Shown here piece by piece: positions 1 through 64,000 of a stretch of DNA of 64,000 nucleotides. Below the pieces are notes generated by a model. The model had not been told where the DNA came from and ran no database searches. It saw nothing but the letters and a program-made list of their open reading frames with translations. The stretch is taken from positions 13,082,001 through 13,146,000 of the forward strand of contig NC_047073.1 of the NCBI RefSeq assembly GCF_902459465.1, in the 5' to 3' direction. Position 1 is the stretch's first letter. Each line of letters opens with the position of its first letter. The translations under genes were made by a program, and so were the position numbers. Source of the stretch: Asterias rubens. Lineage: Eukaryota.

Positions 1-130
1 ATTGGGCGAGATGAACATTGTGTTGGGCGACTTTGCTTTTTGGCGAGATGATCATTGTGTTAGGGCGACTTTGGTTTAGGGCGAGATGAGCATTGTGTTG
101 GGGCGACTTTGGTTTAGGGCGAGATGACAG
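1..130. repeat. Tandem ~38-bp repeat (about 3.5 units), truncated by the window edge
   Basis: GGCGAGATGA recurs at 5, 42, 80 and 118 (periods 37/38/38), each unit with an internal GGGCGACTTT. Probably subterminal repeats of a dispersed element. Confidence 0.8.
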
Positions 131-269
131 GATCCGCCTTGCGAAGAGCCATTTGATTGATACAAATCGTATGGTGCGATCCCATGCATGTAATTTGTTA
201 GATTTTGTGTTTAGTCTACTTCCTTTGAGGCGAGTACAAACGGTGCCTGGTAGGACCAGGCTGCGAATT

Positions 270-450
270 TTGTTTGTATCCAACCCCGCTACCAAGCTTA
301 GATGAGAAGGGGGAAGGACGCTTGTATCTCCTCTTTGTCACGCACACTAGTTACACAACAAAATTATCGAACCCCTCTCCCAACCTTAGATGAGAAGGGG
401 CAAGGACGCTTGTAGCTCCTCTTCGTCACGCACAGTAGTTAAACAACAGA
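270..450. repeat. ~88-bp imperfect tandem duplication
   Basis: TTAGATGAGAAGGGG...AAGGACGCTTGTA.CTCCTCTT.GTCACGCAC occurs at 298 and 386. Confidence 0.8.
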
Positions 451-472
451 AATAATCTCGAAGGTCGCACCA

Positions 473-3237
473 TTACGCAACTCCAGATCGCACAGAGTAT
501 GTGACGAACCAGTAGCCACTGCGCTTGCGCAGCGTATTACGTAATGTTACTCCTGTAAGAATTCGAGGTGTACTGAGGGGGGAAAGAGTCTCCACGAGTT
601 GTTTTCAATTTAGTAAAATAATCAAAATCAAGCTGCACGTACGCATCGACTGAATAGCTCTGATCTCAGTGTTGTTAAACTTTAGAAAGCAGAACCTGCA
701 CTAGTTTTCATTGGATATTAATTAAGTTTTTGGAGCGAAGACGTTTTTGAGGATTTGCCTTGGGATGAAAGGTGTTAATTAAAATTTGTATTGTGGATGG
801 ACTAAATCCGCCTGCAACCAGAGAGCATCTTTCAACAAGAGACCAACTGTTTTCCAGTTGAATATATTCTTCTGAAAGGACTTTTCGGATTTTGTGTAAG
901 GTACACATCTTAATCAGATTTTTTATATGTTTTCTCTAATAAAATTTTGTTACGACTGATGTCTTTCTTCCTTTCAAGTTTCTTTTTCGTTAACTGTTTT
1001 ATGTGTGTGTGTTTGTGGTATTGTTCTCGATTCAATTTGTTCAGTAAATCAGTGCAATCTTTGGTAACTATGTGTATTATATTAATTGAAATAAGATTTT
1101 ATGCTAACTTTTAGGACGATCGCTTATTATAAGATTTAGAAGTGAGATGGTTTGAAGTGATATTATAAAAGTGCAGGTGTTCAAATGCGATATAACTTGC
1201 GGAAAGTAGGAATTTCAATCAGAGCATTTTAATCGAAGTTTTTTATACGTAACTTTCTAACTTGCTTAAGTTTGATTTGATTGTCGAACTCTTATTGAAA
1301 ACTGTTCTGGACAAACTGCCCGAATTGGAGCAAACCTAGGTTCTATGATTAAAGACAATGGACACTATTGGTAATTGTCACAGACCAGTCTTCTCACTTC
1401 GTGTATCTCAACATATGCATAAAATAACAAACCTGTGAAAATTCGGAGTTGCGAGATAACTATGAAAGAAAAACACCCTTGTAACACGAAGTTGTGTGCT
1501 TACAGATGCTTTATTTCGAGACCTCAAAATCTAAACTTGAGGTCTCAAAATCAAATTCGTAGAAAATTACTTTCTCGAAAACTACGTTACTTCAGAGGGA
1601 GCCGTTTCTCACAATGTTTCATACTACCAACCTCTCCCCATTACTCTTTACCAAGTATTAAGGTTTTATGCTAATAATTATTTTGAGTAATGACCAATAG
1701 TGTCCACTGCCTTTAAATCATAGTCTTGTCAAATTTTCTCAAACTTTGACTGGCCCCACCAATTATGTCTAGCGTATTTCCTTCCTTAACTAAAATACTA
1801 TTATTTTGTTTGTTATGTAATTTATTTTCCGCTCCCGCTTTTCCAAGTTTCGGGTTACTGTTTGTTCGACATATTTATTCAAGTGGGTATGCAACGATGA
1901 ATGTATTTATTCGTCATTTTGTCATTTCTTGCTTCCCTAACTTCATAGACTTGAGAAGCCCACGATATCGTATTCATGATCAAATTATGCGTGTTTCTCC
2001 AAGGCGATCTGGAACCGGATCTTGGACGTTAACCCACCGCTGCCTCGATACATTGTTGGGAAGTTATGCTGTGTGTTTGCTTAGGCCGTAACATGACGTA
2101 ACGGCCCAACCAGAAACCTTTATGCCTTTAATGACAATAGAATGTTTTCTGTTAACGCTGAGTAGCGTTCGTCAGTTTGATTTTAATCTACCCTCTCTAT
2201 TGATTGAGTTTGATTGTTAGCCTGTTATTAGCAACTTGCGTAACTCTTCTTTGGGGTGTAACTTTTTGAAAGTGCAGTACGGGTCGGGCTTTTATGTAAT
2301 CCGAGATAAGTGCACCATTTCGGAATACGATTTGTTGTTAACTTTAAAAATGTTGGTCTAATTAGTAATTCGAGTTATATTAAGCAACTTTCATGTGGTG
2401 AAAATAAATCCATAAAAACTCGATTTTTTTTAACATTCTCGATACGACAAACAAAATGCGAATGTTCTGTGGCCAAAAGGCTGCGAACCGTTGTTAACAT
2501 AATCTGTTTTTGTTTCGCAACTATTCATCTTGGCAGAGGGTTTGTTTAAAAAAAAAAATTGTAAATAATTAAAGGCCTACAAGAGGATTGGGATGTTGTC
2601 AATACATATAGTAATTAAATTCCCCACAGTTCTTGAAGCTCTAAGATTATCATCAGTGCTGCTGCGACTGCGACCCATGCTAGTTGCTACCCCAAAAGCA
2701 AAGCCCGGTAACGGTGACATCTCGGTTCATTCATAAGAAATTATTGATCATCTCTTCTTACGTAACTTCACCTAAGCTTGCCTGATTCACGTGACACAGC
2801 AACTATTTCGTGTCAGAGGAATTCAAATTCTTTCTATGCCCGAGGGGTCATGCACGACTAGCACATACCTATGGTTTTTGTGGTATTATGTCCACCAGTG
2901 ACGTCATTCTATATATGAATAATTCATGAACGGGAAGCATTACGTAATGGAACTTGTAAACGGCTTACAGCTACAGATAAGGTTAATTTCATTGGAGCTA
3001 TGTTGATTTTAACGGTCGAGCTTGTACTATGGTGCTACACAACTTGCCACGTATAGTATTATTTGTATCTTGGTAAATGTTCCAACGAGTTTGCTGCCAT
3101 CTATCGTCTGAAAAGTAATTTTTAAACTTTCGCTTGGTTCCTCAACGCCATAGGCTAGGCCTAGACCTTTTCTGATGCAATTGCACAGCCTTGGTTAACG
3201 CCAACCGAGGTTGGCAAACTATGGAAAGCCACACGTG
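473..3237. promoter_or_regulatory. Cluster of PAR/E4BP4 D-box sites plus a CRE and E-boxes upstream of the NFIL3-like gene
   Basis: TTACGTAA at 537, 2758 and 2940. TTATGTAA at 1813 and 2292. ATGACGTAAC at 2093. TTACGCAA at 473 and TTGCGTAA at 2236. CRE TGACGTCA at 2899. CACGTG at 2788 and 3232. Confidence 0.6.
1349..1716. mobile_element. TTAA-flanked MITE, family A (Kolobok/T2-like)
   Basis: TTAA|AGACAATGGACACTATTGGT ... ACCAATAGTGTCCACTGCCT|TTAA, with a ~360-bp body and several copies in the window. Confidence 0.85.
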
Positions 3238-3873
3238 TATAAAGCAAAAACAGATAACATAGTGTCGACTTTGTGGATGGGTGGTATTTCATTTAGTTGA
3301 CAGTTGCAAAAAATATTGTTTTTTTTTTTTGTTTTTTTGTATAGTTTATTTTTATTTTATATAGTATATATTTTATATTAACTTAATTTTTCGGGAATAA
3401 AACGAACAGTAATGCATATTAATTAGGTTTAAAACATTGAAAAAATGCTGTCACGAGTTCCGGTTTACAAAGATCGAGATCAATAATAAGATGTCTGTAT
3501 GTCTTCAATCCATTAAGAAGAATTAATTTCATTCTTTGCCTTGTACTAACAAAAAGAAGAGAGCTAAACAATCGTTTGCATTACCAATTTTGTTTACGCA
3601 TTATGCGCATTGCGTCGAGACGTGAAAATCAGCATGCATCATTACATCATCAACATGTCGCGCTCGTCACCACCAGCCCAGCGGTATTGTAGATTAGATT
3701 GGTGGGTCTGAGCCGAACCAATGGATACGTGTCATTAATGTGAAGGGTTCACTGACATGTTACGAATGAACATGGAGTTTGGTCGCTGCGTCAATAACAA
3801 GCCACAACTCGCAGTAAAAAAAAACGGAAGACAAATAAAAACATTTTGTCATGAGGGTTACCAAACGAAATGA

Positions 3874-5682
3874 ATGTTGCGAAACGGGAGCACTGTCCTC
3901 TTGAGTGTTATTCAGGTAGTTGGCTTCCAAAGTAAACAAAAATATGACAAACTTTTAAATATTTTTATTTATTTATTGTTTCTGCTACAGAATTCCATAC
4001 GAGAGATCACAATGGCAGCAACAGCATCTCCACTTCCCCAGACATCAGCTTTGAATCTTTCCATCAAGATGACGGACCAGGTGAACAACAGGGACTACCT
4101 CGCACAGCACCGACACTGCGGCAAGCCTGTGCAGCGTGTCCACCCGAACGGTCGCCTGTCCGAACAGGGGAGTCTTCCACCCATGGAGCTATCAACCAAG
4201 CTCCCCAACGGCGCGGACCCAATGGATCTGAGCACGAACATACCAGACCTGATCATGTCCCGTAAGCAGAGAGTGTTCACCTCGGAAGACTCTAAGGATA
4301 TCCAGTATTGGGACAAACGCCGCAAGAACAACGATGCCGCCAAGAGATCGAGAGAGAAGCGGCGCCTGACGGACCTCGTTCTGGAAACTCACGTGATGAA
4401 CCTCGCTAGGGAGAACGAGAAGCTCAAAGCAGAGCTGCAGGCCATGAAAGGCAAACCTTGCAAGAACAAAAACACCAAAAGTCAAAACAGGATCCATCCA
4501 ACATCAAGTGGCAAACAATTAGGCCATGGAATTGCTTACCCCGTTTATGAGCAAGATTTATCATTCTTCCAAGCACCACCAACCACCAAAATGTACCCAG
4601 CCGAACAACCCAAGAACTTGCTACCACCATATCCAACTTCGTTGCAACCTACAGTACGTCCATTCACGGATAGACTAGCTACTGAAATTCCTCACAGGGC
4701 ACCAGTTTCTTTGCCGCCAAGCATGGATGTCAACGCAGTCCATGCCTACCTCGGGAATTCACATCAACTGATGATCAAGCAAGAAACCCCGATAGATCAA
4801 CCACTGGTAGCTCGGCAACCTTATGTTGGTTTCTATAACGGCAAGACCAAAGTGACCTCGCCATCAGAGGGTCAATCTTTCTCCCCATCGTTGCTCCCTT
4901 CGGTTCCCCCGACTATACAAACTAACCCGATAGACGCCCAACAGAAACCCCCCTCCCCACCCTCTCCACACAGTGCCTTCTCATCAGGCATTGAACTCTC
5001 CAAACTTCCTCATAAACTTCGCGATAAACTAAAGCGTTCTCTTGCACAGACCGAAGAGGGCGCTGTCGTCAAGACACCATCAACATCCGAAGAGCCATTG
5101 TGCAAGATAAAGAGAACAGTGTCCTCTGAAATGTCTAGTATTCCTATCCCACAAACATCAAAGGTCGCTCATGAAGAACTTCAATGTGGTCGCCCTAGGT
5201 TGGACAGCTTTACACCCCCTCCTTCAAGCTCTTCAAGCGATGGCAACATAAGCCCCCATACATGTAGCTCCGTCTTGGAGTACCCAGTCAAATCAGAATT
5301 CATCCCTTCTGGTTCCTCATCTGAACTTACCCTGAACGAAACCCACGAGAGGATGGTTGAGGCAGCCCAGGCCTTAGCAGCCCTCAACAAAGGTACCACA
5401 GAGGGTTTCCCCATGCATGGTAGCGTACGCAATCTTCAAATGAGCATGGATGACAGTGCGAAATACTGGGACAAGCGAAGACGCAATAACCAAGCTGCCA
5501 AGAAATGCCGAGATGCAAAGAGACTCTTGATCGATTACAGAGCAGCTCGTTCGGCTTACTTGGAGCAGGAGAACATCCAGCTACATCATGAAACGTCTTC
5601 GCTGCAGAAGGATGTGGCGAGATTGAAGGAACTTGTCAGGAGAAAAACGGCAGAAGCAAACAAGAAGTTATCTCAACAGTAA
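3874..5682 (+). CDS. NFIL3: NFIL3/E4BP4/vrille-like bZIP transcription factor with two bZIP domains; join(3874..3915,3991..5682) = 577 aa, or ATG 4012 = 556 aa
   Basis: bZIP1 reads [59 protein letters not shown] (NFIL3-type). KLPHKLRDK matches the E4BP4/vrille LPHKLR repression motif. bZIP2 reads [20 protein letters not shown]...[23 protein letters not shown]. Donor CAG|GTAGTT at 3916; acceptor TTTCTGCTACAG at 3990. Confidence 0.9.
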
Positions 5683-6278
5683 CTTGACATTGACACAAAC
5701 TGTTTGTAACTTTGCCATAATATTATAATTTCGTATGTTTCTCAACAATGTTGAATTTGATCAAAGATAACAAAAAACACCGATGGTGTCAATTCTGAAG
5801 ACAAATTGATGGTATCTGGTAAGGAGACACAAGAATTCTGCTTAACTATTTTATTTGCTACGCAAATATTGAGCAGGGAAACCAGTCACAAGCGATGTTC
5901 ATTGAATTATTAACAGTTCACAACATTAATGATTTGTATACTATTTCTTATTCTTGAGAAATTATACGATCATCAAATTGGTGTACCCTTCTTTCTTTCA
6001 ATTTTACTGAGGACATTCACTTTGGATGCCATGAAATGCACCCCATTACTACTTCTTTGTCACAGGAATGCTGGTGTGTAGATTGTACAAAATTTGTTTT
6101 TGGAGGTTTATAACTGGTGCTGTAAATATTAGGCTCTATCCCTTGTGCACACAAAACCGTTAAAATTGCTGCAAAGTGTATAGCTTTATCGATAACTTGG
6201 TTTTTCTTTTTGTACGATAAATATTGAAGATACTAAACGTACAGTATGTTTAAAACATCAATCCTAATTTATTTTATA

Positions 6279-6284
6279 AATAAA
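6279..6284 (+). terminator. Candidate polyadenylation signal of the NFIL3-like gene
   Basis: AATAAA about 600 nt after the stop, in an AT-rich 3' UTR. Further AATAAA hexamers occur near 6600 and 6762. Confidence 0.4.
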
Positions 6285-7179
6285 ACTATAAGAAAGCGTG
6301 TTGGTCGACCAAAACAATCGACACTAAACCTTTCCAAAAATGTTCACATTTTGTCCACATGTTTAAATCGCTCTTCATAAAAAAAAATGCATTATTTTTA
6401 CAGGGCCTTCAGAAGTTCTCAGAGAGTTCTTATTATCGGGTTTTTGGAGGACTGCATGTGTACAATCTCATAAGAAAGGTCGCCCACAATAATTGTTTGT
6501 TTTTTCTTGTCGAAAACGCCTTGAATATTGCATTATATTTTTACCCGTCCTGATTTTGTTTTAAAAGTTCAGAAATAAGTCCAGTGCATAATACAATACA
6601 ATAAAACTGTATTGACTGCATTTATTACCGAATTTTTATTAGTTTATTTGGTTATGTACACTTTGACGTCATTATTTTCTGTTTCATATGTTTGATTATT
6701 GTATAATTACTTGAAACTAATAGTTTTGTTGTTCAGCGGGCCAAGCTTCGTTTCCAATCATGAATAAACATTAATCATGTGTGATTTCATGTTAATTAAG
6801 TTTTGACAATGTGTCTGGTTGATGGTTTGTGGATATACATGTATAACTCAAGGAATGATTCTGTAGTTGTTGTTTTTTTTTGGGGGGGGGAATTAAAGGG
6901 CCCAATTTGGAGGACGACTAAAACTAATGGGAAAGGTTTCGTATTGGTACATCATCAACACATTTTTTGTACACCAAGATTGCCACTGTCGTAGCGCTTT
7001 TCAATGGTGATTTTTGTTTTCTAAATCGATTAAAAAAAGGGAATTCTTAAAAATAAATCAGGAATTTCTTTTAGAATGGCAAATTTAAAAGGCAGGGGAG
7101 GATTCCGCTGGGGGAGAAGGTGTGAAGAAATAATTTGGTGGTTGGATTTTGCTGTTTAGAATCGTTCATTAGGAAGGTG

Positions 7180-7290
7180 GGTCGGGTTGGTTGGGACAAT
7201 GGTTGGGTTGGTTGGGACAATGGTTGGGTTGGTGTTGGGACAATGGTTGGGTTGGTTGGGACAATGGTTGGGTTGGTTGGGACAATGGTT
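7180..7290. repeat. 21-bp G-rich minisatellite (GGTTGGGTTGGTTGGGACAAT x5)
   Basis: GGGACAAT ends at 7200, 7221, 7244, 7265 and 7286. Confidence 0.9.
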
Positions 7291-8662
7291 CACTTGGAAG
7301 TTGAGTTTGGCCAGTTTGTGAACTTTCCTCAAGCAATCATAGAAGGGGGAGGTTGGGTTAGAGAGGGGGGGGGGCATGTTTAATTCGGACGAGACCATGG
7401 TGGGTGGTTTCGGGGCCAGTTTTGTCCGAAATGTCGTTCGTCAATGTAGATGGGGAGGGTTGTGGGGACCATTGTGATTTTGGATGTTCGTTTTGTCCGT
7501 TTGGTGAACTGACTGATCAGCAATAGTCATAGACGGGGAGGGGGACCGTGGTGGTGCAAGGGGTTATTTTATTTTATTTTTCGTTGGGAACTTTAGTTCA
7601 GCATGTGGTGGTTGGGGGGGGGGGGCTTAAAGAGTACCCGGCTCGTAAAAGAACACTTCAAAAGCAAGTTAGCAACCTATAATAGCATATTATTATGTTA
7701 TTGTCCTTAATAATACCCCCAACGTTGATACTTTGTTCACTATGTTCAATTCAATAGATATATGCATTGCCTTTTCAACAATAAGAATAATCAGTACATG
7801 AAAAAAAGTGACCAAATCATGAGCACATAAAGTGTTCAAAGTGCTTTGATTATCATTGTGTTTCGCTCAGATATCCATTCTGTAATGGTAAAGATTTGCA
7901 GCCAAAACCCTTACAGTCAATGACATCATTCGGCAAACAATCTGTAGCTGACAGAGAACAAAAATAACATCGGAACAATGGACTGACAGCATTTTGTAGA
8001 CTTGTTGTGTAAACAAAAAGGTGGAGTTTGACACTTCGAAACGGTAATGACCGGACAAGTAGGCCTACTGGGCACAGTCCGGGCATATTCCTCGCAATAA
8101 ATTTTAAAGGAAAAGTATACCTTTGATTATTTTTTAACCATTCGTTTGTTTTAATCTATGTAGATAAACATAATAAACCTAACAATCATCTGAAAATTTC
8201 AAAAAGTGGTCGCGTTTTTTTGTGTTTTTTTTTTTAGATTATCGCCGAAAATCCGGAGCGAACATAGTTTTACTAAAAAATTTGTGCATTCTGAATGGTT
8301 TTATTGAGGAGCAAATTATGATTTTTTTAAAATAGCAACTGACACATTTTGCATATTATTTTGCTCTGCTATACAAGGAAAATCGTTCACTGTGTTTATA
8401 TCCCTTGTTGGGGTTTGCCGTTTTCTCAGGAGCAAAACATGTAAGCTATGAAAAAAAATAATACCTTGCCACCACAGACTTTTACTATTCTAGAGCCAGC
8501 GCTTGGTGGCGCTATGAAAAAATTACAACGACATAGTCGGATACCCTCATGGCAGGACTTGTGCCATCTGATAGTGTTATGGAACACTAGATACCCGACA
8601 ACTGTAATATTGTTTTTTTCTGCACAAGTTTTGCGGCTGGGCTGCTCACAAAAGTCGACGAA

Positions 8663-10867
8663 ATGGAAGAAAAGGGAAGAGTGAATACCTTTGTTAATGA
8701 TGGAAGCTTCATGGAAATGTTCTGAAAGAGGATGGAAGAAGAAAAACTCAGAGGTAAAGGAGACCAATCAGTGAGCGGGGCGAAGGACGGTGAGCTGCTG
8801 GGAGGAAGCAATCAACGACGGCCCGGCGGTGACTCGGCCACGGACATGACGGAAGGGTCGTCGAGTGGCCGAACTCCCACAGATAAAGAAACACTTTTGC
8901 CAGATCAAAAAACAACCAACAAAACAGATTCTGATGTTGAACAATCTTGTGGTGCCAATTCGCAAACTTTATCCACACAACAAAGTGAGAATATGGACAG
9001 AAATTCAGATATAAAACATGAAAAGCGAAAGTCAAAATGGGAGCAAGTTGAAGAAAAGACAACAGCAGAGGAAGTGACAGCAACAGAAGATTCCAGTAAA
9101 ACAGAATCTACAGTAACGACCGCCCAGAAAAAGTATAGCCTTTTGTCACATGTAAGTCCTTTATTGGAAAATTGGTCCCCTTTTCTTTCGTCACTTTTTC
9201 ATAATATTTAATATTAAAATTATCCAATTTCCCAAAAATGTACAGACAGTTACTTTCACAGTCATGACAGTAGTTATCATGGTAAACTAAATACGAGTCA
9301 ATGGATGTTGACTAATGATTGTTGTTTGATTATATTTTTACCAAAAAACTGATGGCCCCAACACCCAACACTTTTCAACCCCAAAACTTTGAGCAGTTTT
9401 GGTGTTTATGTAATGGAAGCAGCCATAGTCAAGCGAAAAGAATTAAAAAGAGGGAGAGGTAGAAAGCGCCTTAAAAAAAGCAAGGGGATGACTAACAAAG
9501 GTGTACAGAATGAGGGTGGTATATATAGGGATGATGAGGTGGAGTTGCAAACACAAACATCCAGACCACAGGTATGCAGGTGGAACAAGGGTTAGGGAGA
9601 AAAGGTGTGACAGACTAAAGAAGGGATCTTGATGGGGGTGGGGAGCTCGGAGAGGTTAGGAGTTCTCGATGATGACAACAAGTTGTGGATCATTGATGTT
9701 CAGACAGCATGGGGACCGGGTCGAATAGTCTGGAGGTGCCTCAGAATCATGTCAGAAATGTATGGAGTGGTTTGGAAGATGGAGGATGATGTTCGTGATA
9801 CCACCAGTGTCACAGTGAGATAGGGGGTCAGGTCATCTGCACCACCACGATTCTCATCTCTCAAATATCTTGCAATTATAAAGAACTACATAGATTAGAT
9901 TGACAGTATCCAGAAGGTGAATACATCTCCTCAGACATCTGATAAAAGACTTCATCACTCGAGGTCTGCTTAAGTTTGACGCTGTCCTTGTTGTTTTTTA
10001 CACAGGTCGGCAAACGAAAAGGGGGGAAACCTTCTCTAAAGACAGGAACTGTAAAGAAGCCCAAGACTCCAGAAGCGGTATGCAGGACTTAGCCTTTTTC
10101 TTTTCCCTATCCCTTTCAAACATTGCAGATGATAAACTGTACCTTGGAGAGCATACTAAGAGCACCAAGGCGATGACCAGGGGTCACGGAGGCAGTTGCC
10201 TTTGATACCTCTGTGAAGCACTAAGGCCTCATCAATGCTTGAGAGACGCATGCCTACACCCTTCACACCTTCAGCGTTCTCCCTTAACAATTGTCCACGG
10301 GCCAAATGCCAATTAAGATGCCAAATAAAAACAGTCAAAATTCACTCCAGAAGGTCCAAACCCTGACCCAATGATCAAATAATCAAGTCTGGCTGTCGCA
10401 CAAATTTCCATTTAAACCAGTCAAATTTCTTATCAACCCCACCGCCCCCATCCCCCACCCCCCTCCCCTGTTTTGTTGGTTGTTGGCTCACATTTTGGCG
10501 GTTAATTTTTTGGAAGTAGTCTGAGGCTAACAAACGCTAAACAATTGTTGATAGCTAGATTCCTTCAAACTCTTTTTTACAACATCAATATTTTATTTTA
10601 CTTTATTTTAAGACCTTCAAATCAGGGAGCCACATTTACAGCAGTCTCCCTTAAATTTAAGTGCCCTGGGCAGTGAGTAGTACTGTCATGATTACACTGT
10701 GCCAACCCTCAACCCAACACCAACCCCATAATATGTTTATAATTTTCCTCTTTTTCCATTTTTCTTTTCAGCCTAAGGATCCATGGTCCAAGTACTTGGC
10801 AGAGGTAGAGAAATACAAAGCGCATGTTTGTGGTGATGAGGACAAATCCCGACCATTAGTCAAGTGA
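8663..10867 (+). CDS. TRIR: Telomerase RNA component interacting RNase (C19orf43 homologue); join(8663..9151,10006..10077,10772..10867) with an in-frame TGA at 8723..8725, or 195 aa from ATG 8732
   Basis: The C-terminus VGKRKGGKPSLKTGTVKKPKTPEA|PKDPWSKYLAEVEKYKAHVCGDEDKSRPLVK* matches the TRIR end (VGKRRGG..LKTG....WAKYMAEVKKYKAHQCGDDDKTRPLVK). The N-terminal FVNDGSFMEMF*KRMEEE matches FANDGSFLELFKRKMEEE. Both introns are GT-AG, phase 0. Confidence 0.88.
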
Positions 10868-11294
10868 TGAATTCTCTCCAAGCCAGCAGTAATAGTTGGA
10901 TACATTTATTTCATACTTTGGTTAATATAAAGGGAGGTTACACCTTTGGTAATTTCACCAAAACTTAATGGCCATAAAAACCTACTTGGTAAAGGGCATT
11001 GGAGAGCTGTTGATATTACAAAACATTGAAATGACACCCTTTTGAAGCTATTTGGTTTTAGAGAAAGGGGTAATTTTCATACTCAAAATTGTGAATTATG
11101 AGGAAGGCTCTCACTCATCTGAAACTTTCTGAGAGTACACAATTCTATGCAACGAGGGTGGGTTTTTTTTCTTCCATTATTTTCTTGCAATTTTGATGAC
11201 CAACCGAGCCCAGTTTTACACAGGTTTGTTATTTTTAGGCACACCAAGTGAGGATACTGGTCTTTAAGAGCTACCAAAAGTGTATCCTGCCTAT

Positions 11295-11682
11295 TTAAAG
11301 GAACCATTGCCTTGGGTCAGTCGAGTTGGTCTTTGAAAAGCGTTTGTAACCTTTTGTTATAGATTGCATATTATGATTAAAAAATATATTTTAAGAGTAG
11401 AATATAATGATCCACATAAGTATCACTCAAAATTGCGTGGTTTTCCTTTTACCTCGTCGACAAACACGGTCGGCCAATTATGGGAGTCAAATTTTTGACT
11501 CCCATTAATGGCCGACCGTTTTAGTTCGCAAAGTAAAAGGAAAACCATGCAATGTCGAGGCAAATGTGTGTGGATCATTGTATTCTACTTTTTAAACATC
11601 TTTCAAACCATATGCATTTTATAACAAACGGTTACAAACGCTTTTCAGAGACCAACTCGACCGATCCAAGGCAACGTGTTTC
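11295..11682. mobile_element. TTAA-type fold-back MITE, family B
   Basis: TTAA|AGGAACCATTGCCTTGGGTCAGTCGAGTTGGTC ... GACCAACTCGACCGATCCAAGGCAACGTGTT, with a central palindrome ATGGGAGTCAAA/TTTGACTCCCAT. Confidence 0.85.
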
Positions 11683-12779
11683 CAACTAGCAAGTTTTGCT
11701 TGTTTTGTAAATATCAGTCAAATTGAAATTGGTCTACCCCTACCTCATTTATATTTCAATGGAGTAGTACTACAGTTGGTTAAAGGATTTTTCCAAAGTG
11801 GTTGTTTTATATATGGCATTTTTCTGGTACCATTTATTTGGTTTGTATCTATAAATAAACTAATAACTGCACCTAGTATAGAGGTTGTACAACTCGACCA
11901 GAGTTTTTTCAACCAGTATATTTATAAATATTGGTTTTGCAAATAATGTGCTGTTAATTTCAAAATTGCCAAACCTCGAAGTGAAACAGTACAAAGAAAT
12001 GTGAAGTTCTAAAGTCAAAGACGGCCATTAATTTGTATATTTCAAACCATCCTAAGTAATGTTTAGTATCATTAACATCTGTTGGCTTCAAGACTCCGAA
12101 GACAAACCTAATGTAATTAAAGTTATTACCACTATCATTACTTTTACGGGACCAGAAATATTTTTAAAGGACTACAAGTTTTGAGTGAACTTTCAGCAAG
12201 AGGTTTGGATATAAAAACTAGGGCTAAAATTAGTTCGATATTAGAGCAACTATTGATTACAGGACCACATTGTTTATGGAGATTATTTCCCTTTACTCAA
12301 CATTCCTGCAAACCTGTCCTCGTCAACAATCTTTTGATTGCTTTGAAATGTCCCTTTTGGAGAAATGCATACTATTAAATTCAATTAATTGTATTAAATT
12401 AGGGATAGCTAAAGTTAAACTAGCTGACTAGTGCAGTTATTGGCCCAGTTTAGATTTATTGCATTTTGGCGACTGTCAATTGGCTATGGCTATGGATTGC
12501 TTTGTCATCATGCATTGAAATGTCCTCAGCAACAGTCACAGCCAGAGTCTGCTAAGCAACAACCAATGATTGTTATTTGAATTGCCCCTTCTTTCTTTGA
12601 GTATTATCCAAGACAATTATGTTAATTACAAACTTTGACAATAAAGTCTTCTTTGTCAAAAAAGATATTTCATCTATTGTTTTAATTTTGAAGTGCTATA
12701 TAAGTGTTTTGCATGATTTTTGTTGGTAAAGGTAACAATATTGAACTGGTCATAGAACTGCTTACACAGAAAATGGTGC

Positions 12780-13300
12780 TTAAAGGCAGTGGACACTATT
12801 GGTAATTACTCAGAATAGTTATTAGCATAAAACCTTACTTGGAAACGAGTAATGGAGAGCTGTTGATAGTATACACCATTGTGAGAAACGGCTCCCTCAG
12901 AAGTAACATAATAATTTTCGATAAAGAAGTAATTTTCCACGAATTTGATTTTGAGACCTCGGAATTAGATTTTGAGGTCCCGAAACCAAGCATCTGAAAG
13001 CACACAACTTCGTGTGACAGAGGTGTTTTTTTCTTCCATTATTATCTCGCAACTTCGACGACCAGTTGAGTTCAAAATTTCACAGGTTTGTTATTTTGCG
13101 ATTTCACGATTTCAAGCATCTGAAATCCCACAACTTGTGCGACAATGGCGTTGTTTCTTCCATCTCTCGCAACTTCGACGACCGATTGAGCTCAAACTTT
13201 CATAGGTTTGTTTAATATTGTATGAATAAAGTTGAGATACACACCAACAAGTGAGAAGACTGATACTTGACGATTTACCAATTGTGTCCAGCGCCTTTAA
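12780..13300. mobile_element. MITE family A copy (reverse orientation, internal duplication)
   Basis: TTAA|AGGCAGTGGACAC ... GTGTCCAGCGCCT|TTAA. The CAAGCATCTGAAA block is duplicated internally. Confidence 0.85.
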
Positions 13301-13743
13301 CAATTTTCTGTAACAATGAGTAGGATACCAGTCACAAATTGTACCACATTTGGCTAACCGCATTCTGGTAAGCGTAATTATTATAGTGCTTAGCTGCCTT
13401 ATGAAATTGGGCCCCAAAAGAGTAATACAATTTATTATTATTGGGCAGGCATAAAATATTTTGTATGACGACCAGCCATTGATGAACGTTTTGTCCATAC
13501 CCCTTTTGTGATGATTGTTTCTTCTTATGATTCATCTTTCTACTCAGTTTGAACTGCCACAATAAATCAGTGGTAAAAAAAAAAACATAAATAAAATAAT
13601 GCAGGCTGCTCATCAAAATAAATAATGCGAAAATATAACTACAGAGGGCGCTATTGCAAAGTGTGCTGATGTCCATTGCATAACGAATCACTCAATCGTA
13701 CCATTATTTTGTTAGTAAATTACTGGATAATTCCTCTGGAAAA

Positions 13744-16566
13744 ATGAATAGAGTTAATTTCAATAGTGAAGAAGAAGTTAAGGAGTATCTCCATAATCTT
13801 GAAACGGAGTACAACTACCAGTGTCACCGTGAAAAGACGGGGGAAGGTAGGTAGAAAATGCAACGGTCAAGTACCGACATTCATTCTTCGGCTGCGCGCT
13901 GGAGGTTGGACCCCGGCCGTGTCTCCTCAGCTCACGGTGCATTGAATCGGTCATTGGGTTGGGATGGGGGATGGGGCTTACCTAAACTGGGTTAGGTCCT
14001 TTCATGTACATATACTACGGTAGCCTACCGTTACAAAATGGTTGGTTACACTCTAGAGAAAGGACCACACTTTCTTTACGGTTACATTGTTGTACTACGG
14101 TAGCCTACCGTTACAAAATGGTTGGTTACACTCTAGTAGAGAAAGGACCACACTTTCTTTACGGTTACATTGTTGTTATTGGTAGTTGTTACACTAAACC
14201 TTGTATCTAAAAAGTTGTATTTTAGTAAGTTAAGTAGGCCTAAGACTAAAGTTTAAACTGCTGCATGCAGCAGTAAATGGATCAAACTAATTACCCAAGA
14301 TGTATGATTGAAAACCTTTACCTTGCTTGTTGTGCACAGTTTCAATTTCAGTTTCAATTTCAGCAATTTTGTTTTGTTGTGCAGTCAAATCAAATTAAAA
14401 TCCCCAATCATTCTAAATTTTCAGCACAAACCAAAACGCAATTTGAGAAGAAGTACACAGAAAAAAAATGATCCCCATTCATTTATCCTGCAAAGACCCA
14501 GTAACTGGGGCGCTGTATTCTTTTTTCAAAATGTTGACATTATCGGTCATACTAACTAGCGCCCCAGTTACTGGGTCTATGACTATATAAGACCACAATA
14601 ACTTAGTAGTAGAAGATGTAAGTGTTTTCATGATTTGATAATGATTGCTTGCTTGCTTGCTTTTAAAACATAAATCACTTGCCTGATGCTTTGTTTTTTA
14701 AAGAGCAAGGGCCCGAAGGCGTTTCATCCATACCAGGGCAATAATCAAGGGCAAAGAAGGCAGTTGCCACCGTGCCTCCATCATTATCAGGCCTGGATTT
14801 AATAAACATGTTCGTCTGTATTCTACGTCTTAATTTATTACAGGTTGCTACAGACTGGGAGAATTCTATGCATCCATAAAAGGTGACTTTGAAAAAGCCA
14901 CGTCTGCATATAATCTGAGCTGCACTAAGTACAACCATGTTGTAGCATGCAACAAGTTAGGAGCATTACATCTGTATGGAAGAGGTTTGTTAAGTTGTTT
15001 TGTACAATCAAGTTTATTTTACGAGTGGTGGTCAACTGTGGTCAACAACTTTCAAATTGAGAAAATTTAATTAAGATCAATAATTATAATATTAATAACC
15101 AGTTTTTATATATAGCGCTTTTCACACCGGAGGGCATCTCATTGCCCTTCCGACATTATTCACTGGGCCTTAAATCATTCCTTAACCACCTCATCTCCCT
15201 GGGGAGTATACAGCCTGTGCAACAATCATGCGCTACTTGGCTAAACCAATCACAAGAACCATCTCTTGCCCTCACAGGAACCCATTTACCCCTGGGTGGA
15301 GAGAAGCAATTATAGTTAAGTGCCTTGCTCAGGGACACATGTGTCACGACCGGGATTGGAACTCACACTCTGCTGAACAGAAGTATCAGAGCTTGAGTTT
15401 GGTGCTCTACTCCACCCGGCCATGATACCCTGTGCATTGCAACGTGCTTACCAACCAAAACTACTTATGGTGTAGATGCAAACAATGGCCTGGCGTTTCG
15501 ACCCTAGCAGAGTCTTTCAAACTGATCTAAATAAAGCTATTCATCAATCTCATACCAAAGGGTGTACTGGGTTCTTCTACATGTATACACAACACACAGG
15601 TCCTACAGCTTTACATCCCATCCGAAGGATGAAGCAATCCAATGGTTCAGTGTCTTGCTTCCCACACTCTATAGTAATGATCACAAACACAAGAGCTCGA
15701 GTCCGGTGTGCTTATCCTGTCCCATGACATTCCACTAAGTTCCTCGAAATATGTGAACAAAACTATCTCCAGAGATGTTTGTTGTCAGCTCACGCTCTGC
15801 AGGCATGCAACTTTTCCTCGGATCAGCTGATTTCCTCTTCTTGTAACATCTGCTTACCATTCAAAATTGAAATATACTGTACAAAATCTTTTAAATTTTG
15901 TAATTTCCTCTTTTTTTGGTGAAGTTACAGTTGCATGCCCGACTCTGGCGTTCTTAGTTCCAAGATGCTTAAAGTCATGTAGTCATGAACACATATAGTT
16001 AAATCTGACTGATCCAAAACCTGACCGTTATTTTCTCCACAAACTGTGCACCATAAGAGGCACTGTCATTCCTGAAACATTATTTCCAATCCTAGATTGA
16101 TTTACTCCTGTTGTCTTTTCTCTTTGAAGGTGTTACCAAAGATAGAAAAAAGGCTGTAGAGTATTTCACAAAGAGCTGTGATGGAGGATACATGACAGGG
16201 TGTTACGGTGCTGGTGTCGCACTGAGTGGCGGCGAGACTCGGGATGTCCCCAAAGCAGTCGAGTGCCTCAAGAAAGCCTGCGATAGTGACCACCAAGAAA
16301 GCTGTTATCAACTCGGAAGCATTTACCTGCAGGGTTTAGATACTGTTCAGAAGGACATGCGAAAAGCCTTCCAGTTTACATTGAAGAGCTGTAAGCTCGA
16401 TCATGTCTATGGCTGTGCTAATGTTAGTCGTATGTACAAGCTTGGGGACGGCACGGCGAAGAATGAGAAATTATCACAAGAATACAAAGAGAAAGCGAAG
16501 GACTTGCAACGACAGGCAAAGGAGAAATCGGCACAGATGAAATTTGGAGAAACGGGTGGAAAATGA
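13744..16566 (+). CDS. COA7: Cytochrome c oxidase assembly factor 7 (Sel1-repeat protein); join(13744..13846,14844..14984,16130..16566), 226 aa
   Basis: MNRVNFNSEEEVKEYLHNLETEYNYQCHREKTGE|GCYRLGEFY...ACNKLG...|...SCDGGY...YGCANVSRMYKLGDG matches COA7 (DFQDEEQVKSFLENMEVECNYHCY...GCYRL...ACANASRMYKLGDG). Both introns are phase-1 GT-AG; total 681 nt. Confidence 0.95.
14013..14175. repeat. 80-bp direct tandem duplication in COA7 intron 1
   Basis: TACTACGGTAGCCTACCGTTACAAAATGG... occurs at 14013 and 14093; the second copy has a 3-nt insertion. Confidence 0.9.
15100..15429 (-). mobile_element. tRNA-derived SINE with a CORE-like central motif
   Basis: The minus strand reads TGGCCGGGTGG (A box), GAGTTCCAATCCC (B-box-like), then GTGTCCCTGAGCAAGGCACTTAAC (MIR/CORE-like). 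Confidence 0.7.
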
Positions 16567-17269
16567 TGTTGTTGAAAACTTAGATCAAATTAGGATTTAG
16601 CAATTTCAAGTTTTAAAATTAATATTGTGAAAAACTTAATTAAAATTGGGTATTGAACAACCAAAGATATTTAGGTAGTTTGGGGGCCGGAGTTTTAAAG
16701 TGAGCTGTGAACTAAGGAATATTTTATAAACATAAATCCCACTTTTTGCCATCAAGTGTTTATCAGTGAGAACTAACCTGCACATTTTTTTTTATGTAGC
16801 TATTTTTTTATTTACTGTCTCAAAATATTTAGGTTCAGCAACATTTGTTTGCATTATGCTTTATATTTTGACAAAGAATTATGGAAATAGAAAGCAAAAC
16901 TTTCTACCTCTACCTGAATGTTCCAAAATAAAAATGTTAGACGTCTTAGCGTTCTATTGCTCTAGACTTGGAGGGGTTGTGGGTGCGAATCCCACCCAAG
17001 TTCAAGTACATGATGTATACGGTGCTTATCACGCTTCGGTGTGTGAGATAAAGAAGAGAAAAACTGTCTTTATCTTTTATGCAATTCAACATTTTTTACT
17101 AAAATTCTTTGTTACTTTAACGAGTAAGGGTTTCGAACTGTTTGTTTTTGCCAAATTGTACTTTTTTTTAAACAAAAATACAGGTCAATATTTGTTACTT
17201 AGTTGCTTCATCCATTTTATGGTTGTATTGTATTGTGATACCAAAGATGTATGTTTATCGACACAACAA

Positions 17270-17455
17270 GATGCAGGGCCTAGCATTAACCAATCACAAC
17301 AAGCACCTTGAATAGCTTTCACCAATCACAGAAGGATGCTGAATAGCATTAACCAATCACAACAGGATGCAGGGTCTGGTTTTAACCAATCAAAACAAGA
17401 TGATGGACAGCATTGACCAATCACAACAAGATGCTGGACAACTTTGATCAATCAC
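17270..17455. repeat. ~32-bp tandem repeat, each unit carrying a CCAAT box
   Basis: CCAATCA at 17290, 17322, 17353, 17386 and 17417; TCAATCA at 17448. Confidence 0.85.
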
Positions 17456-20400
17456 GTTAAGTCACAGGACAGTATGGGGCTTGAAAAGTCCAATGATAAC
17501 TGGGGGTGGATCCTCTCTCGTTGTAAAACCAGGCCTACTTCATCTTTGAACATGTTGAAAGGGCAAGGCCATTTCCATTAGAAAATCTTAAAGTCGGGTG
17601 GAAACTTTTAAAGGGCACAAAGGCCAAGACCAGTAATTCCAGACCTGCCAGTGCATTTTGAAGCTACCCCAGACCACAGCAGTTTTTGAAACAAGGCATG
17701 TAGGCATAATAGGTTTATTTTCATTCATGACAATGCTAGTAGTGAAACACGACATCAAAATCCACTTGACCTCCCATAAATTAACTTTCATGTGTACCAC
17801 TGCAGAATATAAGTTGTTTTATCACTTTATAGTACTTTCACATTTTCGAAAAGGATTCTTCCTTGGTTGGTTTAAACGTAAACATTGCATACAACAACCA
17901 TCTAAGCTATGTACGTACTTCACTATACTCGATTTTATTCTGAGAAGTCTCCCAAACATCAGATAAATCTACTCCGCAGTACTCCGCAGTAGTAGATTTT
18001 AAAAAAGACAGATCTCTAAAGAACAAACTCTACCTGGCAAGTAGATGCACACATGGTGTTACCGCTAACCAAATTTAAATTGGTACCTCACCATGCAATA
18101 CCTCAAATCATATGGGCAACTACAGCTAAATTAATTACACACAAGGTAAAAGTTTGGTTTGTATTTTTGATAGGCCTAACTGTTGTAAAATAAAAAAGTA
18201 TGAACTTTGGTTTTATGAAAAGAAAAACAAGGTACTCAAAGAATTTCTGAACGGGTGTTGTTTCATGGTCTTTCTTATTAAGGGTGTGTTGTATTCAATG
18301 TCATTTTCCACCACAAACCTTGTATGAAGTCATGACATATATTTTCTACATTCATCCTCTTTTTAGTCAGGGCCCATCTTTATTTTGGTGCTTTATTATT
18401 TACAATGCTAGTTTGCATTTCTGCTAACCACATTTGATCCGAGTTGTTTGCTCAGCAGAAATTAAGAGAGTATCTATTCTGGCACTCACAAATAAAAATA
18501 ACTTTTGGCTGGGAATGTCTGTGAAACCTGTAATCAACACAATTTCATGTGTGGTACATTGCACAAGTCAAATGTCACTTGGCACAGAAATGGGCACAAC
18601 TGACTGGTGTAATCTTTCAAATGATGTTCAAATGTTGAATAGTTTTGAATATGCTTGGTTTTGTGTGAAATTTTAATCAAATTTGTGTGCAAATTTACTG
18701 TAAATGTGTTTTGTTTTGCATTATGTACAAACCAGCAATTAATTATTGATTCTTTCATACATGTAGTATTACATATTGCTTTTACACTGACTATTCATTA
18801 CATTTTGTGTTAAGTACTGTTGAGTGTTAACAACAATATAAGCATTGCCAATTTACCATTATATTCAATTCAAACCCTTTTCTTTCAGCACAGAAGTATC
18901 TTTAACGGTTTCATAGTTTTCATAACCGTGTCCAAAATGTTTTAATTTGAAAAATTTGTAGTCCGAGACAAATTGCTTCTTGCATCATTGATAATCAGTA
19001 TGATTCAAGTTGACACAACACCTGTAGGAAGCTGGGGGGTTTTTTTTGTGTGGACTGGTGGATTCATAGTTGGAGAACACATACAATATTTTGACCAATA
19101 CTAGCACAGAAGAAAAAACAAATTATATAGAATTTATAAACAGAATTTCCTTTGGAGAGGAAAAGCTTAAAAGTACACAAAGTATCTTTAAATGTCCTTC
19201 CTCCATGGTCTGTGAGGAAATATTTACATGTCGGATTTGTTTCAGTGTGTATAAACTGCTACTTGCCATGTGGGATACATGTATATTATCAAGTGTATCT
19301 TGAATAAAATTGAAAGTGCGTCAGTACTTACTGCCATATGAAAAGTGTTGTTTCTAGTACCCTAATCATTGTTTTGTGTTTCTTTATGGTGTCTCACATT
19401 CACTTAAAGCATGTACAACATTTGTAACAGTCAAAGAACATTATTCACATTTTATGTGACCCAACATAAGCATGAAAAACGAAATCTGTGATAGTTCAAG
19501 CTCAATCGGTCATCAGAGTCCAAGAAAGAAAAAACCTGAACTGTCTGTTTTAACAGTTTTCAAACATCAGGTTTGGTCACATTGGACCCAAACTGTGGTT
19601 TTACTCATTTCTCAAAAACTAAAACATTTCAGGAAAAAATGTTTCACAAGAGGACTTTTTCACCATGACTATATTTATATCACTTAAATTACACGAACAT
19701 GTTTTTGTATATCTGTGAACTTTTGGTACTTTGATCTCATCGATTTTATGCAAACCATTCAAAGACAAATTCAAACATTTTATATTTATTTTTAAGTATA
19801 CTGCAATAATAGAGTTAAATAACAAACCAAATAATGACTAAATCAGAATTACACTTTCTGTTAAATTCATCAATTATTTTATTTACAAGAGGAAAATAAG
19901 GGTTTTCCAGAGAGACACATTCAGTTCGTCTGACTTTCACTGAAATCAGACGCTCCACTGTTATGCAATAACTTCACATCATCTCTTTAAAATTTCTCCC
20001 AAACAAACTGCAAAGTTTCTATATGATAAGAGAGCCAGTTTTAGTTTTGATTACTTTTAAATTCTTCCCTTCATGTGCCACTTGTTATGGGGAAGAAAAA
20101 AGATTCTTGACTGGATGCTTTGTGAAAAAAAAAATTCTTCTTATTGGCTTTTTATCACCTTGAGCCCTGGGCCCAATTTCATAACGCCTCTAAACACAAA
20201 AACTTGCTTAGCACCAAAAACCTTTGCTTTGCAAAAATAGGTTACCAGCCAAAATACAAACAGTAACCATTGTTGTGACTGGTGCCCCGTTCTTTTCTTG
20301 CTCGGCCTAGAAAATTGCTAAGCAACATTTTCTGCTTAACTGTTTAGCAGAAAATGTTGCTTAGCAATTTTCTAAAACAGCTTAATGAAATTGGATACAG

Positions 20401-21508
20401 GCAACAATTCCATAAAGCTGTTCAGTACAATAAATCTCTTAGCACACACAAATTATTGCTGAATTAAAATGGGGACCAGCCAAATACCATAAGATTGCTT
20501 GTGACTGGTTTGCTGCTAACTTTTGTCAGTACAACAAGTTCCTGCTTAATAATGGTTTGTGAAGTTGGCCGATGGGTATATTTCACAAAGAGCTATTGAT
20601 TGATCTTAACTGTGTATCAATCTGAATTTCTAAGCAAAATGTTGTCACAAAACAAATCACTACACTGACAACTGCTTTGTGAAATCTACACTGACAACTG
20701 CTTTGTGTAATCAAGCTCTGGTCTCAAGAAAGTAAACAAAACTTGGAGAAATGACTCAAGTATTATACTATTAACAAATCATGCATGTGTGTAGAAAGCG
20801 TCTCAAAAGTCCGAACAGTAGAACTAATTGGATCAGTTAGTAATTTCTACAGCAGGCATATGTGGACTGGTCTGTTAGATCGCCTGAACATTTTATTGGA
20901 ATGTTCAAAATGCTCTGCTAATAATCACATGAGTAGGGTTGTTCTCATAGTTCAGAACAATGCAGCAGTTCAGCAGAACGTCCTAGCACTCTACTAAATT
21001 GCAGACGTATGCCTTAGGGATCAGTCCTTTCGTGCCTAGAACATGTCTGACTTTCAAGACGCTCCTAAAGCAAAAAACATAATGAAATTGCATACTGAAA
21101 ATGTAACCCTTCAGAGACCAAAATAATATCAGAACAATTTTCGCTATGTAGTCGTACTTAAAGAATGGTTGTCACTCTTGGTTTGGGAACATTTCAATTG
21201 AGATCAAATATCCCAAAACATTATCAACTGTAGTTAATGCACCATACCTTAGGAGATGGTAGGGGGCAGACCTTGAACAACATGGAGGCCATAGCCTCTG
21301 TTACCTTGGTCTTGGCCTTAATTCCTCATAGAATTTTAAGATTTTCAAATGGAAGTACTCTTTGCAAAATAAAAATGGCCTCGCCTTCTCAAAGATGAAA
21401 TTCCAGGCCTGGAAGAGGTTGGTCCTCGACTAAGGTTTACACTCTTGATGTCAAGGGCTGCTAAATGTTCAAACAAGCTGATTCTATTGCATGTCTCTGA
21501 AAGGTTAC

Positions 21509-21662
21509 TAAAACCCGGTCCGTACTTCCTGCGAATGCAAATGCGATACGAATGTTGACATCACAAATTCGCAACAACTTATTCGCAGCAGTTGAAACGT
21601 GCTCAATTGCTGCGAAACGTTTGCTGCGAAAACAGCCATGTGACTGGAAGTACGAACTGGGC
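21509..21662. mobile_element. Short TIR element (family F) in the NDUFA11 3' region; second copy at 26581..26767
   Basis: The TIRs are ACCCGGTCCGTACTTCC and GGAAGTACGAACTGGGC. The body TTGACATCACAAATTCGCAACAA is shared with 26581..26767. Confidence 0.7.
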
Positions 21663-21710
21663 GTCACTTTATGCGACAAATATCTTCAACATAAATATAT
21701 CATCTCTTTA

Positions 21711-24593
21711 TTAGTATGTTGGTTTGGGGACGACAGGACCCCATCCTTGCCTATGCCATAATTTGGAGAATGCCGCCAGGGAGCCCAAACCAACACAAGC
21801 TCCTGATCCAATGGGGTAACTGTGAGCTGTGAAAGGTAAAACAAAAATAAAGAAATTTTAAAGTCATCTTTAAAATGTCAAGGCATGAGACATTTTCGTG
21901 ATTTATAGTGTGTCATGATGGCGGAGGCCAGAGTGGACATTTTTCTGGGGGGTATAATTGGGTACCTGGCAGGCCGCGCCATATACTACCAAGGGAACTT
22001 ACAAAAAAATGTAATGGTGGCCCAATGACCATTGACATAAGAGGACTGGATTGCAGGCCAGTTTTTTGTTAGCGTCCAGCCAGTCACTCAAGACCCTACA
22101 ATGCCCGCAGTCTTGTGTTTATTGCAAAATTTCTGGTTCACATAGCGAGCAATCTTGTTTACAGGTTTTCTAAGGCTTGCCAGCAATGATGGTTAAGTTC
22201 ACTTTTGAGGCACCCCCCATTGGACTTTTCTTTTAGGTACCACAACTTTTCTGCATTAAATCCAATGGGGGATGTCAGTAAACTAACAGGCTGATAGAGG
22301 TCATGGAAGACTTCCACATAGCCATGGTGTCTTATCAGGGTCGCTAAAATTTGAACAGCTCTGCCCTGTAAACCTACCGCGACTATGCTGTAAAACTCTC
22401 TGCAAACGAACATCAGAGAATATAAGTTTAGGTGGGACTGCACGGTAGATTTACACAAAAGCCAGTCTTGGAAACTTTCCGCATTGCAGCGGGAAAAAAC
22501 TGTCCAGTGGGAACAGGTCTTTAGTTTCATTACCATAAAATATACTTACTCTTAGCTCCAAGCATGACTCCTGACAAGCATCCACCGATGAAATAATTGT
22601 ACAGGTCATCTTTTCCTCTTACAGATGCTGATATAGTAGTTCCTGCTCCAAAAACTGCGCCCATCATGGCTAGATAAGAGAAAACAAACAATGAATGATC
22701 AGTGAAACAACCTCATACCAACTGATAGATGTAAAAAAATTCCTAAAATTTTGTACATTTTTGCATCAGAGATAAATAATAATTTGTATTTTACCCTAAC
22801 ACTGACGAGTGTTATGCACTGTATCCTCAGTAATTTATACCAAGTTCTACGAAAACAATCTACAGGCGAATCACTCGAGTTGAACTCGAACCCACAACCT
22901 TTGCATTGATAGAACAGATGTCTTACCACTAGACCACCGAGCTAGCCTGATGGCTACACTTTGTATCATAGCTGCAGGTACTGCAATGCAACAGTTTAGT
23001 AGATGTTAACTAATGCACAGTCACACTCAGTTAATACTCAGTGAAAAGTTTAGTTTACTGAGTATGGAAGCTGCTAGGTGTTTTTTTTTTTATTTATTTT
23101 TTTTTAATAACTACAAGCTATAGACGATGTGACCTATGTTTACATTCAAAACGCCCTCTGTTGATAAAACACTGAATACGTCATGTTTCGCCGGGCAAAA
23201 AGCTAGCTGGCTGTGCGCCCAAATCATGTTATGGTTTTCGAGTGATGTCAGAGGTCACATCGTCTATACAAAACCAAAACCCACTATCCATCATTGATGT
23301 CATAGGCCAAGACTACCACTTCATCTTCAAAGTGAAACAGTACCAGACTCTAATATGTAGTATTTACCGAATGTTGCTGTGTGGGTAAGGGACCTTCCTA
23401 CTGCTTCTCCGAATGTCTTAGGGAAGAACATAACAAGATTCGTTCCCGAGTAGGCGATACCTGGAACAAAAAAATTATAAAGTGTTGAGCATATTGAGAT
23501 GTAACAAAACGGGGGATGCGGCAGAAAAACAACAGTAAATACTGTGCAGAAAATTTCATTTTTTGAAGATGTTTTTTCAATTCCACTCAACAAAAAGTCA
23601 ATGTATATTTGAGTGTGTGGGGAAAGTTTTGGTTGTGTAGTACAAAGGAAACTTCAGTTATTGGTGGCTAACGGTCGTAAAACTTTCATTGGTCGACCAA
23701 TAACGATAAAAGTAACTGGGTCTACCATAAAACAACGTCATCATGAATTGATGGATGTCAGACAACTCGTCCGTCGGACAATTTGACGATTCGAACAACT
23801 CGACGGTTGAGACAGCTCAACCGTTCGGACAAATCAACGGTTCAGACGACTCGACTAGTTGAGACAACTCGACGGATGGCCAAGACAAGTCAACGGTTGA
23901 ACGGACCTCCGTTACAGACATGTTAACACAAATTTCCCGTAAATCTTAACCTTAACCCTAACTCTAACCCAAACCCTAACCCTAGGCTTACCCCAACCCT
24001 AACCCTAACCTACCCTAACCCATCCCCCTTTCCCGACCCTCTGCACGCCCCGTGATGAGGCCCCGTCACGGCCATTTGTCGGCTTGTCTTGGTCCTAAGT
24101 CAAGTTGTCCGACAGTTGAAAAAAACATCCGTTGAGTTGGCCGAACGGTCGAGCTGTCTCGTCGGTCAATTGGCACCTATCCATATCATGCTTATTATAT
24201 ACAAAAATAAAAATATCATTCATCAAAATTTTAAATACAAATACAATTAATTATTAATATAATAGGCCTATAGGCCTATATCAATAATAATTTATAAACA
24301 CAATTAACAACACTGCCCTGAGTGTCACTGTCACAACTTGAGATCAATGTACGTTATAAATTAATTCTAAATTAGAATATTAAGCACAAATTCTATGAAA
24401 CTCTAATAGAAGAGTAAAACTTAGGCCTATTATAATTTATTTATAATAAAAAAAGTTAAAGTTTGTTATTTTTATTAAACTTTAAAAAAATACTAAAAAT
24501 GTTTTTACCTGCAGCACCGCCTACAGCCGTCGTGTTCAAAACATTCCTGATCGGTTCTTTGCCGTCCAAGTTATCTATGCGAGCAATACCCAT
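21711..24593 (-). CDS. NDUFA11: NADH:ubiquinone oxidoreductase subunit A11 (Tim17 family); complement(join(21711..21826,22550..22669,23368..23460,24509..24593)), 137 aa
   Basis: [28 protein letters not shown]|[31 protein letters not shown]|[40 protein letters not shown]|[29 protein letters not shown] matches NDUFA11 (GAVFGLTTCISA...[27 protein letters not shown]). All introns are phase-1 GT-AG. The ORF track largely misses this gene. Confidence 0.93.
22159..22536 (-). mobile_element. Possible decayed piggyBac-type transposase fragment in NDUFA11 intron 3
   Basis: The ORF contains [14 protein letters not shown] and [33 protein letters not shown], which resemble the piggyBac core motifs W.LCD..TGY..NF and G...VV..L......G..VYFDNFF.SV.LL. 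Matched by eye only. Confidence 0.4.
23750..24185. repeat. Dispersed element with ~20-bp subterminal repeats and an internal degenerate (CCCTAA)n tract
   Basis: GACAACTCGAC-type repeats at 23760..23900 with inverted copies at 24100..24170. Telomere-like hexamers lie at 23946..24022. Confidence 0.65.
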
Positions 24594-25085
24594 CCTTTAT
24601 TCAATAAACTGATAAAAACGATGGTTTTTCAGGGTACAAATTGAAGAGACACTACCCCAAGTCATTCGCTGCATGCGAAACAGTCGGTGCAATGGAGGTC
24701 AACATTTAACCTTTGAACTTTTTGACCTCGATATTTCAGGGCGCAATGTTTATCACGAAACGGAACTGTTTTTTGTTCCAAACCTTTGTTTTCTCACGTT
24801 TTAGCTATAAATGAGGGGAAATAACGCTAAAGATAATTGTATTTATGCTTCATGGCATGTTTTGGGGATAAAAATATACTTAAAAATACGTTTTGTGATT
24901 CATGCATGATCTATGAAACTACTTTTTGTAGCCTGTTTTGAGTGTAGGTCTATTTAATTTGAAGCTGTTGTACGGCTCTATCCTGTGTACATTTTCAATG
25001 CATCGTCGAGTAAACAGCGTAGGGTGGCCTGAAAAAGAGGTCGAAAAGCTGAATTTTCGTCGCTCAAATAACAACTAAAAACGGC
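24594..25085. promoter_or_regulatory. Probable bidirectional promoter for NDUFA11 and SARAF
   Basis: The NDUFA11 ATG is at 24593 (minus). A probable SARAF non-coding first exon ends at the donor GC|GTAAGT at 25086. The region is CpG-enriched relative to its flanks. Confidence 0.55.
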
Positions 25086-25689
25086 GTAAGTCAATGACAT
25101 TGCATGAAATTTAAAGTGTTCAGTGAACAAACTTATTTCTCCTTTTTTAATTACAGAACCAGTAAATTCAGACAAATTCTAAGTGCAATTTAGTGAGCGC
25201 ACACACAAATCTTGTGCTGTGGATGTGTAGACAATAACACAAAATAATTTCATCAGGATTAAAAGTCTGTTTGATAAGTCACAAGGGTTGAATAGATCTT
25301 ATGTATCAATGGGTATTTAAGGGACAGCTTTCATCATGTTCATGGCCTTTGTGTATGGTCAACTCTCTGTGGATGACTGGATCATCAGGCCTGTGATATA
25401 GATATTTCGTCATTGTTATTTTTAGCTAAATAAAAAAAAGCTAAGGCCACATCATCCTTGTTTACACCAGAGATAGTATATAAACTTACTCCAATGTCAG
25501 ATTTTCATTTACAACATAAAGCTAATAATAAAGGTCATACATTTCCAGGGCAAGACTAGTTTAGTGGAAATCATTTACGATTTTGTGAAAACTCGCAAGC
25601 AAAACTAGGCTTCATTTATTATATTTTTGTGTATGATTTTATAAATAAATTCAAAGTTCAACCTTGTATTATTTGTACCCAGGACCAAG

Positions 25690-28600
25690 ATGGCAATTTT
25701 AAGATGTTTACAAGTCCTTCTGTTGGGGATTTTTGTTAATGATATATCTGCAGCCTTTGGATTCGGTGGAGGTAAGTATAATTCATTAAACACCCTAAAT
25801 TTTGACATTTTCATCTCCATGCAAAGGTGCAAATGTCAACATTTAAAAAAAAATAAGTATAGAGCGCAAGTTACTGGGTCTACCATGAGTGTATAATTTT
25901 CCTGTATATTTAATAATTTCTACTGTTTGACTGTTTGCCAAAGTCTTGTTTCTTTATGTAACATTCAATTCAACAATCTTACAACCAATCAAGCATGGCA
26001 GCGAACATGTCTAGTGTGTCATGTATTCCTGAAGAAGAAGTGTATTGAAGGGCATTTTTTAAGATTGACTTAAAAATTTGACTCCCATAAATGGCCAACC
26101 GTGTTAGTTGACGAGGTAATAGGAAATCCAAGTGATACTCGTGTGGATCATTATATTCTACTTTTAAAATATCTTTCTAATCATATGCATTTTATACCAA
26201 ACGGTAACAGAAATTTTTCAAAGACCAACTCGTCTGATCCAAGGCAACGTGTTCCTTTAATTTTATTGATGGTACTAGTAGTTTTCAAGTCTGATCTGTG
26301 ATATACAAAGCGTTTGCAGATTAAAATCATATGCAAGTAAAAACTCTCTAGGTGTTTCTTCAGTCGAATATGTGCTGTAGAAATACATCATCTTACATCA
26401 AAACAAAATTTGTATGTGATTTTATTTATTGTTTTGAAAAACAGAAGTACACCTTTCTTGTATTTGGGGGTTTTCTTTCAGGAAAGGACAAAGTCATATT
26501 AAATGATGTTAAAGTCCTGACACTGCGTGCTGATCACATGACCACAGGTAGACGCAGCAGTCCAGTACCACAGGTAAGCGTAAAGCCCGGTTCATACTTC
26601 CTGGCGAACTCGAATGCGATACAAATTTTGACATCACAAATTCGCAACAAATAGTGCGCATCAGTTGACTAGTGCTTAACTCCTGCGAAACATTCGCTGC
26701 GAATACAGCCATGTGATGTCAAAATTTGCATCTCATTCACATTCAAGTCTGAACTCAACTGGGCTTAATGCAGATTGAAATGCGTGGGTGGGAAGCGGTG
26801 GAGGGATTAATTTGTTCTGGGGAGGTCATAAAAATGTGACGTTTTCATTCACCTTGAAAAATCTAGAGGATTACTTTGTATTGGTTAGTTTTATTATCCT
26901 GTAAGTTTAGTGGAGGAATACTTTGTTTTTTTATAGATTTGATCACTTATTATTTTATTTTAATCTAGAGGTTTGATTGATTATTGGTTTTACCTGAGGT
27001 CAGCTGTAGGTCCCCTCGTTGTTTTGCCTATTTTCATTTAGTAATGATTGAATTTAACAAACTTTTGTTTATTTTATTGTCAAGCCAAAGTTCTTTTGTT
27101 GGCCCCCTGGTTGGTTTGGATTGAATTTAAAAACATACATTGTTGGTTTTACTTTTTCAGTTGAAGTGCATTGGTGGATCAGCAGGTTGTTCAGCCTTCA
27201 AACCACAGGTTGTCCAGTGCCGTAATCAAGGTTCAGATGGCTATGACATTCAGGTAAAGGGTGGGGTTGGTTTTTGTCTTTAAAGACACTGGACACTATT
27301 GGTAATTGTCAAAGACCAGTATCTCAGCATATATATAAAATAACGACCCTGTGAAAATTTGAGCTTAATTGGTTGTCGAAGTTGCAAGATAATAATGAAA
27401 GAAGAAACACCCTTGTCACACAAAGTTTCAGATGGTTGATTTCGAGACCTCAAATTCTTAACCTGAGGTCTCGAAATCAAATTCGTGGAAAATTACTTTT
27501 TTCTCGAAAACTGCGTTACTTCAGCGGGAGCTGATCAACCTCCCCCTATTACTTGTTACCAAGTGAGGTTTTATGCTAATAATTATTTTGAGTAATTACC
27601 ATTAGTGTCCACCGCTTTAAAGTTTGCCATGTGAACAACTTGGTCATGGGCGTGAATCCCACCTGAGTAATATGCCTGTGATTTGTTTTCACGGAGCTGG
27701 GGGTGTACTGAGTATACAGTGCTAGCACACATCGGTGTATGGATAGAACAAAATTAATATTCTTAGTCCTTGATGCAAATTTCCATCTATTAAAACTTGC
27801 TTAACCTTTGAGAAAGACTCTGCTTGGGCCATAACATGGAGCCATCAACAATGTGTTCCAAACAAAAACGGGTATAGATAAATCCAGGCGCGCACCGGGC
27901 GCACAGGTATTGAGCACCGCGCGCCACTGCTGCGGTGTCTTCAATGCCTAGTTTGTGCACAAAAAGACACCGCAGTTGGTAATTTTTCAATAGAGGGCGC
28001 TACCAATTTTGTTTCTTCGGATTGGTCTATAATTAAAAAGCATGGTACACACAAAGCAAAAAGTGTAAAAAAAAACTTATTATGGTTCTGCGAAAATGCA
28101 CCCTGGCGTAACATAACGAAAACGAGCAGTATGATGTGAAGGGGTATACTAACTAGTCTTAGAAAGTCAGCACCTCCATTAAAAGTGCCGATACTTTCAC
28201 CGTAACTTGTGCAGTGGTTACAGCCTAGGGAGATTATGCAAAGCCTCTGAAATATGATCATGAGCTTTAAATTGTGAATAAGGTAAATAAGACCTTGTGG
28301 AGTTGATGGGGGTTGCAAGGTTTCTTTTAGGTTACATTTGCAAATAGTTAGAAGAAAAGAGTACTGGGGCGCTTCGTTGGCACGACCCAACACATGGGAC
28401 ATACTGCATTTCATCCCATCCAAAGGAGGCAAAAATAAAGGTTAAGTGTCTTGCTTAGGGAGACAACTGTCACAACCGCGACTCCAAACCCACACTCTGC
28501 TGATCAGAAACACCAGAGCTTGAGTCTGGTGCGCTTGATTCCTCGGACTTGGCACACCCTTAAATGGCAAATCAACAATCTTGTTGGACTTCTACTTGTT

Positions 28601-31600
28601 TACTGATGCTATTGTGTTGTTGCTTGGAATTTTACAGTGGGAGTGTAAGACAGATATGGATAATGAATACCGATTCGGGCGAATTGAAGTGACATGTGAG
28701 GGCTATTCACACCCGGACGATGAATTCATCTTAAAAGGATCCTGTGGGGTAAGTCTCTACTAGAACCTATCAATTTCATATTAGAGAAAAGCTTGAATGA
28801 AAACAGCAACATGTCATCTTGGCTAAATTCATTTAAGTAGGATTTGAAACTTTGCATTGTGGATATACAATGTAGAAAGGTTTGCAGTAACGCCATGTAA
28901 TGTTAATCTCTGAATGAGTTGGGGTGGTTCTGAAAAGAACTGTTGGTTTCAGTATGCTCTGATCGTCTTCTGAATTAATTTCTGATCGTCTTCTAAATTC
29001 ATTTAAAATTTGTTCAATCTTATTGAAGTCCAAACATGTTGTTGAGTAATTGTAGAGTGGAGGATTTAGGACTGTAGGCCCAAATAACATTTGCTTATCA
29101 CAGGACCAGGCGTACCAATCTTATTCAAGTCCAAACATGTTGGTGTTGAGTGACCATAGAGAGAACAAAAGTGGAGAAATGAGGTTGCCAAAGCAGAAGA
29201 AGTAATGTTTTGAAAGGATTCTTAATTGTCTGAAAATTACTGCTCCTGTCATAGCTTAATTTTTGTTATTTAACATAGTTGTTTATCTTTCCAGTTGGAG
29301 TATACCTTGGACCTCACCAAGGAAGGTACACAGAAAAGTGGTTACCAACGTCAGCATAGTTACTATGGCAACGATGGTTACCATAGTAACAGCTATAGCT
29401 ACAAGAAGAGCTCCGGAATTGGTGATTGGATAACTCTAGCCATCATCGGTGTTATCATCTATGGGATCTACAGGACCTGTATAGCTACCAGTACCAACGA
29501 ATATCCTTTTTAAATGACGTCTGTGTTTGTAAAGGATCTTTCATAAATACACCAGACAGTTAAAGCAATACTGATGGTTGTAGGTTGGTCACGTGATCAT
29601 GTTCACCCAGTCTTGAGTGGTTGTTTAAGACTGGAGTTGTTTTAAAACATAGGGGGAATTGTTAATAAAAGCAAAAGTCATTTATTTCAATCTGGAAGCT
29701 CACTAATTATCAAGTTCACACACCAGGTCCAATCCTGAGATAATATTTTGCTTAGAAAGTTTACTGACTCTAAATTTCATACCAGAACAAATCTGCCAGA
29801 AGAATATTTCCATCTGAAAGCTCACCGATTCTAAATTTCAAACCAATACAAAATCCTTCCGAGAAATATTTCCACCTGAAAGCTCACTGATTCTATAGTT
29901 CATACCAGTACCAATCCTCCAGAGAAATATTTCAGTTTGAATTACATGCAAATTCAAATGCATCTGAAGACAACCTGTCTAGCAGGTCTATTAACCATCA
30001 CAAAAATAATCCACTATAGATGATTAAGTAACTGAACAGCTATGTGGAAACTTAGGATTTAACCGATAGTGAACCTTTATGCACTATATAAATACATTGG
30101 TTGCGTTCGTTAAGCCTCCCTGGGTCTACCCCGGTGTGTGGCGTTTTTTTTTACCAGGACAAATGTGGGTAATTATCTGCACTCATTTGTCCTGGGAAAA
30201 AAAAAACGTCACACACCGAGGTCGACCCAGGGAAGCTAAACGAACGCACCCATTATTATTATTTACATGCATACAGAGTGAACTAACGACGATTATTTAT
30301 GAAGCATTTGAAACCTTAACACATTCCCACTCCAGACAATCCAGATGATGGCTACCCTAGGCCAGCTGGTCATGGCACAGGCGCTGGGGGAAACCCCCCA
30401 CCACCAGGATTCAGACCGGGCTATGGAGGATCGGATAGCTGCTCTGGTTCAAGAGGAGGGGGCTATGGCGCAGGACGGGGTGCTGGTGGGGGAGTGGGTG
30501 GAGGTGGATTCTGGTCTGGAGCTGCAACAGGTGGAATGCTGGGCTACTTATTTGGGAGCAGAGGAAAGTAAGTTGTAGTTCAGTGTGTAGCTATAAACAA
30601 TAATAACTATGTTTCGAAAACCACTGAAAAATATTTCTCCAGTTCACCATTTAGCTCTTGGCATTTTGAATGGAGAATTTTTCTTGGTATTTTCCGCAAG
30701 TTTACTTCTTGTAGGAAAACCATTGTTGACTGAAAAGTACATAAAACTAGAACAAAACCTCCTGGAAAAGATAGAAGTTGCTGAACTCATCAAGAACCGG
30801 GCCTAGAACTTTGATCTTGAATATTGGGCACAGCAATTTCCCCTGGTAAGGGGCACTGCAATGAGGAAAATGTAAAAATTTTATTGGAACTTTGCAAAGG
30901 GCACCACAGAAAAAGCAAATAGCACCACAGCCAGCATAGCAATTGCTGTGGGTGCTGTTGGGTTTTTTGGGTCCTGAAAAAAAAAGTAAGTTAGACATTG
31001 GGAGATGGGAGCTATTTTATTGGCACATTTGAAATGACCCACATACTCTAAATCATGGAGAGATTAGGATAATGTAACTAGGTGAAAATGTCGCTAGGGC
31101 AATTTTTATACCATTTTATTTTATTGTGTGTTATGAAAGCAGTTTGAAAACCCTTGTTCCTTTGCCTCTCTTTACAGTCGTGGTTATGGTTACGGCGCAC
31201 CCACTTATGGTCGCCGGGGTTACGGGAACAGTGGATTTTTCGGCGGGGGTGGAGGCGGTGGTGGGTTTGGAGGAGGAGGCTTCAGCGGGGGAGGTTCAAC
31301 AGGCACAAGAACATCATCTGGTAAGTTCTGATATCCACCTCCTTACTGTACAGTCAATTTAACCAATAGCTGCAGACTTGCCATGTAAATCATTCGTTAT
31401 CGTTATTCGTGTGCGCGTTCAGAACTACAAAAACAATGACAATTAAGTTGGTAAGTCTGCTGCCTCCTTGCATTCAAAGGTCCCCCCTCCGCCCCATTCA
31501 TGAAACTGCTAAAGCAGACAGTTTTGCTGAATAACATTTTGCTAAAAAGCCAAAATGAGCAGCACTCCAGTTACAGATGGTACTTATGACATTGTCTTTG

Positions 31601-32004
31601 GGTGTTAACAGTCTTCTGGTAAGCATTTATTTTGGTTTGTGTTCAGCTCCTTTTTTGTCCGTAACCATAGTGATGTTAGGCCCAGTGATTTTGAATTCTG
31701 TCTTTAAAATTGTGAATATAGTGCACATATCAATGGGAGACTTTTGGGATGCTGGCAGCAGCAGATATGATCACTGTCCTTTTTGATGGCTCCGAGCGTA
31801 CACGCACACGCTATTGCGCGCGTAGGTCCGAGATTGCGCACTACTGACGAGAGCTGTCAAAAAGGACTGCCCAAAAGTCTTCCCTTGCCCTCTGATTTTA
31901 GAAATGCTTTCAAAGCTGCAGTTGGGACAAACTTAGCAAATTATTTGACCATTTTGAATCTGTTGTTTTAACTTTTAGGATTTGGTGGAACAAGAAGGCG
32001 ATAG
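25690..32004 (+). CDS. SARAF: Store-operated calcium entry-associated regulatory factor (TMEM66); join(25690..25771,26482..26573,27161..27253,28638..28748,29295..29490,30336..30567,31178..31320,31979..32004), 324 aa
   Basis: Signal peptide, then DKVILNDVKVLTLRADHMTTGRRSSPVPQLKCIGGSAGC...VVQCRNQGSDGYDIQWECKTDMD...GSCGLEYTLDLT, TM WITLAIIGVIIYGIY, PPPPGF, GFWSGAATGGMLGYLFG and the end RTSSGFGGTRRR*. All phases are compatible (975 nt). The exon-5 donor position is uncertain. Confidence 0.95.
27280..27620. mobile_element. MITE family A copy in SARAF intron 3
   Basis: TTAA|AGACACTGGACACTATTGGT ... TAGTGTCCACCGCT|TTAA; the body matches 1349..1716. Confidence 0.85.
28350..28556 (-). mobile_element. 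tRNA-derived SINE copy
   Basis: Shares CACACTCTGCTGA.CAGAA..A.CAGAGCTTGAGT and GTTAAGTG.CTTGCT.AGGGA with 15100..15429. Confidence 0.65.
29755..29936. repeat. ~60-bp tandem repeat (3 units); the same family recurs at 57910..58045
   Basis: GAAATATTTCCA.CTGAAAGCTCAC.GATTCTA.A.TTCATACCAG units occur at both sites. Confidence 0.75.
30099..30251. mobile_element. Palindromic ~150-bp MITE, family D; copies at 42877..43027 and 63908..64000, partial at 53535..53582
   Basis: TIR GGGTGCGTTCGTTTAGCTTCCCTGGGTCGACCCCGGTGTGTG and its reverse complement at the other end. Confidence 0.85.
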
Positions 32005-33941
32005 TTGGAGAGGGTCACCTTGCAATCCGTGGATATTAGAAATAAAGCTGTGAGAGACAAAGACACCCAGAGGACCACTGACGAGGACCAATGAATTTAG
32101 CAATTGCCCGGTAACACAATAATGAAATAAGTCTAGTGGTTTTGTAACCACATTCCAGTAAAATTTACTGGTGTATTATATAGCTTTCCAATGGGAGACT
32201 TTTGAGACGCCGAGGAGGAGAGGAGACATAACGGTCCTTTTTTGCAGGTCAGAACTGTGAAAAGGACCGTCCAAAAGTCTCCTATTTTACATACTCAGTA
32301 AATTTCAATAAATATTAAAAACAAAAACATGGCAACAGTTTCCATTCACTTTAGTTACCCACTTGTACCTGACCCCTAGCAATGGTTTAGCACTCACTGT
32401 GCCTGTGGTCAGTCTTTTATACAAGTACTTGTCCATAGCATATTGAAAGAGTGGCGATGATAGACCTTTTTTGACTGGAATAATATACAGGGTTCGGTAA
32501 CAGTAGCCACAATAATATTCTACCCTCATTTTCAGTATACCTTTTGGCATTTTACGCTAAGCAACGCAACTGACAAATTTTGCAGTTAATTGTTATACTT
32601 CTTAAAACAATGCAAAAAGTACAAGCATTAAACAAAATCACCTTTAATAAGAAAACATTGAAATGAAAAATGCCAAGTGCCTCAATGTTTTAGTAATTTT
32701 TAAGAACTCTTAAAGTGTAACAAATAAATTATTTTATTTTGTTGCCTTAAAGTAGCTTGAATAAAGTAGTCTGTAAAGACAAAAATAATTCTATCACACA
32801 AAATAATAATATTGTAAAATATGTACATAAACCTTACACACTTTTATCACTTACTATGTTTTAAAGATTATGATAGAAACTGGTTCAGATATTAAACTAA
32901 GTATTTTTTAGGTGCTGGAGCGAATGATTTGTACAGTAGCCCTTTTCAACCTGCCATGTGCTCACCACCTGGGCCAAATTGCATCGAGCTGCGTAAGCAC
33001 AAGAAAAAGCTAAGCACAAAAAAGCAGCTAAGCAAAATAATTTAAAAAATAGTTTTGCTTTGCAGAAAATTTTCAAACAACATCTTCTGATTAAGCAACT
33101 CTTTGAAATTTGGCCCTGTTTGGGTTTTGCTATGGCAGTCAGTGTTTGTTTTATGGTAATGGTGTTTGTAAGAAAGAATAAGTGCGATGATCACTTCTTA
33201 TTTCATAATAATTCTATTTTGGTCACGTATTTATCACTTATTTATCTTTTGTACAGTATTAAGACTATCTTGATTAAAACGAGTTACTCATCCTAACTTA
33301 GGCTTAGCGGCTAGCCATACAATTTTAATATCTCCTAGGACTAGTCCTAAGTTAGGACTAGTCCTAACTCTTTGTGAAATCGACCCCAGGACTTGCAACC
33401 ACAAGGTTGTGGGTTCGAATCCAACCAAGCTAACCGCACATTGCACAATGACTAGAACAAGCATTGTTGTCTAGGAATCACAATTTCCAGTGAATCACAA
33501 AGAACCAATGTTTGTGTTTTAAGAGATTTTTTTGGGGCAGGCTTGGTGTTAATATCCCCTTTTGTTGGATTTAACCGAGTTCCTTTGACAGGAAGACCAT
33601 CTAAACAAACTAACAAGCAGTCGGTTGCCTTCACTTTGCCTGGTGTCAAAAGTCAATACAATTTGTTGGTTGGCTCTAAGTGTAATTTTCACCATTTCAA
33701 ATTTATTTACTACATACATGGCAGCTTAAGCATTTACTAATATTCAAAGTATTTTCCTTCATTATTCAAGATGATTTTAACTTTTGTTGAGAATGTTATG
33801 TTTCGAGCTCTGTCAGACAGAAGTGCAACAATAAAAAAGTAAAATTTAATTTTATTGTCTTGGTTTATCTATATTTCTTATTGGTAATAAAGTACTTATC
33901 ATATCAAGACTATGACCGGAACCTTAATTTCATGGACCTGC

Positions 33942-34386
33942 TTAAAGGAACACGTTGCCTTGGATCGGGCGAGTTGGACGATAAAAAGCGTTTGTAACCG
34001 TTTGTTATAAAATGCATATGGGTAGAAAGATGTTGTAAAAGTAGAATACAATGATCTACACAAATTTCACTCAAAATTGCGTGGTTTTGCTTTTACTGTG
34101 CGCACTAACACGGTCGGCCATTTATGGGAGTCAAAAATTTGACTCCCATATATGACTAACACGGTCGGCCATTTATGGGAGTCAAAAATTTGAATCCCAT
34201 ATATGGCCGACCGTGTTAGTCGACGATGTAAAACGAAAACCACGCAATTTGGAGTCATATTTGTGTAGATCATTGTGTTTTACTTTTACAACATCTTTCT
34301 ACCCATAATATGCATTTTATAAAAAACGGTTACTGAACGCTTTTCAAAGACCAACTCGACCGATCCAAGGCAACGTGTTCCTTTAA
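33942..34386. mobile_element. Full-length fold-back MITE, family B, with intact TTAA TSDs; partial copy at 26070..26260
   Basis: TTAA|AGGAACACGTTGCCTTGGATCGG ... CCGATCCAAGGCAACGTGTTCCT|TTAA. Almost the whole element is self-complementary, and it has an internal tandem duplication. Confidence 0.9.
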
Positions 34387-35045
34387 CCACATAAAGTATT
34401 CTAGCCCAACAAAATAATGAACGCAGAATTGGTCCGAAATAATTTAATTACAGATTATGTTAGATTTTATCTGCGTGATTACTTCTAAAGCATTCACGTG
34501 TGGCAGGCTGTGTGCCTAACAACACAATGCACTTTTGAGGAGAACATTGCAGAATCTACTAATTAAATTATTTTACACCGAAAAAACATCCTCCAAAAAA
34601 ATACTAATCTTTTCAGAATTATTGAAAATTTGTGCTAATGAAGTTGTGTACTCTTCCTCTGAATACATAACACTATTTGAAAAAATAAGATTATGACAAT
34701 TATAAATAAACATGACAAGCGACGACGTGAAATATCAACCCTGACAGAAATGTTCCAGTTAGACTATTCTCACAATTAAATAGCATAAATGGCTTCGACC
34801 ATTATGCAACATAAGAAATCCCAAGACAGTGATGTGAAGTCATCTTGAAAACAACTAGCAAGGACAACATCAACAAGATCGCCGAACATTAATGGGCAGG
34901 GGCGGGGCAAGAAAAGAGATGGGGACTCTGCAAGAGAATGGGTTAAACCATCTCAACCAATCGCAGTCTTCAACTTGTCTTTACATGACAACTTGCGTTA
35001 TCCGACCTCTACTAATTACTAGCTTTTTTTAGATGGGCAATACTG

Positions 35046-35282
35046 GGGCCAATTTCATAGAGCTGCTTAAGCCAAAAATTTGGTTAAGCACGAAAATAGC
35101 TTGCTAATTTTACACAGGTTACTGGCCAAAATGTCATGCCAAATACATTGCTTGTGACTGGTATTGAGCTATTGTTAGCATAACAATTGAGTGGGGTCTT
35201 GGCCGGTATTCTGATTTTACTAAGCATGGGTTATTTTGCTTAAGCAGAATTCTTTGCTTAAGCAGCTCTATGAAATTTGGCC
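35046..35282. mobile_element. PIF/Harbinger-like MITE, family C (CTG TSD); copies at 46618..46845, ~20170..20400, ~32973..33120 and ~57729
   Basis: CTG|GGGCCAATTTCATAGAGCTGCTTAAGC ... GCTTAAGCAGCTCTATGAAATTTGGCC|CTG. Confidence 0.8.
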
Positions 35283-36465
35283 CTGGTGTGTGTGTACTGA
35301 CAGATTTACCTAAGCGTTATAGTGTTACGATTAGATACAGGGCAATAGACCTACCTGTGCCATTCACCAAAATAATAGCAAAGATACAAGAAGAAGCATA
35401 CCACTGGAAACATAAGATATATTTTCAAAAACGGCAATGGTTTTACAGACAAATTAATGGTTGTTCAGGGGGAAAATATAGGACCATGTATTTTCTATTG
35501 TTGTGTTGCCTCATAATGAAGTAAAACAAATTTTATATCGAAGAGGTGAATATCGCGCAAGTGAACTTTAAAAAATTAGATACGGCAATTTTTTGTCCTC
35601 ACCTTAATCCGGCGACGACTCTATAATGTACGTTCACATACCACATATCCATAGATTTTTAACTCCCATCTCCGGGCTCAGCCTCGTGAGAATGAGAGTC
35701 GTCAGCTCAGAGTTCTTCTTGCAAAGTTCACGAAATAGTCCCTGGAGTCCCATAATGTCTCTTGAAGCTTGGCCGAACGACGAGAACTCACTGTTCGGGA
35801 GCTATACAGCTGTTGACTGCCGGTCTGTCTTCAGTCGTGTACTCAACACCAAAGTTATGTTGTTGTCCTGTTTGTAGTTTGAACATGGAGGTAGAATGTG
35901 TCTGCCTCCATGTTTGAAGTATGAGAGCTAACTCATTCTTGGAACTTGTTAAAAGGAATGGCTTAACCATGAAACTGTTCTAGTTGTACGCCTACTGCAG
36001 CAGTTGTGTGTGTTATATAACACACTTCCATACGTGTAGCAAAATGTCACTCTCCAAAAAGTTAGTGTCCCTCCAACAAGTCTTCTTTAGATCATTAATA
36101 CTGCAATGAAAAGCTCCCGATATTAGTCCAATAATTATCTACAAAGTTCCTCGTGAATGTGCCACTGTCTGCTCCTACATTCCTAGTCAGACACACGATG
36201 TACAAATCCAAAGCAAGATGCAAGAATTTGCAGCCATAATCCTGTTGTTCCAGTTCGCTGCGGCCATCATTATAATAATGACCGTGCAGTTCATGTGACA
36301 AAAGTGCTTCAAATTTGGGCGCTACAAAAGCTTCTCATTTGCATAACACTGTTGAATGGTGCAGCTGTGCTTAGGAATGTGTCGTGTGAATAATGATATG
36401 CACATTATCGTTATCGTCTGCTCAGAACTCAGATGGCTAGCCACTGTAGCTAGCCATGCAATTGA

Positions 36466-36594
36466 GGCCGTGTCCGAAACGACGACTTCGGCTACAGCTA
36501 CGTCTAGATCAGCGCGTCTACCAGTGTTAAAGAATAGGCAGACGCGCGCGATCTAGCCGTAGCTGTAGCCGAAGTCGCCGTTTCGGACACGGCC
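36466..36594. mobile_element. 129-bp hairpin MITE (Tourist/PIF-like), family G
   Basis: GGCCGTGTCCGAAACGACGACTTCGGCTACAGCTACG ... CGTAGCTGTAGCCGAAGTCGCCGTTTCGGACACGGCC, with a near-identical copy at 61612..61740. Confidence 0.9.
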
Positions 36595-37511
36595 TTAAGT
36601 GTAAAAAAAAGTAAACTGGTCCCCTGTCTTTGGCATTACCAGTGATTTCCAGCGATTTCATTGGACACAATAATTTCATTGGATAAACGGCAGTGACGTA
36701 AGCTTTCAAAGTGATTTGATTGGTCTGAGGTGATTGATGGTGGAGCTGACAAACATTACATCAGGCCAATCAAAAGACAGATATGGAATCCTTACTTTCG
36801 GGGCGTCTGTAGTGTGCACTGTGTATTAGGTACAGTACATGTAGGCCCGTATTGTTGTGTATTATTATGTAGACAGGATTTAACTCGATTCTCAATTTGA
36901 AACAAATGACCAATTGAAATGTCAATAATAACATCGAAGTCTTATAATTATTTAGCACCGTATAATATAATGGTTTACAAGGTGCATTCAGCAGCCACAA
37001 CCAGGAACACCGGGGCAAACCCCTTATCTTTTCGATAAGTGCACTGGGTTCTTTTACATGCGTTACACAACACATGGGGCCACACACTCAGCTGATTTAG
37101 TGCTCTTTACCGCTCGGCCACGACACTTCCACGGCCACGACATCACAAAATAAATCTCGATGGAAACTAGTAATGCTGTTTATTGCACATAGTTTTGCCT
37201 CGTTATAACGTGGCTTTATGGCTGTTTGCACGCTTTGTTTATTGTTATAAAACTTGTCACTTACATTGTCTAACTCCCAGAAACAACAAGCAGGCGAGAA
37301 TCCAAACCAAACTAATCCTTCGAAGACTCGTCATATGTTTGTCCATCTATTCATTCAATTGTTGGGAAGACTTACACAATTACATTTCTTTTATTTACGT
37401 CATCCTTATGGCTGAGAACTTTGATTGAAACCACTAATTCTACGATGCAGAAAATACTACATTTTCAGAATAATTAGGGTTGATTTAAAAAAAAAAATCA
37501 TTTTTGTTTTG

Positions 37512-37844
37512 AGTTAGTTTACGATGTCTCCCTTATTTTCGCGTAAAAACCAAGCTTGAAGTTTGTTCCATGTTTTTAACGCGCCAAAATTGAGCCATCT
37601 TGATTGACCACTTTGAGCGCGCGCGCTTTCGTGAGTTTGAAAAAGACGCAATTTCCGTCCGTCCGCGCACGTGAGGGACGGATTGTGCTCTGCGCCCGTC
37701 TTCTCGGAACGCGCGCGCCCAAAGTAGTAAATTCCTTTCATTCTATATCTATGATTCCTTTATCGTGTATGCTTAGGCGCGTTAAAAACAACAAACTTCA
37801 AGCTTGGTTTTACACGAAAATACAGGGAGACATCATAAATCAAC
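37512..37844. mobile_element. TIR element with ~70-bp inverted arms, about 190 bp upstream of the RTK ATG
   Basis: GATGTCTCCC..ATTTTCG.GTAAAA.CCAAGCTTGAAGTTTGTT...TTTTTAACGCGCC at 37512..37585 is inverted at 37776..37844. The core is CpG-rich. Confidence 0.8.
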
Positions 37845-38031
37845 AACTCCAACTGCAGTTTTTTGTTAATTTTTACTGGTGTACCATATTAGTATTGAAA
37901 ACTATTAGTCTGCAAAGTAGTCTGTTGTGCATCTTAGAATTAGTCGTTTCAATAAAAGTTTTCAGTCCTTTTGGATGACGCAAATAATAGCAATGTAGTT
38001 GTGGAAATATTCCCAACAATTAAAGGAATAT

Positions 38032-41000
38032 ATGGACAAACATTGGACATATCGTCAAAGGATTAATTTGGTTTGGACTCTCGCCTGCTTGTTGTTGCTG
38101 ATCAGACAATGTAAGTATTCTAACAATAAACAAAAATCAAATATTCATTCATTCATTTTTTTTTTACCAACTGGCAGCACAACAAACTGTGATTACAAGA
38201 GTAAACAAATATTGGGGAAAAAATGTTGCACAGATCATAAAGTCACGTTCACTTCTGCTCTCACATTTAACTTTGCTACTTCCATTGCATTCAGTACTTT
38301 TGCAGTAAGTTTTGTGTGAATATGGATGGGCGTTTTATAATGCTTCATTTAGCCTTCATTATGCAGAGCCCGAATCTACAGGTAAACAGGTAAACAGGTA
38401 AGGAGACAAAACAATGTCTGTCACTATACTATGTGCAGCTATAGGCAGGATAGGCCTAATATAAACTATATTTATTTTGCAACCGAATAATAAATTGTGT
38501 CTCTTTTTAATACGAAGGTGGAGCCCTTGACTTGAGAGACAAGCAGGCTGAGCAGAGTTCAACCAACGGCGGGTACATTGCAAAACACGCTATCGACGGG
38601 GGTCAGAACTCAATTTCGGTTACAGGTATACTTTTTATAATTATATAGGTTAACCTACAGAAGTTGTGTACGATTTAATAAATTAACTGCTAATAAACCG
38701 AGGCTTGGGGCGTTTGTAAAAAAAAAAAAGGAATATTCACGATCTTCATCGCCAACATCTTCACCACACCTGATTTACAGTAGGCCTACACCATTTTCAC
38801 CACAACCAATTTAAACAATACACCATATTCACCATGCCCCATTTACAGTATATTCACCACAACCCATTTACCCTACACCATCTTCACCACCCCCCTTTTA
38901 GTTTACAGTACACCATCTTTACTACACCCATTTACAATTTATCATTTTCACCACAACTATTATCACAAAAGATCTACACTACCATGTGCAAAGCAATTTT
39001 AAATACCGTCTTCAACACAACACCATAATAACGATAATCAACATCTTCACTACATCTATGATCTACATCACCAGTACAATTTCTGCATACACACCTACAT
39101 CTGCCGACACCCCGAGTGATCTGTTTTGATCCTAGCAGTTACCCCGATCCAATGACCCTGACCCTGACCCTGATGACCCTAACCATTACGTTTAAAACAC
39201 GAGATGGTTTTCGGAACATGGTGTTCGGAACATTGGGAACTCCGAACATCTTCACCACACCTTTATCACCATCGCGAACTTGACCACCCTCTTTTACCAC
39301 CCCTTATGTTTTATTAACAATCTTCACCACACTATCACGTAATCATCACCAATGTGCTGTGTTACTCTGATACTACGTTCCTTCACCATGTCTTAACTTT
39401 TCCTTTCCCCCCAGTGGCTGAAGTTAAACCATGGTGGAGAGTTGACCTTGGTGAAGCCTACTGCTTGAAACAAATATCTCTGAAAGTAAGAGTTGACTGT
39501 TGCGGTAAGTTTATGTTGACGTTTAAGCCCAATTCCTTTAGGTGTAGAGAATACAGACGTCACCAGTCACGTTTAGAGTCATTGTGGGTTTTTGTTTTCT
39601 TTCAGGTTAGAGGTATTATAGTAGGTGTGTACGTTCCGAAAATTTAGGAATACACAAACATTATGAAATGTACAAAAATTATAATTCGGAACTCGGCAAA
39701 CTCCCACAAGGGGGATATCAAAACCAAGCTGGCAACAGCCTAACGCCAATGAAAAACATTGGTTTAACGTCTATAATTATGAATTGCACAAAATCAACAA
39801 TACTTAGATTAGTCATTGTGAAATCAGCAGTTATAGCTTGTAGGATTTGAACTTAAAACCTTATCATTACAAGTTTTGCAGTCTTACTACTTGACTTATG
39901 TGAATGTGTTCCCAGGCTCACCGCGCCCATTTCCTGTTCATCCACTTTGTTAATTTCATGTAATCGAAATGTGGGTAACTTTGGGAAAAAACAGCATTTG
40001 ATGACAACACAGCAATTCCACAAAATAAAAGAAAATACTTTTCTTACGGTGTCGTTACTTTCTCGAAATAAATTATAAGAACAATATTTACTGCTCAAAG
40101 TGAGGGTGTTTTCTTCTCTGACAAAAGGTCTTTGCAACTGACTTTGTAATTCCACACCATTCCTTATTCATGGGTTAATATCGAAAGTCAAGACAACTCA
40201 TAACCATCTACTTTGTATTTGCAGCTAACAGACTCGACCAAGCTACAGTGAGGGCAGGCTTCAGCACAGACCACTACCTCAACCGGTTTATCGGCCCTCG
40301 TGTATCAATCAACGCGTCCGGCTTGGGAGCATTGTTGCCGTTCGTGCCCAGTCCGCTCGTCACGGCTCGTTATGTCAGCGTCAATCATGATAAGACCTCC
40401 ATCAAGATTGTAGCAATGGCAGAAGTCATGGTAGACGAACTCCTTGATACAGACACGGAAGCTGAAGTAACAGGTAAACTTTTGCATCTGTCAGATCTTC
40501 GAAATAATCGGTGACAAATGAACTGTTTTTGAGAAAAGTTGAGTGGCTCTACTAAGCCCCCATACTCGCTCACCCCAAACCAAATCCCAAGTCAGGATCA
40601 ACCCGGATTATTGGATCATCTTGGACACATAATCCGCGTCATACGGATTACTGACTCAGAAGTGAGTCGGGTTTCATAGGACCGGGAATCCGGGTCAATT
40701 CTGACCCTGAAAATGTTAAGCTTTTTTTGTTATAATAACCTCGTGAACAAAATACATGATGGTTCCGTATAATATCATAACAAGACTGACGTTTCTAATG
40801 GACTTCTTGCATGCAGAGGAAGGGTTGGACTTCACTGTTGTCATCCACCCGCCTGTAGTGGGCCAAGGTGAGATTGTCATCGGTGCATACAAAGGATGTA
40901 GGGACATCACTGCTAACGTGTCATTCGGTAGACAGTTGACGACCGGAGGAAATCAGAGCGGACTACCGGGGCAATCCAGCCAGGTCGATGACATTTACTA

Positions 41001-44000
41001 CGGTCGCGCGACGAGGTTGCTTCTTTTGCCGGATCTGGATGGAAACGACAGGGTCGGTGTCTTCTACTCCGAAGCTTCGAAAAATCAAAGCACGACTCGA
41101 ATACAGGCGATTATCCTCCCGAATGATGGTTTGTTAATTCATTTCTAGGTATACTTTAAAGTTCACAATATGTGATATTTCTTGCCCGAGTTAAAAAGCC
41201 TCCCCAAAACATGTATAATCTTTGAATTTTTTCTTTAGACGCAAATGTTCATACTGTTCCGGTATATCGGACCCTAACGACAAGCATTGGAGAGGCGGTT
41301 TCCCTTCAGATGCTCAACAAGACTTCAAACACTACCTACAGGTGGAAGCATAATGGAGATGCAATAGATGCATGGAATAATCAGCTCACGGTGTCTATTC
41401 CAAGTGTTGTCCAATCAGATGAAGGGATATATAGCTGTTTCGTGGACGGCCAAGAAGATCAACAACGTCACGGCATAATGAGACTCATAGTGCGAGGTTG
41501 GAATCTTTTACATTTGTTTAATTAAAGTTCTCGAGCTTGTTGCATCTGGTAGAATGAACTTATTTATGTGATAGTAATCAAACAGGCGGGCCGAGCGATC
41601 TAGGGCGAGAGACTCAAGTTTTTTAATTTGCAGAATGTAGGTTCAAATCCTGGCCTGATCGGTCGCGAGAGCGGTCTCCTCTCCACACAGGAGTACAAGT
41701 GATAGAGGTAAGAGTTGGGAAGTAAACTGCGACGAACTAGCATCTTGTCCAGGGAAGTCAAATTATCTCAGTCGTTTAATGTCAATGAAACCGGGTATCA
41801 AAAAAAACCCAACCTGATTAGCCTTGGGCTCGGGATAGACTTCATTGTTTGTATTTTTTTCTCGAAAAAAGGCTGTGCAGCTGGAATGTGGGGGCCGCCA
41901 TCTTGCTCGCTTTTTTGCACTCAATGTCATAATGGTGGTGTTTGTGATGACGTCACTGGAACATGCGTCTGCGCTCCGGGCTTCAGTGGAGAAAACTGCG
42001 AACAAAGTAAGTAGGGCTTCTCAAAAGGAAATTGATTGTCCAGTTTCTTAAAACAAAGAAAAAACACATTTTCGTGCATCAAAATATTGCACACTGATTA
42101 TTTATCAAATATTTATTTCATTACATATCCAACAACGCAAGCTTCCATAGCAGAATGGATATTAATTGTGAAGAAGAAAAATACATGTTCAGTGTTCAGG
42201 TTTACAATGTAGGAAACCCATTCTACATACAAAGCTCCAGTCAGTGAGGTGGGATTCGAGCTTGTGTTCACAAAAAAAATCGAAATGTAGGGAAAACACT
42301 GCTGGGCTCTCCTACTTTTTAATCTATTTCTGGTGTTTTTGAATCAGGTCATGGTCGTCATGTCTTTGGCAAGAATGCCGAGAGAAGTTGCTCTGACAAC
42401 ATCGACCCACACCACACCGACTGTCAAGGCCGTCTGTTTTGTCTCCGTGACCCGTACGGGTGCTCGTGTGCTGCAGGGTATAAAGGACTTGACTGCATGC
42501 CGGGTGAGGATTCATTGCAGCGAAATGTTTTGTGAAAGTTTAAAAGTTACAAAAATGTATGAAGGTTCCACTAACTACTCCCCCAGTATGTCTTAAAGTT
42601 GATCGACAGGGGTTTTGAAATACCAGAGCCTAACACAGGCGGTCAGATAGCCTGCTACAAAGATTAGATGCCTCTGTTATATCTGGTATGTCTGTATAGC
42701 TGTTCAATTTTGTGCAAGAAGTATATGAGTGAAAATATTTTCCAGTTCTTCTAATAATAAAAACACTCTGGAACCTGATCTCCCTCTTCGATAAATGAAT
42801 TGGTCCAATCTAGGTTATCAATGGCTATGACTCCCCCCCCCCCCCCCCCCCCCCCTTCAGGGCTTTGCACTACTTTGGGAGCGTTCGTTTAGCTTCCCTG
42901 GGTCGACCCCGGTGTGTGGCGTGTTTTTTTTCCAGGACAAACGTGTGCAGATAATTACCCACGTTCGTCTTAGAAAAAAAAACGCCACACACCGAGGTCG
43001 ACCCAGGGAAGCTAAACGAACGCACCCTATATAAAATATGCCTTGACTCCATGTTTACTTGCGCACACGTGGTTTTGAATGAATGCGCGTTGGATGAGCT
43101 CAGAGATCAAGTAGAAGGTGTTGGGTTCGAATCTCAACCGATGTTTCTTTGGAGTTGTCCCCGCATAGGACTAGAAAAGCACATAGTATGCAGTGTTTAT
43201 CATACACACACCTAATTATCTATTTCAATGTTCTCTGGTTTCGTCTAAAAAAAGAATGTGATGAAGGGACGTATGGTGTTGACTGCAAGCAAACATGCCG
43301 ATGTGTAGACGGACAAACATGTCTTAAAGACACGGGCCAATGCAGTGGAGGTGAGTATGTCATGGTTTAGTGGTTTCGGGTCAACCCTTTCTGTAATACC
43401 AATCATAATAGATAATATCCACAGCTGTGTTTCAATATGAATGATGGTTAAACTCAGATTACTAACTGTTTTTAGGGATTCACCAATAACCGGCAGACGT
43501 TTTTTTACACCGTAATTTTCCTGAAAGGTGCGTTTATTAGTTCTTACTTTTTGGGGAAAACAATATTTTAATGAATCAGGATACTGTTTCATGTACGTGT
43601 TTGTTATAAAAATAAAAATAAACTATTTTATGTGTGTTTTATTTTTGCTGTGTTTTCTCGCTTTCCTTAGAGGGTTGTGCGTCACCATACTTCGGATCCA
43701 GCTGCCTGTGCTCAAGTAAGGACAGAGAAAACTCACATTATTATAGCAACATAATTTACAAACAACAAACAACATCTGATGGACAACATGATACCATAAC
43801 GCTTGTTTTAATTAACACTGTACACGTAATAGTATAATCTCGACGGCCGCTTTTGTGCGCTTGAAATGTAATGAAGTCTTATTTTCCTAAAGATAGCCAT
43901 ATCAGTTGTTCTGTGGTAAGCACGTCACATACAAAGTTACGCAAATTAAAAAGACAGATCCATTATACGATTATGGTCACATATTTTACTCACAATGATA

Positions 44001-47000
44001 AAACAGTTTTCTCATACCGTTATTTCAAACGGTTCTTCGTTTTTGGTTCACTAGCACACCTCGATGTTTTACAATTTCAGGGGAGAGTTTGGTTGTGAGT
44101 CTTGCAGTGACGTCACAGGGACCGCGTCAACTGTCCGCAACATGGCTACCGGATCGCTGCTTCACCATCGGCTACTTCGTGAATGTCACTGACACAGCTT
44201 CTAGTCTCGTGATTGTTGGTGAACAATACATAAATAACACTGAAGAATCTGTGCTCGTCTCTGGTTTGGAGCCGTTTACTGAGTACCTAGTGCACGTTGC
44301 AGGCAACACTAGTGAGGGGCCTGGACCGTATGGAGATGGTGTTACTGTAAGGACCGATGAGTCAGGTAAGATGGACTCGTGATAGACTCGACAATTATGT
44401 CGAAATGACCAACAAATGGGTACAACTGACGAAGAGCTTAAAATACCATTTCAACTAATTTCCGGTTCACCCTAGTAACCTCAATGAGTAAAACTTGAAG
44501 ATTTCTTTCCCAACTTGGTCTTCTTTAGAGCCTACCGCGCCCTTGAACGTCACCATAACGACTGCCTACAGATCTGCCCTGATTGTTGAATGGATCGAGC
44601 CCAATACACCGAATGGGATCATTATCAACTACGACATCACCTTTTGGAGAGTCGACGTTTCATCGCCAACAACGGTCCTCACTGATATTCAACCTGGGAG
44701 CAATTTGATTTATCAAATCATTAATCTACCAATCGGTTCCACTTACTCCATACAGGTACTTGGTAATCGATAATAATATATTGAATATAACAATCGATAA
44801 GTAATAATTAAGAAAACGAGTCCTGTAAAATGTGACGAGCGTAAATTAACCAGGGCTTAAAGCACCTCAAACAATGATATTCAGCGAGAAGCTAACATTA
44901 AAGTTCCAACAGCCCAAGCTGGGAAGAGAGTCACTTACTTAGCGTAGATATATCTTGCTAAGCGTAAATGTTTATCAGCCGAAAATATGTTGCAGCTGTT
45001 GCCCCGCAGTTTTCTTGTTAAGAAAACGAAAATTTATAAAACTAATTTATAAACCAAATCTGTCCACAGGTGCGAGCTAAGACGTCTGTAGGGGCAGGTC
45101 CTTGGAGTGACGTCATCAATGGAACAACCCAAAGTGAAGGTATAAAACAAATTACAGTGAACACTCAATATGAAGACTTGAATTGCTTAACAACCAAAAC
45201 AATTATTTTTCATAATTTTATTGAATATTTGTGTATTGTTTTATTAGCCTTGTCGGGAGCTAAATGCCTCAGGGCAACAGTGAGGTGCCCGTTATCAATT
45301 GTATTTTTGTTTGTGTAAATTATTCCTTGTCGACGTTTCAGTTGTTGATAAATATGAATAAGTAGTTAACTTATGATTTATAGTAATATTAAAGCAAGGT
45401 TTAGTAAGCTGTTTTAAGTTTGACTTATGTTTTTCCCTCTGTACAGCTTTTGAGTTTGTAACGAATCTTCACTCGATGGATCGAACAGACAGAACAGTTA
45501 CCCTCCAGTGGGATCTAACGTCAAATATCCAAGGCCAAATACGAAGCTACATGGTAAATACATACACGTATTGACCAACAATTGGGCAATTAGTGAACCT
45601 CTCTTGAGCCCCGAGGGCCGGTGATTAATCACAAGAGAGTCAAACCATTTGGATGATACTTTTACTTTTGAATAGGTGGCGTACAAAGCTCTAGAGAAAC
45701 CACACCAGCCTAGTTACACAACACCGGATGAGTATCTTGGAGCTGAGGTAGAGGTCGTACCGTACAGTCTAGGCGGTCTTGAACCAGGCACGAAGTATGA
45801 GATAAGAGTCTCGGTACTGGCTGAAGACTCTGCGGAAGGTGCTGCAGTCCTGCAAGTGTACACGAGACCTCATCTCGGTAACAATTATACAGGCTAAAAT
45901 ATCATTGTTTTGAATCTGACAGGTTAAAGGCTGGTTTAATAGATGGAAAATTGCATCGGGGATAACCTTTGGTTTTATATTTTACAACGATGTGCGTTTT
46001 TGCGCAGTGTCATACCAACTAGACCACCGAAATGTTCCCGGTAGCTAGAGGCGGTTCGAATACTAGACCAAATGTTGTTTTGAATCTGACCCCGAAGGAT
46101 CGGAAATAATAGAGAGAACAAGTAAGAAAAAATGAAGTTAAAAAAAATGAGTGAGTGATAATGTCATTACTGAAGTCGGACCTAGAACAGGTTGAGGTTC
46201 TAAAGACTCTGATACAGTCATAAAAATATACATTATTGCATTATAGCATGTCAAAAGAGCTACGGAGCCAGGTGGGGGATTTCATCGTTAAGATAATCTC
46301 TCAATATCAGCATGGTGATAATTATTATGTCATCAAACCTTTCTCATCAATTTGGTACACGAACTAAAGATCATTAGCTCTTTGCGAAATGAAGCAGTGG
46401 ATTTCCTGCTTGCTTTGTACACAACTCATTGAAGGAAAACTCAACATTGAACACGAGATTATACAGTGAAGAAACAGGCCCTTCTCAAACTTTGTTCAGC
46501 AGAAATTATTTTTGAAATTAAGATACATGTAAAACTTCCATTCATCTAACTTGCATGCCGGACAATGCAGAGGAATTGTCATCCGTTTTGTGAACAAGGT
46601 GACTACATCTCTACCTGGGCTCAATTTCGTAGAGCTGCTTAAGCAGTAAAAAAAATGTTTTTAAGCAATTTGCACTGCTTATAAGCAGCTTCAATGTTCT
46701 GCTTAGCAGAAATGAGCAGGATACCAGTTACAAATTGTACATACGACACGGTAGTTTGGTTTGTAGCCTTATTATGATATGGAAAACGTAACTTTTTTTG
46801 TGCTAAGCTACTTTGTGTGCTTAAGCAGCTCTATCAAATTGGGCCTTGTTCTTTGTCTTGGTATCTTTATTTCATCTCCACATTGATTCACAGATCCTCC
46901 TGCGCCTCTTCCTCCGATAACGTACCCAGATGTATCTACTCTCTCTACAGTCACCATAAGTCTCAACACGGACAGATTCGACGACGCATACATTGTGTAA

Positions 47001-50000
47001 GCATTTGGTACAATATCCGATAGACTAGCCACCAGACTTCAAGTCTGAGATCGCGGTTATTTCTCTGCACCAGCCGCGCATAGAAGCTCCTACGGGTAGC
47101 CTGAAAACAACCACAATCACAGACTTCGGACGAGTCTAATAGGCTATGGCTTTCTGAACATCCATTACAAGGAGTATGTATTTTTAATGGTTCAAAGTGC
47201 TTCACATGATGATGACATAACCAATTAACCTATATTCGGTTACAAGTTACACACAAACATGTTAAAAAGGCATGAGTTATCAACTCATCTACACACGGTG
47301 TTTATCCCAAAAAGTTTGTTACTCTCTCTTAGCTCCTACGTAGTTCATGTCAAGAAGACAGCCTCCCCATCCGCGACCAAGAGAGATGTCGTACAGTCGC
47401 TACATTATGTAGACTCTCCGTATGATTACATAGCAGCCGAGTTCCTCAAGCAATCTGTACCGGAGGGGTTTGTAGTGGGTGATGGAGAGACGTACGGAGG
47501 TTACTACAACGCTCCATTAGCCATGAACACCGACTATGAGATTCGTGTTGGAGCGTTTAGCAAAGGCAATGGCACGGTACGTAACCATGCAGGACTCTCT
47601 TTTGGCGATAGTAACTTTCCACCTACCTTTTCGGTTTCTGTTCAAGCATCACATATCCGTTTACATCTACACACATTTGTATAACTTAAGGGCAACCTAA
47701 CATATCACGATGCAATTAACAGCAACCATTTCCAGGCAATCTCCAAGAAGAGAATTCACCATTCACATTTGAATGTTCACATAGTTGTTACTATTTATTG
47801 GGGGTCGTTAGACATGTTTGAGAAATAATGCTATGAAAGTCGTACAGCCTGCAGCATGCACTGCAATTAATTGGTTGACTTCAAGTTGTCTGTATAAGTT
47901 GCTTCGTGTGTCAAGGTCCATGGGAATCTTTTTTGGAGATACCAACTTTCCACCTACCTTTTCGATTCCTCTGTTCGATCGATTGAACATCACATCAGTT
48001 AACGGTAATTAACGTATGTTTTATTTCACTCTACGTTAGGAGGTTTCCGTTACATATTCAGAGCCAGTTTCTATCACAGGTAAGCCATAATGTTGTGCAG
48101 TTTTCATTCACTCTTTTTCCGCATTAAAGGCAGTGGACACTATTGGTAATTATTCAAAATAATTATCATCATAAAACCTTTCTTGATTACAAGAGAAACA
48201 GCTCCCTCTGAAATGACGTAGTTTTCGAGAAAGAAGTAATTTTCCACTAATTTGATTTCGAGACCTCAAGTTTAGAATTTGAGGTCTCGAAATCAAGCAT
48301 CAGAAAGCACACAACTTCGTGTGACAAGGGTGTTTTTTCTTTCATTATTATCTCGCAACTTCGACGACCGATTGAGCTCAAAAATTGCACAGGTTTGTAA
48401 TTTTATGCATATGTTGAGGTACACCAACTGTGAAGACTAGTCTTTGACAACTACCAAAATAGTCTACTGTCTTTAAAATTGATAAAATACAAAGTGCACT
48501 ACTACATTTAGGTACATGTTTGGGGATACATTTAGGTCAGGCTACATTTAGGGCTCGGGCTACATTTAGGTGCCGCACACACGTCACACATACTCATTCT
48601 TCAAACATTTTATTGAATTAAAGTTAAGTTTTCGTGTTTAACTTTTCTGAAGTTCAAGGGGTTGAGTCTTGTGACGGCAGAGGAGGAGGAAGAGGAGGTG
48701 TTAACACTGCCCTCATTGTTTTAGTCATCGTGTTTGGGGTCGGTGTCTTATTGCTTAGCATCAGTGTAATCGTTGTCAGTCTACTCTACAGGAGGAACCG
48801 CTCTCGTCCTTCGTTGAACACGGTGGCTGACGGACGGGTAATGTATAAACCAATTGCTGAATATGATATCTCTGATATCTCTGAACAATTTCATAATTGT
48901 TCGAAATCGAACTGTTTGTGTGCAGCAGTTTGGGGTATAGTAGTGCATTCTGATCTACCAACCATGGCTTCTGATGGATGATACCCAAGCCTACATCCGT
49001 ATGGACTGTAAAGGGGATAAACCCTGTTGCAGCCCCAGGAGTAGGTGGCAACGGCCCTTGGAAAAACAGTTGGTTTGTAGCCCACACCTTAAAGAGGCCG
49101 TCAAGCCTTCGTGTCTGGCGACTTCCATAAAAAAAATATTGGGGATTTACTTGTTGCCAGTGAGTTTCTACCGAAGATATTTGGGCGGTGGCATGGCGTG
49201 TTGTGGCCGAGCCGTCTAGTTCACCGGAGCCAAGTTCTTGTTTTGTCAGCAGCAGAGTGTGGGTTCAAATCCCGGCCATGACACTTGTGCCCCGAGAAAA
49301 GCACTCAACTATATAAGTACAGTTGCAAATGTAGCATTCTGCTGCACCAGCTAGGCTCCTAGTGGATGCATATCCTTACAGACTGTGAAGGGGATAACCA
49401 TGTTAAGCCCAATTAGAAGTGACAACGTGCCCCGGCCCGGTTGATCTTTTCAGAAGTGCCCCTGCTCTCATAGCTGCAACCTGTGTAACTGCAAACTCTA
49501 GTTTCAAGATAGTTTTCCCACCACAAACAGTTTCAACTCCTACAACATGATGTCGATCACTGCAAACCTTATTTTCACCATGCAAAGTTTCAAATCGTGC
49601 CTATAATGGTGTGGAATGACTGCGAAACTTTTAGATTAAGAAGATTCATCTTAAACAACGCATGCGCAGAGTTTTACAATCTTAACAAGGAAGAATGTTA
49701 ATCCTTCTTACCACTCTGTCACAGGTCGCCTCTCAATTTGTCCGGAAAGTGGACTCCGCGAGTATTGAGTTACAACCCTGCTCTGATAGTAGTCTCTGGA
49801 CAGCTAAATGTGACATAGCCTGGGAAGACCTAACCATAGATAGGTCCTTCATTGTTGGCAAGGGCCGCTTCACCGTAGTGCGCAGGGGCAGTGTGAAGAT
49901 CAAGGGAAAGATCACACAGGCAGCAATCAAAAATCTCAAAGGTAAGTTGACTCTACCCCCAGATGTGTTTTGATCTCGCTTGCCGTTGTTGCTTTACTAG

Positions 50001-53000
50001 GGGGGCGACAAGGGGGTAGTGTACATGGACACGATGTTGATGTATGCCTTACTCCATCTTGGTGGGATCCCCAGTATGCATCGTTTTTTGTTCAGTTCAA
50101 TTCAATCTACATTACTACTCTACGTCCATTCAAAGGGGCCAGTTTAATCCATTGTTATGAAGCCTCCGATTTGGGAAGAGCCAGTTTAACATGGTTTAAC
50201 GACAGTAAATTGGTAGTTCCTCCATAATCATAAGTCTACGGGGGAAACTGATTTTGACTTACTATAGTTTATTTTTATTATTGAAAAGGCAATCAATTTT
50301 TATTTAAAAAAAAATGTCGGTAAGTTTACCCTTCTTAAATCCAAGCTATGGGTAGTTACATCATCGTTTTTCAAAAAAGCTTTCGAACCTTTCGAATAAT
50401 GTAAAGCGCATTGATACGGTTTATTGTGAAATGCGCTATATAAGAATTTGTTATTATTATTGTTATTATTAACCTAGTCCATAAAATAACATAGATTCTC
50501 AATGGTCCACTGCTCCCTGCGGGAGTTCTAGATGGATAGCACATGACGTAATTGACCACCAAGGGTCTTTGAAGTAAAAGTAAAAAAAAAAAAAAAACGT
50601 TCACGTGTACGCACTGCGCACGACTCTCGGCCAATGGTCTTTTCAGTCATACGTGTTTCATCAAAAATGGGGGACAAAGCAAGGGATCTATATAAACATA
50701 TGACGTAAGTATCTTAAAAAATATGAATGAAACGATTTTGTGTTTTGATCCTAATCACATTCTATTTGATTCTACATTACGATAAAGATGACGTTCCTAA
50801 GAACGCAATTGATGTCCTAGTGAGGGAGTTTCTGACCATGAGAATGATTGGACCACACCCGAATATTGTCGCCATGTTGGGTGCATGCTCCAATGACGGT
50901 AAGAATAGGCCTACTGAATAGTCGATCCCCGTCAATTTTATAGAAGTACCTCGCTGAAGGTTGTAGCTAGTATTGCGAATGCAGAGACACAGTTCCTTTC
51001 ATATTGGGAACAAAAACTAAGCAACCTGACCTGTCAGTGATGTGCAATTGAATTTTGGAGACGAGGTTGAATTCCAGCAAACATAACAAAACAAAAACGG
51101 ACTTCCTGCAGAAACGGTCTTCCAAGAGAACGGCAAAGTACTGAGTCGGGGGTCTTTTTAGGGGACTGCTCATGGAGGCCAGCGGAGCACGGTCCCCCTC
51201 GAGCCTTGGAAGACTTGGTCCGTTCATGTCTGTATTAATAACTACATCTTCTTGCAAACAATCATTTGAATCCAGGCGCTTTGTACGTGGCGACTGAGTA
51301 TCTAGCTAAAGGTATTCTCCGTACATTCTTGCGGAGTCGTCGTCTTATTCAGCTCAGACGACAACAGTCGAACAAAGAGGGCGACCGCCCACTGACCTCC
51401 TCAAACTTGCTCCAATTCGGTGTTGATGTGGCCAAAGGGATGGAGCACTTGTCCAAAAGTGGGGTAGGTACTTTTGTATTTATAAATTCAATTCAAGTCA
51501 ACATTTTTTGCATACTTCTCTTCTCAAGACATTCAACAAAACATGACATAGATATAAAGCAAAACAACTTTAGCACAGAAGATGGAGGGAAAGTCAACAC
51601 AAATGAAACTACTTTTATCAAGAACAAAACATTACGTAGATATATTAAAGCAAAACAATAAGCACAGAAGATGGAGGGAAAATAGTTAGTCTATGTATAC
51701 CAACAAAGGAGATAATTGAAGCCACGTGGCGCACGTATAGTTTCAAAGAACAACGGATTAACTGATGCAGCTAATCTCAATAGTTTCCAAAACACATTCA
51801 AACACCAGTTTAACCACAGAAATGTTTTTTCCTTTTTGCAGATCATTCATCGAGATCTTTGTGCCGGGAATATTCTTCTTGGAACAGACATGACTGCTAA
51901 AATCGCTGATTTGGGACTTGCCGATGGAGACAGACACACACAGCAATCGGTAACAATATCATTTCTACGTAGTCATTCTCGTTTTCTATTTTAATTTTTA
52001 ATCTAACTTCTGCTAAAAGTTGAGAGAAATGAACAATAAGACGTCACAATATTGTGTAGGTTTAAAAGAAAACATGTTTGTCATTAAATCTTAGAAGCTA
52101 TTACCATTAGAAAGATTTATATATTTTTGTTTTATTTATATACTATTGTTTAGCTATATTGTTTAACGTCATTCCACCAATAGGAATAGCGAAACTGTCT
52201 GAGATGTTTATGAATAAACATTCAAGAGAGATTTTCGGTTCGACAATTCATATTTCATGGTCGGTTTTACTTCCAATGTTTGTGGTTTTCAGGATCGACG
52301 GATTGCGACCCGATGGTTGGCCATTGAATCATTGACACTCAACATTCACGTGTGTAGGAGTGACGTGTAAGTTCAATTCAACAGAACTTGTCAGACATTA
52401 ATTTTGTTGTACTGATATAAATACGGCAAGTATAATTGATCTGTTTAAATAATAAATTTACTCTGATTAATATTTTATGGACGTACTTCTTTTTTATAGT
52501 TTTATTAGCAAAGGCTAACAGCAAACAATTATTGGTAAAATCTCATAATATTTGTTCTTGCAGTTGGTCGTTTGGGATCTTGCTGTGGGAGATAGTAACG
52601 TTTGGTATGTATCGATATTGATTTTCATTCGAGAAAAAAAAAGTAATTTTAAACTGTAATTGTTTTTCCACCGAACTTTGGCAGTATTGAGTGCACAGTG
52701 CCTATACACACATCGGTGTATAAATGATTAAAATATAAATCAATATTATTTATTTCCAGAAGTGTATTTATGATTGTGTGTTATTAATTTGTTCTGTATT
52801 GCATGTATTCAAGATGAATTTCCTCCATTTATAGGACCAATGGAATTGAATTGGTTTACATATAAATGTTGTCTTATTGTTTATTGAATATTTGTTGACC
52901 AGGTGGAACGCCCTATCCCGACACAGAGAGCAAACACCTTGCTAGTCAATTAATGAATGGCTACCGTTTGCCCAAGCCGGAAAACTGTTCAGACAAACTG

Positions 53001-53820
53001 TAAGAGAATTTTAATTTAGAAAACTTGTGTTTTTTTTTGTTGAAACTATGTGATGACATTTGAGGGGGCATACGATGTGCACAATTTTTTTAGGGGGCAC
53101 TTGTGTCTCATAAAAAAACTGCAGTTTACATTTCTCTTAAACAAGCCTCTTTTCGGCGCTCTGGTCTGAGTTATCTAACATAAGTCTAATTATTAAGAAC
53201 ATTGAGTGCAAATGGAAACATTCTGAGGGTTTTCTTTACACTAAAATATACCGCAATAAAGCTCACAAACTTTAACAATTAAAGGTTGCCATAAAATTGT
53301 GTTTAGTTTAATGTGTGTAAAAAGAAATGTAATAATAACCAGTAATCTATGGTTTGTTTTCCCTTCTTTGTATAAAATGGTCAGGTATGATTTGATGTTA
53401 AAGTGCTGGCAGTTACAACCAAAGGATCGACCGAGCTTTGAAGATATCGGCAAAGATCTTCAGCAGTTGATCACTGAATCAGAAACAAACGTAAGTTAGC
53501 ATTGCTTTCGGTTTTGTAATAGTAATAATGAGTTCCGGGGCAGACCGGGTCGACCCAGGAAAGCTAACCGAACTCACCCGGCCCAATGTGCGCTAGGGAT
53601 AGGGTTGTTGTTACGGAGAATTTTGTGTGATTTAAAACAAAGTTTATATATAATAATAATCATAGTGCTGTCCTTCCACAACGCACAAATTTACCAAGCA
53701 TTACAAATCTTTCACTATGTTTTCATTTTGTCTGAATAGTCAAAATCACCTCCTCCCATCTCATCGCCAACTATCTATGAGGAATTCAGCTTCATCGATC
53801 CGGAACTGGACGACAGATAA
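38032..53820 (+). CDS. Tie-like receptor tyrosine kinase (signal peptide, F-type lectin, Ig, EGF, FN3 x3, RPTP-like stalk, TM, TK), 28 exons, about 1337 aa
   Basis: Exons: 38032-38110, 38518-38625, 39415-39504, 40225-40473, 40817-41128, 41239-41496, 41872-42006, 42348-42503, 43255-43350, 43671-43715, 44081-44365, 44529-44755, 45070-45139, 45447-45553, 45676-45877, 46894-46996, 47333-47576, 48040-48079, 48653-48837, 49725-49941, 50788-50898, 51276-51463, 51842-51949, 52293-52366, 52564-52604, 52903-52999, 53385-53490, 53740-53820. All introns are GT-AG and phase-compatible (4014 nt). Tie-type EGF motif LFCLRDPYGCSCAAGYKG. Kinase motifs AAIK, [39 protein letters not shown] and YDLMLKCWQ..P.DRPSF. 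Confidence 0.92.
38750..39350. repeat. CAC/CA-rich low-complexity tract in RTK intron 2, with an embedded TGACCC/TTCGGAAC repeat element
   Basis: Recurrent CACCAC/ACACCAT motifs; TGACCC repeats at 39152..39182; TCGGAAC repeats at 39210..39248. Confidence 0.6.
48124..48476. mobile_element. MITE family A copy in an RTK intron
   Basis: TTAA|AGGCAGTGGACACTATTGGT ... AGTCTACTGTCT|TTAA. Confidence 0.85.
48975..49500 (+). mobile_element. Tandem tRNA-derived SINE pieces
   Basis: A box TGGCCGAGCCG at 49204, B box GGTTCAAATCC at 49262, then a CORE-like TGTGCCCCGAGAAAAGCACTCAAC. The tail motif GACTGT.AAGGGGATAACC occurs twice (49005 and 49381). Confidence 0.65.
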
Positions 53821-55040
53821 TTAAGTGGAGCACACCGCCTCCTCTTCCGAAGGGCCCCGCCTTCTCCCCCTCCCCTTTCATAGCAGTACAAAAACTACGC
53901 CTTTTTCAGGAGGAACAACGCCTTGAGGTCATTAAAGATTTTACAACGAATGCACCTTCAAGTTGCATTTTTAGATGTCATTGACCGCCTTCTTTAATGG
54001 GAACAATCGAAAGGTGCACGCATGCGTACGCGCGCAGCGCGCAACTCTCAGCCAATAACGTCACTTCACGTATATGCACATTTTAAATCACCAATGGCGA
54101 CCAAGGAAATTGGTCTATGCTTCCCAAGTCAAAATGACTGCTCTTGTAAAATGAATCATTGGTGCATGCTTTGTGGGATGAATTGCGAAGGGACTGATGG
54201 AAATGACATGTTTATGCTGTGTTTTTTTTTTTTTTTTTTTTTTTGTTATGCCCAGCTCCTAAAGGATATTAATATTATAAGAATATTCATCACTTTTTAT
54301 TGTTAACAAATTTTCACACAATGCATCAACCAGCATTGAGAGACTTTTACCGCTTTTCGTCATAAATAAAGTTATTGTTTCTGTTGTCTAGATGTAATCT
54401 AGAGAGGTAATCTAAGCTTAACCACCATTCAGCACCACATGGGAATACATTAGACCACTATTTCATAACATTAATAAACAAACAGTTTATTTCACAAAGC
54501 TTCACAAATCTGTTCAGCATACAAAAAGTTCGCTCAATAAAACCAAATGTGTAGCAAGTGTCCAGCTGCCATGGTAACAGGAATATACTTAAAATATGAT
54601 GACAGTATAATATTGCGAAGTAATTCTCCTATTGAGCCTTCAATGTTAATATAAAAAAAACGTAAAAATACACCCAACGTATTTTAGTGTTTTTATACTT
54701 TAAACAGAAACCCACACACATCACAGAGCGGTGGGTACTTCCTATTGTTCTATTGTTCCCTTTTCCGAAGGATCAGTTTTTGGCAGGAGTCTTCAGCGCC
54801 ATGGATGCACAGGTGAATTTTGATGGTCGATCTTTGGTAATTTATTCCATCACATTACAGAGCAGTAGTTGACGTTGTTTTACAAAAGGAAAGAACAAGG
54901 GAAGACTCCTCACCAGGGATATTTACGTTATAATGTGTGCTTTCGTTCAGGCGTATGATGGGTGTTAATGTTCGCAGGAAACTTCAGCACACATAAATAC
55001 ACATGTGACTTCTGATGGCTAGCCTTATCATTATTCCATC

Positions 55041-58000
55041 TCATAACCGAACAGGGGTTGTCGTTGCTTTACAGCACACACCACGCGCTCGTAGCCGCCT
55101 TCGTATTGGTATGGCCAGATAAAACATTGAACAGCAAACAAAGATGGCGCCGATGACTACAAGACTGAGAATGTAGTTACCTGTGATGTCATACAATCCT
55201 CCTGTCAAAATCAAATCAAATCAAATCAAATAATTGTTTTGTTGACACTGTTATTAAATCATTAATGTGCAATGGATTTGCAGACTTTATTAAGTATGTG
55301 TGTGTGGATAGTGGGATGGTATTGTATTTATATTTATACAGGGTAGCCTTCAGTTTTACAACCGCTTTATACCCATGGAGGAAAAAAATTCCTCCATGCT
55401 ATACCTAAGGGCGCGCTGTATACAAACAGTTAACAAGTAGAATATAAAGCAATCATAAAAGCCTTTAAGCAAAAACAGATAGCTGGGTGTAAAACAAACA
55501 TACAATCTTACAAGGTTAGACGAAATTACTGTCAAAAACACATCACAAAAGCAGGGTGCGTGATATTAAAACATTTTCAATTTTGTTGAAACCACAGTTT
55601 GGCTCATGGGTTCCCTGGTTGCGATTTTTGTGTTGAATTTTTTGTTATATTTATTAATTTATTAATGTATCATTATTTTTGTTACAGGGAAAGCTCGCGT
55701 TTTCTACTAAATAGTTTATCCAAAACCAAGCTTTGCTTTAAAAGGGGCCGAGTGGTTATTATGAGGCTTTAGGCATTCGATCATTATTTCCCGCTCTTCA
55801 CTAATTCACGCGTGGAAATCCCTACTTTGACAAAAAATGCCGTACGCACTTTTGCCTTCAACCTCGTTCCCAGTGGTGTGTATACGATCTCGCTGTGCCA
55901 TTAATTTCTTTCTTTCCCAGATTTGTTTGCTTCCTTCCATTCGGCTGACCATGCCAACCGAATTACTTTGTTTATCAACAAAGGAGAGGTCTGTACACAG
56001 ATTCTTAGCCCTGGAATTTTCACTACGGCGATTTTAATGGGAGACTTCCCAACGCTAGGTGGCAGCAGACTTACCGGGTAGATTTCCACAGACCTTTTTG
56101 CACTACTTGGTACGCGCACAATAGACGTGGAATAATTTCTAAATATGAGGTCTCGAAATCAAATTTGTGGAAAATTACCTCTTTCTCGAAAACTATGTCA
56201 CTTCAGAGGGAGCCGTTTCTCACAATTTTGTATACCATCAACCTCTCCCAATAACTCGTCACCAAGTAAGGTTTTATGCTATTAATTATTTTGAGTGATA
56301 AAGTGTTCACTGCCAGCGCATTATTCTGAGAACAATGGATTTACCCGGTAGGTCTGCTGCCACCTATCGTCCCAGAAAGTCTACTATTCTTACCGGACAG
56401 TGGGGTGCCGAGTAACATGCCTAGACCAAAAGGAAACATTCCCAGTATCGTCACACCATTGCTGCTGTACTTATCGGCAAACAGATCTGCTGTGATAGCA
56501 TTTGAGCTACCATACAGGAGAGATCTTATTAACCCGGACGCTATAAATGAAAAATAAAAACCGAGCAATCATTATTGTTTGTGTTTGGACACTATTGGTT
56601 ATTAGTCAAAACAACTTGACAGCATAACAATTTACTTGGTAACGAGCAATGGATAGATGTTGATAATCAGAGAATAAAACATTGTGAGAAACGGCTACCT
56701 CTGATGAAGTAACGTAGTTTTTAAGAAAGAGGTAATTTCTCGCTCAAACAATAAAAATATACTTCAGCTAGCTGAAGCCATTTTGTAAACAGGGTTAAAG
56801 TGGGGTCACATTTCTATATGAAATGTGCGTGCATGTGCTGTAAGTACAAGCTACAATACAAGAAGGCACCCTGTTGTAAATCTATGCCAATCGGTTCAGA
56901 TGACAATACACAATATTTAAAGGATACAAACTATTACTTCGGTTAAAGCCATTGGACACTTTCGGTAAACAGTATTGTCTAGGGCCCACACTTCGTGTAT
57001 CACAACTTAGATATAAAATAACAAACCTGTGAAAATTTAGGCTCAATCGGTCATCGGAGTCTGGAGAAAATAACGGGAAAACCCACCCTTGTATCCGCAC
57101 GTTTTGCCGTGTCATGACATGTGTTTAAAATAAATCCGTAATTCTCATTCGAGAATTTATATTGTTTTAATGTTTTCTCAAAAAGTAAAACATTTCACGG
57201 CGTAATATTTCAAAAGAGAAGTCTTTCACCATTGCCTTCTGTAAACCCTGTAAATTATTTGTAAATCTGCGAACTTTTATTTTTGTTTCTGTACTAATAG
57301 TGTATAATGGCTTTAAAAAAACAAATTCAAGGGAACACAATATTTTCTTGTCTAATAACTAAGTTTACTCAATATTAAGAATTTGGACCAGTCTTCCCAG
57401 CCTGTTCTTACCCACTGCTAATGCTATCATCTGCTCCAACGTATAAACAAACGCCATGAAAGACAACGCAGCTGTACCGAGAAGCATGGACGCAGCAAGG
57501 ACGTAAATACGCTGGAATGGAAGATTGTCCCCAATGGCAGCGATCGAAACTTTGCCAACGATTTCCCCAACAGCGAAGAGCATAATGACGAGGGATATCT
57601 GGTCGTTGTTCAGACCACGCCCATCCATAAAACTGGCCTACGGTCAAAGATGATAATCGACAAAGATTAAAATACAATATCAGAAATTAAAAGTTCAAAA
57701 AGCTTGTGGATTTATAGTTCATACCAGGGCCTAATTTCATAAAGCATGTAAGCGCAAAAATTTGCCTAGTATGAAATTTCTTCCTTAATTAAAACAGGAT
57801 TACTAACCAGATTTCCACGCGATTTTCAGGATAAGCAAACAACAGCTGGATGCCAGCCCAGTAACAAGCAATATGCCACAAATTAAAACTTGGTGCCCGG
57901 TACCGATCAGCCAGAGAAATATTTCCCTCTAAAACCTCACTGATTCTAAAGTTGAGAACATCCTGAGAAATATTTCCATCTGAAAGCTCACCAATTATAA

Positions 58001-58675
58001 AGCTCATACCAGTACACATCCTACAGAGAAATGTTTCCATCAGCTGGAAGATAAATAATTATCAGTTTTTGTTTTTTACTTATACACCGATGTTTGTTAA
58101 TAGCACTGTATACTCTGTAATACTTAGCATGCTGTATACTCAGTATTAAAATATTATTCTTTATGTACACGTTTAAACTTTATAACAAAATGAGGTTAGA
58201 AAAATCAGCTTACGAAGTTGATGATGAAAAATGTCCATCCCATTAGAGAAAGTGTGAGTCCTATGCTCCAAACCCAGGGTTCAAAACTCTTCATCATATC
58301 CAGCACCTCGTAGTGGTCTGATGAGAAGCAACATTTCTTCTGTTGTTTCTGTCGAGTCAAGTCTTCATGATGTTCTTCTTTAAGTTCTTTACACAAGCTC
58401 TGATTCTCAGGAGTTCTATCTATCATTACTTGGAGATTGTTACCGATGTCCACGCATGCATCTTCGGTCAAAGGAACAACCTCTGGTTTATCCTCTCCTA
58501 GATGCGCTTTAACTTTTTTACATTATTTCTATATTTTCGTCTGTCGGTGGGTCAATTAGAACTGACCCAAAAGCTACACCAAACACCAGGATCACACCAG
58601 ATATAATTCTCAAAGCATTCCGCCATCCGTATCTTGATATGCAGACTGTGAGCAGGGGACTGAAAGCCAACAAAC
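55041..58675 (-). pseudogene. SLC16 (monocarboxylate transporter, MFS) 3' half: exons 58675..58214 (frameshift at ~58521), 57637..57412, 56540..56394 and 55201..55041; 5' exons not found
   Basis: GLLAFSPLLTVCISRYGWRNALRIISG (TM5-6), loop, then WVWSIGLTLSLMGWTFFIINF|ASFMDGRG...GEIVGKVSIAAIGD...|...GMFPFGLGMLLGTPLS|GGLYDITGNYILSLVVIG. These are SLC16-type motifs with compatible splice phases. A +1 frameshift splits the first visible exon. Confidence 0.75.
56943..57316. mobile_element. TTAA-flanked MITE related to family A
   Basis: TTAA|AGCCATTGGACAC ... TATAATGGCT|TTAA. Confidence 0.75.
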
Positions 58676-58791
58676 CTGGAGAAAGAAACATCCTTTGAAT
58701 CAACAGAGCAATGGTACATTGTTGCTTCGCCTCGGGTGCCATTTCCCCCCTCGGATGTACAAAACCCATGGACCCCAATCACAGCGTGCAA

Positions 58792-59127
58792 CAATTGTTT
58801 TGTTATACCTTGATAACAATAATACTCCTCTTCTCGAAGTTCTGTTATTATCTTCAAACATTATTACGACGGAGTATTCATTGTTTAATAAGCAGACAAA
58901 CAAGAAACAATTCCTGACTGTTCCCTCGAACCGTGTTTCGTATACACAGCGCTGGAAGTCGACCAACACACTGGGAACGATCAAGGTGATGTACACCGGG
59001 GTACATCACTTTTCATACCCGGCCGACCCCCGAGCCATGTAACATGCGTTTTTGACGCACGTCACGTGATTGGTTCTCGACCAATCAAACTTCACAGTTT
59101 GTTACCGAGGTATAACAAAACAAATTG
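58792..59127. mobile_element. ~340-bp element with 19-20-bp TIRs
   Basis: CAATTGTTTTGTTATACCT at 58792..58810 is inverted as AGGTATAACAAAACAAATTG at 59108..59127. Confidence 0.6.
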
Positions 59128-60822
59128 AAGAAGGGTGTTTTCCGTTTTTAGTGCTGCGAAATGCATCGACAAGTTGACTCACTCTAAAAACTTCCCGGTA
59201 GAATTGACCAGTATTCCGGGTCCCATGGGCCTATAGTTACCCTTCTCGTGGTTTAATCAAATCAATGGTTTTGTCAATAATCCAAAATCTCTCATTCTAT
59301 GTCACACTTGTAAATAACTCTTGTACTTTGGTTTTGTGAATATCTAGTTTGGGAATATCTGATGTTCAATCTGATGCTGATTGACTAATTTTTGAAAATA
59401 AATGGTGGTGTTTATCAAATGAAAGGCAGCATTCTCTCAAACTGGGAGACTAACTGGTTACATCTGTATGTGAGAGGTTTGACATTAAGCACATCATTAT
59501 AAGGGAAATAATTTATTGGGATGAACTCAGATACATGAAGTCCTTTTTTTGGATACACCCAATATGTAGCATTCAGCCCAAAATACATTTTCTGGTTCAC
59601 ATGCTTTGAAAAACTCAAAGAATTAGTTGATCGGGTCATTTTAAAGATACAAAAATAAAAGGAAATCTTATAGGTCAGGTTTTTTTTGGTTCAGGGGTAG
59701 TTGCGGTAATTGTAAGGTTCCTAATTCATTCCGATGGATGGTCGAAACATGAGGTTTACGATGAGTCATGTGTGAATATTTCCTTTTGTTTCAACCATTA
59801 AAAGATTGGTCGTAACCATAGTTACGACTATTGGAGGATTAAATGTTTGTACCGTTATAAAATCGCAACTAGGTCGGGGCAGCAAAATTAAAAATTAACA
59901 ACATGTACATGTACATGTACTACATGTTCACTGGTGGTAGTATCACAATAATTGTTTAGCAGGTATGCAGCCCCCTTTATTACTATAACTGTACATGTAG
60001 TATCTAATTTGAGTCAGTATATTATAAGTTATCACACAAGCGCGAGTGGAAAACGGACAAATATAGCGCTTCTTGGGACGCAGACGCGCTTGATTTTCCG
60101 TATTTGCATGAGCGCGCGTGTGATAACGTATCTATCTTCAAGCAAACTTGGCGCGTGACATCGAACACACAAGACGCAGGTAGTGATATTAGCCATGCAA
60201 TATAGGTTTTTAGTACCACTCCATTCTGCGATTCTGATTGGAAGATTAGCGCGTACTTGAAGATAAGAGTAGTTACAATAACACCGTCCTCTCGACAGCG
60301 GGTTATGTAACGGGTTGTGTAACGTCATCGCAACTAGTCAATGAGATACATGTACTTTATAAACTTGGTCAAGCTAAGACATGTAGATCGTATAAAGTTT
60401 TCATTATTTTCGCCATCATACAAGAAGACTGCATAGGCCTATTTGCTGAATAAAGACTGCATTTAGATTAGAGCCTAGCTAAAGTATAGATGTTATTAAG
60501 TTTTAAAAATACATTGTGGCTTTTGTTATATAGTTCTACCTCCATGGTTCTTTGAGTGAGGAGAATACCCAGAAGGTCAAAGCAAACCAAACAAATCATG
60601 TTAAGCCACTTCAATGTTAATCTAGTTGCAAGAACGTAACCCTCCTCTATCGCCGTTGGGAGGAGTGTTATTACATTATTACAACTATATTAATCCTGCA
60701 TTTTTAGTATAAAACATATTGTAAAATTATATCTACAGAGGACAGTACAGTATTGGCTTACTTTACATTCCACACTTGTATTACTATTATGTATGTTTTT
60801 ACTATGAATATAATCTAAATTT

Positions 60823-61180
60823 CACTGCAAAAAAAAACTCAGTTTGAGCCAAACATGTCTGCTCCTCTGTTCACAATAATGGCTAAAAACTTTTGACAAA
60901 AAGACATTGAGCCACTGGCCCAGTTTTGACTGGGAGCCATTCCTGGCTCAATGTAAGTTAAACAATAGTCATGGCTCATTTTGGTTTTTGTTGTTGTTGA
61001 CAATTTTTTTTTATATTAGCCATTGCATTTGTGAACAGTAGATACACGGACCATTCCTCCATGCACGGACAGAGTCGGCGTTGAACAAATGTTTGGCTCC
61101 AAACCAGGAAGAAAATCTTTCCTTCATGCTCCATCACTCAGTACCACCATGAACAAACTGAGGCATTCTTCTTCCCAGTG
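60823..61180. mobile_element. Candidate non-autonomous CACTG (En/Spm) element
   Basis: TTT|CACTG ... CAGTG|TTT. Internal inverted blocks GAGCCAAACAT and CTGTTCACAA...AATGGCTAA. Confidence 0.45.
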
Positions 61181-61611
61181 TTTTGTCCTGTACATTCTTA
61201 TGTAAACAGTTATTAAATATTCAAGAGTTAAGAATTTCAGAAATGACATGGTCCACATTTGTCACTGTATTGTATTGTGTTTACACAGTCGCCGACTGAC
61301 TCAGCATGAGTTCAGTTAGTATCATAACAAACTTTTCACATGCATACAACTTTAACGTACAAAGATCCTGGGTGGAAGGTTAAACGATTTTATATCACTA
61401 CCTGAATGGCAGAACATTGTTTCCCTGCTGATCTGCTCAAAACTGAAGAAGAATCTCTGTTTTTACTCGATACAAAACGATGGATTTTGTTCGTGTGCGC
61501 GAGGTAACCGGGTCATCGTGGGACGTCGCATCCTACATGTTTAATTCGCGGTGTAGTCCACGTTAGTCGGGTCCCGCGCGTTTGTTTTGGACACAAAATG
61601 GCTTCTAATTA

Positions 61612-61740
61612 GGCCGTGTCCGAAACGACGACTTCGGCTACAGCTACGTCTAGATCAGCGCGTCTACCAGTGTTGAAGAATAGGCAGACGCGCGCGATCT
61701 AGCCGTAGCTGTAGCCGAAGTTGCCGTTTCGGACACGGCC
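61612..61740. mobile_element. Hairpin MITE family G, second copy with a perfect TTA TSD
   Basis: TTA|GGCCGTGTCCGAAAC ... GTTTCGGACACGGCC|TTA. Confidence 0.9.
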
Positions 61741-62088
61741 TTAATCTAATCTCAAGTTGTCGCAACTCTCCCAATATACGGCTCTGTCCGCACTATTGTT
61801 ATAGCGCCCTCAAGTGTTGATATTAAAGCACATGTAAACATGCTCATGAAGGCTGACATCTTGTCTCGAATACTCTCCAGTTATTCCCGAATATTACAAG
61901 TACCACTAGACTTGATGACAAGTCGTTAGGTGCTGCCTAGATCGAGGGTGAGTGTACCGTCCCCGTAGCTACACCGCGCTTAACAATTACCGTCTTGACT
62001 TCAAGACTAAAGTACCACGAACGCAGGGGGAAGAGGTCAATGCTTTGTGTAGCTGCACCAAAATGCACATTGTACAGTCAAGGATGAG

Positions 62089-62266
62089 ATGGCACAACCA
62101 AAAGAACAAAAACAATCAACGTCAAGTTGGAAATGGCGCGGTTTGCGTTACATCATTCCTTTTGTAATCTGCATCGAGAATTTCCTTGTGTTTGGATTAT
62201 TGTATAACTACAGCATCTTATTCTTGAGTTTCCAGGAGGAGTTTGGTACTGGCGCTGCATTCACTG
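62089..62266 (+). CDS. First coding exon of an SLC16-like transporter (TM1); the rest lies beyond the window
   Basis: MAQPKEQKQSTSSWKWRGLRYIIPFVICIENFLVFGLLYNYSILFLSFQEEFGTGAAFT resembles SLC16 TM1 (G......F..L..EF....A.T). Donor G|GTGAGT, phase 1. Confidence 0.75.
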
Positions 62267-63110
62267 GTGAGTTAACAATCACCAGTTGGTCAAAATGCTC
62301 GTAAGCGGGTTGATGATTTATTTATAGGCCAAACTAAAATTTGTTTGTTTGCCCATAGTTATTACATACAACTTTAATTGATGGAATGATGCAGCCATAA
62401 AATAGTGTAGGTCTATTTCATGGAATAGTGTTTTCATATAACTCACAATTTCTGTAAAAAAGTAAACCTACGGGATGTTCATTACATTTCTTTTTGTTGT
62501 GAAACCACTCTCAGAGAAACGAACTGAATTGTTATTTTAAACAACTTGGTGTTTACATTATTCTTGTGCATAATACCCATAGAGCTATATATATTGATAT
62601 CAATATATATATAGCGATTTGATAATACCATACAATGTGTTGTTGTCCTGGTACTAATTAGCATAGCATGAATACCATACAATGTGTTGTTGTCCTGGTA
62701 CTAATTAGCATAGCATGCTTTATGAAACCGCTTTGTGTGGTTTCCCGCACTCACGAACGTGACATGCCTGGCGGTCGGCCTTCATTGCGGCGAGGTGAAA
62801 GACCGGCAAGGCGGCGGGTAAATAGTACATAGACCTGGGTGTTACTCATCCATTGGTCACGTAGGATATCTTCAAAAGGGATGGTCGTTCGGTCGATTTA
62901 CTTACTTATGTATTTTTTGGTACATTATATTCAAGAGTATACATATACTCTTGGTATTAAAATACTAATGTCTTTTATTTCACTCGCGCTTTTACTATAT
63001 TCATATTATTATTATTTCAATACACTCAACGGGATCGATGTACAGGCTGATGACCACCATACAATTACAACCATATTATACTCGGGGTTTACTGAGAAGC
63101 GGTTATTGGG

Positions 63111-63496
63111 TTAAAGGCACTGGACACGTTTGGTAAAGAATGTCAAAGACAGTCTCCTTTCGTATCAAAACTATTCATAATAACAGACCTGTGGAAATTT
63201 GAGCTCAAAGTTGTTCGTAGTTTGCAAGAAAATATTGGGGGAAAAACACTTGCTTGCACAAACTATGGTGTGCTTTCAGATACCTGAGAAGAGCTTCAGG
63301 TCTGAAGTTTTTCTCAGATTTAGTCAAATTGTAGTGGGTAGTTACCTCTTTCTCAAAAACTACGTTACTTCCGACGGAGTTGTTTCCCACAAAATGTTTT
63401 ATCAACAGCTCCCCGTGCTTTGCTCGTGACAAAGTAAGTTTGTCTATAGTCCTATGTATATTTTTGAGTAGAACCAAACGTGTCCAGTGCCTTTAC
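63111..63496. mobile_element. MITE family A variant with perfect 20-bp TIRs
   Basis: AGGCACTGGACACGTTTGGT at 63115 and ACCAAACGTGTCCAGTGCCT ending at 63492. Confidence 0.85.
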
Positions 63497-64000
63497 TGAG
63501 TATAACACGGACGAATTCATGCCATTTATGACACAGCACCTGATAAGCAGAAAACACTATCTGAATTTCAATGAAGTCACGTCGTCCTCATCAATCGGGG
63601 TCAACAACTGAGCCAGGTCACAATGCAAACATTATTATCAAATTCAAAGGTCGGTGGAACGCGATACTTTTTTTGTTTCGCTTAGAAAATCGTTCGTATC
63701 AATGTAGAGAAGGATCCTAGTCTGTGATCTTGGCTTTTAGTTTTTACTTGACAGCCAAATCAGTGTTGGTCTCCCCACCAGCCTGGTCTCCCCTTGATCT
63801 CCCGCTTGATCTCCCCATGGAGAAACGAATGATCTCCCCTCGGATGTCATTGTATCGGTATTGGCCTCGGTCTCCCCGGTATCGACTACAACACTGAGCC
63901 AAATACTGGGTGCGTTCGTTTAGCTTCCCTGGGTCGACCCCGGTGTGTGGCGTTTTTTTTTCCCTGGACGAGTGTGTGCAGATAATTACCCACGTTCGTC

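What the first reader, a model, noticed from the sequence alone, without database searches (positions are those of the whole stretch)
4261..5640. One polypeptide with two complete, different bZIP domains (NFIL3-type plus PAR/giant-type)
Seen: bZIP1 (~4261-4449; N-x7-R basic region NNDAAKRSR, zipper L/L/L/M) and bZIP2 (~5446-5640; [21 protein letters not shown], four heptad Leu) lie in one exon. They are separated by ~330 Pro/Ser-rich residues that contain the LPHKLR repression motif. Known: NFIL3/vrille normally have one bZIP. The RAAxLExEN signature is typical of PAR/giant activators, which compete with NFIL3 for D-boxes. Inference: the protein could fold into an intramolecular pseudo-heterodimer, bridge two D-boxes (DNA looping across the upstream cluster), or polymerise through two zippers. 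That would be a repressor/activator fusion in a single chain. This is the best candidate in the window for an undescribed system, though I cannot exclude that double-bZIP NFIL3 is already recorded in invertebrates.
Basis: partly seen in the sequence, partly recalled or inferred. Interest (0 to 1): 0.8.

Follow-up and report, generated by a model that had tools for sequence, protein, structure and literature searches.

The report
Sea-star NFIL3/ATF-2 gene with two bZIPs
This sea-star gene really does encode one protein with two different DNA-binding leucine-zipper domains, but that layout is the old, widely conserved form of the NFIL3/Vrille/ATF-2 clock-repressor family, and vertebrates seem to keep only the zipper of the second domain.

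Summary
A single-exon ORF (CDS 4012-5682, 556 aa; 98% identical to an Asterias amurensis protein) carries two Pfam bZIP_2 domains about 330 residues apart, with an LPHKLR motif between them.

It is not an undescribed system. The same N-terminal NFIL3-type plus C-terminal second-bZIP layout occurs in 153 proteins retrieved here. They come from echinoderms, hemichordates, amphioxus, molluscs, flatworms and nematodes, and include C. elegans ATF-2. One paper (PMC9939569) already remarks that the Asterias rubens Vrille candidate has two bZIP domains.

In a domain tree bZIP1 groups with NFIL3, while bZIP2 forms its own clade on the PAR (HLF/giant) side and has a PAR-like charge pattern in its zipper. 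The "repressor/activator fusion" and "intramolecular pseudo-dimer" ideas are not supported.

The most likely mechanism (inferred) is that each zipper dimerises separately. bZIP2 pairs either with itself, giving a dimer with two D-box heads, or with PAR factors.

One further point seems undescribed. The conserved C-terminal motif of single-bZIP vertebrate NFIL3 and of two arthropod homologues (a mite, a crab) aligns in register with zipper 2 (hhalign 96.9%). It looks like a relic of a lost second bZIP.

The scan's notes hold no earlier record of this on other DNA.

The parts
4012..5682 (+). Single-exon coding sequence (556 aa plus TAA stop) of the Asterias NFIL3/Vrille/ATF-2 orthologue
   Evidence: ORF. 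98% identity over 100% of the length to the A. amurensis protein P0001. The A. amurensis gene call has the same length. dN/dS is 0.17 over the whole CDS.
3874..4011 (+). In-frame upstream extension of the ORF (46 codons), probably not translated
   Evidence: The orthologue's annotated start corresponds to 4012. The extension has no counterpart in any homologue aligned.
4261..4461 (+). bZIP1 (aa 84-150), NFIL3-type: extended basic region, then a 4-heptad zipper (d = L,L,L,M) ending in G-K-P
   Evidence: Pfam bZIP_2. PDB NFIL3 chain 8k86, E 1.9e-16. All 12 NFIL3 DNA-contact residues listed in PMC10941009 are identical. Falls in the NFIL3 clade at 100/100. AlphaFold helix 97-147, block pLDDT 82-93.
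4462..5445 (+). Ser/Pro-rich, mostly disordered linker (328 aa)
   Evidence: S 13.4%, P 12.8%. pLDDT below 50 over most of it. dN/dS 0.23.
5005..5022 (+). LPHKLR motif (aa 332-337), followed by a short predicted helix at aa 334-344
   Evidence: P333, K335, L336 and R337 are invariant and L332 nearly so in a 16-protein alignment that includes vertebrate and arthropod NFIL3/Vrille-like proteins. Predicted helix 334-344, pLDDT about 80.
5317..5400 (+). Helix just before bZIP2 (aa 436-463), found only in Ambulacraria and predicted to fold back on the bZIP2 helix
   Evidence: AlphaFold helix, pLDDT about 94. Structural matches to helical hairpins cover model residues 433-556 only. Conserved in sea stars, a crinoid, urchins and hemichordates, absent in amphioxus and molluscs.
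5446..5679 (+). bZIP2 (aa 479-556), PAR-like: basic region with Cys ([KR]CR), Arg at the first zipper d position, then four Leu heptads
   Evidence: Second Pfam stretch. Profile search. Monophyletic clade 99/96 on the PAR side of the tree. 6 of 7 NFIL3 base-contact residues identical, with S90 replaced by C. AlphaFold helix 481-555, pLDDT 92-97. 0 non-synonymous against 3 synonymous changes versus A. amurensis.
537..2947 (.). Context: five D-box consensus sites (TTAYGTAA) at 537, 1813, 2292, 2758 and 2940, upstream of the gene
   Evidence: Five unique sites in about 2.9 kb, where 0.19 are expected from the rest of the window (Poisson P about 2e-6). This is the subject of another note (s1-151318).

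Best explanation
The locus is the sea-star orthologue of the NFIL3 (E4BP4) / Vrille / C. elegans ATF-2 family of D-box-binding bZIP regulators, in the two-bZIP form found across bilaterians. Shown: an N-terminal NFIL3-type bZIP, a central LPHKLR motif, and a C-terminal second bZIP. The second bZIP is PAR-like in sequence and zipper charge pattern but forms its own orthologous group. Both domains have been inherited together in deuterostomes, spiralians and nematodes. Inferred mechanism: both basic regions can bind TTAC-type (D-box) half-sites, and the two zippers do not pair with each other. Each forms its own parallel dimer. bZIP1 pairs with bZIP1, as in vertebrate NFIL3. bZIP2 pairs with bZIP2, giving a dimer with two DNA-binding heads on a flexible tether of about 330 residues that can occupy two D-boxes at once. 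Because its e/g pattern is that of PAR factors, bZIP2 may instead pair with PAR-type bZIPs. The conserved Cys in basic region 2 lies at the position where Fos and Jun have a redox-sensitive Cys, so the second head may be redox-gated (inference from established knowledge of Fos/Jun). In vertebrates and in the two arthropod homologues examined the basic region of bZIP2 is gone and only its zipper remains, as the conserved C-terminal motif.
For: Identity and architecture: Pfam finds two bZIP stretches, and PDB NFIL3 matches bZIP1 at E 1.9e-16. Orthologues with two stretches occur in Patiria, Acanthaster, urchins, Saccoglossus, Ptychodera and amphioxus. A bZIP2 profile search of 1.84 billion representatives shows that about 95 of the best 150 clusters have an N-terminal NFIL3-type plus a C-terminal bZIP2-type domain. 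Named members come from a crinoid, amphioxus, five molluscs, nematodes and flatworms. C. elegans ATF-2 has two bZIP_2 stretches. Tree of 83 domains: NFIL3-type versus PAR plus z2 is split at 100/100, z2 is monophyletic at 99/96, and both domain subtrees follow taxonomy. DNA-binding competence: z1 keeps all NFIL3 contact residues; z2 keeps R, N, N, A, A and R, with C in place of S90. Among 153 double-bZIP proteins, Cys at that position occurs in 138, the invariant Asn in 150 and the invariant Arg in 150. Dimerisation logic: z2:z2 has 4-8 attractive and 0 repulsive g-e' pairs in 25 of 25 taxa; z1:z1 has 0 repulsive in 24 of 25; z1:z2 has at least one repulsive pair in 16 of 25. The z2 g/e pattern (R-E-E-E/D; x-E-R/H-x-K/R) equals that of the PAR set. 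Constraint: 0 non-synonymous changes in either bZIP against 9 in the linker. Structure: both bZIPs are predicted as long helices (block pLDDT 82-93 for z1, 92-97 for z2) with no z1-z2 packing detectable. Relic zipper: the C-terminal motif of 100 single-bZIP NFIL3/Vrille-like proteins against z2 gives hhalign probability 96.9%, E 1.4e-10, over 29 columns in heptad register. Against PAR it gives 88.9%, and against z1 45%. The islands bZIP1 - LPHKLR - zipper 2 are collinear.
Against: No binding or dimerisation was measured; the pairing rules are simple charge counts. The invariant Arg at the first d position of zipper 2 would face itself in a homodimer, which may favour heterodimers. AlphaFold monomer models cannot show intermolecular pairing. 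I could not read the coordinates, so the absence of z1-z2 packing is inferred only from which residues the structural matches cover. The PAR labels for the single-domain proteins rest on sequence signature and only two source names (HLF, giant-like). The tree is unrooted and has 62 columns, so whether z2 came from a PAR gene or from an old internal duplication is open (PAR monophyly not rejected, p-AU 0.215). Short coiled-coil similarity, as used for the relic claim, can arise by convergence. Non-bilaterians were not surveyed, so 'ancestral to Bilateria' rests on presence in all three bilaterian superclades.
Confidence: 0.7

Rival explanations
1. PAR trap. The main job of bZIP2 is to heterodimerise with PAR-type activators (HLF/TEF/DBP/PDP1/CES-2 orthologues). 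The NFIL3-type repressor would then be tethered directly to its antagonists, or would sequester them, rather than only competing with them for D-boxes. This overlaps with the best explanation and differs from it only in the preferred partner.
For: The e/g pattern of zipper 2 is the PAR pattern, and both have Asn at the same a position. z2 lies on the PAR side of the tree. Arg at the first d position (130 of 153 proteins) should disfavour the symmetric homodimer more than a pairing with the Ile/Leu of PAR zippers. A review table lists 'protein heterodimerization activity' for C. elegans ATF-2, which acts together with the PAR-type CES-2 on lin-48. Vertebrate NFIL3 keeps the zipper but not the basic region, which would make sense for a protein-binding module. 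Another note of this scan reports a PAR/giant-type bZIP gene elsewhere in this genome (s1-178678; unchecked).
Against: If only the zipper mattered, basic region 2 should not have stayed intact (Asn, Ala-Ala, Cys-Arg) over hundreds of millions of years in most phyla. No same-species PAR partner was examined, and there are no interaction data.
Confidence: 0.3
2. Intramolecular pseudo-heterodimer. bZIP1 and bZIP2 of one chain zip together and bind a single D-box as a single-chain dimer.
For: Both zippers have Asn at the same a position, and the linker is long enough for a parallel arrangement. Both basic regions are D-box-compatible.
Against: z1:z2 pairings carry repulsive g-e' pairs in 16 of 25 taxa, whereas homotypic pairings carry essentially none. 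The zippers differ in length (4 against 5 heptads). AlphaFold models of the Asterias protein and of C. elegans ATF-2 give no sign of z1-z2 packing. In vertebrates bZIP1 works as a homodimer without bZIP2 (PMC10941009).
Confidence: 0.08
3. Artefact or decay. The two domains belong to two neighbouring genes read through by chance, or bZIP2 is a dying remnant in this lineage.
For: Some database models do fuse tandem paralogues. The lamprey model P0006 has two near-identical NFIL3-type bZIPs, and the pseudoscorpion 'HLF' P0169 has two identical PAR-type bZIPs. Basic region 2 really is decaying in amphioxus and in P0013/P0015.
Against: The ORF is one uninterrupted stretch of 1.67 kb with no stop or frameshift. 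The same layout occurs in 153 proteins. There is transcript evidence. bZIP2 is the best-conserved part of the protein among echinoderms.
Confidence: 0.02

Closest known systems
C. elegans ATF-2 (K08F8.2, UniProt Q21361) and its nematode orthologues
   Same: Same two-domain layout: an N-terminal NFIL3-type bZIP and a C-terminal bZIP2 with [KR]CR, Arg at the first d position and Asn at the a position. Both domains fall in the same clades as the Asterias domains. Treated in the literature as the Vrille/NFIL3 homologue (PMC4232591, PMC12521169).
   Different: Shorter (401 aa). No LPHKLR match was noted in it and it lacks the helix before bZIP2. The fork of basic region 2 reads RANRRAVFEYR, where Asterias has [11 protein letters not shown]. 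The papers I could read describe it as having 'a bZIP domain' and do not discuss the second one.
Vertebrate NFIL3/E4BP4 (and its NFIL3-like paralogues) and arthropod NFIL3/Vrille homologues
   Same: bZIP1 with all DNA-contact residues, the extended SRKxREF..KKDxxYW N-terminal flank, the LPHKLR motif, and a C-terminal ENxxLRxELxxLSxEVAxLKxL motif, all in the same order. Bind D-boxes and compete with PAR factors (PMC10941009).
   Different: They have no second basic region. Only heptads 2-5 of zipper 2 remain. The Pfam vertebrate-specific family PF06529 is not matched by the Asterias protein. The arthropod sample was one mite and one crab; Drosophila Vrille itself was not examined.
PAR bZIP factors (HLF, DBP, TEF; Drosophila PDP1 and Giant; C. 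elegans CES-2)
   Same: bZIP2 shares the fork and zipper signature (RDA[KR]R..., R-[AS]-x-[YF]-LE-x-EN), the g = R-E-E-E and e = x-E-R-x-K/R pattern and the 5-heptad length. It sits on their side of the main tree split.
   Different: bZIP2 forms its own clade (99/96). It has Cys rather than Ser in the basic region and Arg rather than Ile/Leu at the first d position. No Pro/acid-rich PAR domain precedes it, and it always sits at the C-terminus of an NFIL3-type protein.
Fos/Jun basic-region cysteine (redox control of AP-1 DNA binding)
   Same: Cys at the same basic-region position (KCR). FosB and c-Fos are among the best PDB sequence matches to bZIP2.
   Different: The other specificity residues are of the NFIL3/PAR type (N-N-x-A-A), not the AP-1 type. 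Redox control here is only an inference from my own knowledge of Fos/Jun.

Membership tests
NFIL3/E4BP4/Vrille/ATF-2 family | NFIL3-type basic region with the residues that contact TTACGTAA (R80, N83, N84, A86, A87, S90, R91, plus the phosphate contacts Y76, R89, K93, R94, R95 of human NFIL3) | tested here: met
   The alignment to PDB 8k86 shows all 12 identical in bZIP1. The residue list comes from PMC10941009.
NFIL3/E4BP4/Vrille/ATF-2 family | bZIP1 groups with NFIL3/Vrille domains in a phylogeny, apart from PAR domains | tested here: met
   Clade of 37 domains (27 z1 plus 10 single NFIL3), support 100/100.
NFIL3/E4BP4/Vrille/ATF-2 family | Conserved LPHKLR motif between the bZIP and the C-terminus | tested here: met
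   P333, K335, L336 and R337 are invariant across 16 proteins from echinoderms to vertebrates and a mite. That this motif lies inside the mapped human repression domain (aa 299-363, PMC4629104) is plausible by position but was not tested.
NFIL3/E4BP4/Vrille/ATF-2 family | Conserved C-terminal amphipathic motif ENxxLRxELxxLSxEVAxLKxL | tested here: met
   It is heptads 2-5 of zipper 2. E520, L524, L531 and L538 are invariant. hhalign 96.9%.
NFIL3/E4BP4/Vrille/ATF-2 family | Pfam PF06529 (vertebrate IL-3-regulated TF region) | tested here: not met
   No hit at E up to 1. The model is vertebrate-specific, so this does not argue against orthology.
NFIL3/E4BP4/Vrille/ATF-2 family | Binds D-box DNA and represses transcription | not testable with these tools
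   Inferred only from the conserved contact residues.
Two-bZIP (ATF-2-type) subgroup | Two Pfam bZIP stretches in one chain: NFIL3-type first, bZIP2-type ([KR]CR, Arg at d1) at the C-terminus | tested here: met
   (153 proteins share the layout).
PAR bZIP family (for bZIP2) | Domain falls with PAR-type bZIPs in a tree and shares their zipper e/g pattern | tested here: met
   PAR plus z2 on one side of a 100/100 split. g = R-E-E-D, e = A-E-H-Q-K against PAR R-E-E-E, A-E-R-K-R.
PAR bZIP family (for bZIP2) | Proline- and acid-rich (PAR) region directly before the basic region | tested here: not met
   The 43 residues before bZIP2 contain one Pro and form a predicted helix plus loop.
PAR bZIP family (for bZIP2) | Ser in the basic region (RSR) and a hydrophobic residue at the first zipper d position | tested here: not met
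   Cys (138 of 153) and Arg (130 of 153) in bZIP2. The PAR set has Ser, and at d1 Ile/Leu/Val/Thr.
PAR bZIP family (for bZIP2) | Nested inside PAR diversity (descent from a PAR gene) | tested here: inconclusive
   The ML tree nests z2 among PAR rows with weak support (94/71). A tree with PAR held together is not rejected (p-AU 0.215).

The most novel reading that the evidence does not exclude
The bilaterian ancestor's NFIL3/Vrille protein carried two DNA-binding domains: its own, plus a PAR-like one. Vertebrate NFIL3 and arthropod homologues such as Vrille still carry the zipper of the lost second domain as their conserved C-terminal motif. That relic zipper would then be an unrecognised dimerisation module, for self-association or for binding PAR factors, in a much-studied clock and immune regulator. 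In the papers I could search it is not described. The NFIL3 review lists only the bZIP (aa 73-146) and the repression domain (aa 299-363).
Probability: 0.5. Interest if true: 0.6.

Novelty: already known. Interest (0 to 1): 0.4.

Why it matters
The gene itself is ordinary: it is the sea-star member of a known family, and its double domain has already been remarked on in print. The unexplained part is the interesting one. A second, intact, PAR-like bZIP has been kept on NFIL3/ATF-2 proteins in echinoderms, hemichordates, molluscs, flatworms and nematodes, and none of the papers I could reach says what it does. If the two heads bind two D-boxes, or if zipper 2 captures PAR activators, the accepted picture of NFIL3/Vrille as a simple competitor of PAR factors at D-boxes is incomplete for most animal phyla. 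If the C-terminal motif of vertebrate NFIL3 is the relic of zipper 2, this also gives a concrete, testable hypothesis for an unassigned conserved region of a medically studied protein. C. elegans atf-2 offers an immediate genetic system for testing the role of each domain.

Tried and rejected
- A homologue search restricted to the bZIP2 region returned only six echinoderm proteins because of the word index. The exhaustive profile search was needed instead.
- My first regular expressions for basic regions were faulty (searches missed domains). I replaced them with HMMs built from the hits.
- Papers that might describe the ATF-2 domains or measured bZIP interaction networks (Erdelyi 2011, Reinke 2013) are not held, and Wang 2006 was not looked up. 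I therefore cannot exclude that the second bZIP of ATF-2 is discussed there.
- Text searches for 'double/tandem/second/two bZIP domain(s)' found only PMC9939569 as relevant.
- ENA contigs carrying P0015 and P0018 have no organism label. The taxa showing intermediate decay of basic region 2 remain unknown.
- Model coordinates are not exposed, so contacts had to be inferred from the residue ranges of structural matches. For the ATF-2 model Foldseek found nothing.
- No outgroup bZIPs (such as C/EBP or ATF4) were available as files, so the domain tree is unrooted, and the AU test on PAR monophyly was inconclusive.
- dN/dS between the two Asterias species rests on very few substitutions and is only consistent with constraint, not proof of it.
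- Rejected readings: gene-model fusion, recent tandem duplication of one domain (the two domains lie on opposite sides of the deepest split in the tree), and a repressor/activator fusion.
Full report
**What is there**

The window holds one uninterrupted ORF at 3874-5682 on the + strand. The stretch 4012-5679 translates to 556 residues. It is 98% identical over its full length to an annotated 556-aa protein of Asterias amurensis, so the window comes from an Asterias sea star. The A. amurensis gene is likewise a single gene call of the same length.

Pfam finds bZIP_2 at 95.6 bits (cut-off 22.3) with two separate stretches, and bZIP_1 also gives two. bZIP1 spans aa 84-150 (nt 4261-4461) and bZIP2 spans aa 479-556 (nt 5446-5679). 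The 328-residue linker is 13.4% Ser and 12.8% Pro and contains LPHKLR at aa 332-337.

**Is it real and expressed as one protein?**

The literature search found a transcriptome study (PMC9939569). [quoted passage not shown]

Between the window and A. amurensis there are 0 non-synonymous changes in bZIP1 (1 synonymous) and 0 in bZIP2 (3 synonymous). The linker has 9 non-synonymous against 12 synonymous changes, and dN/dS over the whole CDS is 0.17. The counts are few, but they agree with constraint.

**How widespread is the layout?**

Full-length homologues with two bZIP stretches occur in Patiria, Acanthaster, several sea urchins, Saccoglossus, Ptychodera and amphioxus.

I searched 1.84 billion representative proteins with a profile of bZIP2 alone. 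This gave 3056 hits. About 95 of the best 150 clusters have two stretches: an N-terminal one scoring as NFIL3-type and a C-terminal one scoring as bZIP2-type.

Source names place these clusters in the following groups:
- a crinoid and amphioxus;
- molluscs: Biomphalaria, Plakobranchus, Liolophura, Babylonia, Batillaria;
- flatworms: Schistosoma, Paragonimus, Dicrocoelium, Heterobilharzia;
- nematodes: Diploscapter, Syphacia, Panagrellus, Toxocara, Haemonchus, Steinernema, Caenorhabditis angaria.

A follow-up search showed that C. elegans ATF-2 (401 aa) belongs to this group, and Pfam gives it two bZIP_2 stretches. The protein atlas likewise points to mollusc, nematode and rotifer clusters as the nearest look-alikes.

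**What kind of domain is each?**

bZIP1 matches the crystallised human NFIL3 bZIP at E 1.9e-16. It keeps all twelve residues that contact TTACGTAA in that structure (PMC10941009).

bZIP2 keeps six of the seven base-contacting residues. The seventh, Ser90, is Cys.

I built a maximum-likelihood tree of 83 domains over 62 columns. Its results:
- NFIL3-type domains (the first domains of double proteins plus single vertebrate and arthropod NFIL3 homologues) separate from everything else at 100/100 on a long branch.
- bZIP2 domains form one clade (99/96) that attaches among single-domain PAR-type proteins. These PAR labels rest on sequence signature and on two source names, HLF and giant-like.
- Within both the bZIP1 and bZIP2 subtrees the echinoderm, hemichordate, nematode and mollusc-plus-flatworm groups recur, so the two domains have been inherited together.

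The tree is unrooted, and a tree with PAR held together is not rejected (p-AU 0.215). Whether bZIP2 descends from a PAR gene or from an older internal duplication therefore stays open.

bZIP2 has its own hallmarks: Cys in the basic region (138 of 153 proteins), Arg at the first zipper d position (130 of 153), and Asn at the a position of the second heptad (149 of 153). No Pro/acid-rich PAR region precedes it.

**How it most likely works (inference)**

I assigned heptads and counted g-e' charge pairs in 25 taxa:

| Pairing | Attractive pairs | Repulsive pairs |
|---|---|---|
| z2:z2 | 4-8 | none in 25 of 25 taxa |
| z1:z1 | 2-8 | none in 24 of 25 taxa |
| z1:z2 | 2-5 | at least one in 16 of 25 taxa |

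Zipper 1 has four heptads and zipper 2 has five. The g/e pattern of zipper 2 is the same as in the PAR set.

AlphaFold models add a second line of evidence. In the Asterias protein (40-sequence alignment) both bZIPs are predicted as long helices: block pLDDT 82-93 for z1 and 92-97 for z2. Structural matches cover only residues 433-556, which is a hairpin formed by a helix at aa 436-463 and the bZIP2 helix. No match spans both bZIPs. The C. elegans ATF-2 model shows two isolated helices, pTM 0.25, and no structural match at all.

Together this speaks against an intramolecular bZIP1-bZIP2 pseudo-dimer. It favours two independent dimerising modules:
- bZIP1 pairs with bZIP1, as in vertebrate NFIL3. 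PMC10941009 says NFIL3 has been reported to act only as a homodimer.
- bZIP2 pairs either with itself, giving a dimer with two D-box heads on a flexible tether, or with PAR factors.

The Arg at d1 and the PAR-like charges make the PAR-partner variant a serious rival. The intact basic region 2 argues that DNA binding by the second head matters. None of this was measured.

**An extra result**

My bZIP2 HMM also hit the extreme C-terminus of nearly every single-bZIP vertebrate NFIL3 paralogue, and of a mite and a crab homologue, but only over the zipper part.

A full-length alignment shows three collinear conserved islands in all these proteins: bZIP1, LPHKLR, and ENxxLRxELxxLSxEVAxLKxL.

I then ran a profile-profile comparison of that C-terminal motif from 100 single-bZIP proteins:

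| Compared with | hhalign probability | E-value | Columns aligned |
|---|---|---|---|
| bZIP2 | 96.9% | 1.4e-10 | 29, in register with heptads 2-5 |
| PAR set | 88.9% | 2.4e-6 | 24 |
| bZIP1 | 45% | 2e-4 | 12 |

Amphioxus and two unlabelled proteins (P0013, P0015) show an intermediate state, with a decayed basic region 2 but an intact zipper 2.

The simplest reading is that the two-bZIP form is ancestral for bilaterians. Vertebrates, and the arthropods sampled here, would then have lost the second basic region but kept its zipper. The NFIL3 review I could read lists only the bZIP and the repression domain. I found no paper describing this relic, but several relevant papers are not held.

**Context**

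Five D-box consensus sites lie in the 2.9 kb upstream of the gene, where 0.19 are expected from the rest of the window. Another note reports a PAR/giant-type bZIP gene elsewhere in this genome (s1-178678; unchecked), which would be a candidate partner or competitor.

**Verdict**

The thing itself is the sea-star member of a known, broadly conserved two-bZIP family that includes C. elegans ATF-2, and the double domain of the Asterias protein is already mentioned in print. It is not a new system and not a repressor/activator fusion. What remains open, and moderately interesting, is the function of the conserved second bZIP and the apparent relic of its zipper in vertebrate NFIL3.

Noticed in passing
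window 537-2947: Five D-box consensus sites (TTAYGTAA; three of them the palindrome TTACGTAA) cluster upstream of the gene, where 0.19 are expected from the rest of the window (P about 2e-6). Only four more occur in the other 61 kb.
   Followed up: partly
window 5317-5400 (aa 436-463): A helix just before bZIP2 ([16 protein letters not shown]), predicted at pLDDT about 94 and apparently folded back on the basic region and first heptads of bZIP2. It is conserved only in Ambulacraria (sea stars, crinoid, urchins, hemichordates). It could be an autoinhibitory lid or an AlphaFold monomer artefact.
   Followed up: partly
window 4729-4779 (aa 240-256): A further predicted helix inside the otherwise disordered linker (pLDDT about 78). 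Its function and conservation were not examined.
   Followed up: no
proteins P0014, P0016, P0017, P0121 (amphioxus) and P0013, P0015 (ENA, organism unknown): Basic region 2 is degenerate (RRRNSEKARRSR in amphioxus; RRRYNEQAMQYN in P0015) while zipper 2 stays intact. This looks like an intermediate step towards the vertebrate state.
   Followed up: partly
protein P0006 (Lampetra planeri, 674 aa) and P0169 (pseudoscorpion 'HLF', 396 aa): Two other 'double bZIP' database proteins are of a different kind. Each carries two near-identical copies of the same domain type (two NFIL3-type, or two PAR-type). They are most likely tandem paralogues merged in a gene model, or recent duplications.
   Followed up: no
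spiralian orthologues in alignment A3 (e.g. P0133, P0135, P0141): Molluscan members share a short LAQSxPLPL motif before bZIP2 and a DPKY[LV]ERRRRNN start of basic region 2. The ambulacrarian helix is absent at that place.
   Followed up: no
window 3874-4011: The ORF extends 46 codons upstream of the conserved start codon. The extension has no counterpart in any homologue and is probably 5' UTR.
   Followed up: partly
PMC5667737 (Daphnia Vrille): The authors report that Vrille lacking its bZIP domain still raised Dsx1 expression, though less than the full-length protein. A residual activity independent of bZIP1 would fit a functional relic zipper 2, but this is only a lead.
   Followed up: no

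What the first reader, a model, noticed from the sequence alone, without database searches (positions are those of the whole stretch)
8663..8734. In-frame TGA inside the conserved FxNDGSF motif of TRIR
Seen: ATG 8663 (GAAATGG, good context) gives MEEKGRVNTFVNDGSFMEMF-TGA-KRMEEE, and a second good-context ATG follows 6 nt after the stop. The ORF track hides this by starting at 8732. Known: human TRIR has FANDGSFLELFKRKMEEE, so the stop replaces a basic residue. Inference: the options are a CGA-to-TGA CpG-decay nonsense allele, a consensus error, stop readthrough, or a fixed split into a 20-aa conserved micropeptide plus a re-initiated protein. Selenocysteine is unlikely because the homologous residue is not Cys and I see no clear SECIS.
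Basis: partly seen in the sequence, partly recalled or inferred. Interest (0 to 1): 0.72.

Follow-up and report, generated by a model that had tools for sequence, protein, structure and literature searches.

The report
Reference-only stop codon in sea-star TRIR
The stop codon that splits the sea star's TRIR gene is found only in the reference genome; every other sample of this species and its relatives has an ordinary arginine codon there, so it is a private mutation or an error and not a special coding mechanism.

Summary
The window is Asterias rubens. In detail: ATG 8663 opens 20 codons (MEEKGRVNTFVNDGSFMEMF), TGA sits at 8723-8725, and a second ATG follows at 8732. The gene is a true three-exon TRIR/C19orf43 orthologue, and the stop replaces a Lys/Arg that is basic in all 14 aligned orthologues.

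The stop is not a feature of the species. Spliced transcript contigs from three independent studies of near-identical animals read A, not T, at 8723 (AGA, Arg). In two of them this is the only exon-1 difference from the window. A run matching A. amurensis also reads A. So do an independent genomic contig that carries the promoter and intron (three differences in 1053 bp) and the A. amurensis genome. A more distant asteriid has AGG.

This excludes readthrough, selenocysteine and a fixed micropeptide-plus-reinitiation split. No SECIS was found. CpG decay is also wrong: the ancestral codon is AGA, an A-to-T transversion.

Word-share arithmetic suggests the T is present in a read set from the reference sample itself. 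A rare nonsense allele in the sequenced individual (about 0.75) is therefore likelier than a consensus error (about 0.2). I could not lay the source reads, so zygosity is unknown. The RefSeq model that starts at 8732 is truncated as a result. The finding is ordinary and of low interest.

The parts
8495..8612 (+). Conserved proximal promoter block just upstream of the transcript start
   Evidence: 81% identical to a distant asteriid contig (L002), against 53-58% in the flanks. Nearly invariant against A. amurensis. Transcript contigs begin at 8611-8640.
8611..9151 (+). Exon 1 of the TRIR-like gene (5' UTR 8611-8662, coding from 8663)
   Evidence: Spliced contigs in four runs cover 8611/8622/8628/8640 to 9151 and then join to 10006 with GT..AG ends.
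8663..8722 (+). First 20 codons, MEEKGRVNTFVNDGSFMEMF, holding the invariant VNxFxNDGSF motif of TRIR
   Evidence: N8, F10, N12, D13, G14, S15, F16 and F20 are invariant across 14 deuterostome orthologues.
8723..8725 (+). TGA in the reference assembly only. It is AGA (Arg) in all other A. rubens-like and A. amurensis sequences and AGG in a more distant asteriid.
   Evidence: 8723 T>A at full depth in X5, X11, X9 and X18. L003 and L004 read AGA. L002 reads AGG. P0005, P0006 and P0007 have R21.
8732..8734 (+). In-frame ATG (Met24 of the normal protein). RefSeq XP_033636934.1 uses it as the start codon because of the reference stop.
   Evidence: P0001 (195 aa) begins MEEEKLRGK, which starts at 8732.
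10006..10077 (+). Exon 2, the basic segment VGKRKGGKPSLKTGTVKKPKTPEA
   Evidence: Joints 9151>10006 and 10076>10771 (cut +1), both GT..AG, in all four runs. Sequence, peptide placed.
10772..11336 (+). Exon 3: the conserved C-terminus PKDPWSKYLAEVEKYKAHVCGDEDKSRPLVK (10772-10864), the true stop TGA at 10865-10867, then the 3' UTR
   Evidence: C-terminal motif conserved.

Best explanation
The TGA at 8723-8725 is a single-base A-to-T difference (AGA Arg21 to TGA) peculiar to the Asterias rubens reference assembly. It sits on a haplotype that is otherwise identical to those of other individuals. Most likely it is a young, rare nonsense allele carried by the sequenced animal, with zygosity unknown. 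The normal species-wide gene encodes an uninterrupted 218-aa TRIR orthologue that starts at ATG 8663. What follows is inferred and not shown. On the T allele, ribosomes would start at the first AUG, which has a strong context, make the 20-residue peptide and terminate. Some of them might re-initiate 6 nt downstream at Met24. That would give a protein lacking the invariant N-terminal motif. The allele would be a loss-of-function or hypomorphic variant, not a recoding device.
For: (1) read laying: each of four runs gives one spliced transcript contig, with introns 9152-10005 and 10078-10771 removed, and each reads A at 8723 at full depth. In X5 and X9 this is the only difference from the window across exon 1. 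The three near-identical runs come from three studies. X18 shares 7 of its 8 other exon-1 differences with the A. amurensis genome. (2) Independent genomic DNA agrees. The ENA metagenome scaffold L003 carries the promoter, exon 1 and intron 1, and differs from the window at only 3 of 1053 positions, one of them 8723 T>A. A second ENA assembly encodes the same unspliced product with R21 (P0007). (3) The A. amurensis genome reads AGA and its RefSeq protein is a full 218 aa. The more distant asteriid L002 reads AGG. Patiria and Acanthaster have Lys there. (4) The column is Lys/Arg in 14 of 14 orthologues from sea stars to primates. (5) The T seems to be in the reference animal's own reads. X5 covers all of 8632-9146 with one mismatch yet holds only 46 of 50 sampled words, so about 4 sampled words span 8723. 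X1, from the possible source sample, holds 1.00 of the 85 sampled words of 8400-9200. X1 should therefore contain the T-bearing words. No non-source run exceeds 0.92 on the exon.
Against: I could not lay the source sample's reads, because the single read-laying run went on independent samples. The presence of T in the reference animal rests on word-share arithmetic, which assumes that the index samples words deterministically. Zygosity is unknown. X2, from the same sample, holds only 0.85 of the words, which is uninformative. No second individual carrying T was seen. The exact 159-aa product of a T-type genomic ORF is on record nowhere. An error confined to this assembly and its read set is therefore not excluded. 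Re-initiation at Met24 and the fate of the mRNA are untested.
Confidence: 0.75

Rival explanations
1. It is a consensus, polishing or sequencing error in the reference assembly. The sequenced animal, like all others, has AGA.
For: Every independent sequence has A at 8723. The reference haplotype is otherwise identical to X5, X9 and L003 across exon 1, so the T is an isolated singleton. No T-type product is on record in the protein collection.
Against: The word-share inference says that run X1 of the possible source sample contains the 31-mers spanning 8723 with T. A substitution away from any homopolymer is not the usual long-read error, which is an indel. L003 also differs from the window at two non-coding sites, so differences of this density are ordinary polymorphism.
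Confidence: 0.2
2. It is a fixed or common feature of the species: either a conserved 20-aa micropeptide plus a re-initiated TRIR, or programmed UGA readthrough or selenocysteine insertion.
For: The assembly shows a good-context first AUG, a stop, and a second AUG 6 nt later. RefSeq annotates the downstream start.
Against: None of the five non-reference A. rubens-like sources carries the stop: X5, X11, X9, L003 and P0007. Neither do A. amurensis or the other sea stars. Rfam finds no SECIS match at E<=1 in 8300-11600. Orthologues have Lys/Arg and never Cys. The base after the stop is A (UGA-AAG), which is not the known readthrough context UGA-CUAG (from general knowledge).
Confidence: 0.02
3. 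The DNA and RNA differ: the genome has T and the transcripts are edited to A.
For: Four of the A-bearing sequences are spliced transcripts.
Against: Unspliced genomic contig L003, with promoter and intron, has A, and so does the A. amurensis genome. U-to-A editing is not a known animal editing type (from general knowledge).
Confidence: 0.01

Closest known systems
TRIR / C19orf43 / PP4IP (telomerase RNA component interacting RNase), vertebrate and echinoderm orthologues
   Same: It has the same three conserved blocks in the same order. They are the N-terminal VNxFxNDGSF[ML]E[ML]F[KR][KR][KR][ML]EEE, the central VGKRxGGKxxLKTGxVKK, and the C-terminal WSKYMAEVxKYKAHxCGDxDKxRPLVK. A profile search returns hundreds of proteins named TRIR at E 1e-26 to 1e-34. 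The human protein is reported to have RNase activity in vitro, to inhibit PP4 (PMC6681864), and to be needed for resolving sister-telomere cohesion and limiting TERRA R-loops (PMC10873023).
   Different: Asteriid proteins carry a poorly conserved acidic/Ser-Thr-rich insert of about 100 residues between the N-terminal motif and the basic block. They also lack the long Gly/Arg-rich leader of mammals. The reference allele alone is interrupted at codon 21.
Private premature-termination (nonsense) variants in reference individuals of highly heterozygous marine invertebrates
   Same: It is a single-base substitution creating a stop, seen in one individual, on a haplotype otherwise shared with the population, in a gene that is intact in all relatives.
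   Different: The stop lies only 20 codons from the start and 6 nt before an in-frame AUG. Partial rescue by re-initiation and escape from nonsense-mediated decay are therefore plausible (inferred, not tested).
Selenoprotein genes and programmed UGA readthrough
   Same: An in-frame UGA inside a conserved coding region.
   Different: The UGA is not conserved in any relative. There is no SECIS, the homologous residue is not Cys, and there is no readthrough context.

Membership tests
TRIR / C19orf43 | N-terminal motif VNxFxNDGSFxExF followed by a basic triplet and MEEE | tested here: met
   Window 8663-8743 encodes it, with the reference stop at the first basic residue. N, F, NDGSF and F are invariant in 14 orthologues.
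TRIR / C19orf43 | Central basic block VGKRxGGKxxLKTGxVKK and C-terminal WSKYMAEVxKYKAHxCGDxDKxRPLVK | tested here: met
   Exon 2 (10006-10077) and exon 3 (10772-10864) encode them.
TRIR / C19orf43 | Significant profile similarity to proteins named TRIR | tested here: met
   A sea-star profile retrieves 293 proteins. Named vertebrate TRIR score E 1e-26 to 1e-32. No Pfam family covers it.
TRIR / C19orf43 | Ribonuclease activity, and binding to telomerase RNA, PP4 or tankyrase | not testable with these tools
   Known only from biochemical work on the human protein (PMC6681864, PMC10873023).
Selenoprotein gene | SECIS element in the 3' UTR | tested here: not met
   An Rfam scan of 8300-11600 at E<=1 gave only a chance sR39 hit inside exon 3.
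Selenoprotein gene | UGA conserved, or aligned to Cys, in orthologues | tested here: not met
   Orthologues have Lys/Arg. Conspecific and congeneric DNA and RNA read AGA.
Programmed stop-codon readthrough | The stop codon itself conserved across related species, with conserved coding sequence downstream | tested here: not met
   The stop is absent from A. amurensis, L002, Patiria, Acanthaster and other A. rubens-like samples.
Fixed upstream micropeptide ORF plus re-initiation | The arrangement present in other individuals of the species | tested here: not met
   None of 5 non-reference A. rubens-like sources carries the stop.

The most novel reading that the evidence does not exclude
The T at 8723 is a real segregating nonsense allele of A. 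rubens TRIR, and the reference animal is viable with it, possibly as a homozygote. Re-initiation at Met24, 6 nt after the stop, would then supply a TRIR lacking the motif that is invariant from sea stars to primates. That would be a natural deletion mutant of the motif, showing it to be dispensable for viability.
Probability: 0.1. Interest if true: 0.35.

Novelty: already known. Interest (0 to 1): 0.1.

Why it matters
It matters mainly for housekeeping. The RefSeq protein XP_033636934.1 of A. rubens is 23 residues short at its N-terminus and lacks the family's most conserved motif, only because the reference carries this stop. Anyone using it in alignments or as a TRIR exemplar should use the 218-aa form seen in transcripts and in A. 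amurensis. It is also a reminder that a single reference genome of a highly polymorphic marine invertebrate holds private disabling variants that can look like recoding. If the allele proves real and heterozygous, it offers a small natural test of early-codon nonsense rescue by re-initiation. Nothing here points to a new mechanism.

Tried and rejected
Pfam on the two pieces gave nothing useful. Rfam at a permissive threshold over 8300-11600 found no SECIS or other credible RNA. The sR39 hit at 10832-10887 (20.8 bits against a gathering score of 50) lies inside coding exon 3 and is chance. A search of the window's own assembly found a single copy, so no paralogue or alternate haplotig could be compared. 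A JGI metagenome scan with a 51-base pattern left open at the variable base found no match. An exact look-up of the 159-aa product that a T-type genomic contig would yield found no record. The bacterial-type promoter and terminator scan of 8400-8700 was empty and is irrelevant for an animal gene. The DNA for P0007 could not be fetched because the sample's file was too large, so only its protein (R21) is used. One sequencing-run run failed as busy and was repeated. CpG decay was considered and rejected, because the ancestral codon is AGA after a C. RNA editing was considered and rejected on the genomic contig L003.

Full report
**What is in the window.** ATG 8663 has A at -3 and G at +4. It opens MEEKGRVNTFVNDGSFMEMF, TGA follows at 8723-8725, then AAG AGG and a second ATG at 8732. 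The mechanical ORF list shows the 20-aa ORF and a 159-aa ORF from 8732 that runs into the intron. The stretch is single-copy in its 417.6-Mb assembly. Protein searches identify the assembly as Asterias rubens. The RefSeq model XP_033636934.1 (P0001, 195 aa, 'telomerase RNA component interacting RNase-like') starts at 8732.

**Gene structure.** Transcript contigs from four public runs define three exons:
- Exon 1 runs from about 8611 to 9151.
- Exon 2 is 10006-10077.
- Exon 3 runs from 10772, with the true stop at 10865-10867 and a 3' UTR to about 11336.
- Both introns are GT..AG.

There is no ATG between 8611 and 8662, so 8663 is the first AUG of the mRNA.

**Family.** Patiria miniata and Acanthaster planci TRIR-like proteins start MEEKGRVNAFANDGSFMEMFKRKMEQEKLR and MEEKQSVNAFANDGSFMEMFKKRMEEEKLR. 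A profile of three sea-star proteins retrieves 293 proteins, mostly named TRIR, from hemichordates, lamprey, sharks, teleosts, turtles and mammals. In a 14-sequence alignment, N8, F10, N12-F16 and F20 are invariant. The exon-2 basic block and the exon-3 C-terminus are conserved too. This is a bona fide TRIR orthologue. Pfam has no model for it. From the literature, the human protein shows RNase activity in vitro and inhibits PP4 (PMC6681864). Depleting it leaves sister telomeres cohered and raises TERRA R-loops (PMC10873023).

**The decisive test.** I laid contigs of four runs from four studies on 8300-11500. Each run gives one spliced contig of 1149-1195 nt, and each reads A instead of T at 8723, at the full depth of the contig.
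- X5 and X9 differ from the window only at this position across exon 1.
- X11 differs also at 8871.
- X18 is about 2% diverged. Seven of its eight other exon-1 differences are also differences of the A. amurensis genome.

The codon in these transcripts is therefore AGA (Arg).

**Independent DNA.** The 90%-identity cluster of P0001 holds three other members, all with R21:
- P0005 is the 218-aa A. amurensis RefSeq protein.
- P0006 and P0007 are 182-aa products from two ENA metagenome assemblies. Both run from ATG 8663 through exon 1 into intron 1, so they come from unspliced genomic DNA.

The contig for P0006 (L003, 1053 bp) spans promoter, exon 1 and intron. It differs from the window at three places only: one A in a poly-A run near 8450, G/T at 8581, and T/A at 8723. 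The A. amurensis genome (L004) reads AGA, and a more distant asteriid genome contig (L002) reads AGG. This removes RNA editing as an explanation. It also shows that the ancestral codon is AGA. The change is an A-to-T transversion after a C, which is not CpG decay.

**What is left.** The stop is a peculiarity of the reference. Two explanations remain: an allele of the sequenced animal, or an assembly error.
- X5 covers all of 8632-9146 with one mismatch, yet holds 0.92 of 50 sampled words. That is 46 words, so about four sampled words span 8723.
- No non-source run exceeds 0.92 on the exon.
- X1, from the sample flagged as the possible source, holds 1.00 of the 85 sampled words of 8400-9200.
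- If the index samples words deterministically, X1 contains the T-bearing words.

The T would then be in reads of the reference animal, which favours a real private allele (about 0.75) over a consensus error (about 0.2). Zygosity is unknown. The haplotype background fits a young variant. The reference shares G at 8871 (Arg) with X5, X9 and L003, whereas X11, P0007 and A. amurensis have A (Gln). The T therefore sits alone on a common haplotype.

**Mechanism on the T allele (inferred).** Ribosomes would start at the strong first AUG, make 20 residues and stop. Re-initiation at Met24, 6 nt downstream, is conceivable after so short an ORF, but the spacing is very tight. Any such product would lack the invariant motif. 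An early stop close to the start codon can escape nonsense-mediated decay. None of this was tested.

**Rejected readings.** Selenocysteine is rejected: there is no SECIS at E<=1, and orthologues have Lys/Arg rather than Cys. Programmed readthrough is rejected: the stop is not conserved, and the context is UGA-AAG. A fixed micropeptide plus re-initiation is rejected: none of the 5 other A. rubens-like sources carries the stop.

**Verdict.** What remains is an ordinary reference-specific nonsense variant, or less likely an error. Its practical consequence is a truncated RefSeq model.

Noticed in passing
window 8732-10867 (RefSeq XP_033636934.1 = P0001): The RefSeq protein of A. rubens TRIR-like starts at Met24 and lacks the family's invariant N-terminal motif, only because of the reference stop. 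The A. amurensis model (P0005) is the full 218 aa.
   Followed up: yes
window 8495-8612: A proximal promoter block is 81% identical to a distant asteriid contig, while the flanks are 53-58% identical. That makes it as conserved as the coding middle of the gene. It contains two short palindromes, AGCGCttggtgGCGCT at 8498-8513 and ATGGCAggacttgTGCCAT at 8549-8567. Rfam found nothing there.
   Followed up: partly
window 8871: There is a G/A (Arg/Gln) polymorphism. A is seen in run X11, in the ENA product P0007, in organism D and in the A. amurensis genome. The reference, X5, X9 and L003 have G. The A state is probably ancestral.
   Followed up: partly
L003 (ENA ERZ23498484, 1053 bp) and the contig of P0007 (ERZ23498428): Two marine metagenome assemblies contain sea-star nuclear genomic contigs. 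L003 is 99.7% identical to the window. These are useful independent genotypes.
   Followed up: partly
window 8300-8406 and 10975-11500: Summed word depth in the transcriptome contigs reaches thousands to hundreds of thousands, with many short diverged pieces and joints. These are high-copy interspersed repeats that flank the gene and lie in its 3' UTR.
   Followed up: no
window 8761-9100 (middle of exon 1): Sea-star TRIR proteins carry a poorly conserved Ser/Thr/Glu-rich insert of about 100 residues that is absent from vertebrate, hemichordate and brittle-star orthologues.
   Followed up: no
window 10832-10887: A weak Rfam hit to the archaeal C/D-box sR39 (20.8 bits against a gathering score of 50, E 0.036) lies inside coding exon 3. 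I take it to be chance.
   Followed up: no
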